Below the pieces are notes generated by a model. The model ran no database searches. It was not told where the DNA came from and worked only from the letters and a program-made list of their open reading frames with translations. Positions 1-64,000 of a DNA stretch of 64,000 nucleotides are shown piece by piece. The position numbers and the translations under genes were made by a program. Each line of letters begins with the position of its first letter. Position 1 is the first letter of the stretch. Origin of the DNA: Ostrea edulis (lineage: Eukaryota); assembly GCF_947568905.1 (NCBI RefSeq), contig NC_079164.1, positions 74,462,001 through 74,526,000 of the forward strand, in the 5' to 3' direction.

Positions 1-26
1 TGTCTCTGAAAAAATCGTAAGTATAC

Positions 27-1022
27 CTCCTGGAAAGATCATCCTCTTTCTTCTTTTCTCCATCCTCTCGTATAGAGGCTGTGGTGGGGTTAAGTTCCTT
101 GAGTTGATCGGTGATGTCAAGGTCATTTTCTGACGCTATCTGTTGCATCAGAGACTCGACCTCACTCTGAGGGGTGGACAGTGTGGTGGCGGAACTCATG
201 GAATTCTCCAATGTCTGAGGTTAAAATGACGAGTTTTAGAACATGTAACACAATTTGTATACCCAATAATTGTATTGTTGTTTTATTAGAAAGTGACCAA
301 ATTACCCCATTATCTAATTTCTCGTGGCTGACTTATTTCAAATATGCAAAACTGTAAACCAGTAATAATACTTACTGATGTCCTCACATCCATGTCTTCA
401 AACTGCTTCTCGAACTTCCCCATTATTTGTTCAACCTGTTAGAAGACAATTACATTGTTACCAGATCAAATAAACATGACTGAAAAATGTCAAATCAGTT
501 TTTAATTATACAAGATCACTGCAAAGCTCTGCTCAAACATTAAAATTACTATTATTACTAAATGTGATTGTACATGTATGTACGACATCTAACAACTGCA
601 AACCTTTTCTAAATCCATAGATGACATAGCTTTGTCTAATGCTTTTGTTACTCCTTCCATTTGCTTTGCAATCTGAAAATATTCAAATGAAACAGTATAT
701 AAAACTCTACAGATTGAAACATTTCAGAATTATGAACTTTTCCCCTTGTTGAATCTTGGGTTTGAGTGACATTCATCAGAAATGAATCCCACAAAGATGT
801 GTGATTGAAACACAAATGCCCCCGATAATGGCCAAATGTCACAAGGACAAATATCTTGGTACCAGTAGAAAGATCTTGTCACAAGAGATGCTCATGTACA
901 ATATGAAAGCTCTATTATTTACCATTTAGAAGTTATGACCAATGTAAAAAAAAAATTTAAGTACCCACGGAAAGGTCTTGTCACAAGGAATACTCGTGTG
1001 AAAAATCAAAGCTCTTGCACTT

Positions 1023-1059
<37 letters not shown>

Positions 1060-4000
1060 CAGAATGACAGACAGGTCAAAACCAATATGCCCCCCATCTT
1101 CGATCTCGCATTTTATCCAAGGGTTATTATTATCTTTACATATATAATCCACTGTCTAGTAAAAGTATTCATTTAGGATTTAATATTCATATGTACAATA
1201 TATCCATTCACTTTCACACAAAACATTACACTAATTTATGAACAGTATAAAATCCCTAGCAATTTTACGGCTTGTGTCCAAATATCACGAGCAGATATTT
1301 CTTGCCATATACATGTATAAACTTATGAACATGATAAAGATTAAGCCAAAGCTGTGAAGTTTCTTTGTAGTCTCAAATCTGCTACTCAGGCTACACCATG
1401 AAAGAAGACTTTGTTTTCAAAATTCATAACTGAAACATGCTTTTTACATGAGGTTTTAGATCAAAACTTCTGTTCGGTGCAGACAGTTAAATACACGTGT
1501 ACGAAAAAGAACAGTGATCATTTCTAAAGTTTCTAATTTTCAGGGGAATAAGCATCTTCGCAAGCCAAGTGTCCGATTCGCTTACTCTCATCTAGATGAG
1601 AGTAAGGGAATCAGACACTTGGCTTGCGAAGATGGGGAATAAGTTATTAACATTAATTCACCTTTTACTGTTTGTGAAGGATTTTAAATTGACTGGTATG
1701 TCCATTTGGGCATCGGCAATTGATGCATTCACTCCTCATATATCGTGCAGTGCTTGGGTTGTGTAATGTATAGTACATACAATCCAAACGTTTTGTGATA
1801 TTAGGGGCAGACACATGTATCAAGTGCCCATGTAACTACCCATATCATGAACACATCAAACATTAGACCCTCATGTAAACAAAGCTTTTTTTTCAGGCTC
1901 TTAGCTGTTACAACCCATTTCATATTTAAGGACAATTTTGTAATACATCTACGTGTATAATTTTGTACTTGTAGCTTTGTACATGCTTAATTGATAACCA
2001 CTAAATCTCTGTCCATCAAGCACACATCTTCTGAAAAGGATTATAAAATGACATTATGATACATACTCCTTTCATTGCTACTGCTGTCTGGACTCGTGCT
2101 GATACTCCATCCACTCTAGCTGCAAATCGCAAATAGTTCAGACCTTCATTCTTTTTCCTAATGGCATTTTCTGCATAGATCCTTGCTCCTTCAATGTTTT
2201 TTTGAGCAATAGCCTAAAGAGATATGACATGATATATATAATTATATATATATATACATGTACATTTTTGTAAAGCTTCTGAAGATGTAATGAAAACGCT
2301 TTCTGTGTTTTCTTTTCATATTTTTAAAATATTGTTATCCGATTACTGAGACTCTATTTAAATTTTGGATATACATATATATATATATATATATATCTGT
2401 TAAAACTTGCGCTGAAATAAATGTAATAACTTAAACAAATAAACTGTAAAAATAAAACTTTGATATTCAGATACTGATTGTAAAATGTCTGATATGTATG
2501 TACCCCATTGATTGATTTAAATAATTGAAAATCTCGTTTTCACAATATTCAGTTTAGAAAAAATGTGGTAAAAAGACATGCTTCAAAAACAGTAGAAAAT
2601 CACAAATTTGTTTAGCAGTAAACTGTCAACAGAACAATGAATGAATACAAAAGAAAATACGTAGAGTGTTGAATCTGATACATCTGTCTCTATGGCCAAG
2701 ACTAGCCCTACATTTTTCAATGCATCAATGACAATTTCCTAGAGGATAACTTCAAAATTAATTTCTATTCTGTTTGCTTACATTGCATTTCACTATATAT
2801 ATCACAAACCCATAGCAGGTGGCTTAAGGCAGCCTCAAAACCCCTTGCCTTAATTTTTTGGGTGCACATTAATTATCCCCTAGCTATGTCCCTGTTACTC
2901 AATACAAGTAATCAGCAACTGTCAGTAGAGGGTGATATAAATATTGCACCACTGACTGTGTTAATCCCTAATTGCTTAAATTCTATAACTTAAAATTTCC
3001 CAAAATTTAAACAAGTGAAAAAAATGCCAGGGTTTTATCCAGCATTCAGATGTTACTACCCATTTTATATTTAAGGGGAATTTTTGAGAATGCAGTCATG
3101 AGCTTCCCGGGAATGGTAGTGGGGGACATCCATGGAATATATATTGATTGATTACTCATTTTATCTATATTGCAAGTCTGACATTATAGAAAATGACTTA
3201 GAATATATTAATATGATTTTGTTGAAAATTCTCATACAATTTTTGTAAAGTTTCTACAAATGAAGGAGATTTTTCATCTGTGGAAGGGGAAATATCCATT
3301 TGTTGCCAAAGGGGAAAGGTACCTTTTACTGGTAGTAAAAACCACCTAGATAAATCCCTGAATGCATACAAAGATTATGACCTAGCTGACTAAATACCTT
3401 TCTCACTTTGGCCTCTTCTTTTCTCTGTTCTTTTTCAGATTTCTTAGCTAGCCTTTCAAGTTGTTTCGTTGTGAACTAAAAAAAAAAAGAAGCCATATAT
3501 ATTTCATGTGAAAAAATCTCAACTGCAATAATTAACTGCATAAAAGAACATATGAATAATATAAGATAAAAACTTAGGTAAAGCAGAATACAGTATTTTA
3601 TCACATAATTATGCAAGATAATTATCAAACTTTTTTTTTAATAAACTGGATCTACTTACTCTTAACTGAAAAAGTGTATCTGAAAAAAGAAAACAGTGAG
3701 AATTATCGCCTCCATCAATGTATTGCAACTATAGCAGTTTTTAAATCCATTCTTAAAATTTCTAACAATTTGCACTTAATTCTAAATCCCTGCACCCTGA
3801 AGAATTTGTTCACAAAGGGAATATTCATATAAATTTGCATAATTTTATACAAAAAGCTGAGGAATGCCCACTTATCAATTTTTAAATATATATTTCATTC
3901 TCAAAGAAGCCAATGACAAAAACGAAAGTAATAGTTTTAACTGATTCCTCATTTCAACAACTGGCAAATCACATCTTTGATATTACACTGAATGTAAGTT

Positions 4001-4496
4001 CATTAAATACAGGGAGGAGAACTAGTACAGTACAGCACCAATCTAAAATATTCCAAAGGGGAAAGTCCCTGTAAACACTGGTGAAACATTAACAACATTG
4101 ATTTTCAAGTAGAAAATGTCCTGTATATATTTGAAGACCTTTAGCATGACTCATTGACCGTATACATCATAATTAAAAAGGACCCTCTATTTGTCTGGAA
4201 TAATTACTGTGATCTGTACAAAGTTACTACATACACAAATAAAATCGTTCTAGTTTAAAGAATGGCCCTATAATTGTTTTCATTTTCAATTTAAATAGGA
4301 CATATGGTCCAAGGTTCCAAATGGAGTCATTTGAGCAACATGTCGAATCTAATATAACGTTTTAAAATGTTTATTTTAAGCCTTTGTTTCGAAAGCACAG
4401 GCAATTCGGAATGTCAACATGATAAATAATCGCAAAAAACAATAGGACGTGGAAATTTCAGCATAAGATGTTTCCAAACGAAGCCTTACCATCCAT
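27..4496 (-). CDS. CHMP1A: Charged multivesicular body protein 1A (ESCRT-III), partial; last exon lies before base 1
   Basis: Coding exons on the minus strand, all GT-AG and phase-consistent: 4496-4490 (ATG GAT G), 3679-3660, 3475-3398, 2213-2067, 672-604, 435-376, 214-27. Translation [84 protein letters not shown]...EDDLSRR matches CHMP1A as I recall it. Confidence 0.96.
790..1108 (-). mobile_element. Helentron-associated non-autonomous element (HINE/pearl-like) remnant in a CHMP1A intron
   Basis: Repeated GATCTTGTCACAAG core, GACAG microsatellite-like stretch and terminal ATATGCCCCCC palindrome arm, typical of bivalve HINEs; boundaries approximate. Confidence 0.6.
1553..1634. mobile_element. 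82-bp palindromic mini-element with 9-bp TSD (MULE-like MITE)
   Basis: CATCTTCGCAAGCCAAGTGTC...GACACTTGGCTTGCGAAGATG hairpin flanked by the direct repeat GGGAATAAG (1544-1552 and 1635-1643). Confidence 0.85.
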
Positions 4497-4574
4497 GTTG
4501 ATAGGTGCTACCTTAAAACTTCACTCTACTGTATATTTCAAAATATTTTGGTCAGGAAGTTATGAGCAATCAAA

Positions 4575-4590
4575 ACCGGAAGTGACGCTT
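4575..4590. promoter_or_regulatory. ETS-type core promoter motif upstream of CHMP1A
   Basis: ACCGGAAGTGACG about 80 bp upstream of the CHMP1A ATG; CCGGAAGT is a common housekeeping-promoter motif. Confidence 0.5.
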
Positions 4591-6666
4591 TTTTATAAGC
4601 AGTAAATTGTTTCCCCTTCTTTCATTGGCCTTGATTTGACGTTTTGTTTACACTAGATACTATTTATAGATCGACACATGTCGGAACAAAGGGCTCTAGC
4701 GCCGGACGGGATAATAAAAATTATGGCATATTTGAGATAATTTAATCCACAAGCCGCTGGTGTTGTCAGTGTTTGACGACATGGCTATATATTCAACGTG
4801 ATCGAACAGTGTGTATTTTACTATTTATCGACTCTGGATTAGCCCACGTCTACAATAATTTAGATCAATGTAACTGTAAGTACCCATATTATATACACAA
4901 GTTGGCTCAGATTGTGTCAGAACCCTGTGTTCCAAATTAATGAAAAAGTAAAAGCGAGTGTTTTTTTTTTCTTTTTCTTTTCTTCTTCTTCCCGTGATAA
5001 AACAATTCTGTTAGTAATGCAGATTGCAGGTGGGGGTGAAAATAAGATTGCCGGGCGCGACGGTTTAAACAATGAAATGCGAAATCAAGTCATTGGTATG
5101 CTTCTACAAGCAGGCGTTAATTAACGGGAGTTAGCAAGACAGTTTCAAAAAAAAATAATTCCTGTACAATAAGCCAGTTGTTGCGACGGTATGGTCAGAT
5201 AGAATCTCTAAATGATCGCCCACGACCTGATCGACAGCTTGTGACAACACCACGTCAATAAGCGAAAGTACGGTAACGTCGCCTGTGGAATAGACTGCGA
5301 GGCAAACGATTCCAAGGATGTCATGGAAGGTCCATTCATCCTAGAGCAGTATCCTTACAAAGGATATAACAACTTAAGCCGCAATACCGACGTTACAGAG
5401 TGCCGTGGGTCTATTCTCTTTAACCTACATCCACGTAGGTTTTACCTGTCCACTTCTCTTAAGAGTGGGCCAGGCTGAATCAACGCCAACACTGAACACG
5501 GGTGTTGTTCCCCGACGAGTCCAGATTTAAAATCAAAGTTACAGTAGTAATGTAAACGGCAGAGTTTACCAGTCGTGTACATATATGGACGTGTCAATGA
5601 AGAACGATCACCGATTCGAAGGAGGTGCCTACGGAGAGCCAAATTAACATAGAATCAAATAATTGAAGATATCTTGAATTATTTGAAGATATTTATCAAT
5701 TCAATTATTGTGCTCATCAACTGAACAAATGCGTGCATTATATCAATTATTGCTTTCATCAATTGCATGAATGTAGAGGAAATATTGCTCGCAAACATTA
5801 ATTTAGAGCTCGGTATAAATTATTTGATGATCTCTTTAATTCAATTGAAGATATCTTTAATTATTTACGTTTTTGTATAAGGAATTAATGCGTGCATCAA
5901 TGCTGTTAAAGAGATTAACAGTTCAATTAAAGAGATCATTAATTTCAATAATTTGTGGATATGTTGAATTGAAGATATCTTTAATGACATAGTTGCTCTC
6001 TCTAAAAGAATTATTACTCTGAATGCTCTCTTCAAATGAATAAATTATATCATTTGAAGAGAGCAATATTTCAATTATTAATAACATCAACTCATTTAGT
6101 GAGAGCAATAATTGAATTATAGCGCGCATCAATTCAATTAATGCGCGCAATAATTCAGAATTATGTATCATTAGTTGTTTTCTTTAATGAAATTGTTGCG
6201 ACAACAACAACAACAAAATTATTTATTCTCAAATAAATACAACATGTGTATTGTAGAGAAATAATTCGTAACATATAATACAATATTGTACATAGCATGC
6301 AGTTAACATGGAGGACATGCCCTCTCCCTTATAACCATTAAAAATTTGCATAATCTTTTAAGTACAATAACATTTTTACAATTAAGAAGCTGTTTAAATT
6401 TATATCTATCTGGTCTATTTGTATAATATCTATCTAAGTTTTCCAATCTTGATTTCTTAATAGTTTCATCAGTACATATAAATAAATAATGGAACTCATC
6501 AGCCAAATCATTATTATTACATAAAGTGCATACTCTTTCATTTCTTGGAATGTTTAACCATCGTCCTGTCTCTACAGGTAATCTAAAATTTGATGCTCTA
6601 AATCTACAGAGTATTTCTCTTTTATTTTTAGGAAGTTCATCTAAATAGAATTCAAAATTTGGTTCA

Positions 6667-7030
6667 TTTTTGTACGCCCGTCGTATGGTATGGTATGGCG
6701 TCTGTCCGTCTGGACCTTGTAGGCAGGATACAGACTGAACCATAAGCCCTAGGACTTTACAACTTGGTACATTTGATCACCATGATGAGAAGAAGATGCC
6801 TATTGTTTTTCAAGGTCAGAGGTCAAAGGTCAAGGTCGTAGTATCACTTATTAGGAAAACCTTGTGGGCAGGATACAAACCGAACCGTAAGCTCCAGGAT
6901 ATTATAACTTGGTATATTTAATCATCATGATGAGAGGAAGGTGCCTATTGTTTTTCAAGGTCAGAGGTCAAGGTCGTAGTATCACTTATTAGGAAAACCT
7001 TGTGGGCAGGATACAAACCGAACCGTTAGC
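6667..7030 (+). mobile_element. HINE fragment inserted in the LINE
   Basis: Starts in a T run (TTTTTGTACGCCCG), has a GTCCGTC microsatellite and a tandem ~120-bp unit containing AGGTCAAAGGTCAAGG. Confidence 0.7.
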
Positions 7031-7406
7031 ATATTTATGAAGTAGCGCATTCTAAGGTTATCCCTCTTTATATCTTGATATCCATTTCTACAAGCATAAT
7101 AATGAATTAGCTCACAGAGGAAAGTGCTAACTTCACTAAAATATGAATCCCACTAAAATATGTTTTCCTTGAGCAAAATCTACGGGCGTATTATGCCACG
7201 TTGGCGTTGCTCTTGTTAAAGATGAAATAATTAATTGCTTTTGACGAATTACATAAAAGTTCATTCCATTTCTGTATACTCTGATCCTTCAGTGTTTGTA
7301 ATACCTTTGCATTTAACCAGTCTGTGTTTAAAAAAGCTTCATTTTCCCATACATATGACAATCCACACTCATTTAAAATGTTTCTAATGCATTTTATCCA
7401 AGGGTT

Positions 7407-7533
7407 CAATCTGATTAAAATCAGATCCTCGATCCGCTCCTCTTTTTTTTTTCTTGTCGCTACACGAGGCCCTCGTGTAGCGACAAGAAAAAAAAAAGAG
7501 GAGCGGATCGAGGATCTGATTTTAATCAGATTG
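7407..7533. mobile_element. Perfect 127-bp palindrome with 10-bp TSD (MULE-like MITE)
   Basis: 63-bp arms around a single C; TSD TCCAAGGGTT at 7397-7406 and 7534-7543; uninterrupted target sequence present at 1108-1140. Confidence 0.92.
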
Positions 7534-8592
7534 TCCAAGGGTTATTATTATCTTTACATTACATAATTTTTGTAATTTTTCTATTGTCTGATAAAATAAT
7601 TTTTGACCAAAATTTGATTATTCTTGTTTTAATATTTATAGACAAAGGATATCTTCCAAGTTCTCCATAAATAAAATAATTAAGTTAATGATATTTTCAA
7701 TTTATTTGAGTGTATGTTAATATGGCGCTCCATAGGTAGTGTCATGGTCTGTAATGCAATCAGCACAAATTGTCACTCCGTTACTGTCGGTCGTTTTGAA
7801 TGGAATCTTAATTGTCAGACGGTATATAGGTGGCAGGGGACAGTTTCTTTGGTTCTGAAACATGTGGACAGAGGGTATACATCAAAGTCAGATTATGACA
7901 GACTAATGAAAAATCATATTTCCCTTTTATGTCAATACTTGTATTTCATATTAGTGTAGTTAATAAATTATGATCCTAAATTACATGTAATCTATAAATA
8001 CTGGTGCTGGTGCACAAAACATGCTCTGAGCAGGTTCCCCCTTTTTGCTTCGATTTTCTCTCATTTGGGCTAATCCGCACCACTCCCACACCATCACAGT
8101 ACCAAACATGGGGATTTAGACACTGTGCACAATCAATAACCCTATCTGCCCTTCTCAAAAATCTACCTTTCATATGGGGTCATCCACCTTCCCTCTCAGC
8201 TACAGACCTTTTGCTGGAACATGCATGTTTTCGTATTTGCACCCATCTATATGCTAGGAATTATGACACCTACATGACGTTGTATGTCAACATTTTTATT
8301 AAGCACTCAGCTACATTTGAAATGCATCCTAAAGTTATTGTATACATTTTAACACATGTAATATCACTTCAAATATGGGGTATTTCCATTTATTTTTTTA
8401 AGTTGTCTTCTGCTACCATAGATGACATTTTGCAGCATGTGTTAATGCAGCAGCTTTAGCAGGACAATGCGCGCGCACACATGGCAAGATTGGCCCACGA
8501 GAACTTAAAAGGGCATTGTTGGAAGGATGGCAAAACATTCCACCAAAGGACCATTCAGGGTGTCTGTCGATCAATGATAATAATGCGGAAAT

Positions 8593-8723
8593 AGGGAGGG
8601 ATCTTTATCGTGACACACCTGCTGTAACACGGGACCTCGGTTTTTGCGGTCTCCTCCGAAGGATGACAAGCAAGGGGTACTGAGGAGTCTCAGGACCAAT
8701 ACTAACCTGCATCCCCACGGGAC
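8593..8723 (-). mobile_element. SINE body fragment
   Basis: GGGAGGGATCTTTATCGTG-CACACCTGCTGT-ACACGGG core shared with 57821-57978; resembles an abundant oyster tRNA-derived SINE in reverse orientation. Confidence 0.6.
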
Positions 8724-9145
8724 TAAAAATCAATGGATATTGGGGCCTTTTGTCATTAAAGACTATATACCACAAATATTTGTTTATTCAATTAATTATT
8801 TATAATAAATAACAGAAAATTATCCAGCATTGCGTTTTAAGTCCCTCAGTATATATGTAGACTATGCATTTCATGCAGTCATTTGCAACTTTTGAATAAA
8901 AATCAAATGATCACTGAATGGCAATAAAGACATTATATATATATGCGACTCCACATAATTGTATAAGAGCAGTGTATTAATGAATTTTGATGGTAATGAT
9001 AGTTGGATATGATATGAAGATCAATAATTCATATTATAAAAACCACAGGCACTTATATTGCTTGGGTTTGAATTTACTAATTCAGTTGCCTGTGATAAAA
9101 ACTACATGTACTAATTAATGACAAAAGTCGCATTTAACTATTTTT

Positions 9146-9245
9146 CAGGGACGGATTTAGAACATTTTCAAGAGTGGGGTGCAACGCAGGTTGGTACCTT
9201 TTCCGCCCAGAAAGGTATTAGGGGAAACCCGAAATCCGCCACTGA
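9146..9245. mobile_element. Small MITE with CAG(G/T)G(A/G)CGGATTT termini
   Basis: CAGGGACGGATTT ... AAATCCGCCACTG inverted ends; same terminus type as 17902-18304; no TSD seen. Confidence 0.55.
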
Positions 9246-12204
9246 AAGTTTCAAAATTTAATTTGGTTTTTCTTTACAAATAAAAACTTTCATTAGATTT
9301 ACAAGTAAAATCGATTTTAATTTAGTTAGCAGTTGGTTGATAAACATTTGTCATATACGGTTTCAATAAATTCAATGTTACATATGTAATATTGCGAATG
9401 TGTTCATGATATTTTTTCCTTTCAATTTGTCATCATACTAGAGTGTCTCACTAAAAACATCTTCTACCAGGAAGTTGCGAAGACAATATAATCATTTGGT
9501 ATAAAATTTGATGATATAAAGTTTGTTTTTCATTTCTTAAGCAACAGATTTAAAATCAGCATTCTAGCAATAAAACGTTTTTTCAACTGTATAAAAATTG
9601 AAAGGGGAAACTCTCTCTCTCTCTCTCTCAAAACAAATTCAAAGTGTTTGGGTCATGATAGTATCACAAGATAATTGCATCTTTAACTGTTTGTAAGGAC
9701 AATAAATTAACATAGTCGTACTTCGTGTGTACAAATAAGACTCTCGTGACCCGCACCATTTACAATCCATATAAATAACATTAATGGCTTAATTTAAATT
9801 CGCGTAACAACCCCTTACAAAATTAAAGAGGCTCCATCTTCCACCGCAGAGTAACCTGTAATTTGTCCATCGCCACAATCGTTTCAACTCGAACAAAACC
9901 AGGTCATTTTAGCAGAACTTTTGATTGTTAGATTGTATCAGTTTTATAATGTGAGTATCACCGAAGGCGGTTATCGGGGTAAATCTGGTGGAAAAATATG
10001 AAATTAACATTCTGTCCACTAGTGGTACTTCAAAACAGTATATCAAAGGGTATTCACTTACAGTACTCTACGTGACTGAGATGTGTTCTTACATACATGA
10101 AGAAAACATGCACCTATCGTTTCCGTGAATAATTTTATCAAAAAGTTATAATTTAAAATATTTTCTTTACATGTATTGATAACACTTCCTTCTAATCAAC
10201 ATGATTTGAAACCAAAAATTGACTAATTATATAATCCTTAATTTATGTGTCCAAAAAACCACGTGTTCCTCTTGCGACATTTGTGTTAGCATAGTCCAAA
10301 ACACTTCTATAGTACATCATATCGGAGATGATATCATTTAATGAAACTGACACTTTGCAAACATTTAATCGTTTAAGATCGTATGGCATTAGATCAGTTA
10401 TGTAATGCTGTTTTTCATACAAATTTATTGATTTACAGATCATGCAATTAAGAAACGTTGAACCGGACAAATAATTGAATTCTCATGATGTAACATGATG
10501 ATACATTGAACTTGTGCATGACCACAACATCCGGAATGACCACCTGACTGCATCACGGGAAATCACTCAGGCGTGCGAGTCCCTTTAAAATTAACCCCTA
10601 GTGGGCCTCCATCATTAGTGCTGGTTTCCGCAGCTAGGAGTAAAGATGAGTCTGTCCTTAAAAAACCTGTCACTTCTATGACGGATGAAGATCTATATAA
10701 GAGCTATTTTCCTGGCAGAACAGCGGTAAGATTGTATTTTTAACATCCTAAAAACAATTTCCTTTATATATTTTTTGATGAATATTTTATAATTCGTTAT
10801 TTATATATTCCTGGATATTCTCGTGTCGCATACTGCACCCGAGTATATACATGTTCAGTTTGTCATTAGCTACAAAGCTTTAACTCTCGTGGGGAAAATT
10901 GGGGATATACCAGAGGTCATATCGGTATTTCAGTTTTTGTTTAGAGAGAGAGATATAGTGTGTCACCCACTACGTTCCATTCATTTTCATTCCAGATTTA
11001 AAAAGTTACTCAAATTCTTCCTAAAATTTCAAAACATATATCGATAGCGGTACTAGGAGAGATATACTTAGCAATACATGCATCCATTGTGAATCCAGCA
11101 CACGTAATGTTCAGGTGTTAGAAGATGTGTTATCTCAATCTGTTACTTGTGAACATCATTTTACATGCATTTGTACTTATTACATATGTCACGAACAATT
11201 AACACTCTGCGTCGAACAGTGCTATATCCATGTACAAGTTCTTGCCATTTACCTACAAGATGTGTGCGGGGCTTTCCTGAACAAATGTCGCTAACACGAC
11301 TTTCATTTACGCCCTCACGTTGTTTCTGTTCTTTAATCAAACGTTGCAGATTTAAAAAAAAAAAAAAAAAAAAAAAAACCAACCCGCTCAATCTGTTCGT
11401 TTTGCCATTGATTCCAAACAGAACAGCTGTACAACGTCTAATTTTGACCAGAAACGGTAGTTACACACATCGAACAACACGTGTACATACATACTGATGT
11501 TCAATCATCTTGCAAATAACCACAAAGGAAATTAAGTGTAATGACATTAGATTATATTATAGAAACCTTTAACCAGACATAATTTTGACCGTTTGACCTT
11601 CAATGTTACTGATAAAAATAAATATTTTTATCAGCAATCGCTACCGATACACGCGCAATTCTGCTACACAGGAGCTTCCTATATGATATTTGTGTTTATG
11701 TTTGGCACGCATCCGACGTCTGCTCGCAGGAGCAAGATCAGAAACTGAATGGAACGAGATGGCATCAGATAGGGCCGCTTAACTACTTATGTTTTTTGGC
11801 AATCAAACTCATACTATAATTTCCTCACAACAAACTTTTACATGCGCATGAGCAAATTTTGTCTTGTGTATTTTTGTGCTTATGGTCCTGAGGGAAACAA
11901 AGAGGGAAGAGGGTAAGTGAAAAGTACAATGGTGGAATAGCCATGAGAGAGGCAAGTTTTTACAATGATAAAGTACATGATGTAAGAGTGTGTATGTAAC
12001 ACAAATGCGTGAATCAGAAATTGGTTTAAGTGTTGTTTGCGTTGTATTCTGAGGCCTTTAATTTGTTGTTTCTGATCTGCAGGAGTAGATACTGCGAATG
12101 GGAACGAAGTCATCAGGAAATTTGTGCAAGACTCCTCTCCCAGAAGTAGACCAAGGAACGATCGACTATTGTCCATTCTCGAATGAAAGATCGAGACATT
12201 TTAT

Positions 12205-13338
12205 ATGAATATAATGCCCAACAAGATCATTATGGAAGATGACTATTTTCTGCTGGAGTCCGTTAAATCCGGTAAAGAAAAACAGGTTCGGTCCATTTTA
12301 TCCAGTGGGAATTATAGGAATGAGGCCTTCGTTGATGGGTTTGGCCGTACGGCGCTCCACTGGGCAGCCGAGTACGGCTACACAAATATTGTGTACTTAC
12401 TGGTGGAAAACAAGTGGGATTATAACGCCACAGACAACAAATCACAGTCCCCGTTACACATAGCTTGTAACCACTACGGCAGTGACATTGCGTCATACCT
12501 GATCACGTGTGGATGTGACGTCAACGTTTTGGACAATGTCGGAAACAGCCCATTACAAAGGGCAATTCACACAAATTTGGAAGACGTCGTTTATCTTATA
12601 TGTGAACGTGGGGCTAATATAAACTCCAAAACCAAAAATGACTGGACAGCTCTTCATGAAGCAATACGGGTTGGAAATGAGAATATCGTGCGTCGATTGA
12701 TCAAAGGTGGCGCTGATGTCAACGCCGTCACCCAGTACAAAGCAACACCGTTTTCTACAGCGATTTTCTACTACCGTATATCTCAGAGACATGCATACAG
12801 CTGTCTGGACTCCATTGCTAAAATGTTGGTGGACAACGGTAGTCGACTAAGCCAATGTGACGGTCAGTGGTCTCCGTTAATGTCTTCTATATCTCTTGGA
12901 AACAGTTACATCGCGGGATTACTGTTATATAATGGCTGCCAGATTCCTGACCAGGATCAGTACGGACGATCTCCCCTCGTCGACGCTTTCACAAGGTGTG
13001 ACCCAACTGTTGTTAAGTTGATGGTCTTATGTGGGTACCAGTTAACCATTGATGAAGTGGAACAGTGCAATAGACGTATTCCTACATTCTCGAGGTCTTT
13101 CAGACGTTTAGCTTTCTCAGGGATAGATACCTCAACAAATGGCGTCCAGATGATGACATGGCTAAGGAACCGTGCCCACAACCCAACCCCACTTTCAGAT
13201 ATCTGTAGATTCAGTATTCGACAATCGCTCAACAAAGGTTCAAGAGACAGCTCGATTTTAAAGAATATCAGAAAGCTTATCCTTCCAACTTGTTTGAAAG
13301 AGTATATTGCCTTAGATGAATTCAGTCATGTCTGTTAA
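12205..13338 (+). CDS. Ankyrin-repeat and SOCS-box protein (ASB-like), single coding exon, 377 aa
   Basis: Ankyrin repeats (GRTALHWAA, QSPLHIAC, GNSPLQRAI, DWTALHEAI, ATPF, WSPL, GRSPL) and a C-terminal SOCS box PLSDICRFSIRQSL...LILPTCLKEYI; AATAAA at 13693. The real start may be Met10, which has a stronger Kozak context. Confidence 0.92.
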   Translation: MNIMPNKIIMEDDYFLLESVKSGKEKQVRSILSSGNYRNEAFVDGFGRTALHWAAEYGYTNIVYLLVENKWDYNATDNKSQSPLHIACNHYGSDIASYLITCGCDVNVLDNVGNSPLQRAIHTNLEDVVYLICERGANINSKTKNDWTALHEAIRVGNENIVRRLIKGGADVNAVTQYKATPFSTAIFYYRISQRHAYSCLDSIAKMLVDNGSRLSQCDGQWSPLMSSISLGNSYIAGLLLYNGCQIPDQDQYGRSPLVDAFTRCDPTVVKLMVLCGYQLTIDEVEQCNRRIPTFSRSFRRLAFSGIDTSTNGVQMMTWLRNRAHNPTPLSDICRFSIRQSLNKGSRDSSILKNIRKLILPTCLKEYIALDEFSHVC

Positions 13339-14033
13339 ATGTTTGATAGGACCAAGTGGAGTGAACGTGACGCGGACTGTAAGGAAACCATGTACGTTTT
13401 AGTACATGAGTGTGTATACAATGGTGCTGCTTACAGGTCAGTGTAACGAATATTTACAGGCATCGTGCGAGTTTTGTGTTGATGTTCAGTATATGTGTAT
13501 TTAGTTGTAAGTTTGCTCACCATTTCGTGTTCCACTCAGATTTTACAATCTCTAAAATAAGGGATCTCATCGCAACTCATGGAAATCCAGCGTTCAATCA
13601 AACTTTCAAGACTTACACCCGTTGTACGTGGTGTCGATGTCCATGCTTTTATAGATTAGCAGCATTTATTTATTTAGTCATTTATTTTTCAGAATAAAGT
13701 GAAGGAAAGTTATTTCCCTCTGATAGATTTATTGCGAAATAACGAAAGCATCCAAGAACATTGAGCTTGGAAGCATGCAGCGATTTGGTTACACCATAGT
13801 TTTATGTTAGATCACTTCATTACTGCTTAAAAGTCAGTTACGATTGCCGTTAGCATGACAGGAAACAGCAATTAATGCTAACTGCTGAACATGACAACAA
13901 TAGAGGGATCAAAGAATGCTTTTACTAAATTCATACTGAGATCAGTGCAAGAATACAGGCAAAACAAATGAACGCGGTAGTAGTATGATGCAGGGGCGGA
14001 TCCAGAAAAAAGCTGCTGACTGATTTGCTATTA

Positions 14034-14035
<2 letters not shown>

Positions 14036-14083
<48 letters not shown>
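14036..14083. repeat. (TA)n microsatellite
   Basis: Direct reading. Confidence 0.95.
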
Positions 14084-14089
<6 letters not shown>

Positions 14090-14964
14090 CACACTCTTCT
14101 GCTAAAGAATTCTTAAGCTGATCATTCAGCTAAATCAGAGTCGTACGAAGTAATATCCATGTCTTATCCAATATATCAAACATCGTATCTCAATGACAAT
14201 ATTGTGGATGTGGGCCATGACAAACCAGTCTTTGTACTAAGTATGGGCTTGTAATGTCTCTCCATTATGAGCACCGTATGACCCAGGCAGAATTTCGAAT
14301 TTTCTTAATCAGTGACCGTGACTATGTCTAAATGACCATGGTTTTGGGTTTTAACACATTGTATGGTCGTAGACAAAACTTCATACCAAATAAGAGCTTC
14401 TAATTCTCTTTGATCACTATCATATAAAGTAATAAAACACAAATATTTCATAAAGTGGGACGAACAGAAAGGCAATGGCATGGACAGAAGTGGAGCGGAC
14501 GGAAAGGCAATGATACTGATAACATTTTCGATGAGATCCTCGTGTTCGGGAATGGGAGTTACGAACTACGAAATAATATAATACATATTCATACAGATTA
14601 CAAATGCATACTTTGTAACTCAATCTGAAGACCCAATGAGTGATATGATCGATACTACTAGGCTGGCTATATGACTCACAGTTCTGTTCGTTTTTAATTT
14701 CGAATAAAACAGAATCGCGTGTCTTTTATAGGGATATTTTGCTCGTTTTTAAACGGAGACTGACGTCAAACCTGGAGAAACAGTGCAGTATAGCTACAAT
14801 ATGGATCAAATATAATACAGATGTAGTCACAGCCAGACTTGATTCACTGACATGATTCAAATACTTCATTTCAGCAGTTTCCGATCATGATGAGCTAGTT
14901 GTGTAATATTACCCACACAACAGTGAACTGTCCTTATTTTCATCGCTATATAATCACAAGAGCC

Positions 14965-15440
14965 GGTATGTGCTATATAGCGAGACTTTCCCTCGGAAGT
15001 CTGGCTATATAGTGAGACCCCCCCCCCCCCCGGAAGACTGGCTATATAGCGAGACTTCTCCCCGGAAGACTGGCTATATAGTGAGACTTGGACCCCCAGA
15101 AGTATGGCTATATAGCGAGACTTGGACCCCCAGAAGACTGGCTATATACTGAGACTTCCCCCTGGAAGAGTGGCTATATAGCGAGACTTTCCCCCGGAAG
15201 AGTGGCTATATAGCGAGACTTCCCCCGAAAGACTGGCTATATAGCAAGACTTCCCCCGGAAAACTGACTATATAGCGAGATTCCCCCCGGAAGAGTGGCT
15301 ATATAGCGAGACTTCCCCCGGAAGACTGGCTATATAGCGAGACTTCTCCCGGGGGAGTCTCACTATATAGCCAGATTTCGGAGGGGGGTCTCACTGTATA
15401 GCCAGTCTTCCCCTTTATAGTGAGGCTTCCCCCTTTATTT
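14965..15440. repeat. ~31-bp minisatellite with an internal orientation switch
   Basis: About 12 forward units GAAGACTGGCTATATAGCGAGACTTCCCCCG, then 2-3 inverted units starting near 15350. Confidence 0.9.
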
Positions 15441-16155
15441 GAGTATCCGGAATAGTCCTTTCTGCTATAATTTACACGTGTTTATTGAAATAAAAGCAGT
15501 TTCTTTTATGAACTTTTTAAATTCAGTTAACCAAAACATATAATGTCCAGAAATTAGGTACCTTTAAAAATGACAGATTTTTATAAATCAGTCGTCGGAT
15601 ATCATGGCTTCTCGACTGTGCACGAGGTTGCATTAACGATGAATATTTTCATATTTAACTTGTCAATGGCTCTTTTGATATCAGAAAGACAACATCGATT
15701 TGAAGTGTCACAATATAACCAATCTATATGATCATGAATTAATTAAAGGAATCAGCATATGTTCTCTCATGGCGCGCAATCATGTGATGCAAGAAGGATG
15801 GAGCGGGAGGGAGTATGGACTAATCCTCAGAAGCAATGGGTCTGAAGAGTCGGGTGGCAGAAACAAAACTTAAGATAAAAACATAATTTGGTTTATTTGA
15901 TTTGATACATTAAGATATCAGTAATTGATTTAAGGATATCATACATTCAATTACATGTAAAGTTTTACAAGTCCAAAATAACCACCTTTAAAAAAAATAC
16001 CCTCACTGGTTATTTATAACAGAATAACTGCTATATAATAGCCAGTGAGAGTATTTTGGACTTAGGGGTATGCAAGACATTGTTGTCTTGACATTCATTA
16101 GAGAGATTTTCAACAACAACAAAAAATAATTAAATCAGCTCATGTACGTTATTCA

Positions 16156-16204
16156 GGGGGGGGGGTGGGGGGGGGTGGGGGGGGGGGTGGGGTGGGGTGG
16201 GGGG
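16156..16204 (+). repeat. G-rich tract with G-quadruplex potential
   Basis: Six runs of at least 4 G separated by single T. Confidence 0.8.
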
Positions 16205-16848
16205 TCTTGGACTTAAGTACCTATGGGTCCCGGGGTGGATTGTAAAAGAGAGAGAGATAATTCAAAATTGCTATAGTTATCGAAACTAATACCAAGAATA
16301 ATAACAGAAATATTACAGCTGATCATGTTCATGTCTCTCGCCTGAGCAGCCACATCTTACCATCTGTTTCAGTTTCTTTACAGGTTCAAACACACATGAA
16401 TATAGCATACCAAAACAAAACAAAAAAAAATCTACCACAGTGCATTGCTTCCCTAGGTTCGACAACTCTGTCATATTGCGACTACTTTGTAATCTCACGT
16501 TGAAAACACCTCTTTTGACATTGCTGTATTTCTTTATAAACCAACGTCGAAGTTAATTGACTATAAAATGGACATTTTAAAACAAAATGATATCCATCAA
16601 GAACAAATATTCACAACCTTATTCTGTCTTCTATATTCAATTGATCACTGGATAATCTAATTTTGTTAATTGTTTTAAATACTTATCATCTATTGGTTTT
16701 ATCAGATACATTTGTATAAATCGAAATTATTTACAAAGTATTTATAAAGTTGATTTTTCGGTGAATTGGAAATAAACGAGAATATACATTCTCCGTGAAC
16801 ATGAATCATTCTTTGTTCATGAACATTTGTCTTCAACATTTTAGAATT

Positions 16849-17100
16849 CTATAAAAATGTAAACCAAGTCTTGCCGATTCCTCGTTTATACATGCAATCC
16901 AATCCCCAGTATGCAGAGTCATGTTCTTGAGCCTTCAAAATACAATTACATGTATTATACTTTCTTACTTTAAACCAGAATTTAAACATATGCGTTCTTA
17001 ATCTCATTTCCACAATTACTGGGAGTCTATCCAATTCAAAACAAACAAAATTATTGGCAGTTTTCTGACCTACAATTTTCTTACAGAACTTTATATGCAT
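16849..17100 (-). mobile_element. Decayed LINE ORF2 fragment, same group as 6200-7685
   Basis: FCKKIVGQKTANNFVCFELDRLPV...FKFW parallels the YGELGRYPL...IIKFW segment of the other copy. Confidence 0.7.
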
Positions 17101-17901
17101 TGTACACTTCTAAGAGAAAACAGCGGTACGTGGCGACAATATTTCTCCCCTATCAAACTCACGTCATTGTAAATGCTCACTTGTATTTAGTACATTTGTT
17201 ATAATGACAATGATTTGATAATTATATACATTTTCCTTGTATACCCCCAAAAATTAATGTTATCAAATAGCTTACAACAATGCAGCTTAGACGGTGTTAC
17301 ACCTAATAAAAATCTCGTCAATATTAGTCATCAGTGCAGCTTTTATTACACTGTAGTTTACGGATCGCATCCTCAAATAACACTCATCTAAGTCCATTCT
17401 TTTAAACATACTGGAATTTCTTATTATGAAACTGTGTTGCTTCTGTGCTAGACGATTGCAGTGAAGTTTAGGGATTTTGGTTCATACCTAAAAATAAATA
17501 AATAAATAGCGATATATCTCAAAGTTGGTCATTTCATTTCCTTTCAAAAATATAATTGTCTAATATATCTTTTCTCCAATGTCATTGAATATGAAATCTT
17601 CCTACCGGTTTGTATTATATTATAAAACTTAAATAAAAAGCCGCCCTATTTGTTGACAAACTGGATTTGATAATAAATATGCTGCAAGATTAGTGATCCA
17701 GTAAATCTTCAAGCTTTCGACTCAGGTGAGCTAAACGTCCGCCGTTGTCTACCATCTACCGAGCAACATTTATACACCGCTACACACGAGTACTTTACCG
17801 CTGTAATTCTTTGCATGGCACTGCATGATCTGCCCTTACACGTTATATACTAGAATATTTAATTTACAATATCATCATTTTCCTTCTTTTTACCACCATT
17901 A

Positions 17902-18304
17902 CAGTGGCGGATTTAGAGGGGGGCGCAGCCCCCCTCCCCCCTAAAATCGCGGTATCTTGTTTCGGAAAATATACTAAACGATAAAAGAAGCAATAATTTC
18001 TTCCACTCCCGGAGAAATAAATGACAAAATCTTTTGATTTCTTGAATTACTTTATTGGGAGAACTTAATTTTTTCTAAAACAAACCCTTAAAATTTGGGT
18101 AATTTTATTAATTTCACCTTATTAAAATGATAGGAAAAAGTACAAATGACTAAATAGGAGAAATATTTCAAGCCCCATAAAATCTGTAAAACCCAGGAGC
18201 TTCTGGGGGTGAAGCCCCCTGGACCCCCACTAGGGGCTTCACCCTGGGCTCACTGCCTCATAAAGTGGCGCCACCCGTAACCGCAATTCCTGGATCTCCC
18301 CCTG
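17902..18304. mobile_element. MITE with CAGTGGCGGATTT / GGATCTCCCCTG ends
   Basis: Imperfect TIRs, GC-rich subterminal blocks and a flanking CATTA direct repeat; superfamily not assigned. Confidence 0.65.
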
Positions 18305-18618
18305 CATTACATAGATATATTATAATAAACACTCTCACTATTCTGAAATTAAAATCATGACTTTTCTTCTGATTAATTTCAAATAAAATTTAAATATTTA
18401 TTTGACATATTTACATATCCTTCACCATTTCGTGGTACGTTGATTTTCTGGATTCTAAAGTAGTTTTTTAATCAGGTCATTTTTCATTTCATCATGTCAA
18501 CACACCATTCAATAATAATACAGGAAAAATTCCATACAGCTATCACCCAACTTTGAACAGTCACTTATCTAACACGGTCAGTGTCATCTGTTTAGACTCC
18601 AGGTCACTGGAATAATCC

Positions 18619-18651
<33 letters not shown>

Positions 18652-18785
18652 GAGAAAGAGAGAGCTTAATGTAAAACTCTCAGTCTGAGTGAAATCCGTG
18701 CAACTTTTGTGCACTTCTCTCAGACGATTCGATATTTTCTCAGGAAAATAAACACTTGTATCTGTAATGAAGTTTCAAAGAAACA

Positions 18786-18910
18786 TATCAAAGCAATATT
18801 ACACACATAAATCTTGCAGGATTGCGCCGTTTACACGTGGTTTACTAGCCTCCAATTACACACATAAATCTTGCAGGATTGCGCCGTTTACACGTGGTTT
18901 ACTAGCCTCC
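18786..18910. repeat. Tandem duplication of a ~57-bp unit
   Basis: ATTACACACATAAATCTTGCAGGATTGCGCCGTTTACACGTGGTTTACTAGCCTCCA occurs twice. Confidence 0.9.
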
Positions 18911-19194
18911 AAGTTGCACGTGGTCGTTTGGTTAACCATTAACTATGTTAATATCCTTTCTGAATTAAAATAACAATCCAACTATTCTCTTGAAACAAAG
19001 TTAAACTCCTCTAACCTCAATTAACTGTATTTTACGAAAATCGGAATGAAATGGTTGAGTGTGTCGGTGTTCTGTATGCCTGGTCACGTTGAACATCTCC
19101 AGACAGGTAAATACGTCTTCAAAGTGTCCATGTCAAATTAAACTCATGTTCCATTTCTTTAACAGCTGTTTAATGATGGTATCTATTTTGTCGG

Positions 19195-19197
<3 letters not shown>

Positions 19198-19248
<51 letters not shown>
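19198..19248. repeat. (GA)n microsatellite (others near 18620-18663 and 19698-19713)
   Basis: Direct reading. Confidence 0.95.
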
Positions 19249-19251
<3 letters not shown>

Positions 19252-19577
19252 GGATAAAACGTGTATAGCGAGAACAATTTTTAACCATTTGACAAAAGTT
19301 GTGAGGACAGAAAGTACACTACGAGGAAAAATTCTGTCTTCAAAAACGTGATCCACAGCATGTGAAAGATGTAGATACAAAATATTAGATTAGTGAGGAC
19401 AAGTGATGTGGGGATATGTTCTCTCTCAAAACCCTTTTTTTCACAATTCGAAAGAGAGCATTAGATAAACTTTTATAGATGTCCCTATAGCTATACCTAA
19501 CACAATACATTTTTTGCCTTTACAATAACATATCCGTATTTTCTCTTCTAAACATTGTGAGGACGTCCTCACTAACC

Positions 19578-19663
19578 CAATCTAATTAAAATCAGATCCT
19601 AGGATACGCTCACATCTCAGAGTATACGGCGCGGATCTAAGAAGTCTGGTTTTAATTAGATTG
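19578..19663. mobile_element. 86-bp MITE of the CAATCT(A/G)ATTAAAA family with 9-bp TSD
   Basis: CAATCTAATTAAAATCAGA...TCTGGTTTTAATTAGATTG; TSD TCACTAACC at 19569-19577 and 19664-19672; same termini as 7407-7533. Confidence 0.88.
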
Positions 19664-19910
19664 TCACTAACCAGGTTTCATTGTCCACACACACACAGAG
19701 AGAGAGAGAGAGAGGGGTAGGGATATTGTAGACCTCAAAATTTCTTTTTCTGATGCAATACAAACCAATAATTTTATGTTCTATTCTATAATACCAGAAT
19801 ATTAAAGTCACAATAATTACTACTATTTTTACAGCGTTAAGAAAAACATGTCACATTGCATTTGGCAAATATTTAAATATATAAACAATAGAACTTGATT
19901 GTCAAAACGT

Positions 19911-20390
19911 TCACTCGGATCCATTCCTAGGTTCGAATCCTACGTCTGCGCACTGGTAAAATGTTTTGGGCGCCTGGGCGTTGTTAGGTTCGTAAGTAAC
20001 CTGCAGGTAATGCATGGTGTTAGGTGGTTCCATTGGGGCGCGAACTTTCACCGTGTAGATATGGAGAGAGGGTTCACCTCCGTCAGGAACAGTGGCCAAG
20101 ACTTTTGGAGTGGTACCTTCACGCTCACTAAGAGAAATCACGAACTTTCCAGGACTTGTTTTGTTGTAATGGTCCAAGTTCTTCATGAATGTAACGGTGA
20201 TGTTTTCGCCGCGTCCGTAGAAGGTAGCGTCACGCGTTGGCTGGCGTCCTCCGCACGGGGCTGTGGTCAGGATACAGTCCTTAGCCCCGGGAGAATTAAT
20301 CCCCGTCATGGTACCTCTCTGGGGAGGACTAAGGAGACAGATGTGGCAATACCCTACTGCAAAAAGCGACACAAGCACAAAAATCTTCAT
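19911..20390 (-). CDS. Secreted 159-aa protein, predicted mature N-terminal His; LPMO-like / X325(Bim1)-like copper-binding protein
   Basis: Signal peptide MKIFVLVSLFAVGYC then HICLLSPPQRG, PCGG, a second His in NLDH, and C-terminal LQVTY...FYQCADV; four Cys after the signal peptide; 106-nt GT-AG 5'-UTR intron (20499-20394) ending 3 nt before the ATG. The gene call is strong; the family call rests on motif recall. Confidence 0.8.
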   Translation of the reverse strand: MKIFVLVSLFAVGYCHICLLSPPQRGTMTGINSPGAKDCILTTAPCGGRQPTRDATFYGRGENITVTFMKNLDHYNKTSPGKFVISLSEREGTTPKVLATVPDGGEPSLHIYTVKVRAPMEPPNTMHYLQVTYEPNNAQAPKTFYQCADVGFEPRNGSE

Positions 20391-21877
20391 CTTCTGTTGT
20401 ATGAAGGAATGTACTTAGAAATGGGAATATGATCTGCTTTTATAATTCTTTGATCAAATCATTTATTAGTGATTGGTCAGTTTCTGGGCCAGTACATACC
20501 TACTGAGACATATATATCTCTGATATATACCATCAAGGCCTCCCTTATCAACTGTAACAAGACAATATGGACCTATTCACATACTAAAAGCGTAGGTCAT
20601 GTGATGACTCTTCACATTCTCCCTGACCCAAGGTGTTTCTTGCAACAATTCAAACCCCTGATGAAAACCTTTTCCCTGCTATTAAAATAATGTGTGACAG
20701 GGGGAGAGTCTATGCACCCACAATGTTCCTAGTATGCACAAAGAACATAATAAAGTTTTAAAACATTTTATTTACATCATCAATTTTAACATTTTGTAAA
20801 TGGAAATACAAATGCCTTTGGAGGGAAAAATCAAGCACTGGTGAAAGCAGAACAATGTCTCGGCTTAGAGAAAATGAATTTCTAGGTGCAGGAAGCTGAT
20901 AGACCTGAAAAATAATGTATGAGTGTTGCCCTACTAACGTTCAACACAAATCAGTAATACAGATGTACTGCAAGGATTTATGGCCAAACAATGTCAAAAA
21001 GCGTGTAGTCCATTAAAATTCATGCCATTGCTTACACAGATAATACTGCTATGTATGTAGTGTGTTTCAAAAATCTAAAGTTTTGTAACAAGCACAATAT
21101 CTTTGATATAAAATTTTGAGTGAACTTTTTGGATGCATCGCCTAGTAATTAAACTTGTGTCACTCCCCGTTTCTTTAGCAATTCAGTATTGCACAATCCA
21201 TTCATATTAACTTCTTTGTCATGTTATAAATCCCAAGATATAGAATCTTCAATTAACATAATATAAATTGTAAAAAAAGAAGGTTGTGTAATATTTCATT
21301 GATATGCATGAAGCAGGAATGTAAACAACCTTTTAACTAAATAAATCACACTGTCACAGTTTGTTATCATCTTTACAGCATCAACTGCGAACATCATGTA
21401 AAATAAAAAATCCAGTACAATTCTAACATGTTCACTTTCACAAAAAGATATAATTTGAATAGATATATAAATATGGGGGGAAATTTACTCCTTTACCTGT
21501 GTGGCATTAAAATTATATTCTGATAATAAATATAAAGACAGAGAAAACAAACCACTTAAAAATTGAAACAGTTCATGTAAATATTTGAGGGGTGTCTGGT
21601 CAACCTTATAGATGTGGAAAATCATTGGCAGTGCCTGAAATGTACAAGCTAGCATCATCTTTGTACTTGTTCACCACAGAAATCTGCATAAGGGGAAGTA
21701 ATCCTGTGCGAGTAGCTCTGTTTTTGTTATATCACATTGTAATCACAGATTGTTTTCCGGTTTATATTCGACTCCAAAGCAACGTAGAATCTTAACATGG
21801 ACAAGTCATCCCCCAGATAAAGCAATGGAAAGATGCTTCTGAGTCAGTAGAAAGTAGTCACACACATTTAGTTGTGC

Positions 21878-24800
21878 TCAGTCAATGCTTGCCATTAAAA
21901 TTTGAATTTCACGGAGCAGTTGTCCAACTTTACCAGGTGCTCCCATCCTCTTAGCTACTTTTGATCGGATGACTGACAGATTTTCATAACACTGTCTACA
22001 TTTCCTATATCTACAAATACACAAGAGGTTTAGATGTCTATTCACCATTTCATACATTTTTATGCAACAAACAACATCATACATATGTCTCATCTATTCC
22101 TATTCTTTTCTTTTAATGTACTGCATTCTGACGAATATTACCTTTCCTCCCTGGATATATCGACTCCTTGACTAGGAGGAGCAGTCAGATTTGACTTTAT
22201 CACAGGTCCAAAGTTCCTCAGCATGATCTTCAAGGCCTCACACGCTGCAGTCACGTAACTGAAATTATGTATTTAAGGAATGAAGTAATTTTTAATCTTT
22301 TTATACCATGTTCCTTAGGATGGGATAGTTTATGCTTAATAAAACTTTGCAAACTAGGTATATCAGAGCTACACAAATGTTCCTGCTGACAACAAAATTT
22401 AAATCCCAAATTTCAATTAAGAATGTCCATGGAAACTATGAATAATTTAATATTTAAAGTCCAAGTGGCTTTACTCTTTCAAAAATTGTTTGACCAGAAC
22501 CAAATACAAACTTGAACTGTATTCTCGTGTTTGTGTACCGAATGTCCATGCATGATTGGGATAATGAAGAGAAACTATGAATTGTTTGAAATGTCAAAGT
22601 GTACATTGTATGAATTGTCTAAATTCAAGAGGCACAACTCTGTAAAAAATTATTCAAAACGTCCAAGATTTTGTCCTGGATATTATCAAGATGTGTCTAT
22701 ATACCAAGTTTCAGTTGATATGCACATCTGTAGAAGAGATAATGAAAGGAAGAAGAGAATGATGAAAAAGGGAAACATTATATGCACCATCCATTTCAGG
22801 GTAGGAGTATAAAGATAACCAAAATGTGTTTGTGAAACATTGATGCCGTCATATGTGTTGATGCATTGCGACATCAGTTTCAGAAAGTGGTGATATGGTA
22901 TCAGAAAACTACAGTGTAGTGACCTGAAAAGTTGGGTCACACCTCTGTGAAATCAACAGTAGTGACAAGCGGGGAAATGATGCATATATGATCAAGGAAA
23001 TTACCTAGATACTACAGGCATTTTCCATTAAACCTCAATAAGAGTGCTTATAGCATGCATTCCTTGCAGTTGGGTAAAAAAAAATTTACCTGTCATATTT
23101 GCTGTCCATTAAGTCTTGTACTTGAGGCAGCAAACAAGAACACAGATCCAAACTCCATAACCCTCTAGAAATTGAGATCCAAAAATACAGTAAATATATG
23201 TATTTGAGTGATGATTTATTTTAGTGCTTTTTGCTTTAGCTTTTCTCCATAAATCTTTCAACACACACATATATATATATATATATATACACAGTGGAAC
23301 CCCGTTATTACGTTTTCCAATTTGTCACGATAAAATAACGTAATACCGGGGTCAACGTAATAAACGTTCCCAGTGAAATCCATTAAAAATATCATTTGGA
23401 AACTGTATATCTTCCGTTGATACTCCGTGAAGGTGTGTGTGTGAACATATCTCTACTGTCTTTGTTTTAAAGACTATGACACTTGATTTATTTACATCTT
23501 ATCTTAAATGTCCGTAATTCTTCATGTTTTCATCCATTTTCTTTATTTCTTGTGTAGGATAAATAAGGATGCTTTGATAAGCATTGCAGATCTGCTTTCG
23601 TTTCTGCCATTTTGTTCAACTTTAACATAATGCATTCATATAAATTTCTCTCAATAACTCGTTCCGGTTCGTATTCAACACTCGTACATAAAATAACAAA
23701 ACATCGTTTTTCTTAAGGTATTCAATATATAATGACCATATTTCATATCTAATAAATGGATGGTGGAATTTTTGTAATTATGGTATCATTTTGAAAGGTT
23801 CATCAAATAAAAATAATCCACCATAGGAATTTTCAAAATTTTGTTTACTGCTTGATTTATTTCACCTAGAATTTAGATTTTGAGAATCACTATTGAATAA
23901 TTAGGGGTTTATTACGTTTTTGTCAGAATTTTTACAACGTAATACCGAGTCCCGGCATCTTGGGACAACGTAATAACGAGGTCTATTTTATATAGGTTTG
24001 TTAAGAAATGGTTTTGTGCTTTGAAATTCCAACGTAATATGCGGACTAACATAATAAAGGGGGAACGTAATAACGGGGTTCCACTGTATACAGTATATAT
24101 ATTTGTACACTGTACGTTTATCAATGCAAACAGAAAAAAGATTCTGGTTTTTTTTGGGGTGTGAATTCTATACTATTACATCAGATTAAAGGACAGAAAT
24201 GTAACGGCATCTTTATCACAGTCTCACTTTTTTAAATTTTGGAGGCAAAGAAAATTATAGCCCTGTATCATATCATTATCACTTTAACTCTACATGTCAA
24301 CATAATCAATTACACAATTACCCTACATGCATTTTAAAAACTATTTCCTGTTTATATACTTATGATTTTAAGTTTAATACATTGAGAAGAACAACTTATT
24401 TCCCATTCTACTTACGATTTTAAGTTTAATACATTGAGAAGATCAACTATCACAGAAGGATCTTTCATACTAATGGCTGAATCAACTGCAGTCTGAAAAT
24501 CAAAGATTGTGTAGGTGTTTGAATGAGGATACAAGACTAATGAAAACAAACTATTTATGTTAAGAAAACAGGACAATGTACACTGAGAGATCAGGAATCT
24601 TACCTTGGTGTTTCCAGAAGTCCACATGGCTCGAACTATTTGTAGATTCTTGCTTCGATGTGCTAAAACTTTTGCCATGGCATCATGTCCACTAGACAAT
24701 GTTGAAAAAGCCTCATTTTCTGATGGCACTTTGCCAGTCTGACTGTATCCTATCTCCACTCCGCCCTTCTGCACAACAATATCAAAATACTTAAATATAT

Positions 24801-27800
24801 ATCAATAAAATAAACCCATTAACAACCCTCCCACTCTTACAAAACCTTATCTTCACTATTTTGTTTTATGAACTGGAGATGCTAGTAGTCTTTCTTATTT
24901 CTCTTCTCACTTTTCATGGTACCCTTCTTACACTAATTTCCGCTAATCGTTAATATACAGTATGTAAGTGACTAATTTCCGCTAATATACAGTATTTATG
25001 TGACTAATTTCCGCTAATATACAGTATGTACAGTATGCGACTAATTTCCGTTAATATACAGTATGTATGTGACTACTATGAGGTATATTTGTCTACAGGA
25101 ACATTGATACACTACTGTGAGGTATATTTGTCTACAGGAACATTGATATACTGCTCTGAGGTATATTTGTCTACAGGAACATTTACATGTATATACTGCT
25201 CTGAGGTATTTTTGTCTACAGGAACATTGATAAACTAAAAGGCATACTGGTAAGAAGTCCTCAGGTGAGATGCCGGACTTGTCTTCCTCTGGTTGTCTAG
25301 GAGACGGTTTACTGACTGGTTTGACAACCGGTTTGCTGTTCGGTTTTGTTGTGGCTTTGTTGGTTCTGGTCGGTGCTGGCTGCCTGACAGGCTCCATGTC
25401 ACCTGGTAAAATTACAAATGACACCAGGCTAATGCTTAATGAAAAAGTTTCAATTTACATGACATAAGCACCAACAAGACTTAACAAACCAATGTCCACG
25501 TGTACATGTGCATGCATGTTTATGTACGGGTTCAAATAAAATTAATTTCACACTGAAAATTATCATGTATATTTTTCTCTTACATACAGAATGTACACGT
25601 TTAAAACATATTTCAGGTACTACGCCAAATTAAAGGTACATACATACTAGTTTTAATCATGGTCAATGTATCATAACGGTGATATAATACCTTATGCAAC
25701 AAACTATTTCATTAGGTCTATATGTTAAGGTAAATTCATTATGCTAGATCATGTGTAAACACTAAAGGGTAGTTAGATTCCAAAAATTGCTGGAAAAAAA
25801 GCACAAAGTATGCAGATAAGAGTCATGTGGTCAGCAACTCTGCTCATTTCAGAGACAAATTGTGTAAAATGACAGAATGAATTTTGAAACTATTTTCATT
25901 TATATTTCTACAACCATAGTCTTTTGAATGCACATTCAAGGACATACATGTATGTGACATTTCTGACATTTTATCTAAAATTATTTTTTTATCTCCTCAA
26001 TATAAAGTTCTTGTGTGATTTCTGAAATAGGTCTAAATCTTATATTGTGGTAATATTACCATACTTCGTCTATTGGCCCGAGTAGTTCAGTGGTAATATC
26101 ACCTTACTAGTAATGCAAGGGTCCCGGTTTCAATTCCTGATTATGACAAAGATTTCTCTCCTTTCTTTGCTACAATAACTTTGCAATGTCCATATATATA
26201 CACAACCTTCTGTAATATACAAGAGCTGACTTTACATGTTTACTTGCAACTATCAAAATATGCTAACTCTAAAACAGACGTGGTAATATACCCTAAGAAT
26301 TTTTTTAGTAGAAACATAATTGATATCTTTATTCATATCTAACATAAAAATCAGAGCATATGTATCTTTTAATCAAAACTTGAGAATAAAAACAGATTGC
26401 ATCGAGACTATTTTAAACAAAATATACTTAAATTTGAAATTAATCAATAATGGTTAAATAGTGGGTAAATATTGACCTTATATATTTAGTCCTTTACATG
26501 TGTATTATATTTCCTGTCACATCCTCAGCTTGTCAAAAGTTATTCTATTAAGAAAAATTTAATTTTTGAAAATCACGATGGTACAAACTGCAAGGCTTCA
26601 CTCCAGCATACATGTACTTCGTGCAGCATGTTAGTGCAGCATGAAAAGTAAGCCGGTGTGAAGCGTTGCAGTTCATACCCTCATGTATTTACAAAAATGA
26701 AATTCGTCACTTATATTTACATTCTACTTTCATTTTTGTCAGAATTCCCAGCAGTTAAAATAAATGTACTACATTTATTAAGTAGTTCTGTATTCATATT
26801 TACATGTGCAGCTCATTCATGAGGAAATGCCTTTCATTACAATATTAACATATCAAAGGCATTGGAAATGTGAATAGTGTGTAATGCCTGTGGTATACAT
26901 AGAGTCTATACACATTTCGATGTGTTGATGAAAATGTCCATTACCTTTATGAAAATTTCTTTTACATCTAATTACAACTATCAATCCACATATAACTTGT
27001 TCACATCTACATTAGATATACATAGAGAGTTAAAGAGTAAATGAATACATGTATAACACGGTAAATATTGATTAGATGGCTTAATGCAGTCTACTTCCTA
27101 CAGTTTTCTCTGATTCTCCATCGTCCTGCAATACTATCATGCCTTTGATTGTAGGTGTACAATTATACATGTATAATGACTTCTACTGTTGTAAAAAAAA
27201 ATCAGAGAAATATTCTTACACAAGTAGATTCTACATATAACATGAATTAATGAGTATATGAGCAACCTGTAATTGTTTAATGCAAGCCAAGGTAAGCAAT
27301 TAGAGAGGGGAGGGGACAAAAGATTCCTACACCACCCAGGACACCTCTTGCAGCTAGTCAGCATGCAGCATACGTATTGTACATTACATAGGGCCTACCA
27401 TCGTCCGACACTGACTTGGATGACTGACTTTTGCGTAAAGGGGTAGATTTACGCTCCGTTGAGCATTTCCGTTCGGAGGAGAGTTGTCGGTTGATATTAC
27501 GAGGAGAAGAGACATTTCGTTTTGTTTGGAACATACCATCGTCTGGGGGAGGTTGAAATGGTTCAACTGGCCTTGATGGGGAATGTGTGAGTCGAGATTT
27601 GGGACGGAAAATTTCCCTGTAATCTTCTGGATTTGCGATTTCAAAGGAATCATTATCTTGTTCTTCTTTATCTTGTGTTGGTTCTTCAAAATCTTCTTTA
27701 GGTACACTAAATACAGAAAAGTCCACAAAATCACAAAAATAAATCGTATTTACCCATGTATTTTTTGTCAAAATGAAATTTGCAAGTAAAATAAACTTAA

Positions 27801-30800
27801 TGGAATATTAATTTCTTGAATTGTGCACATGAAATCTGCAATTCTTACATCAAAATCTAATACACTAGTGGAGCAAATCAAATTCCCGGGCATGCAGTAA
27901 TATAATACACGTGTTAGAGAATGAGAGCAATATGAGGAGAGTTTAATTCGAGTCCTACCTGGCTTGCCTTGAGGACTGCGTGGGTGGTCTCTCTGTGATG
28001 AATTTATTTCGACTGCTGGGGGATGAAAAACAGACACAAAACTTAAAGCAAGCTGAAGCATGCATTGAGATGGGGAAACTGTTAAGATTTTATAAAATCA
28101 CAAATTGTAATAATGCTTCAGAAGGTATTTTATCCCAGTTTATTTACCAGCATTCAAACTTTACCTCATGCATGTCTAGTTATAAATCAACATACATGTA
28201 TATTGCAATACGCTTTCTTACATGTTAATGAAAATGACAAAAGCATGATTTTCTGATGAGTGATTAATGAATATAGTCAACACATGGACAACACATTGAT
28301 CGTTGATCAGGGAAATTCTGTTCATAATCAAGCTACACTATAATCGGTTTAAAATATCAAGAAAATGCAAGTAAAATACTGAATAAAGGATTAAAGTAAG
28401 ATATGGAAGAAATATGTATGCATATCACATAATATAACCTCAATAGCCTTTCATGAAAAAAATCAAAGCCCTGTATAGTGTATACTGTACATGTCTGTGC
28501 ATGACTAATTATCAAACTCAGTAAATAAAACAGAATAAAAATCAGAATCAATTTCTACATGCAAAGTGTAAGTCGGAATCTATTGTCAAATGCATTTTGC
28601 TTGCTTTTCATCATTGGTAAATTTTTACTTTTAAAACCGGTTTAAGTTTACACCGGATTACCCACAATTCATTTCAAAAGAACCGGGTTCACGTATAGTT
28701 TAATTTGGCCCTAATTTTTGCCAAATTTGATAGACAACAGAGATGATTGTATGAGTAGACAGGATGTGCAAAAACAATCATCCTTTTGGTAAGGAATGCA
28801 CGGTGCATTAATATGTACTATGTCACGAATTCATGCATTTCCTATTGATATCTTTCCAATGTAAAATGAAAATCACGTTATTCTATACTGTTTGGTTTCA
28901 AAAAGTAATGGGAGCATGTATAAACCATGATAAAATTCAGATAGTGTGACAGAAATATTAAAACGATTTTGGTTGATGCAGACGACCCATTATTTCCACT
29001 TTGCTCGAAAAGTAGACATTTTGGAATTTTTTTTAAAGAAAATGTAATAAATCACCAACTATGTGATGTCATAATTGAAAAAAAGTTCCAGGAGAAGTAG
29101 TTTTTCAATTTTGTTTCAGTTTTCCAACATGGAAATCATTGACCTTAAGAGAAATTATGTTTAAAATTCAGAGCTGCGATTCTGTACCTGGTCGTTTCAT
29201 CTTTCTTTTAAATATGAAAAATTACAAACCAAACAAATTTTCCGACAAAATATGCTAGCATTATCTTTCAGTTACAAATAAAAACCATTTGTAGTTAGAA
29301 ATCCTTATCTCCAGAGATTCAATCAATACACACCAGACACCAACCCTACACTAACATGCAGTTTATGAATAAAGCATACATACTTTTTAAGGCCCTCTGA
29401 TACAGAGGAATTAGATATACTTAGGTCTGTGAAAACCTCATCTATATTTTTACTGAAAATGAGACAATGAAGACTGTGATGCACATGGATTGCAATGACA
29501 TGTTTATCATAAACACAGGAGAAAAATGTAGTGAAAATAATAATCAGTTAGGGGCATAATGCAAACACATTTTTAGAAAAATAAGGCACACAGTTTTGTC
29601 ACAATGAATTAATTGCCTGTCCCTCCTTTCTTAATAACCCAAACAGGATATTTTTATTTAACTTGTTTACATTATTTTGTTTTAACCCCCCTCATTTCAC
29701 ACCATATATACTCCAGATTTTCACTAGTGCGTCAAGACAAAAACAAATATTTGTTTTATTAAAAGCTTGCATATCTGAGTAAAGTATTCAAAATCTACAG
29801 AAAAATGCGGAAAATGTGTTACTTGTAAAAAAAAATATGTGTGTGTGTGAAACATTTACACTGTATGTGTGTGATTTTCAATAGTGTGTTTGCATTTAGT
29901 CTCTTGACTGATTTCTATGATAAAGAACTTAAGAAGTAAATTTTAAGGGTAAATGTATAAGTTATTCACCTGGAAAAATTTGATCCAACCTCTTGATGTG
30001 GAATACCTCCAAATGGTTGTACCCGCTATATATAAAAAAAACAACAACAACAAAAAACAACATACGCATACATTACATACAAATAAAAACAAACAGTTAA
30101 CATTAAGTTTTCCATTTACCAGTAAATGACAACTGCAAAAATCCTTGTGAGTATTTAAGTAGAGAAATTACCTTCAGATCTACTACAAATGTGGAAACAT
30201 TGGTCTGTGAAAAAGATGATCCTATCTGCAATAGAAAAACAAAACAATGATTAATAAAATCTTGAGAGTAGGATTAATAATTATATGCCTATTGGCATGT
30301 TCCCCAATCTCCATTACAAACACAGGTACATGTATATCATAAAATGTTTGGGATCATGAAATAAATATTGTTTGAAGTAATTAATCTCAGAATTCTCCTT
30401 GAAATTTTTAACTTCAACTATTCATCAAACTATTGTATGTAAGTGATCAGTGGTTTTTAACACACATTTTTCTGTTTAATCATTATGTGAATATTGTAAA
30501 TATTTGCGTTATTGATACTACAATGCGTCACAACCTAACACATCATATAAGAAACGCCACAATCTGCTTCAAATAACAATACAGAAAAATTTTGGTCCGC
30601 AGGTAACTCCATTTTCGCATTATCATCTGATAAAAGTATAGAAAGTGTATACATTTCCATTTACTTGAGTTAAAACTAATGAATTATCAAAAGATGGGAG
30701 ACATACATGTAAATAACAGAATCATGTATCAATTTTCCTTAAAACAGCATTAGGGCTGTTCCAGAAATGATCAAATGGGGGGGTCGGGCGGCAAACGATA

Positions 30801-33800
30801 TTTTTTTGTGTGGGTGGTCGTATTTTTTCAGATTTTATTTGGTCCGTGGTTGGACTGTTAAATTTTTTTTTATTATGGGTAGTGGGTAGTTTCTATTTTT
30901 TAAAAAATAATTTTGTGACACATGGGTGTTGAGTTTTCAGAATATTTTTAATGTCGCTCATGTTGTGTTGGTTACAAAACGTCGGAGGGAAAATTGAAAA
31001 CGTGCTTTCAAAATCGGAAGTAACATAGAACTATTCGAGTTGTCGCTCTTTGTAGCGCATAACTTTCTATTTCCATTACGGCACTCTTCAAATTAGAGGC
31101 GCGTTTAGTAGGGTCCCTTGGGACGTGATGGCGGCGAACTCTGTAGATTATCATAGTTTACAGTGCATCGATCTTGGGAATATTTTGAAATCAATAGGTA
31201 TTCCGTTTTCTAATAAAAATAGGCACATTGGTTGATATATGCGAGGGTACCGATGCGTTATATTTATCAGTCAGTGTGATGGTGATATAGAGGCTTCCAT
31301 TAGAAGACGAACGATTCGTGGAAAAACATATCCATACCCATTTCATGATAATAGCATCGTTTGGACTCCCAATCTTTCCAACATTCCCGCCATAGATGCC
31401 TTTGATTGTTGATGTGACATCGTTTCTTCAGAACTACTGTGATACAATGTCGCACAGGCATTACCTCGTCATTGACTACTAGAATGTTTGTCCTGAAAAC
31501 CTCGCGAAATTTGTACCGTTTTCATTTTTAAAAATATTTTTGTGGTGGGTCTGGTTAGATTTTTTTTTAATTAGATGGGTCATTGTAAAATGAGTTTATC
31601 AATTTGATGGGTCATGGGGTAATTTTTTTTATTTTTTTAATGGGTGCTTGGTATATACAAAAGGTGCCTCCCCCCCCCCCCCCCCCCCATATATGTATTT
31701 ATTTCTGGAATAGCCCTTATCAAATTCTCACAAAAACTGGTTATAATGATATAATAATATTCATAACAATTTCATGAAAGTTTCTTTACAAAAATATGAA
31801 AAATAAAAGAAATCTATTACATAATGGACTTGATAAAGAAATCAATGAAAACAGAGTTTTTGCCCTTGGAGTCAATATTTCATGACATACCATTGATTAA
31901 TCATAGTAACTTCATAGACTTTTAAAATACCTTATGTTTAACAAGATTGTTTACAATAACAAAATTCATGTTCCTATTATCTTATGACGTCACATGAGGG
32001 TGGAATTACTTTAAGCCATTATCTTTTGTAAAACTGGCCTGATGTGATAACAGTATTTGTACAGCCCTTCCTTACCAGCTGATTCTGCCCGATGGCTATG
32101 TCTGCCACCTCCCCCCAATTCACTGGGATAGAGTCGCAGCATCTAGAGGGCTCCCAGGAATAAACCTTTAGTAAATCTTTTGTGCCACTGAATAAACACG
32201 TCCCATCTGGATGGAACAATATATTTCTGAAAATAATGAATGTAAAATATGTAGCACATACTTGGCTACCATCAAATTACAGAAATATTGGAAAGATATG
32301 AAATTAAGTATTAAAACAATCATAAAGTAAATTTCAAACATATTTCTATTGGAAATTTTGATCAAGAAATAATTTCAAACCACCTTTCCATTAAACACAA
32401 AACATCTACATGTAATTTGTAATCATTTATCACTCACGAATATTCATACCTGACTGGGGTTGAGTCTCCATCAGTTGTAGACACCATATTGAAATTTTCT
32501 AAATCCCAGAATTTCACCGTTCTGAAATTTTTTATATTGATACTCATTTACCGATGAATTGGTCAGATTAATAACTATCAGATTACTAACCATGTTATCT
32601 AGAATCTTTGAAATAGTTGTAATAGTTTTTATCTCACCTATCTGAGCTCCCTGAGGCTAGTAAGAGTTCATTAGGATGAAATTCTACAATATTGACTGGT
32701 CCCTGGTGATAGGTTAAATCTGTCAGGATTTTGCCTGCTGTGATATCCCAGATCTACAAAGTGGACTATACCCTTTTTTATTGTGTACAGAAAAGCAGGG
32801 CTAATAATACATGGCAGTAATGATTATGAACCCTATTTTTTTCCTATTTTCTCCAATAACTTTAATTTTTCTTTTAATTGGTTATCGAATTTCCACCTCA
32901 TCCATCATGATATCTAACCTTAACTACGCTGTCTTCTCCCGCGGAAGCTATCCACTTTCCATCAGGACTGAACCTCACACAATTCACTCCATTCTTATGG
33001 CCCTGTTGGAATATCAAAATCATTCTTATTTAGTCCTAGATCTACAGCATGTGTAGTTGTGTACTTCACTGGTGATTTTTTTTTTTAAAAACAAGATGGT
33101 TAACTCAGTATTTTCAAACTTTCTGTGGGAGTATGCACTAAGAAAGACTTTTTCTACAAGGCATTTCAATATCTTTGACTTACCCTGTAAGTGTATATGC
33201 ATCCTTTCTTTCTGATATCCCACAGCTGGAAAACACACCAAAAGAAATCATAAACACACATATTCTTACATCAATTATTAGGGCTATGCGGTGCACCGAA
33301 AATTTCGGTGCATCGCGATTCATACCATTCGATTCGATGCACTGATTACAAATTCCGGTTCGGTTCGGTTTAGATTTTACTTACACCAAAACAACAAATA
33401 TGACGTCCGAGTGATGTTGAAAACATGTGGGTTTTTTTATGCAACGGAGATTTAAATCACTACTGTGTTAAGAGTTAGCATTTTCACCACTCAGATACCA
33501 ACAGAATATGGTCCGTAAGATCATTGCAGTTTATCTTTACATGACATATAGCATTTCTGTCAGTGGTGGAGTGAAATCAACATCGTAGGTAATGACACAG
33601 ATTTGACAGTTAACATGAGAGAAGTAAATCAATAAAGGAGAGATTTTCAAAGACTCTCAATTGATAGAATTATTGAATTTTTGCATATCAATGAAAACAA
33701 TATTATATACATTTTAGATTCACTATAGATTTGTTTAATAATCCAAAACTTATGCAGCACATTAATATAACAAATTTTGATAGACTGTCAGTGTTTTCTT

Positions 33801-36800
33801 TTTTCTATCAAAGTTATAAAATGCCATTATGAATAGATATGATGTTTACAAATGACAACATATAGTTATATAACTTGAATTAAATCAAATCAAATATGCT
33901 ACTCATTAAAATTGTTAATTTTTGTGGTGTCATTAGATAAATTGGACCTAACATGAACCGAATCGAAAATAACCGAACCGTGCTGTTCTGAATCGAAACC
34001 GAACCGAATCGAGCTAACCCTGAATCGTCCCAGCCCTATCAATTATATCATATCACTTGTTTAGCACAATCAAAATTGAAACATAAACATGACAGCACCA
34101 TCATGTATCAGCAGATTTTGGAATCGATGTACATCATTGCAGATAGAATATGCAGTTATACATCAACATATGGTGTACATAAATTATTGGAGCACTATTT
34201 GTGTGAAAGTACTACAATAGGAAGATTACCACTAAGATAACAAAATTTCCTTAGTAACATCTCAAATAAAGGGCCATTCTTGCCCATTCATCTGACACAA
34301 CCAATAACTATCTTTTTAAACAGGGTTGACTGCACATTTACAGCATAAAACATGACACAGAGTGCGGGACCTGCATCTGGAATGGTCCCTGTATATATAA
34401 TGAACTGTTTGATTGTTACCTTGACATTGCAGTCCAGAGATCCGGAAGTGCAGTAGTCACCATAGGGATGGAAGTCCAGACTTTTAATACTGGAAGTGTG
34501 TCCGGTTAGTGTTCGCATTACTACAACAAAAACCAGCAAAATTCTAAACATTCATCAAAATCTGTCTCCAAGAAAAACACACTGCTAAAATATTTCAAAG
34601 CAGCTTAAAATTACTAAAGTTACGTACATGTATATATTCTTTTGTATGAAACAAATTTTAAAATTAATTCTTATAAAGATTAAGGTCTAACATACATGTA
34701 TTTTGGTTTATTACAATTGCAAAGTTGATCAAAAGTACTAGTATTGAGTGAGCTTGTAATTGTCCTTACTTTTGGCCTGTTCCAGGTCCCAAACCTTCAG
34801 AGCCCCAGACATGGAGCCAGCTACCACCATCTCCTCCTCGTGTCCGAATCGGACAGATTCCACCGGTGTGGTGTGTCCACAGAGACTCTGCAATAAGATT
34901 ACAATTGATTTCTCCGGATGATCTGAGTTCCTGATTGACCCAAGAGACCAGTAAAGGTTGATCGTTCTGATCAAAGTAAAGCAATCTTCATGAAAGGCAC
35001 AGTTTCTTCTAAAGTTTTAAATATTTAATCAAGTGGAATATACCAATTCAACCAGACTCTTAATTCAATAATTTTTAATACCTCACTCACATTTTGTGCA
35101 TTTCTGAGATCAAAATATCAATATTTTGTCCAGGTAGTCTATCTGGATTGCTGAACATATAAAGCAGTTGTCTAACACTGTTAGACTAAATTTAGAGAAT
35201 ATGTTTGCTTTCATACAACACAATTACTTTCATCATGCATTTGTAAGGAGTTTACAAATGCTTGAGGATCAACAAGAGTTAGCCAATTTTGCCATTTGTT
35301 TCTAACATCAACTCAGTCAAATATAAAAAAAAAAATTGTCATTAATATGAATTTTCTCATACAATGTATATCTAATATTAGTTACATTGTCATAGAAACA
35401 GATGTTCATGTCTAAAAAGGTACAATTTCCCCTACAATAGAAGCCCGTTGTTTCCAATGAACATAACGAAAATAATTAAGTCATACAGTTGCTTAATCTA
35501 TCATACTATATGACAAATTCAATTTCCAGTCATTGAATGAATGTAACCTTTCTCTTGTAAATCAACTAAAATAGCTATGAAATTAACTAACACAAAAAAT
35601 CACCAAATTCTTATAAAATATCCCTACTTTTGATTCACAACTTTCAGGTCCTGGCCCATCCCAAAAATTGATATTATTTTCAAACTGTAACATGAATAAG
35701 ACGTACAATTTGGCAGGTTTACTTACCATTAAACAGTTCGGTTTGCCAACAATCCATAAGTTGACCTTTCTGTCCTCTCCTCCTGTTACAATCACTCGAC
35801 CCGATTTTTTGCTTAGAGCAACACAGTTGACATTGTTGCCATGTGCAACAAACTCCTCTGAAAATTGACAAAAATTCATGAAATTGTAAAGAAAAAATTC
35901 TGTTAATATAGTTCAGTTCAGAAAAACTAAGTGTGGGTGAAATTATCAAGCAAACTTGTCAATGCACTCAATAGGTTCAGGCTATAATGTCTACAGTCTA
36001 TAAGCAGAATTGTCCTTTAAATTGGGTCAAATCATTTCAAAACTTCAAGAGTACATATCATCTTAGCTGAATTGTCATTGTATAAATTATTCTTGGAACA
36101 AGTTGTCAATGGGCTAAACTGTTTGACATTTCTGAAACCTATCAGTTCAAAGGTTTTAACCACCAACAATTCCTTAACACTGGTAAACTTCCTTAAATGA
36201 ACGGTATAAAAAAACTATTTTCAAATTTTTGCCAAAGGCTCTTGACAGTTTTGTCGCTCCAATGATTATACATTTGAGTCACATGATTAGCTCTTCATCA
36301 GCTGAAAAGTGATGAGGAATACCCATAGTGCTCTGGAAAAATGAACTGTCACTACCGTATACTTCATTGACAACCCCGTAGATAAAATAAAGTTTTTGGA
36401 ATTTACCATGATTCTTAAAATTCCAGAGAAGATTTCTTTACCTTCATGTTTTGTTGTTGTTGAGAATTACTTGGTTTAAAAGAAAAAAAAACAACATTGT
36501 AGATAATATGACTTCACAATGCACTGTTTACATTGACTGCGTTATGTTTCCTTCGCAAAATGAAAAGGTGGATTAAATTTCTGTAATCTTGTTGCAAGAT
36601 GTTAAAGGTCTTCGCTCATCGCAACGGTTATGCCACCGCCAGAAAATATATTATCCTAATTGATGCACTTATTATTATCTAATGATAAATGTAATAAAAC
36701 TTTGAAATTAGAATTAGTAAATTGGTAATATAATTACGAGCGCAGCAAGCCAACACAGAGTGCTGGCTCATACTGCGAGCTTCAATGACTAAAGTGCATG

Positions 36801-38783
36801 AAATAATTCGAGCTAAATATTATAGTTGTTCAGCACTGAATGACTCGAAGTTCAAAAGGTGCAAAACGATTGGACAATATAGTTACTTTTGCTGTGGATC
36901 TTCACCAGAAATTCAAAGTTTCAATATGGTTGACTCGTTTGAACTCTGAGGCTAATAGCTGGTGAAAACGAATCTGATCTGCCAAAACGGACAATCAACA
37001 TTCAGTCAAATATTGCGAGAATGACCACAAGTAGCTATATTTTAAACGGTAATTCTAAGTTGGACTGCAACGGATCATTGATGCACAAAATCCAATATAA
37101 TGAAGGAAAATTGCAAGGAGAAAATGAAGTAGGGTTAACGATTGCGATCTATTTCTCGGAAGTTGGATTTATTTTTTCAAAGTTTCTGTGAAGTCAGGTA
37201 AACGATTTATGTATTACAAAACAGAACAATATTCTGGCTTTCAACTGGGAAAACCTTTAACAGGTTGGGAACACTTCCCCTATTGCGAGATCTCTTTGTG
37301 TTTCATGTGAAAAGAAAAATGCTAAACTGTCTGATACTTCTGCAAATATATTAATCAAAACAAAAACACTCAGGATGTGCATTGGATTTCAGCCTCCTTC
37401 CCTCTTACGCAGCATCATTGATATGTTTCTTGACTGCGTTGTAAATTTTATAGAAACAATTTGTGTCATGCTAAGTGTGTGTTGCACTTATTGAGTATTG
37501 TACGGAATTTGCCATATTTTCAATACACCGAAAACACCTGTTTATTTCTCGCTAAAGAGGGATAATCGCGTTTTAGCGAGAATATCTCGCTATAGGAGAA
37601 GCGTTCCCAACCTGTTTTATGCATGATCACGATTAATACCAAAGTTTGGAGAGTTTGAAGCGAGCAACCGAGAATTTAAGTCTGCTTTGTTAGCTCCCTT
37701 CTCACTATATAATATAAATGTACCAGTTTGCTCAGATTATGTCAAAACCTAATCTCAGCGAGAATTGTCGAGGCTGGATATTTGGACTGACGCCTCTTCC
37801 GAATCTCAGACCAGTGTCACATAAAGTGATTCGGGAAATCTTGCCTGAACTTCGGCCGCTTGTTGCAATTAAAATGGGTTAAATTGAATTTCTTGCCCGC
37901 TTCAACTTTTCGCCTCAGACATCCTATTAACTCCCTATCACAATGAAACATGCATTTCTTACCTTTACAAGGTGTAAATCCCACAGTAATTCAAGTTGGC
38001 TATTTTCGAAGCCATTGCAAACGGCCACCATTTCATATTTTACCTTCTCAACGCTGAAGAGTTCCGATAGTTTAGGACGCCTTCTAATAGATTGATTAAA
38101 TATTACACAGTTTTCTTTTTATTGCTTTTAATTTTTATGCTTAAATGCTTTGTACATAGTAATTGTCAACCAGTAACTTCTGTATTTTCAATCATAGTAC
38201 AAATTGTCATGAAGTAGTATATCGGAACTCTTCAGCGTTGAGAAGGTAAAATATGAAATGGTGGCCGTTTGCAATGGCTTCGAAAATAGCCAACTTGAAT
38301 TACTGTGGAATTTACACCTTGTAAAGGTAAGAAATGCATATTTCATTGTGATAGGGAGTTAATAGGATGTCTGGGGCGAAAAGTTGAAGCGGGCAAGAAA
38401 TTCAATTTAACCCATTTTAATCGCAACAAGCGGCCGAAGTTCAGGCAAGATTTCCCGAATCACTTTATGTGACACTGGTCTGAGATTCGGAAGAGGCGTC
38501 AGTCCAATTATCCAGCCTCGACGAATCTCGCTGAGATTAGTCAAAACCCTGTGTTCGAATGACCGATAGAAATAATTTTATTTTTTGAAACTGCACAATA
38601 GTATCAAATTTTATACTCCAAATGCAAACATATTTCAGATCAATTATGATGTTACCTGTAAATTTGTTTGGGTAGTCTATAGAAAATAAGGAACATAGAG
38701 AAAAGTAATGAAATACACATGAACACTATGTCTTGTATCACAGAATACGTACGAAGTTTCCATGCTCGCTTAGTTTGGCTCAT
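21878..38783 (-). CDS. KATNB1: Katanin p80 WD40-repeat subunit B1, 19 coding exons, 634 aa (680 aa with the distal donor)
   Basis: Exons: 38783-38753, 35857-35727, 34887-34770, 34520-34420, 33225-33184, 33002-32919, 32753-32638, 32521-32450, 32226-32076, 30225-30172, 30025-29970, 28015-27959, 27706-27537 (or 27399), 25402-25248, 24768-24604, 24492-24416, 23164-23090, 22258-22142, 22010-21878. All GT-AG and phase-consistent. WD40 repeats ([14 protein letters not shown]...[10 protein letters not shown]) plus the con80 C-terminus ([16 protein letters not shown]). Confidence 0.96.
22480..22800. mobile_element. Degenerate HINE-type repeat in a KATNB1 intron
   Basis: GGCACAACTCTGTAAAAAAT and ATACCAAGTTTCAGTTGAT motifs typical of bivalve HINE cores; boundaries approximate. 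Confidence 0.45.
23292..24086. mobile_element. Tc1/mariner (pogo/Tigger-type) MITE
   Basis: TIR CAGTGGAACCCCGTTATTACGTT / AACGTAATAACGGGGTTCCACTG followed by TA; internal ACGTAATA repeats. Confidence 0.85.
24935..25235. repeat. Two abutting minisatellites (~28-bp and ~36-41-bp units) in a KATNB1 intron
   Basis: GACTAATTTCCGCTAATATACAGTAT about 4 times, then GAGGTATATTTGTCTACAGGAACATT 4 times. Confidence 0.9.
26075..26174 (+). mobile_element. Degenerate tRNA-derived SINE head
   Basis: A-box-like TAGTTCAGTGG, loop CTAGTAA and B-box-like GGTTTCAATTCC; stems broken; TTTCTCTCC...GCTACA tail. Confidence 0.55.
30753..31716. mobile_element. PIF/Harbinger-type non-autonomous element
   Basis: TIR GGGCTGTTCCAGAAAT / ATTTCTGGAATAGCCC with TTA on both flanks. 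Confidence 0.8.
33279..34038. mobile_element. hAT-type MITE
   Basis: TAGGGCT...AGCCCTA ends, exact 8-bp TSD TCAATTAT (33271-33278 and 34039-34046), subterminal CCGAA/TTCGG repeats. Confidence 0.9.
37261..37614. mobile_element. MITE with ~30-bp TIRs in KATNB1 intron 1
   Basis: CAGGTTGGGAACACTTCCCCTATTGCGAGAT versus the reverse complement of ATCTCGCTATAGGAGAAGCGTTCCCAACCTG; TSD unclear. Confidence 0.7.
37750..38539. mobile_element. Foldback / MULE-like element with 320-bp arms and 9-bp TSD
   Basis: Arms 37750-38069 and 38220-38539 with about 7 mismatches by hand; 150-bp spacer; TSD GTCAAAACC at 37741-37749 and 38540-38548. Confidence 0.93.
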
Positions 38784-39095
38784 TTTTGTTCAATTGTTAA
38801 ATTGAAAATAAAGTAAAGAGTCTATCCTTTTCTAAATCTCCAGATTCAAATCATTCAATTTCATTCTGATAATAAAATCAATGAAACATTCTTTAACTTT
38901 GTCATCTTCGAGACCATCCAAACCTCGGCTATGAAATATGGCTGATTAACAGGCCTTTCATGTTACACAAGCTGCGATTCGTTGTTTTGGGTACCGGTAG
39001 TATATTATAGCCCAATGGCCTTTGCCGTTACAAAGAAACCAGTCAGTTTCTACGCATGCTTAACAATATAATGACTTCCGATGTAAACAGGGGAA
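38784..39095. promoter_or_regulatory. Probable bidirectional promoter between KATNB1 and the C8orf82 homolog
   Basis: Only 312 bp separate the two divergent ATGs; CCAAT near 39012 and ACTTCCG near 39074. Confidence 0.75.
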
Positions 39096-41892
39096 ATGTT
39101 TCCAACTGCATTCAATCTGGTTTATCGATGGAGTTCGAATGTCAGAACAAAAGCACGTGTGATTCGATGCCTTCACTACATACAGGGACAAGAACCAGAA
39201 CCTAAGATACGAGAATACTTTTACTTTATCGACCATCAGGGCCAGGTATTTATGATGCTTCTAGCTCGAATTTCCTCAAAGTTACGAAACTGACAATTTC
39301 TCCGTTAATTTACGTCTCTGTTTCAGTTATTTCTTGATGATGCCCGGATAAAGAATTTTACATCTTGTTTCAAGGGTAAGATTTCACATATTCATTATAT
39401 ACATGACACTTTTAGCGACATGTGACATTGTCAGACTGACGTGACCATAACCGTACGGCGATTTTCTGCTCCTCAGCATACTATTAAACCTCAAAATAAT
39501 ATGTCGACGGAGCTACCGTTAGAGCGAGTGCAGCTACATATACATATACGTTCCCCAAAAAATATAGGTACTATCCCATCCATTTTTAAAGGGTCCTATT
39601 GAAACTATTGACTAACATGTAATATTGTAATACTGAAAATGCATACAAATGGGCAAATATATTTATTTTGCTTTTTACCTAGCTCATAGGTCTGGACCCT
39701 AATCTTCCCTATATTAGTTGCAGAACTGTAACTTACTGAAAAAATATTGTGACAGAACAGAGAGCTACAGATCCACCTGATAAAAACCTTAGATTTATGG
39801 CGCACAAAAAGCTGCATACTGTTGAGGCCCCATACCGTTGTATTCTTGTGTTGCTGTCTCATAAATTTGATATCAAAAAATTCTTAACATATTTTCCTAC
39901 TATACTTGTGTCCAAACATACCTTCAAATATTCCTTAAAGCTGCACATGACCTGAAAACTCACAGCTTTTGATGAGTTCGTTCATTGACATAGCCATGTT
40001 AGGTAGCCAGCCAATTCGAATCCCGGTTCATTTCCATACTTGCACAATAATGTCTAAATGTGAACTAATACCCCCACAAATATTTTATCTAAATATTTTA
40101 AATAATATATCATCCCAGTTCCTTTTTAAAAATGATAATTATTCAAATAGCTAAAGTCACGGCAATACAGCTTTCATTAGTCTGGTCCAGTCTCCATCCT
40201 TGCCACATGAATGTTAAGGACCATAATGGGCTTTTGTTAGTTTTGTAGCATTTCCATTAATCAAGAGCTTATTTTACCTTTAAAAAACTATATTTTTTTT
40301 TAATTTCTATTAATTATCCTTGTTGATAATAAATGAAGAGAGAATACATAACTTATAACGAATTTTATGTATAGATACCAATAGCAACAGGGTTCAAATT
40401 GATCTGCTACCTAACATGGTTACATCAACAAACGAAATCATTTGAAGCTGCGACTTTTCTGGTCGTATGGTTCTTTAATGGATATTTGAAGGTATATTTG
40501 GACACAAGTATAGTAGGAAAATATGTTTGGAATTTTTTGATATGAGGTTCATGAGACAGCAGCACAAGAATATAACGATATCAGGCCTCAACCGTGCGCA
40601 GCTTTTTGTGCGCTGTAAATCGAAGGTTTTTATAAGGGGTGGATTGTAGCTCTCTGTTCCATCACAATACTTTTTCAGAGAGCTACAGTTCTGCAGCTAT
40701 CCCTATATATGCTTGTCTGACATATCCTCCACTAATGGAATTAAGATATTTGGTTTAACAAAAAACGGGGAAAATCTGTAGTCTACTGACAATCTCACAT
40801 TAGGTTGAGACGAAGAGAATTTTTGTGATAGTATATCAACCTTCATTTTTTATTTTAACTAATTCTCTCTTATACATGTGTTGCCATTATAGCTCACTGA
40901 AATTAAGCAACCGGTATTATATCTTTCAAAAACAAGAACATGTGTTAAACATGGTGGTTTGCATGTCTTTTTTCAAAGTACATTTATTAAGATGTTTTGG
41001 AGATAGCATATTATACCAAAACATTTATCTGAAGGCAAAAGAGGGGCAAGCTATATGTGATGCCCTATCTTCTGGAGGGCATGATTTTAAACGAAATCAG
41101 GGTGTTAACATCTGTCAACATGTTTCATTTGAAAGAAGTTTCAATTTATTTTTATTTTGTTACCACCCAATTGACATTTTGGTTTCATTGAAAAAATCCA
41201 TAAACCTAATTAAGATGAAATAAGTTTTGGCTAATGTACAATTTCATTGTTAACAAATTATTAACCTAACTTTGCAAGTGCAAATGGTTGTATACATTTA
41301 AATTGCCTCAATTCATAACGAATAACCAAAATTAAACATGAAAGTTTTCTTTGTCTTTGATGATTAGTATCATTTACTATAAAACATGCAATATATTTTT
41401 TATCCCTTTTTTCTTTCAGAGAAGGATTTCTTGATATTCTTTTTTAAAAGACTGAGATTAAATGAAGGTGATAGATATTCAAATGAATTTCCCTATCTGT
41501 CACCGTGCGGGAGAGAAAGGAATTACATTCGATGTGATGATAAACCAGTAGTGTATACTCACCTGATGGACTCTGATTCTGGAAAGGCACTTTTATCCTA
41601 CAGTGGTGCAGGAAATGCTTTAACTACTGAATTTTTGCCAACAAGGATATGCATGTTACCCAATACTGGGAGAGTTTATCATCCAGCCCCAGCTAAACTG
41701 GGGGGAATTGGGCTGATTAAGTCAAGTCTTGCTATAGAACTTAGCAAGTATTTTGAATTTGAAAATGGTGAAGACAATCCACCAACTCATTTTATCTGGA
41801 AGGAGAAGAGAATTACTTTGACCAATGATTTAATTGACTTGATGGATAAAACTCCGTTTCAAATTAGAGAAATGTTAAGCAAAAATAATTGA
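39096..41892 (+). CDS. C8orf82: UPF0598 / C8orf82 homolog, 3 exons, 223 aa
   Basis: Exons 39096-39245, 39327-39375 and 41420-41892, GT-AG and in frame; motifs REYFYFIDHQGQLFLDDARIKNFTSCFKEKDFL, FPYLSPCGRERNYIRCDD, RVYHP and GLIKSSLAIELS. Confidence 0.93.
39715..40699. mobile_element. MULE-like element with ~250-bp diverged inverted arms and 9-bp TSD
   Basis: TAGTTGCAGAACTGTA / TACAGTTCTGCAGCTA ends; TSD TCCCTATAT at 39706-39714 and 40700-40708. Confidence 0.88.
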
Positions 41893-44055
41893 AAATTTCA
41901 AATAATATGTGTTTTGAAGAATATCTTATGACAATATATTCAGACTATTAATGATATGTAGAACAAGTTGAAATCATATAAGATAATTTGATTGAACAGT
42001 AATATTGTAATGAATTCTTATACTCGTACAATAGGTAGATAGTTCAGTGCTTCTTTTAGCACCTTGTAGGGCAGATAAAAACAATATTTGCAAGGCTAGG
42101 ATCATTAAACTTGATACACATGTTCCCCATGATTAGAGGAAGAAGCCTATTGTTTTTTTTACAGGTCAAAGGTTGATCCAGATGAAACTTATGCACAAAA
42201 CTAGAAGCAGTATTAATTGATGAGACCAGGATAATCAAACTTGAATAACATATATTCAACCATCACAGTATGATAGATATAGTGCAGTGTTTCTGTGTCT
42301 ATATGGTGTCTGTCTGTTCTTCTATCAGTAACTTGTGGAAAGGATAAAAAGAGTACTAATGATCAAACCTGTTATGTTAACCATGGTGAGGGGGAGATGC
42401 CTCTTACTTCTCAAGGTCAAAGTCATACTGTCATTGGCAATCATGAAGGGAAAACTAGGTTAAGATCAACAAACTTGGTGTACATGTTCCCCATTGTGTT
42501 GGTACCAAGTATATTTTGAAAAGAATTTGTTTTACTTCCCAAATTATACTCTATTAGATTAAAATCTTACTACAGTTTGATATTTAGCAAAAGATCTGTA
42601 GAACTAACATTGTACCATATAGCATTTTTTTCCGGGGGTCTAAAATTTGGTGATTTGCTGGGTCAAAGGTATGCTTATGATTTTAATGGAATAAATTTTG
42701 GAGGACATGCAGGGAAGAGTTATCTCTCTTGCAAATACTGAAGTCGTGCAAATTTGACAAGTGAAATTTTGGCGGAAAGCTATATAACCGCTAAAATAAA
42801 CCAAATTTATCACCCCACGGAAAACCCGTTATATGGTATTACATGTAGTAAGGCAAATTCAACTTAATTAGTAGATTATCATCCGGGGTCACAAAAAATA
42901 TGGGGTGGGTGGGAGGATTTAATTTTTTTATTTTTATTTCCCCGAGAGAAAAAAAATAATGACAAAAGGCATCACACAAAGTCTTAATCAAGTGAACATT
43001 CAAAGAATCCTTGGTAGAAGATATAAAACCAACATTTTGTGACTTTAATCATTCACTCATGTCACAGGGAAGCAAGTTTGTTTGAAATTGTAATTTTTGT
43101 GAAAATAAAGAAAAATCGGGGCAGGTCCTTTTTTAGAGGGCGGGCGGGGATGATAATCTATCAATTGATTTTAATTGGCTTAATTTTCAATATTTAAAAA
43201 AAAGTGTTGAAAGAAAAAAACTCATGGAAGTAATTAAACAAATACAGATTCATTAGAGAAAATTGTAAATTTTCATTCTGCATGATAGCAGTTAAATAAG
43301 TACAGATCCATAGGAGCAGATACATTTAATGCGGCTGTATTAGTTGTGATCCTCTCTGTGGTGGTAGCACTAGTCATTGCTACTGTAGCTATAGTAAACC
43401 ATCTTATGTATCCTCAGACCAAAGGATTGTTTCCTGTCTTTGATTACTACTGCATTACTGAATATATTGAATGAGCATATTTTGCACTGTGATAATTGCT
43501 TATGTTAATTTATTAAATAAAGATGTGTACTGTTTTCTGGTGTATTTTGTTCTATCTAAACTTCACAAAGATTGGTGATTTTATAAGTTTTGCTCTTGAA
43601 GTCCTTTTTGGAATAATTTTTTTTGTATGATACATAAAGATATTAAAATATTTAGAAGGGGATTTGATTTATTGTTGTAAAATATGATATTCAAACTATC
43701 CTTCATACATACTAACAATGTCAAATTTTGTTACAGTAAATCATATCCAAACAAGAGGCCCATGAACCACACACTTGCCTGATTCACCTTAGTCAAACAG
43801 AGATTAACAACTCATTTAAGACAGTGTGTAAATGTACACTTTGAATCCTGATTGTGATTTAAAATATTTACATGTACAAGACCTTGATGTGCTTTAGCCT
43901 TTTGGTGATGAATTTTTTTAATGCAATGTAGCTTGCATTATCGCAAAACAATAATCTGTGGTTTGTGACAGTGTGTCCCTTGAGACTTCACTGAGTATTC
44001 TGTTTGACTATCTTCTTCCTGGAAGTTCATCAAAGCATGATGCTTACAAGTTTCA

Positions 44056-44944
44056 TTTTTATGCACCCTTCAAAGAAGAGGGGCATATTGCTTTGCACCT
44101 GTCTGTCAGTTGGTTGACCACATGTCCACTCAATATGATGAGAACCATTCACTTGATTGTGATGATATTTCATATATTGGTTGGTTATGAGTAGAAGATG
44201 ACCCCTATTGATTTTGAGGTCACTTGGTCAAGGGTCAAACTGGTCATAGGAAGATACTGTCCACTCAATATCTTTAGAACCCTTTGTTTATTAGACATCA
44301 AACTTGGTACACTGGTACATCCTAAGGAGTAGATGACCCCTATTGATTTTGAGGTCACATGGTCAAAGGTTAAGGGCCAATACACTTTGGACATAGAAAG
44401 ATATTGTTCACACAATATCTTGAGAACCCTTGTGGGTTCACATGGTCAAAGGTCAAACTGGATATAGTATTATATTGTCTCCTATATTTTAAGAATCAAT
44501 TGCTTGATTGACACTAAACTTGGTACACTGGTACATCCTAAGGAGTAGATGACCTCTATTGATTTTGAGGTCACATGGTCAAAGGTTAAGGGCCAATACA
44601 CTTTGGACATAGAAAGATATTGTTCACACAATATCTTGAGAACCCTTGTGGGTTCACATGGTCAAAGGTCAAACTGGATATAGTATTATATTGTCTCCTA
44701 TATTTTAAGAATCAATTGTTTGATTGACACTAAACTTGGTACACTGGTACATCCTAAGGAGTAGATGACCTCTATTGATTTTGAGGTCACATGGTCAAGG
44801 GTCAATCTACTCTGGTCATTGGAAGATATTGTTTGCTCAATATCTTGAATTGTTTTGGCACTACTATCATTTAAATGATACATGTGTATAACCCTTTTAA
44901 ATTCTGCACCAAGGAGGGCTTATATGTTTTACAAACATTTCCTA
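44056..44944 (+). mobile_element. HINE with ~180-bp internal tandem units
   Basis: TTTTTATGCACCCTTC...GAGGGGCATATTG start, repeated GACCCCTATTGATTTTGAGGTCACATGGTCAAAGG units. Confidence 0.75.
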
Positions 44945-46508
44945 TTTTTAGCTCTTCTGAGCCGAAGGCTCAAAGAGCTAATCATATGTCTGGCGTGTGG
45001 TGTGTGTCAACTTTTTGGGAAAAGGGCTATATCTCAAGAACCCCTTGACCAATTTTTGTCAAATTTGTCACAGGGTATCCTTGGCCCAAGGGCTTTCATT
45101 TGTACTAAAACTAGGGTTGTGACCCTTTAACAAGGGGAGATAATTAGGAAAATGCAAACAAAAGTAGTGGTTGCTAAAAAATCTTCTCAAGAACCACTGG
45201 GCAAATTACCACCAAACTTATGCATAAGGATGAGAATAGGTTGTAAATGAAAAATTGTTCAAGGCATCATCTTGGGGCAAAGGGTGTGGTCTCAAGGTCA
45301 CTTCAAAGTTGACCTAAATTTTGTTTTGATAAAACTTTGATATTTTGCTTAGTATACTGACTAGGATCATCAAATTTTGTCAGTTGATGCATCTTAGGAC
45401 CTAATATCATGTTGTCTCAAAAGTAGGTCATCGTGACCTACTTTTTGAATTTCGCAGGTAATTATTATTAAATGGATTTTGATGCATATTTTGGACACTT
45501 TTGAGCCTATGATCATCAAAAGTTGTCAGTTGATGGATCATGGGACCTTGAAGTGCGTCATGTGAAAAGTATGTCACCATGACCTACTTTCTGAATTTCA
45601 TGTCTAATCATTTATGATTACATTTTAGGTTGTTATTTCAGATACCGAGAGGTTTAGAATCATCAAACCTTGTATGTGTCTAGAGGCCTTGAAACATATT
45701 TATAAAAAAAAGTAGGTTACAGTGACCTACTTTTTGAACTTTGCAGACATTCAAATTTCACATTTTCAATTTTAGATGCATATTTTGGACACTATGAAAG
45801 CTAGGATCATCAAACTCTGTCAGTTGATGCATCTTCAGTCTTCATAGTTTGTTGACCAAAAAGTAGGTCACCATGACCTACTTTGGAATTTGACGGCTAT
45901 ATCTTAATATTTCAGATACTATTTGACTTACAATTATCAAACTTTGTCAGTTGATGCATGTTGAGTCTTCAGAGTGTGTTGACTAAAAAGTAGGTCACTG
46001 TGACCTATTTTTGGATTTTGATGGCTATATTTGAATATTTCAGATACTATTTGACTTACAACCATCAAACTTTGTCAGTTGATGGATCTTGAGTCTTCAG
46101 AATGTGTCGACCAAAAGGTAGGTCGCTGTGACCTACTTTTGGAATTTGACGTTTATATCTGAATATTTCAGATACTATTTGACTTCAATTAGCAAACTTT
46201 GTCAGTTAATGCATCTCGAGTCTTTGGAGTGTGTCGACCAAAAAGTAGGTCACTAAGGCCTTCTTTTGGAATTTGACGGCTATATTTGAATACTATTTGA
46301 CTTGTCAGTTGATGCATCTTGAGTCTTCAATGTGTCGACCAAAAGTAGGTCACCGTGACCTACTTTTGGACAGTTACATTTAAATTTTCAGGTACTATTT
46401 GACTTAACATCATCAAACTTTGTTAATTGATGAATCTTGGTTAGTGAGAATTTTTGCCTGTTCTACAATGTTTCAGAAGAGCGATTCTAGGCCCATGGGC
46501 CTCTTGTT
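44945..46508 (+). mobile_element. HINE with an array of ~125-bp tandem repeats
   Basis: TTTTTAGCTCTTCTGAGCCGAAGGCTCAAAGAGCT start and GCGATTCTAGGCCCATGGGCCTCTTGTT end; repeated AAAAGTAGGTCAC-GTGACCTACTTTT palindromic units at ~45400-46440. Confidence 0.85.
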
Positions 46509-46829
46509 ATTTTAATGTACTACTGTACTTTGGAAATGTTGTCTATCATCTATCTCATATTGCTTCTTACTTAATCAGAATGCCACATCATTCAAAACTT
46601 CATTATGCATTACAGATGCAGAATTAATGCACAAATACATCTGATGTTATGAAGAATTTGACAGGTGTGCATTTATTACAACAGAGTGAACATAGGATGG
46701 GTAACTTTGAAGAAACAATCTCTCTATTTTATTTTATTGATATGCTGTTTTAATATGATGGATCATATTGAAAAAAAAAACTACATCTGGTCAGACAAGT
46801 ACATTAACAAGATATGATTATATGATCTA

Positions 46830-47456
46830 CCGATTATAAAGTCTCCCAAACGAAGTTGTGGCTTTTTCTGAGTACTAATATTTTTCTCCCTTGACAAAAT
46901 CAATGCCAATTTTTACTTCATTAAAAAAAATCTTGATCACGAAGGCTTTGATTTGAAATTTTTCAAAAAATCTCCATTGTATCTTCAGTAAAACTGGTGT
47001 TGCTAGACTTTGATCCTAGTTTGTAGGTCCCTACATTCTCTTATTATTTTTGATGATCCCTTGTCCCTATCTGTCCTGGTTCTAAAGTTATACAAGTTTT
47101 TATAATCAAGGTCAATTTTGTAGGTCAATACACCCTTTTATCATTTCTGAAGATTCCATGTCTCTATCAGTCCCAGTTCTAAAGTTATACCATACTTGTG
47201 TTTAGGGTCAGAGGTCAAGGTCACTTCACCTTGATACCAATTTGTAGATCCCATCATCCTTTTAGTATTTCTAACAATTCCATCTCTTTACAGATCTAGT
47301 TCTTAAAGTAATGCCAAATTTATTATCGAAGTCATTTGACCTTGATACTGATTTGTAGATCTCATCATTCTTTCATCATTTCTGAGAAGAAGTGGAAAAA
47401 TAATAAGAACCGAGCAAAAACAATAAGTCTTCAAACTTGTTGGGGAGACTTAATTA
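46830..47456. mobile_element. Degenerate HINE-type remnants
   Basis: AAGTCTCCCAAACGAAGTT at the left and AAACTTGTTGGGGAGACTTAAT at the right; GGTCAAGGTCAC cores. Confidence 0.5.
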
Positions 47457-48059
47457 CCTTGTCCGTCAAAGAGCATGTAATTATGTCCTCACCTTATACC
47501 GGTAAATGTCCGCGACATTTAAATTGACCTCAAAAGTTATCGTTGACATATTTTTAAAAAAAAAATTAAAATAAACATTACTTGATACACTGTATAAATG
47601 TATAAAATAAAATTATAATATTTATATTCAGGCAGCATCATGACCATCACATTTAAATGATATCATTTCTACAACAATCTTAATCTAGATGTGTCTCCTT
47701 CAATTGAAGTTGTAAATTGACACTAGCGATAAAAGACACCAAAAATAAATTGTAAGCTGAAGATGAACAGTAAAATTAAACTAAATGCAAATCAACAGTG
47801 TGTTTCTTTTAATCTCTATAATAAGTTTGTACATGCATATAGATTCATCTGCATTTTAAACAAAAACAAAGCAACATAGGAAGCAATTTATATATACTGA
47901 TCCAAAATGCAGTATCAGTTATTAACAGTTATTAACAGCACTAAACAAATAAACAAAATCTATAAAGTCTTGCAACAGAGGTCTAAAATTACTACCTGTC
48001 AGCTTTTGCAAGTACAAGTATAAATTAATTATTCATAAATACTTTTTTCAGAAAAAATT

Positions 48060-48683
48060 GAAATATCTTTAAATCATTTACAATGCTTTTGTATATGGAA
48101 TTAATGCGCGCATCAATTCTTTTAAAGAGAACAACAATTCAATTAAAGATATCATCAATTCAATTGTGGATATGTTGAATTGAAGATATCTTTAACTATT
48201 TAGTTGCTCTAGCTCTCTAAAAGAATTATTGCTCTCTTCAAATGAATTAAAGATATCAATAATTCAATTGAAGAGAGCAATAATTGAATTAATGTGCGCA
48301 TTAAATCAATTATTGCTCTCATCAAATGAATTAATGCGCGCATCAATTCAATTATTGCTCTCATCAATTGATTTAATGCGCGCATTATATCAATTATTGC
48401 TCTCTTCCACTGATTGAATTGTAGTGCGCATCAATTCAATTGTTGATATCATTAATTCATTTGAAGAGATCATTAATTCAATTAAAGCGCGCATAAATTC
48501 AGCTGAAGAATTAATGCCATCATCAATTCAATTAATTCGCGCAATAATTCAGAATTGAAGATACCATTAATTATTTGAAGAGATCTTTAATTCATTTGTT
48601 GCGCGCATCAAATTAATTGATGATATCTTCAAATAATTGAAGATATCTTCAATTATTTGAGTTTATGTTAATTTGGCGCTCCA
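48060..48683. mobile_element. Second, left-truncated copy of the tandem-repeat MITE seen at 5632-7732
   Basis: Same internal repeats and right TIR TATGTTAATTTGGCGCTCCA followed by TA. Confidence 0.8.
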
Positions 48684-49073
48684 TAAATGATTGTAACATA
48701 AATAAACAACGGAAACAATATGATAAAGATGCATGAGCATTTCCATTGATGTCTCTTTACAGGTATCTGAATTTTAATCAATAAATACATGTAACTTAGA
48801 TATAAATACACACAAAAAAAAAGAAAAAAAAAAAAAGAACTCTATCTATATGTATAAAAGAGTTTTTTTTCCTATTTATTTATTGATTAAAATTAATTCA
48901 GATACCTGTGGTCTCTTGTTGACTGGCAACCTATACAATATCATCACTTCTGGCTTATCGATAAGAGTATTTCTTAATTGTACGTGTTGCTTTGGCAAGT
49001 AGAATTAGGAAGCCCCACCCCTCCCACCCTTTTCGACAATTATCATAAATTTTTCCAACGGAAATAAAGGTAT

Positions 49074-49880
49074 TGTAACGTGCCGGGCGTCTACCGTGTG
49101 TCTAGCCTCGTGCCCGGTTCACCCGAGTTTTATTGAACAATGATAAGCCCTATCTGGAGTACAACTAGTTGCAATATATACATATATTATTGACACCTGT
49201 CTGGTGCTTAACGAAATACAACAAGTTAAACAATTTACAAAATATACATATATTCTATACACCTGTCTGGTGTCCTGAACCCCTGGTTATTCAACTGGTC
49301 TTTAATTTAAACAACTTGTCTTGTAAGTCACTGGCCTAACCACTTGCATATGCCAACTGTCTATAGCCACTTGCATGGGCCAGTTGCATATGACACTTGC
49401 CAATTGCCACTTGCATCAGCCAGTTGCAATGCCACTTGATATATAGCCACTTGCCGTATTATGCCAGTTGCATATCAAAAACCCACAGTGCTAATGATTC
49501 TAACACTGGAAATGAGATACGTTTTAACTATAGCTATGTATCTCTTACTCACAAGAGCACCAATGTGATACTGTCAATAACTATCGGCTACTTCTATCAT
49601 TTAGACAACGAACGAACCCTGGATCCAAGTGGCTGCTCACTATATATGTGTTCCAGCATTCACATATTAACAGGCTACAAGACTCTACATACCACAATCT
49701 AATTAGGGGGTTTAAAAAGTCTACCTGACTATCTACATATGCATAACTATTTTTGTTTGTTTTATTCTTTTATGATATTAATTCTTGTTAACTCTTTTTA
49801 ATCAACAGACACATTAATTACAATATTTACAATTATTTTTGATTATACAGTCAAAGGGAGATAATTCACTGTCTGTTTCA
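49074..49880 (-). repeat. 3' LTR (807 bp)
   Basis: Matches 55810-56575 except for 4 substitutions and a 41-bp extra segment containing AATAAA on the element strand. Confidence 0.97.
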
Positions 49881-49893
49881 CTTCCCTCCCCTT
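49881..49893 (-). promoter_or_regulatory. Polypurine tract
   Basis: AAGGGGAGGGAAG on the minus strand, directly abutting the 3' LTR. Confidence 0.92.
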
Positions 49894-49976
49894 AAGAACA
49901 TGCGTCCCGCATGATCTAAGTTACACTACAACTACATGCTCAAACAAATCAACACCATGAAAAAGAGTATTTACAG

Positions 49977-50630
49977 TCACAACATCTTCTCTCTTTTCAC
50001 TGTCACAATCTTGCGACCATGTTCCTTTACAATAGTTGTCGTCTTAATTGATTTAGTGTACAACACAGGGTCGGTTTGAACACCCTTATCTACAGTCTGA
50101 ACTGGAACTGCAACATCACCTATCACATTCTCAAGCCTTGGGGTCTTTGTCCTGCTGGGAGTATAAACAGGCAGTGGCTGTGTTCGTTTTCTTGTGGTTG
50201 CATCCACTACCAGTCGATCGTCTTGATCCTGAGGGCGTTGAGCAGATGAACATTCATCGGCGTTTTTGCTTTCAGTACTTTCTGGCTCCTCTTCAATGGC
50301 TATGTCAGGTTCCTGTGACAACCACTCCTCTTCGTCCGATGATTCTGGTTCATTGGGTTCTTTAGATGAACTTGTCCCACAACTGTCTGAGCATCTACCA
50401 GTTTGCTGGGCACTGCTCTGGTTCCCATCAGGCTGCTCTGCGTGGTTCCTCTTTAGGCGTCGCAAGTAGTTTACTTTCTTGTCTGTTGAATAGTCGCATT
50501 TTTTACAAAAGTATCTTTTCTCATAACATTCCGCCATGTGGTCCTTCCACTCAGAATGAAGTCCCGTCTTGAACGTACAAAATGGACACTTCCTCAGTGG
50601 CTCACCACCAGTTGTTTTGGTTTTCGCCAT
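49977..50630 (-). CDS. Extra retrotransposon ORF3, 217 aa: two zinc-finger-like motifs, acidic region, LC8-type motif
   Basis: CPFC-x12-HMAEC and CKKC-x12-RLKRNH; ESSDEEEW acidic tract; DKGVQTD; polypyrimidine tract plus TAG acceptor 4 nt before the ATG; 37 nt separate the pol stop from the ATG. Confidence 0.8.
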   Translation of the reverse strand: MAKTKTTGGEPLRKCPFCTFKTGLHSEWKDHMAECYEKRYFCKKCDYSTDKKVNYLRRLKRNHAEQPDGNQSSAQQTGRCSDSCGTSSSKEPNEPESSDEEEWLSQEPDIAIEEEPESTESKNADECSSAQRPQDQDDRLVVDATTRKRTQPLPVYTPSRTKTPRLENVIGDVAVPVQTVDKGVQTDPVLYTKSIKTTTIVKEHGRKIVTVKREKML

Positions 50631-50667
50631 TTCCCTACAAAGAGAAAGAAATTGTGTTACACACTGT

Positions 50668-53600
50668 TTACCACTGAACAAAATCACTCAACCATTTAGG
50701 CTGTCTTCTAATTCTTGTACTGCTTGTACAAGTGTCAGTTTCACTTAACACAATGTCATTGTCAACTTGCTGTATCTCAGCTTCCTCACTACCCAAAATA
50801 TCATCATTTAATATCAATTTATCAGAGGGGTCTGCGTCAACCTGGACCTCCTTACTGTTCACTAATTCGCCCCTTAAGACCTGTTTGTGCTTTAGTCTTA
50901 ACCTGTCAACATGTACAACTTGGGGTTTGCCCCGAAGTCCACAGTTAACCTTGTAGGTTAGATCTGTTAACTTGCTGATAATTTTGTAAGGGCCTTGCCA
51001 GTAACTCGTGAACTTTGGTGAACGTCCCACTTTCCGCAGAGGAAAGTAGACATATACGTCATCTCCTGGCTTAAACACTTGCCATGAGAGCTTCTGATCA
51101 TGATATCGCTTTTGTCTCAACATGGCTGTATTTATGTTCTCTCGAACAAACCGATGAGCTTCTTCCAGTGTCTCTTTCAATTGCCAAGCCCACTTGTTAT
51201 GTGGAATGAACTTGACAGACTGCGGCATTTCATACATTAGATCGAGTGGGGTCGAGACCTCTCTGCCAAGCATCATATAATTTGGAGTAAACCCTGTGGT
51301 TTCGTGAACTGATGCTCTATACGCCATCATAACATAGGGCAAGTAGTTGTCCCAGTCTGAGTGATGCTCGTTGACATAGGCACTTAACATCGCGACCAGA
51401 GTCTTATTAAAACGTTCTACCATCCCGTCACTCTGAGGGTGGAAGGGCGTGGTGCGTGTTTTCTTTATATGCAAGACACGACACATCTCAGTGAAGAGTT
51501 CACTCTCGTATTGGCATCCTTGGTCAGAGTGGATACTAGAGGGGACGCCAAATCTGGCAACAACTTCTTCAACAATTATCCTGGCTACTGTTGCAGCTTC
51601 CATGTTGGGCATAGGGAAACTTTCTGTCCACTTGGTGAAGTAGTCAGAAACCACCAAAATATACCGGTTGCCCTTTTCTGTCATTAGAAGTTCCCCAAGG
51701 ATGTCAGTTGCAATCCTGTCCATTGTTATGCCACTCTTGACCAATTTCATAGGCGCCCTCTTCTTCATCTGCGGACCTTTCCTTTTGGCACATTTTTCAC
51801 AACCAGCAATATAAGTTCTTGTGTCAGCCTGCAGACCTGGCCAGTAGTATTTCTGTCGAACGCGTGCCAAAGTCTTAGTTACCCCCAAATGTCCTGCCGT
51901 TTCAACATCATGACAATACTGTAACACTGTTCGGCGTTCACTACACGGCACAACTGCCTGTAGCTGGGAGGATTTACCGGTACCAAGATCAAACTTTCGA
52001 TATAAGATACCATCATCTATAACAAGACTATCCCATTGTGACCAAAGAGACCTTATTACATACCCAAGCCCACTAATGTCATCATATGCAGGTCTCTGTT
52101 TGCTATCCAGCCAACCTTTTACTTGTCTTAAGTCATGATCATCATTTTGTACATCTTTTATCTTGAGACACAGGTCGTCTTTCTCAGTTCCTAATTTGTT
52201 CACATTGACAGAGGTCACTGAATCCACCTTGTGTTTGTCTTGTGCATCTCTTTCCGGCCCCTGGCTTTCCAACACAGGGTCAACCCACATTGTCTACATG
52301 GTATACGGCTTAACGCATCTGCATTTCTATGCTGCGTGCCTGGCCTATGTTGTATTTGAAACTTATAGGCACTCAGGGTTTCTAACCATCTGGCTAGCTG
52401 GCCCTCAGGGTTTTTAAACTTAAACAACCACCTGAGTGAACCGTGGTCACTGCGAATCAAAAACTCTTTTCCATATAAGTAGTGCTTGAAATATTTTACA
52501 AAATGGACCACCGCCAAAAGCTCTTTCCGGGTAACACAGTACCTACGTTCACATTTGGTTAACGTCCTACTAGCATAGGCAATGACAGATTCTTTGCCAC
52601 CAACATTCTGCGACAATACAGCTCCAATTGCTTGGTCACTTGCGTCTGTGTCCAGTATAAACGGTAATGTAAAATCTGGATGGGCAAGTATTGGGGAGTT
52701 AATCAAGTGGCATTTCAACCGTTCAAATGCCTCTTGACATTCTGAAGTCCAAGCAAATGGCTTTCCCTTTTCAGTAAGACGATGTAGACATTTTGCTACT
52801 GCAGAAAAGTCTTTGATAAATCTACGGTAGTATCCGCACAAACCAAGAAATGACCTTAGTTCAGTCACATTGGAGGGTTCTGGCCACTCCTTTACCGCTG
52901 CTATTTTGCTTGGATCTGTAGCTAATCCTTTCTCAGACACAACATGCCCCAGATAGACAACTTGCTTTGCAAACAGGCAACACTTTTTGGCCTTCAGCTT
53001 CAAGTTTGCATTCTTCAACCGCTCAAACACTCTCTTTAAGTTTTCTAACATTTGATCAAATGACTTGCCAGTGACAATAATGTCATCCAAGTACACAAGA
53101 CATATGTCCCATTGCAATCCAGCAAGGACACTTTCCATCAGGCGTTCGAAAGTGGCTGGGGCGCAACTTAAGCCAAACGGCATGACATTGAATTCAAATA
53201 AGCCGCGCCTTGTTGCAAAGGCTGTCTTTGGTTTGTCGTTAGAGTCCATCTCTACTTGCCAGTAGCCTGAGCAAAGGTCTAGCGTTGAAAACCATGCAGA
53301 TCCCAACAACTGGTCAAGTGACTCATCAATCCTCGGAAGAGGATATGCATCCTGTATAGTGCAGCTATTGAGATGCCTATAGTCTACACAGAAGCGGTAT
53401 GAGCCGTCCTTCTTTTTAACCATGACTATTGGCGACGACCATGGGCTGTTTGAGGGTTTGATGACGCCTTTTTCCAACATTTCATCTATGTTTTTGTCAA
53501 CTTCTTCCGTTAGATGTGCTGGTACCCTTCTTGGCTGCTGCTTGATTGGTCGATTGTCCCCTGTATCAATGCGGTGCTTGACAACACCTGTTCGGCCTAA

Positions 53601-55781
53601 GTCCAAGTTGCTCTCGGCAAACAAAGATGCATACTTCAAGAGGAAATCTCTTGCCTTTTCTTTCTGCACCAATGTTAGGTTTTTCTCAGTCTTCTGCAAC
53701 AGTTCAGCTAAATCTGCCCGAAGCTCATTTGAGCACGGAGGCTGTTCCTCTGGCGATGAGGCTTCTACATGATCAATCTCTGACAGTTGTCCTATGACAG
53801 TTCCTGAATGCACAACTTTGGCATCTTCCTCTGTATTCATCAATCTTACTGGAACAGTTTCTCTAGGGCTAACAACTGTTCTTGCTGTCAGTGCACATTC
53901 GTCTCTACTTTTACTGTACATTGGTTCAACAATACTTTCATGCAAGGGTAAGGTAGAACCTTCTGGCACACACACCTTGCCAGGTACAATTATTTCGCTT
54001 CTTGGTGGTATGCTTACTGTTTTGACAGCTGTGATTCGGTAGCATCCAAGGAAGCCTTCTATGGAGAGTCTTTTCTCCCATCCATTAACAACAAGTACCT
54101 CATTGTTAACATCAACCATACAGTGGTGTGCCTTCATAAAATCGAGGCCCAAGATACCATCTATCTTCAGTTTTGCAACAATTGCCTCACTGTAACATGT
54201 CATCTGGTCAATGCAAACGTTAAACTCAGCCTTTCCATGTACCGTCAGTGCAGTACTATTGGCTGTCATTATGGTCTGTGTTACCCCATGTAAGTTAGGT
54301 CTTACAGACATTGGTAACCTCTTGTATAAGCCTTCTGACACTAGAGTAACAGTAGCTCCTGTGTCTACCAGAAATCTTGCTGATTCTCCTTGGATCTTTA
54401 CATCAACATACAATCCACATTCCTCGACTGATGATCCAAGTCCAACCGACACACTTGGCCCGGTTGTAGAGTTCTGATCCCTACTAAACTTGTTTGCACT
54501 GTTTTTACCAGTTGGTCTTTCCTCGTTCTGCCTGTTGTTTAGCAGAGGGCAATATCGTTTGATATGACCTGGCTTCCTGCATTCAAAGCACACTTTCTCC
54601 TGTCTGTTGCTACCTCTTTTGTCCTTATACCATCTGTCACTAGTCACCCTCTGTCTGGATGTTTTTAGCTGCTTCAGCTCCTCTGTAATACATTTCATGC
54701 CTTCCTCTACTGATTTCATCCACGTTCCTAGTTTGTGGTCATTACTTGTGTCAGTTGTCGTGTGTAGCTCTTCAGCTGTGGCTGTTCGCAAATGTCCTCT
54801 GAGCTCTCTGTCGCGCTTTTCAACTCTGTTGTAAGCCTCAAGTTCCACTGCAAGACTAATGGCTTCGTTCAAATTGGCAGGTCTGGACTGCTTGATACGA
54901 ATGCGTATGTCTGAATCGATTAACGCGTCAATAAACTGATCCTTAGCTAAGGTCTCACGAACTTCTCCAGGTGCTGTTGGGTAGGCCAAGTTAGTCAACC
55001 GTCTTATGGCCTGGCCTAACTCTGATAGTGTTTCCAAAGGTCTCTGTCTTCACTCCTTAAGCTGTACTCTGTATAGGTCAGTCTGGTTAGGAGGTGAAAA
55101 CCTTTCCTGTAAGGACCTTACAAGCGTCTGGTAGTGTTGCCCTCTGTCAGTAGGCAAGTCACCTAGTACTGATTGAGCTTGGCCTCGCAGGGATAGAGCC
55201 AAAAACAAGCCCTTTGTCTCTTCATTCCAGCCATTGACACTTGCGCAAGCTTCAAAATGACACTTATAGTCAAGCCATGAACTAGACCCGTCATATGTAG
55301 CTGGTTTGATAGTCACCTTGTTGTTTCTTTCTTCTCTACTTGTCTCAAAGGGTGCTCTCCTTGCATCAATTTCAACAGGATGCTGATGAACTATTGAACT
55401 AGACGACAAATAATCTAAAGGCAAGCCGTGATATTCACCCTCTTTGTGATTACTGGCAAATCTAACCTTTTGCCTTGCTCCGCCATGTGACGAGAACATT
55501 TCAGTGGTTCTGTTATCGCGGTCATGTTGACGACTTTGTTCTCTGTCAGTATGCAATGGGTCACAGTGGCCTGTTATGGTGACACCCTCGTCATAGTCAA
55601 AAGTGTAATCTGAAGGACGTGTGGCATGTCCACTGTCTGGTGAGGGCACTTTACCATAATGACCACTGGTTGGGGTAGACTGGTCAATGCGGTACTTCTT
55701 CAACTTGCTCTCCATCTTATCTAATGTTTCCTTCAGACTGGCATCTACGTACTTCTTGTCTCGGTCACTCATCATGTCCAA
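50668..55781 (-). pseudogene. gag-pol polyprotein with one nonsense codon and one frameshift
   Basis: CCHC knuckle CFECRKPGHIKRYC, protease DTGA, RT YLDD, RNase H DTDAS, integrase HHCC/DDE and GPY. In-frame TGA at 55052-55050; frameshift near 52281 between RNase H and integrase. Confidence 0.95.
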
Positions 55782-55784
55782 TAA

Positions 55785-55803
55785 AATCCCACCGCTGCCA
55801 CCA
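55785..55803 (-). promoter_or_regulatory. Primer-binding site for tRNA-Leu (AAG/TAG type)
   Basis: Plus strand AATCCCACCGCTGCCACCA equals the 3' end plus CCA of eukaryotic tRNA-Leu(AAG/TAG) as I recall it; 6 nt from the 5' LTR. Confidence 0.88.
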
Positions 55804-55809
55804 AAATCT

Positions 55810-56575
55810 TGTAACGTGCCGGGCGTCTACCGTGTGTCTAGGCCCTATCTGGAGTACAACTAGTTGCAATATATACATATATTATTGACACCTGTCTGGT
55901 GCTTAACGAAATACAACAAGTTAAACAATTTACAAAATATACATATATTCTATACACCTGTCTGGTGTCCTGAACCCCTGGTTATTCAACTGGTCTTTAA
56001 TTTAAACAACTTGTCTTGTAAGTCACTGGCCTAACCACTTGCATATGCCAACTGTCTATAGCCACTTGCATGGGCCAGTTGCATTTGACACTTGCCAATT
56101 GCCACTTGCATCAGCCAGTTGCAATGCCACTTGATATATAGCCACTTGCCGTATTATGCCAGTTGCATATCAAAAACCCACAGTGCTATTGATTCTAACA
56201 CTGGAAATGAGATACGTTTTAACTATAGCTATGAATCTCTTACTCACAAGAGCACCAATGTGATACTGTCAATAACTATCGGCTACTTCTATCATTTAGA
56301 CAACGAACGAACCCTAGATCCAAGTGGCTGCTCACTATATATGTGTTCCAGCATTCACATATTAACAGGCTACAAGACTCTACATACCACAATCTAATTA
56401 GGGGGTTTAAAAAGTCTACCTGACTATCTACATATGCATAACTATTTTTGTTTGTTTTATTCTTTTATGATATTAATTCTTGTTAACTCTTTTTAATCAA
56501 CAGACACATTAATTACAATATTTACAATTATTTTTGATTATACAGTCAAAGGGAGATAATTCACTGTCTGTTTCA
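55810..56575 (-). repeat. 5' LTR (766 bp)
   Basis: Lacks the 41-bp AATAAA-containing segment present in the 3' LTR. Confidence 0.97.
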
Positions 56576-57820
56576 GTATATTGCGTGACTGCCTCCCCCC
56601 CCCCCCCCCCCAAAAAAAACCCCCAAACATTTAGCGAAATGAAATACAAGCTCTACCTCCTCAGATTTAAGACAATGAATTCAAGGGGGTGGGTGTTGTT
56701 GATGTAGTTACAAATTACCCGAAGACTATTTAGGATTTTGAAGATCGGGTTAACTCCCTCTTTTTTATTGCTTGTCAATTTTTTTTTTTTTTACCAACTA
56801 ACCCCAATATCTCTTCCGATTGCCCCCATCCCTGAAATACGATACGATATGCCCGTTGGTGTGTCTTTTACTTTGACCTCAAGTATGTTAAACAGATTTA
56901 TGTTATGTCGCCAATGAGACCATGATTGTATTCTATATTCATAATATGATTTAACAGATGCGTTTTTAAATGAGATATTGGACGTGTTATCAATAAAATC
57001 TCTCTGATTTAATGTGTATATATGAATTAGAAATATAAAAAATGAATAGTAGAATACTAAATCGAATCAATGTCGCCTGACTCATGCATCAAGTTCTTAT
57101 CTTCGTAATTCCTTATACAGTAGAAATAGGTTATGGTATTAAAGTATATATGTCATATCATTGGATGTATAGAGTATTACTGTAATCAATATTTTTTAAT
57201 CTTATACTTCGTTGAATTAAAATTTTAACACAATGAATATATGAATCAGTGAATTTCTTTTTTAAAAACTTTAAAATATTCAATTATTTATTGATTCACC
57301 AAGCTGATAAATTCTCGTCCGTTCCAGCCGTTTGAAAAAGAAAATTGAGTGTATGCATATTTATTGGGGGTGTTACATGCGTTGCAAACTTCCTTTGTTT
57401 GAACACTTAAACAGAAATGCTAATTTGGGCTCTTCACACCCACCCCTTGGATGGAAAAACCAAGGTGCACACTTAGTCCACAACTGCTCTCTGAAAATTG
57501 GATCCGCCACTGTACTCTAATCCCGAAACCGACTTCCCCATAATTCAGTTGACGTCACAAAGGAAAAGAAAAACCTAAACAATTATGACGTCACAAATGG
57601 TTTGTTTTGTTTAGATCTACTACCAATACGCCGAACATTACAAGGTAAATATTTTCTAATCTTATATACATGCATATCGTAAAATCTGCTCATGGAATTC
57701 GTTTGTTTACAAGAGTCACTTTCCTAAGTCCCATAGTCCTCTATACCGGTCATCCAAGTATTAGTTAAAAGTATCGATTGATTGTACGATATAATGTTTA
57801 ACCTCCCTTTCGAGAATTTT

Positions 57821-57978
57821 TCACTCATATGAAGACATTACCATCGCCGGTGAAGGGCTGCAAAATTTAGGCCTATACTCGGCGTTACGACCTCTGAACA
57901 GGGAGGGATCTTTATCGTGCCACACCTGCTGTGACACGGGGCCTGTTTTTTTTTTAAATTGCGGTCTCATCCGAAGGG
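57821..57978 (-). mobile_element. SINE body fragment
   Basis: CACTCATATGAAGACATTACCATCGCCGGTGAAGGGCTGCAAAATTTAGGCC...; shares its core with 8593-8723. Confidence 0.65.
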
Positions 57979-58079
57979 CCGATCACTAGACCCAACAGCT
58001 ACGAAATCTGCAATAATTTTCCCGTTTTACATATCTAAGCTAAATTATAATACCGGGTAATTAGTAGCAGTATAAAACA

Positions 58080-58700
58080 AGATATGTTCTAAAACAAAAA
58101 TGCCCCCAAAGTGTTGATAATGATAAAAGACTTAAAACACGTTATATTAACTATATGACTATTTTGGACCCACCCTATAGTCTGGGTAGTGAAATTTACA
58201 AGTTTGGTATATCCCTTTCTGCTTTCCCCAAATATGCAATTAGTTTTTATAAAGTATAAGACAAATTAAAGAAATCTTTCAAATGATAATTACAATTATT
58301 ACTGTGATAATTTTGTCCCCACCTGGGATTATGAAATTTACAAGTTTAGAATCAATAGCATTAAAGATGTTTTACACAGGAACATTTCAGAACAAGTTTG
58401 TTTCCGCCCAGGAGTCTGGATTTTTTTTTTTTAATCTCTACCCTGGAGATCATGAAATTTACAATTTGGTAGAGGCCTTCCTGCTCTACATGACTATGCA
58501 TTCAGTTTTTCTTACAAATGTATAGATGGAGATTTTTAAAAATTGGTCAATTTTTGCCCCAACCCTATGTAAGACCCTGGGGATGCAGGAGTCCTGAAGT
58601 CTATAGGATACTTCATAACAAATTTGGAAAGAATTTAATCAATGGTATGCATGCAGACCAATGGCAATAGATCACCCAAATGACTTAAACTCAACTCAAG
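58080..58700. mobile_element. Degenerate HINE/satellite-core remnant
   Basis: Repeated GAAATTTACAA(G/T)TT(T)GGTAGA-type cores; boundaries approximate. Confidence 0.5.
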
Positions 58701-59282
58701 AATTATTACACCAAATGTTTTAAGCGGATTGTATCGATTAAATAAAAATTCAAACTATAGAAGCATTGCAACTTAACTGCTATGTGCTAAGTAGCAAACT
58801 ATACACTATCCATAAAAAGTATTTCCATAGATATCATACTGATGTATTCTACCAAAATAAATTCTAAGTTGCAAGACCAATACACCACAGGGAATATTTG
58901 AAATATCATATAGCTGAAAATCCAAGACACATATTATTAAATTCTTTTGACCTTGATTTTTCTAAATATCCATGGTGTAAAAAGGAGGAAATACAAACCT
59001 ACACTGTACATATTTGGTCACCAGCTTAATTTTACACTTATACCTAGAGGAAACCGATTAATTGTCCCTTTTTATAACATATGGATAGATTAAAAGACAG
59101 ACATGGTGATTCAAAGACATCCTCAAAAGTTGTATGTGGACAGAATTTACAGAAATGTCATGAAGAATAACTACAGATGGTCAGAACTATTTTTTCACAA
59201 TTACCGTTAAACATATCAATCTGAAAATACTAAGTGTATAGGTTTACATAGTGCAGCAGTAAGATGGGTTTGTTCGCTGGTG

Positions 59283-59381
59283 GCCAGACAGCTCAGTTGG
59301 TAGAGCACCTGACTGAAGATTCAGGGGGCCCCGGGTTCGAATCTCAGTCTGGTATGCTGCATTTTCTCCATTCCTGTTACA
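59283..59381 (+). mobile_element. tRNA-derived SINE (tRNA-like head plus GCATTTTCTCCATTCCTGTTACA tail)
   Basis: A and B boxes present, but U8 is missing, the T-stem is mismatched, and a SINE-type tail follows. Confidence 0.7.
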
Positions 59382-59710
59382 ATAGTATCAACATCTCCAC
59401 AAAATTTAGCAAAATGCATTTCGGGTTCGATAGTGGGAGTGAAACCAATATACCCCTATCCTTCAAACTTTGTGGGGGTATCAAAAGTAATTAATCACCA
59501 TTGTGTACTAAGTCAACATCCAGCACCCTCTGTTATCTCCTTTAAAAAAGGACCTCTACATTTTGCTGACATGTAAATGCATCACTCATATACATTTAGA
59601 TAACAACACCATACAATTATATTAAGAAAACTTTAATGAAATTGACATTTTAATGACCGTATGAAATGATGCTCTGTTTACATCACAGAAACAGAAGATA
59701 TGAAGCAGTA

Positions 59711-64000: not shown

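What the first reader, a model, noticed from the sequence alone, without database searches (positions are those of the whole stretch)
49977..50652. Gypsy element with a third, probably spliced, zinc-finger ORF in the env position
Seen: between the pol stop (50668) and the PPT lies a 217-aa ORF with a C2HC finger, a C2H2-like finger (first His codon reads CGC, one change from CAC), an acidic tract and a basic RKR patch. It has no signal peptide or transmembrane segment, so it is not env. TTTCTTTCTCTTTGTAG|GGAAATG is a textbook acceptor 4 nt before the ATG. Established: insect errantiviruses express env from a spliced subgenomic RNA in this position. Inference: this element makes a nuclear accessory protein, such as a transactivator or anti-silencing factor, from a spliced RNA.
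Basis: partly seen in the sequence, partly recalled or inferred. Interest (0 to 1): 0.8.

Follow-up and report, generated by a model that had tools for sequence, protein, structure and literature searches.

The report
Spliced retrotransposon gene with histone-like tail
A group of jumping genes in oysters, mussels and scallops carries an extra spliced gene whose zinc-finger protein begins like the tail of histone H3, and it may help the element control or escape the host's chromatin silencing.

Summary
ORF3 (50630-49977, minus strand) lies between integrase and the PPT of a Ty3/gypsy element. Relatives occur in about 128 of 150 integrase-selected copies in this genome, in 22 families examined, and in gene models of oysters, mussels, scallops and pearl oyster. 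Its tree follows the RT tree, and synonymous sites are saturated between families while the motifs persist. An acceptor precedes the ATG in 20 of 22 families. Three independent integrated copies in other families join an internal GT donor exactly to that AG, which is fossil evidence of splicing. The likely true donor lies in the LTR, 60-110 nt after the TATA box, making exon 1 non-coding. Best reading (inferred): a dimeric nuclear LTR regulator engaging H3-tail readers. No RNA data were available, function is untested, and ORF3-deleted copies have amplified. The window copy itself is damaged.

The parts
55810..56575 (-). 5' LTR (TG...CA, 766 nt); lacks about 41 nt of U5 that the 3' LTR and sibling copies have
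56335..56343 (-). TATA-like box in the 5' LTR (picked by pattern and by eye)
56242..56250 (-). Predicted splice donor CTT|GTGAGT, 96 nt after the TATA box; the intron would start at 56247 (inferred; modest score 2.4)
55786..55800 (-). Primer-binding site TGGCAGCGGTGGGAT (tRNA-Leu type, recalled, not tested)
50668..55775 (-). gag-pol (gag, CCHC knuckle, PR, RT, RNase H, IN); broken in this copy by a stop at 55050-55052 and a frameshift near 52281
50635..50651 (-). Polypyrimidine tract and AG splice acceptor; exon 2 starts at 50634
49977..50630 (-). ORF3, 217 aa
50601..50627 (-). Histone-H3-tail-like N-terminus (residues 2-10); 4 of 9 positions match host H3 in this family, up to 7 of 9 in others
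50526..50588 (-). Zinc finger 1, C2HC (C15, C18, H31, C35)
50442..50507 (-). Zinc finger 2, C2H2 type; one metal-ligand position is Arg in this copy only
50268..50360 (-). Acidic tract with the conserved W-x-x-Q/E-D-P motif (limits approximate)
50175..50192 (-). Conserved R-K-x-T-x-P motif
50067..50090 (-). LC8/dynein-light-chain-type xQT motif (DKGVQTDP); binding not shown
49983..50054 (-). Predicted C-terminal beta hairpin
49899..49913 (-). Hairpin CATGCG-GGA-CGCATG just before the PPT
49881..49893 (-). Polypurine tract
49074..49880 (-). 3' LTR (807 nt), 732 of 737 nt identical to the 5' LTR in the main alignment; 4-nt target-site duplication ATAC at 49070-49073 and 56576-56579

Best explanation
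ORF3 is the ancestral accessory gene of a bivalve Ty3/gypsy clade. A transcript from the 5' LTR is spliced from a donor 60-110 nt after the TATA box, upstream of the PBS, to the acceptor just before the ORF3 ATG. Exon 1 is non-coding, so the protein starts at its own Met and exposes an H3-tail-like end (x-x-T-K-x-T-x-R-K). The protein is probably nuclear, dimerised through an LC8-type xQT motif and the C-terminal hairpin, and bound to the element's own DNA through finger 2. Its tail engages host H3-tail readers or writers, as a recruiter or a decoy, to keep the LTR active against silencing, acting in trans. Shown: conservation, clade-wide presence, acceptor use in other families, motif statistics. 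Inferred: donor site, localisation, dimerisation, DNA binding, and the direction of the effect.
For: 134 matches in this genome. About 128 of 150 integrase-selected copies carry ORF3 sequence, whole or partial (110 matched by eye; 18 of the other 40 by HMM). The ORF3 tree recovers the RT/RH groupings. dS is saturated in 10 of 11 between-family pairs; the measurable pair gives omega 0.27 overall and 0.08 in the motif regions. Acceptor in 20 of 22 families against 72 of 3273 other ATGs. Three exact GT-AG junctions in integrated copies: L071/L016, L086, L128. TATA-proximal donor in 13 of 17 families against 2.8 expected, with no ATG between TATA+25 and the donor in 15 of 17. A profile of ORF3 N-termini scores host H3 residues 1-9 as the only non-ORF3 9-mer among the 29 of 83,693 that reach that score; 20 of 1,000,000 random 9-mers do. 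xQT in 24 of 27 families against a shuffled mean of 4.8 and maximum of 12, resembling the LC8 sites of Panoramix (PMC7919418, passages). Finger-2 base-contact positions are conserved: -1 K/R 25/27, +3 N 17/27, +6 R 24/27. The nearest solved folds are C2H2 finger proteins, at weak E-values of 0.013 or more.
Against: No expression, localisation or binding data. H3 R2 and Q5 are never matched (0 of 27), and the window's own family lacks R8 and K9. T6-P7 occurs in 11 of 27 families and a full T-P-x-K/R kinase-type site in 8 of 27, so the motif could be a phosphosite or NLS. H3 was chosen after seeing the motif. 22 of 150 copies lack ORF3; most are clean deletions inside ORF3-bearing families, and some junctions recur in 2-4 copies, so ORF3 is dispensable in cis. 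Within-family omega ranges from 0.14 to 1.57 on few changes. No exact fossil junction was found in the window's own family. The donor window and TATA sites were chosen post hoc and scored with recalled frequencies; the window's own candidate donor is only modest (2.4).
Confidence: 0.5

Rival explanations
1. Rev/CERV-like export factor: the spliced product binds the unspliced genomic RNA through its fingers and basic motif and brings it out of the nucleus.
For: Any element with a strong acceptor must export intron-containing RNA. C. elegans Cer1 does so with CERV, a spliced nuclear protein with a possible Cys finger (PMC10309623, abstract and section 9). Conserved hairpins in U5 and before the PPT could be binding sites.
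Against: No CERV-like domain appeared in the Pfam, PDB or Atlas searches. Finger 2 has DNA-type recognition residues. The H3-like end would be unexplained. ORF3-deleted copies often lose the acceptor too, which fits this rival neither way.
Confidence: 0.15
2. Self-limiting repressor: the same anatomy recruits silencing enzymes (for example LSD1-type or H3K9 machinery) to the element's own LTR to restrain copy number.
For: ORF3-deleted copies arose repeatedly and some amplified. LC8 dimerises the silencing factor Panoramix. SNAG-domain repressors use an N-terminal H3 mimic (recalled).
Against: Long-term retention in most copies and all sampled families is easier to explain for a factor that helps the element; the deleted copies can rely on ORF3 in trans.
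Confidence: 0.13
3. Trafficking or tethering factor: it travels with particles or the pre-integration complex, using LC8/dynein and a cell-cycle-phosphorylated basic N-terminus for nuclear entry or chromatin docking; the H3 likeness is incidental.
For: xQT motif in 24 of 27 families; TP site in 11 of 27.
Against: LC8 is described as a dimerisation hub. T3, K4 and T6 are far better conserved than P7. ORF3 is not part of gag-pol and has no evident packaging route.
Confidence: 0.14
4. Captured host zinc-finger fragment without function for the element.
For: Finger-only similarity to many multi-finger proteins; RefSeq names such as 'RE1-silencing transcription factor-like'.
Against: Purifying selection, co-divergence with RT, conserved splice signals, and no multi-finger host protein that shares the whole architecture.
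Confidence: 0.02

Closest known systems
CERV of C. elegans Cer1 (PMC10309623; abstract and section 9 read)
   Same: Accessory protein of an LTR retrotransposon made from a spliced mRNA; nuclear; possible Cys finger.
   Different: 517 aa, five exons partly shared with gag, H/M/G domains, RNA export role; no similarity to ORF3 found; no H3-like end or LC8 motif in the parts read.
Errantivirus env ORF3 (PMC13524379, passages)
   Same: Position between pol and the 3' LTR; expression from a spliced subgenomic RNA (recalled).
   Different: ORF3 here has no transmembrane segment or fusogen fold; that paper's main text holds no 'zinc finger' or 'ORF3'.
Non-env ORF3s of bdelloid LTR elements (PMC5408684, abstract) and plant additional ORFs (PMC7264820, abstract and section 7)
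   Same: Conserved extra ORF between pol and the 3' LTR; some plant ones are nuclear and are proposed as accessory factors.
   Different: GDSL esterase, DEDDy exonuclease, env-like or antisense ORFs; none described with zinc fingers plus an H3-like end in the parts read.
Foamy virus Tas/Bet and HTLV Tax/Rex (PMC7828637, passages; the rest recalled)
   Same: Regulatory genes between the structural genes and the 3' LTR; the foamy major splice donor lies upstream of the PBS (recalled).
   Different: True retroviruses with env; Tas uses an internal promoter; no homology tested or claimed.
Influenza H3N2 NS1 histone mimic (PMC12937675, passages); SARS-CoV-2 ORF8 (search listing only)
   Same: Short H3-tail-like motif that diverts host chromatin factors.
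   Different: NS1's mimic is C-terminal and in an RNA virus; here it is at a free N-terminus, in register with H3 residues 1-9, in a retrotransposon, and untested.
MolGy1 / MolGy2 mollusc Gypsy clades (PMC6238403 and PMC9679248, passages; one supplement part)
   Same: Large multi-family Gypsy clades of bivalves, defined on RT/RNase H; candidates for this clade.
   Different: Assignment not testable (no reference sequences in what was read); term searches of those texts showed no passage on a third ORF.

Membership tests
Ty3/gypsy LTR retrotransposon | Domain order PR-RT-RNaseH-IN after gag with a CCHC knuckle | tested here: met
Ty3/gypsy LTR retrotransposon | TG...CA LTRs, PBS, PPT, target-site duplication | tested here: met
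   (4-nt TSD ATAC)
Errantivirus / env-carrying gypsy | ORF3 is a transmembrane fusogen glycoprotein | tested here: not met
   hydropathy maximum 0.41; zinc-finger fold
Errantivirus / env-carrying gypsy | ORF3 expressed from a spliced subgenomic RNA | tested here: inconclusive
   fossil GT-AG junctions in three other families; no RNA run available
CERV-like export factor | H/M/G domain architecture | tested here: not met
   the model shows two fingers, disorder and a hairpin
CERV-like export factor | Required for export of unspliced RNA | not testable with these tools
   needs cells
Histone H3-tail mimic | Sequence match to the H3 tail at modifiable residues | tested here: met
   T3 24/27, K4 26/27, T6 26/27, R8 15/27, K9 18/27; R2 and Q5 0/27
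Histone H3-tail mimic | Bound or modified by H3 readers or writers | not testable with these tools
   needs biochemistry
LC8 client | TQT-type anchor in a disordered stretch | tested here: met
   24 of 27 families against a shuffled mean of 4.8
LC8 client | Physical binding to LC8 | not testable with these tools
   needs a binding assay
MolGy1 or MolGy2 clade | RT/RNase H groups with clade references | not testable with these tools
   the supplement part read lists accessions only

The most novel reading that the evidence does not exclude
A widespread bivalve Ty3/gypsy clade encodes a true histone-H3-tail mimic, placed at a free N-terminus by splicing from a non-coding LTR exon and coupled to zinc fingers and an LC8 dimerisation motif. 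It would be a retrotransposon-encoded chromatin countermeasure to host silencing, of a kind that my ten literature searches did not find described.
Probability: 0.4. Interest if true: 0.9.

Novelty: new variant of a known kind. Interest (0 to 1): 0.78.

Why it matters
Retrotransposon-encoded regulators of host chromatin are poorly known in animals (my knowledge), and the histone mimics found in the papers searched come from viruses and parasites. This clade offers dozens of natural variants of a candidate mimic, which makes retrotransposon counter-silencing directly testable with short peptides and reporter assays. It also reinterprets a set of bivalve gene models named 'REST-like', 'HIVEP3-like' or 'uncharacterized' as probable transposon accessory genes, and it shows that integrated mis-spliced copies can stand in for RNA data when locating splice sites.

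Tried and rejected
Sequencing runs: no RNA holder was listed. The four runs laid have flat depth with LTR excess and no joint at 50634; they look like DNA and say nothing on splicing. Complex prediction of LC8 with the ORF3 C-terminus gave no verdict: score 0.80, but 0.74 for a control with an unrelated partner. The metagenome scan found 10 loci, all short finger-region matches, and was not followed up. Rfam on 14 elements: 0 matches. ESM Atlas: generic C2H2 or unnamed clusters only. Foldseek: nothing at E 0.001 or better. A PDB sequence search with the first 40 residues of L042 returned no H3 chain and only weak finger hits, including TAX1BP1; a ubiquitin-binding role for finger 1 remains a weak lead. 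The gag donor ATG|GTAAAG is judged unlikely (score 1.1; offsets in all three phases). The U5 hairpin plus [TC]ACG was first taken as the donor and then set aside: GC variants with weak context, present in 9 of 21 loci. M. gigas model K1PPV6 (P0205) joins LTR-like sequence to ORF3, but further downstream than the predicted donor, and it is only a gene model. Clade assignment failed. Earlier findings of this scan: none. Literature searches listed no paper on this ORF; Repbase entries, subscription papers and bioRxiv supplements could not be seen and may describe it.

Full report
1. Observation. The window holds a Ty3/gypsy element on the minus strand: 5' LTR 56575-55810, PBS 55800-55786, gag-pol 55775-50668 in the order gag, PR, RT, RNase H, IN, then ORF3 50630-49977, PPT 49893-49881 and 3' LTR 49880-49074, with a 4-nt target-site duplication. 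The LTRs match at 732 of 737 nt, so the insertion is young. This copy is damaged: a stop in gag, a frameshift in pol, about 41 nt missing from 5' U5, and Arg at one metal-ligand position of finger 2 where the 4 siblings checked have His.

2. ORF3 is a clade-wide gene. It has 134 matches in this genome and a divergent member has 142; both are lower bounds. Of 60 fetched 10-kb regions, most are LTR elements with ORF3 directly after integrase. Selecting by integrase instead, 110 of 150 hits lie just upstream of an ORF3 match (matched by eye), and 18 of the other 40 have an HMM hit, whole or partial. Of the 22 without one, most are over 85% identical to ORF3-bearing families and show clean ORF3 deletions or truncation, and some deletion junctions recur in 2-4 copies. 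Named relatives come from Saccostrea, Crassostrea/Magallana, Mytilus, Pecten, Mizuhopecten, Argopecten, Ylistrum and Pinctada, plus two proteins filed under a Thiodiazotropha MAG, which I infer to be host carry-over. Their genomic context could not be read, but several records fuse integrase or gag-protease sequence to ORF3. No named relative outside bivalves was seen.

3. Selection. The ORF3 tree (16 rows) recovers the groupings of the RT/RNase H tree (19 rows). Synonymous sites are saturated in 10 of 11 between-family pairs while dN in the motif regions is 0.14-0.51; the one measurable pair gives omega 0.27, and 0.08 in the motifs. The 13 within-family pairs range from 0.14 to 1.57 on few changes and are not independent.

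4. Splicing. The acceptor is conserved in 20 of 22 families against 72 of 3273 other ATGs. No RNA run was available, but the genome keeps fossils. Among 13 copies examined and 4 (one of them the same place as L086), 8 distinct deletion events were located, 7 to the base. Three remove exactly a GT-AG intron ending at the predicted acceptor: GAG|GTAAAC in L071/L016, CTG|GTAGGT in L086 and ACG|GTAATA in L128, with only 4, 2 and 1 nt of shared sequence. The other five are non-canonical but lie within about 110 nt of the ORF3 start; copies without a parent in hand were not mapped. These donors lie at different places in pol and are probably cryptic. The likely true donor is in the LTR: a donor scoring at least 1.7 lies 55-115 nt after the TATA box in 13 of 17 families against 2.8 expected, and 0 of 100,000 resamplings reach the total (window and TATA sites chosen post hoc, recalled frequencies, one family without a usable TATA left out). 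It is upstream of the PBS, so the normal mRNA could not be retrotransposed, which fits finding only cryptic-donor fossils (inference). The stretch between TATA+25 and the donor lacks an ATG in 15 of 17 families, and acceptor-to-ATG offsets of 0-9 nt cover all phases, so ORF3 starts at its own Met.

5. Protein anatomy. In 27 families under 50% identity, the residues after Met match host histone H3 (read from this genome) at T3 24, K4 26, T6 26, R8 15, K9 18 and A1 9, but at R2 0 and Q5 0; the best families match 7 of 9 and the window's family 4 of 9. H3 residues 1-9 are the only non-ORF3 9-mer among the 29 of 83,693 that reach that profile score; 20 of 1,000,000 random 9-mers and 24 of 22,680 permutations do. 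The conserved positions are the commonly modified H3 residues (recalled). Finger 2 keeps K/R at -1, N at +3 and R at +6 (25, 17 and 24 of 27), typical base contacts (recalled). An xQT motif is in 24 of 27 families (shuffled mean 4.8) and resembles the LC8 sites NAATQTE and DAGTQVR of Panoramix (PMC7919418, passages). The model (mean pLDDT 72, pTM 0.30) has two confident fingers, a disordered middle and a terminal beta hairpin.

6. Mechanism. Best reading, 0.5: a spliced, dimeric, nuclear LTR regulator whose H3-like end recruits or decoys host tail readers and writers to keep the element active. Rivals: CERV/Rev-like RNA exporter 0.15, trafficking or tethering factor 0.14, self-repressor 0.13, inert capture 0.02. 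Against the best reading: no functional data, R2 never kept, a kinase-site alternative (TP in 11 of 27), and repeated loss of ORF3 in copies that still spread.

7. Known systems and novelty. Extra ORFs after pol are known: env, rotifer GDSL and DEDDy ORFs (PMC5408684, abstract), plant additional ORFs (PMC7264820, abstract and section 7). A spliced nuclear accessory protein is known in Cer1 (PMC10309623, abstract and section 9). MDG1 sORFs lie upstream of gag and sORF2 is a membrane protein (10.1101/2025.03.14.642691, passages). Histone mimicry is known for influenza NS1 (PMC12937675, passages). Ten searches listed nothing on this ORF or on an H3 mimic in a retrotransposon; Repbase, subscription papers and bioRxiv supplements were out of reach. 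The clade may be MolGy1 or MolGy2 (PMC6238403 and PMC9679248, passages), untested. PMC8220671, PMC13524379 and PMC7828637 were seen as passages only. Verdict: a new variant of retroelement accessory gene, interest 0.78; the histone-mimic reading has probability about 0.4.

Noticed in passing
U5 of L031, L034, L035, L037, L039, L041, L042, L044, L121 (24-48 nt before the LTR end); absent from the window's 5' LTR at the gap near 55842: 5-bp hairpin with swapped base pairs followed by [TC]AC[GA], in 9 of 21 loci besides the window; no Rfam match. A candidate cis-element or ORF3 binding site.
   Followed up: partly
window 49899-49913: Hairpin CATGCG-GGA-CGCATG before the PPT, found by a strict pattern in 8 of 20 loci, with a compensatory CATACG/CGTATG form in two.
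   Followed up: partly
L121 (G000:C1:82645509-82649057): Mini-element: LTR, PBS, short gag stub, intact acceptor, ORF3, LTR. It keeps ORF3 and its splice signals while losing gag-pol.
   Followed up: partly
L158/L174/L175/L181, L163/L164/L168, L167/L170, L143/L171/L172, L144, L177: ORF3-deleted derivatives, several amplified from one junction.
   Followed up: partly
L016, L071, L086, L051, L015: Internally deleted copies in which ORF3 is in frame with upstream gag-protease sequence, giving fusion frames.
   Followed up: no
G000:C8, about 67-76 Mb (for example L049): A cluster of decayed ORF3 copies with similar stop patterns, probably spread by segmental duplication.
   Followed up: no
window 48093-48640: 21-nt minisatellite about 430 nt beyond the 3' LTR.
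   Followed up: no
window 44133-46451, 47020-47314, 62189-63370: Several tandem repeat arrays with units of about 97-216 nt.
   Followed up: no
L099 (G000:C34:2271-5522): Intronless LC8 gene on a separate high-numbered contig, beside an intron-split match on C4; a retrocopy or a foreign contig.
   Followed up: no
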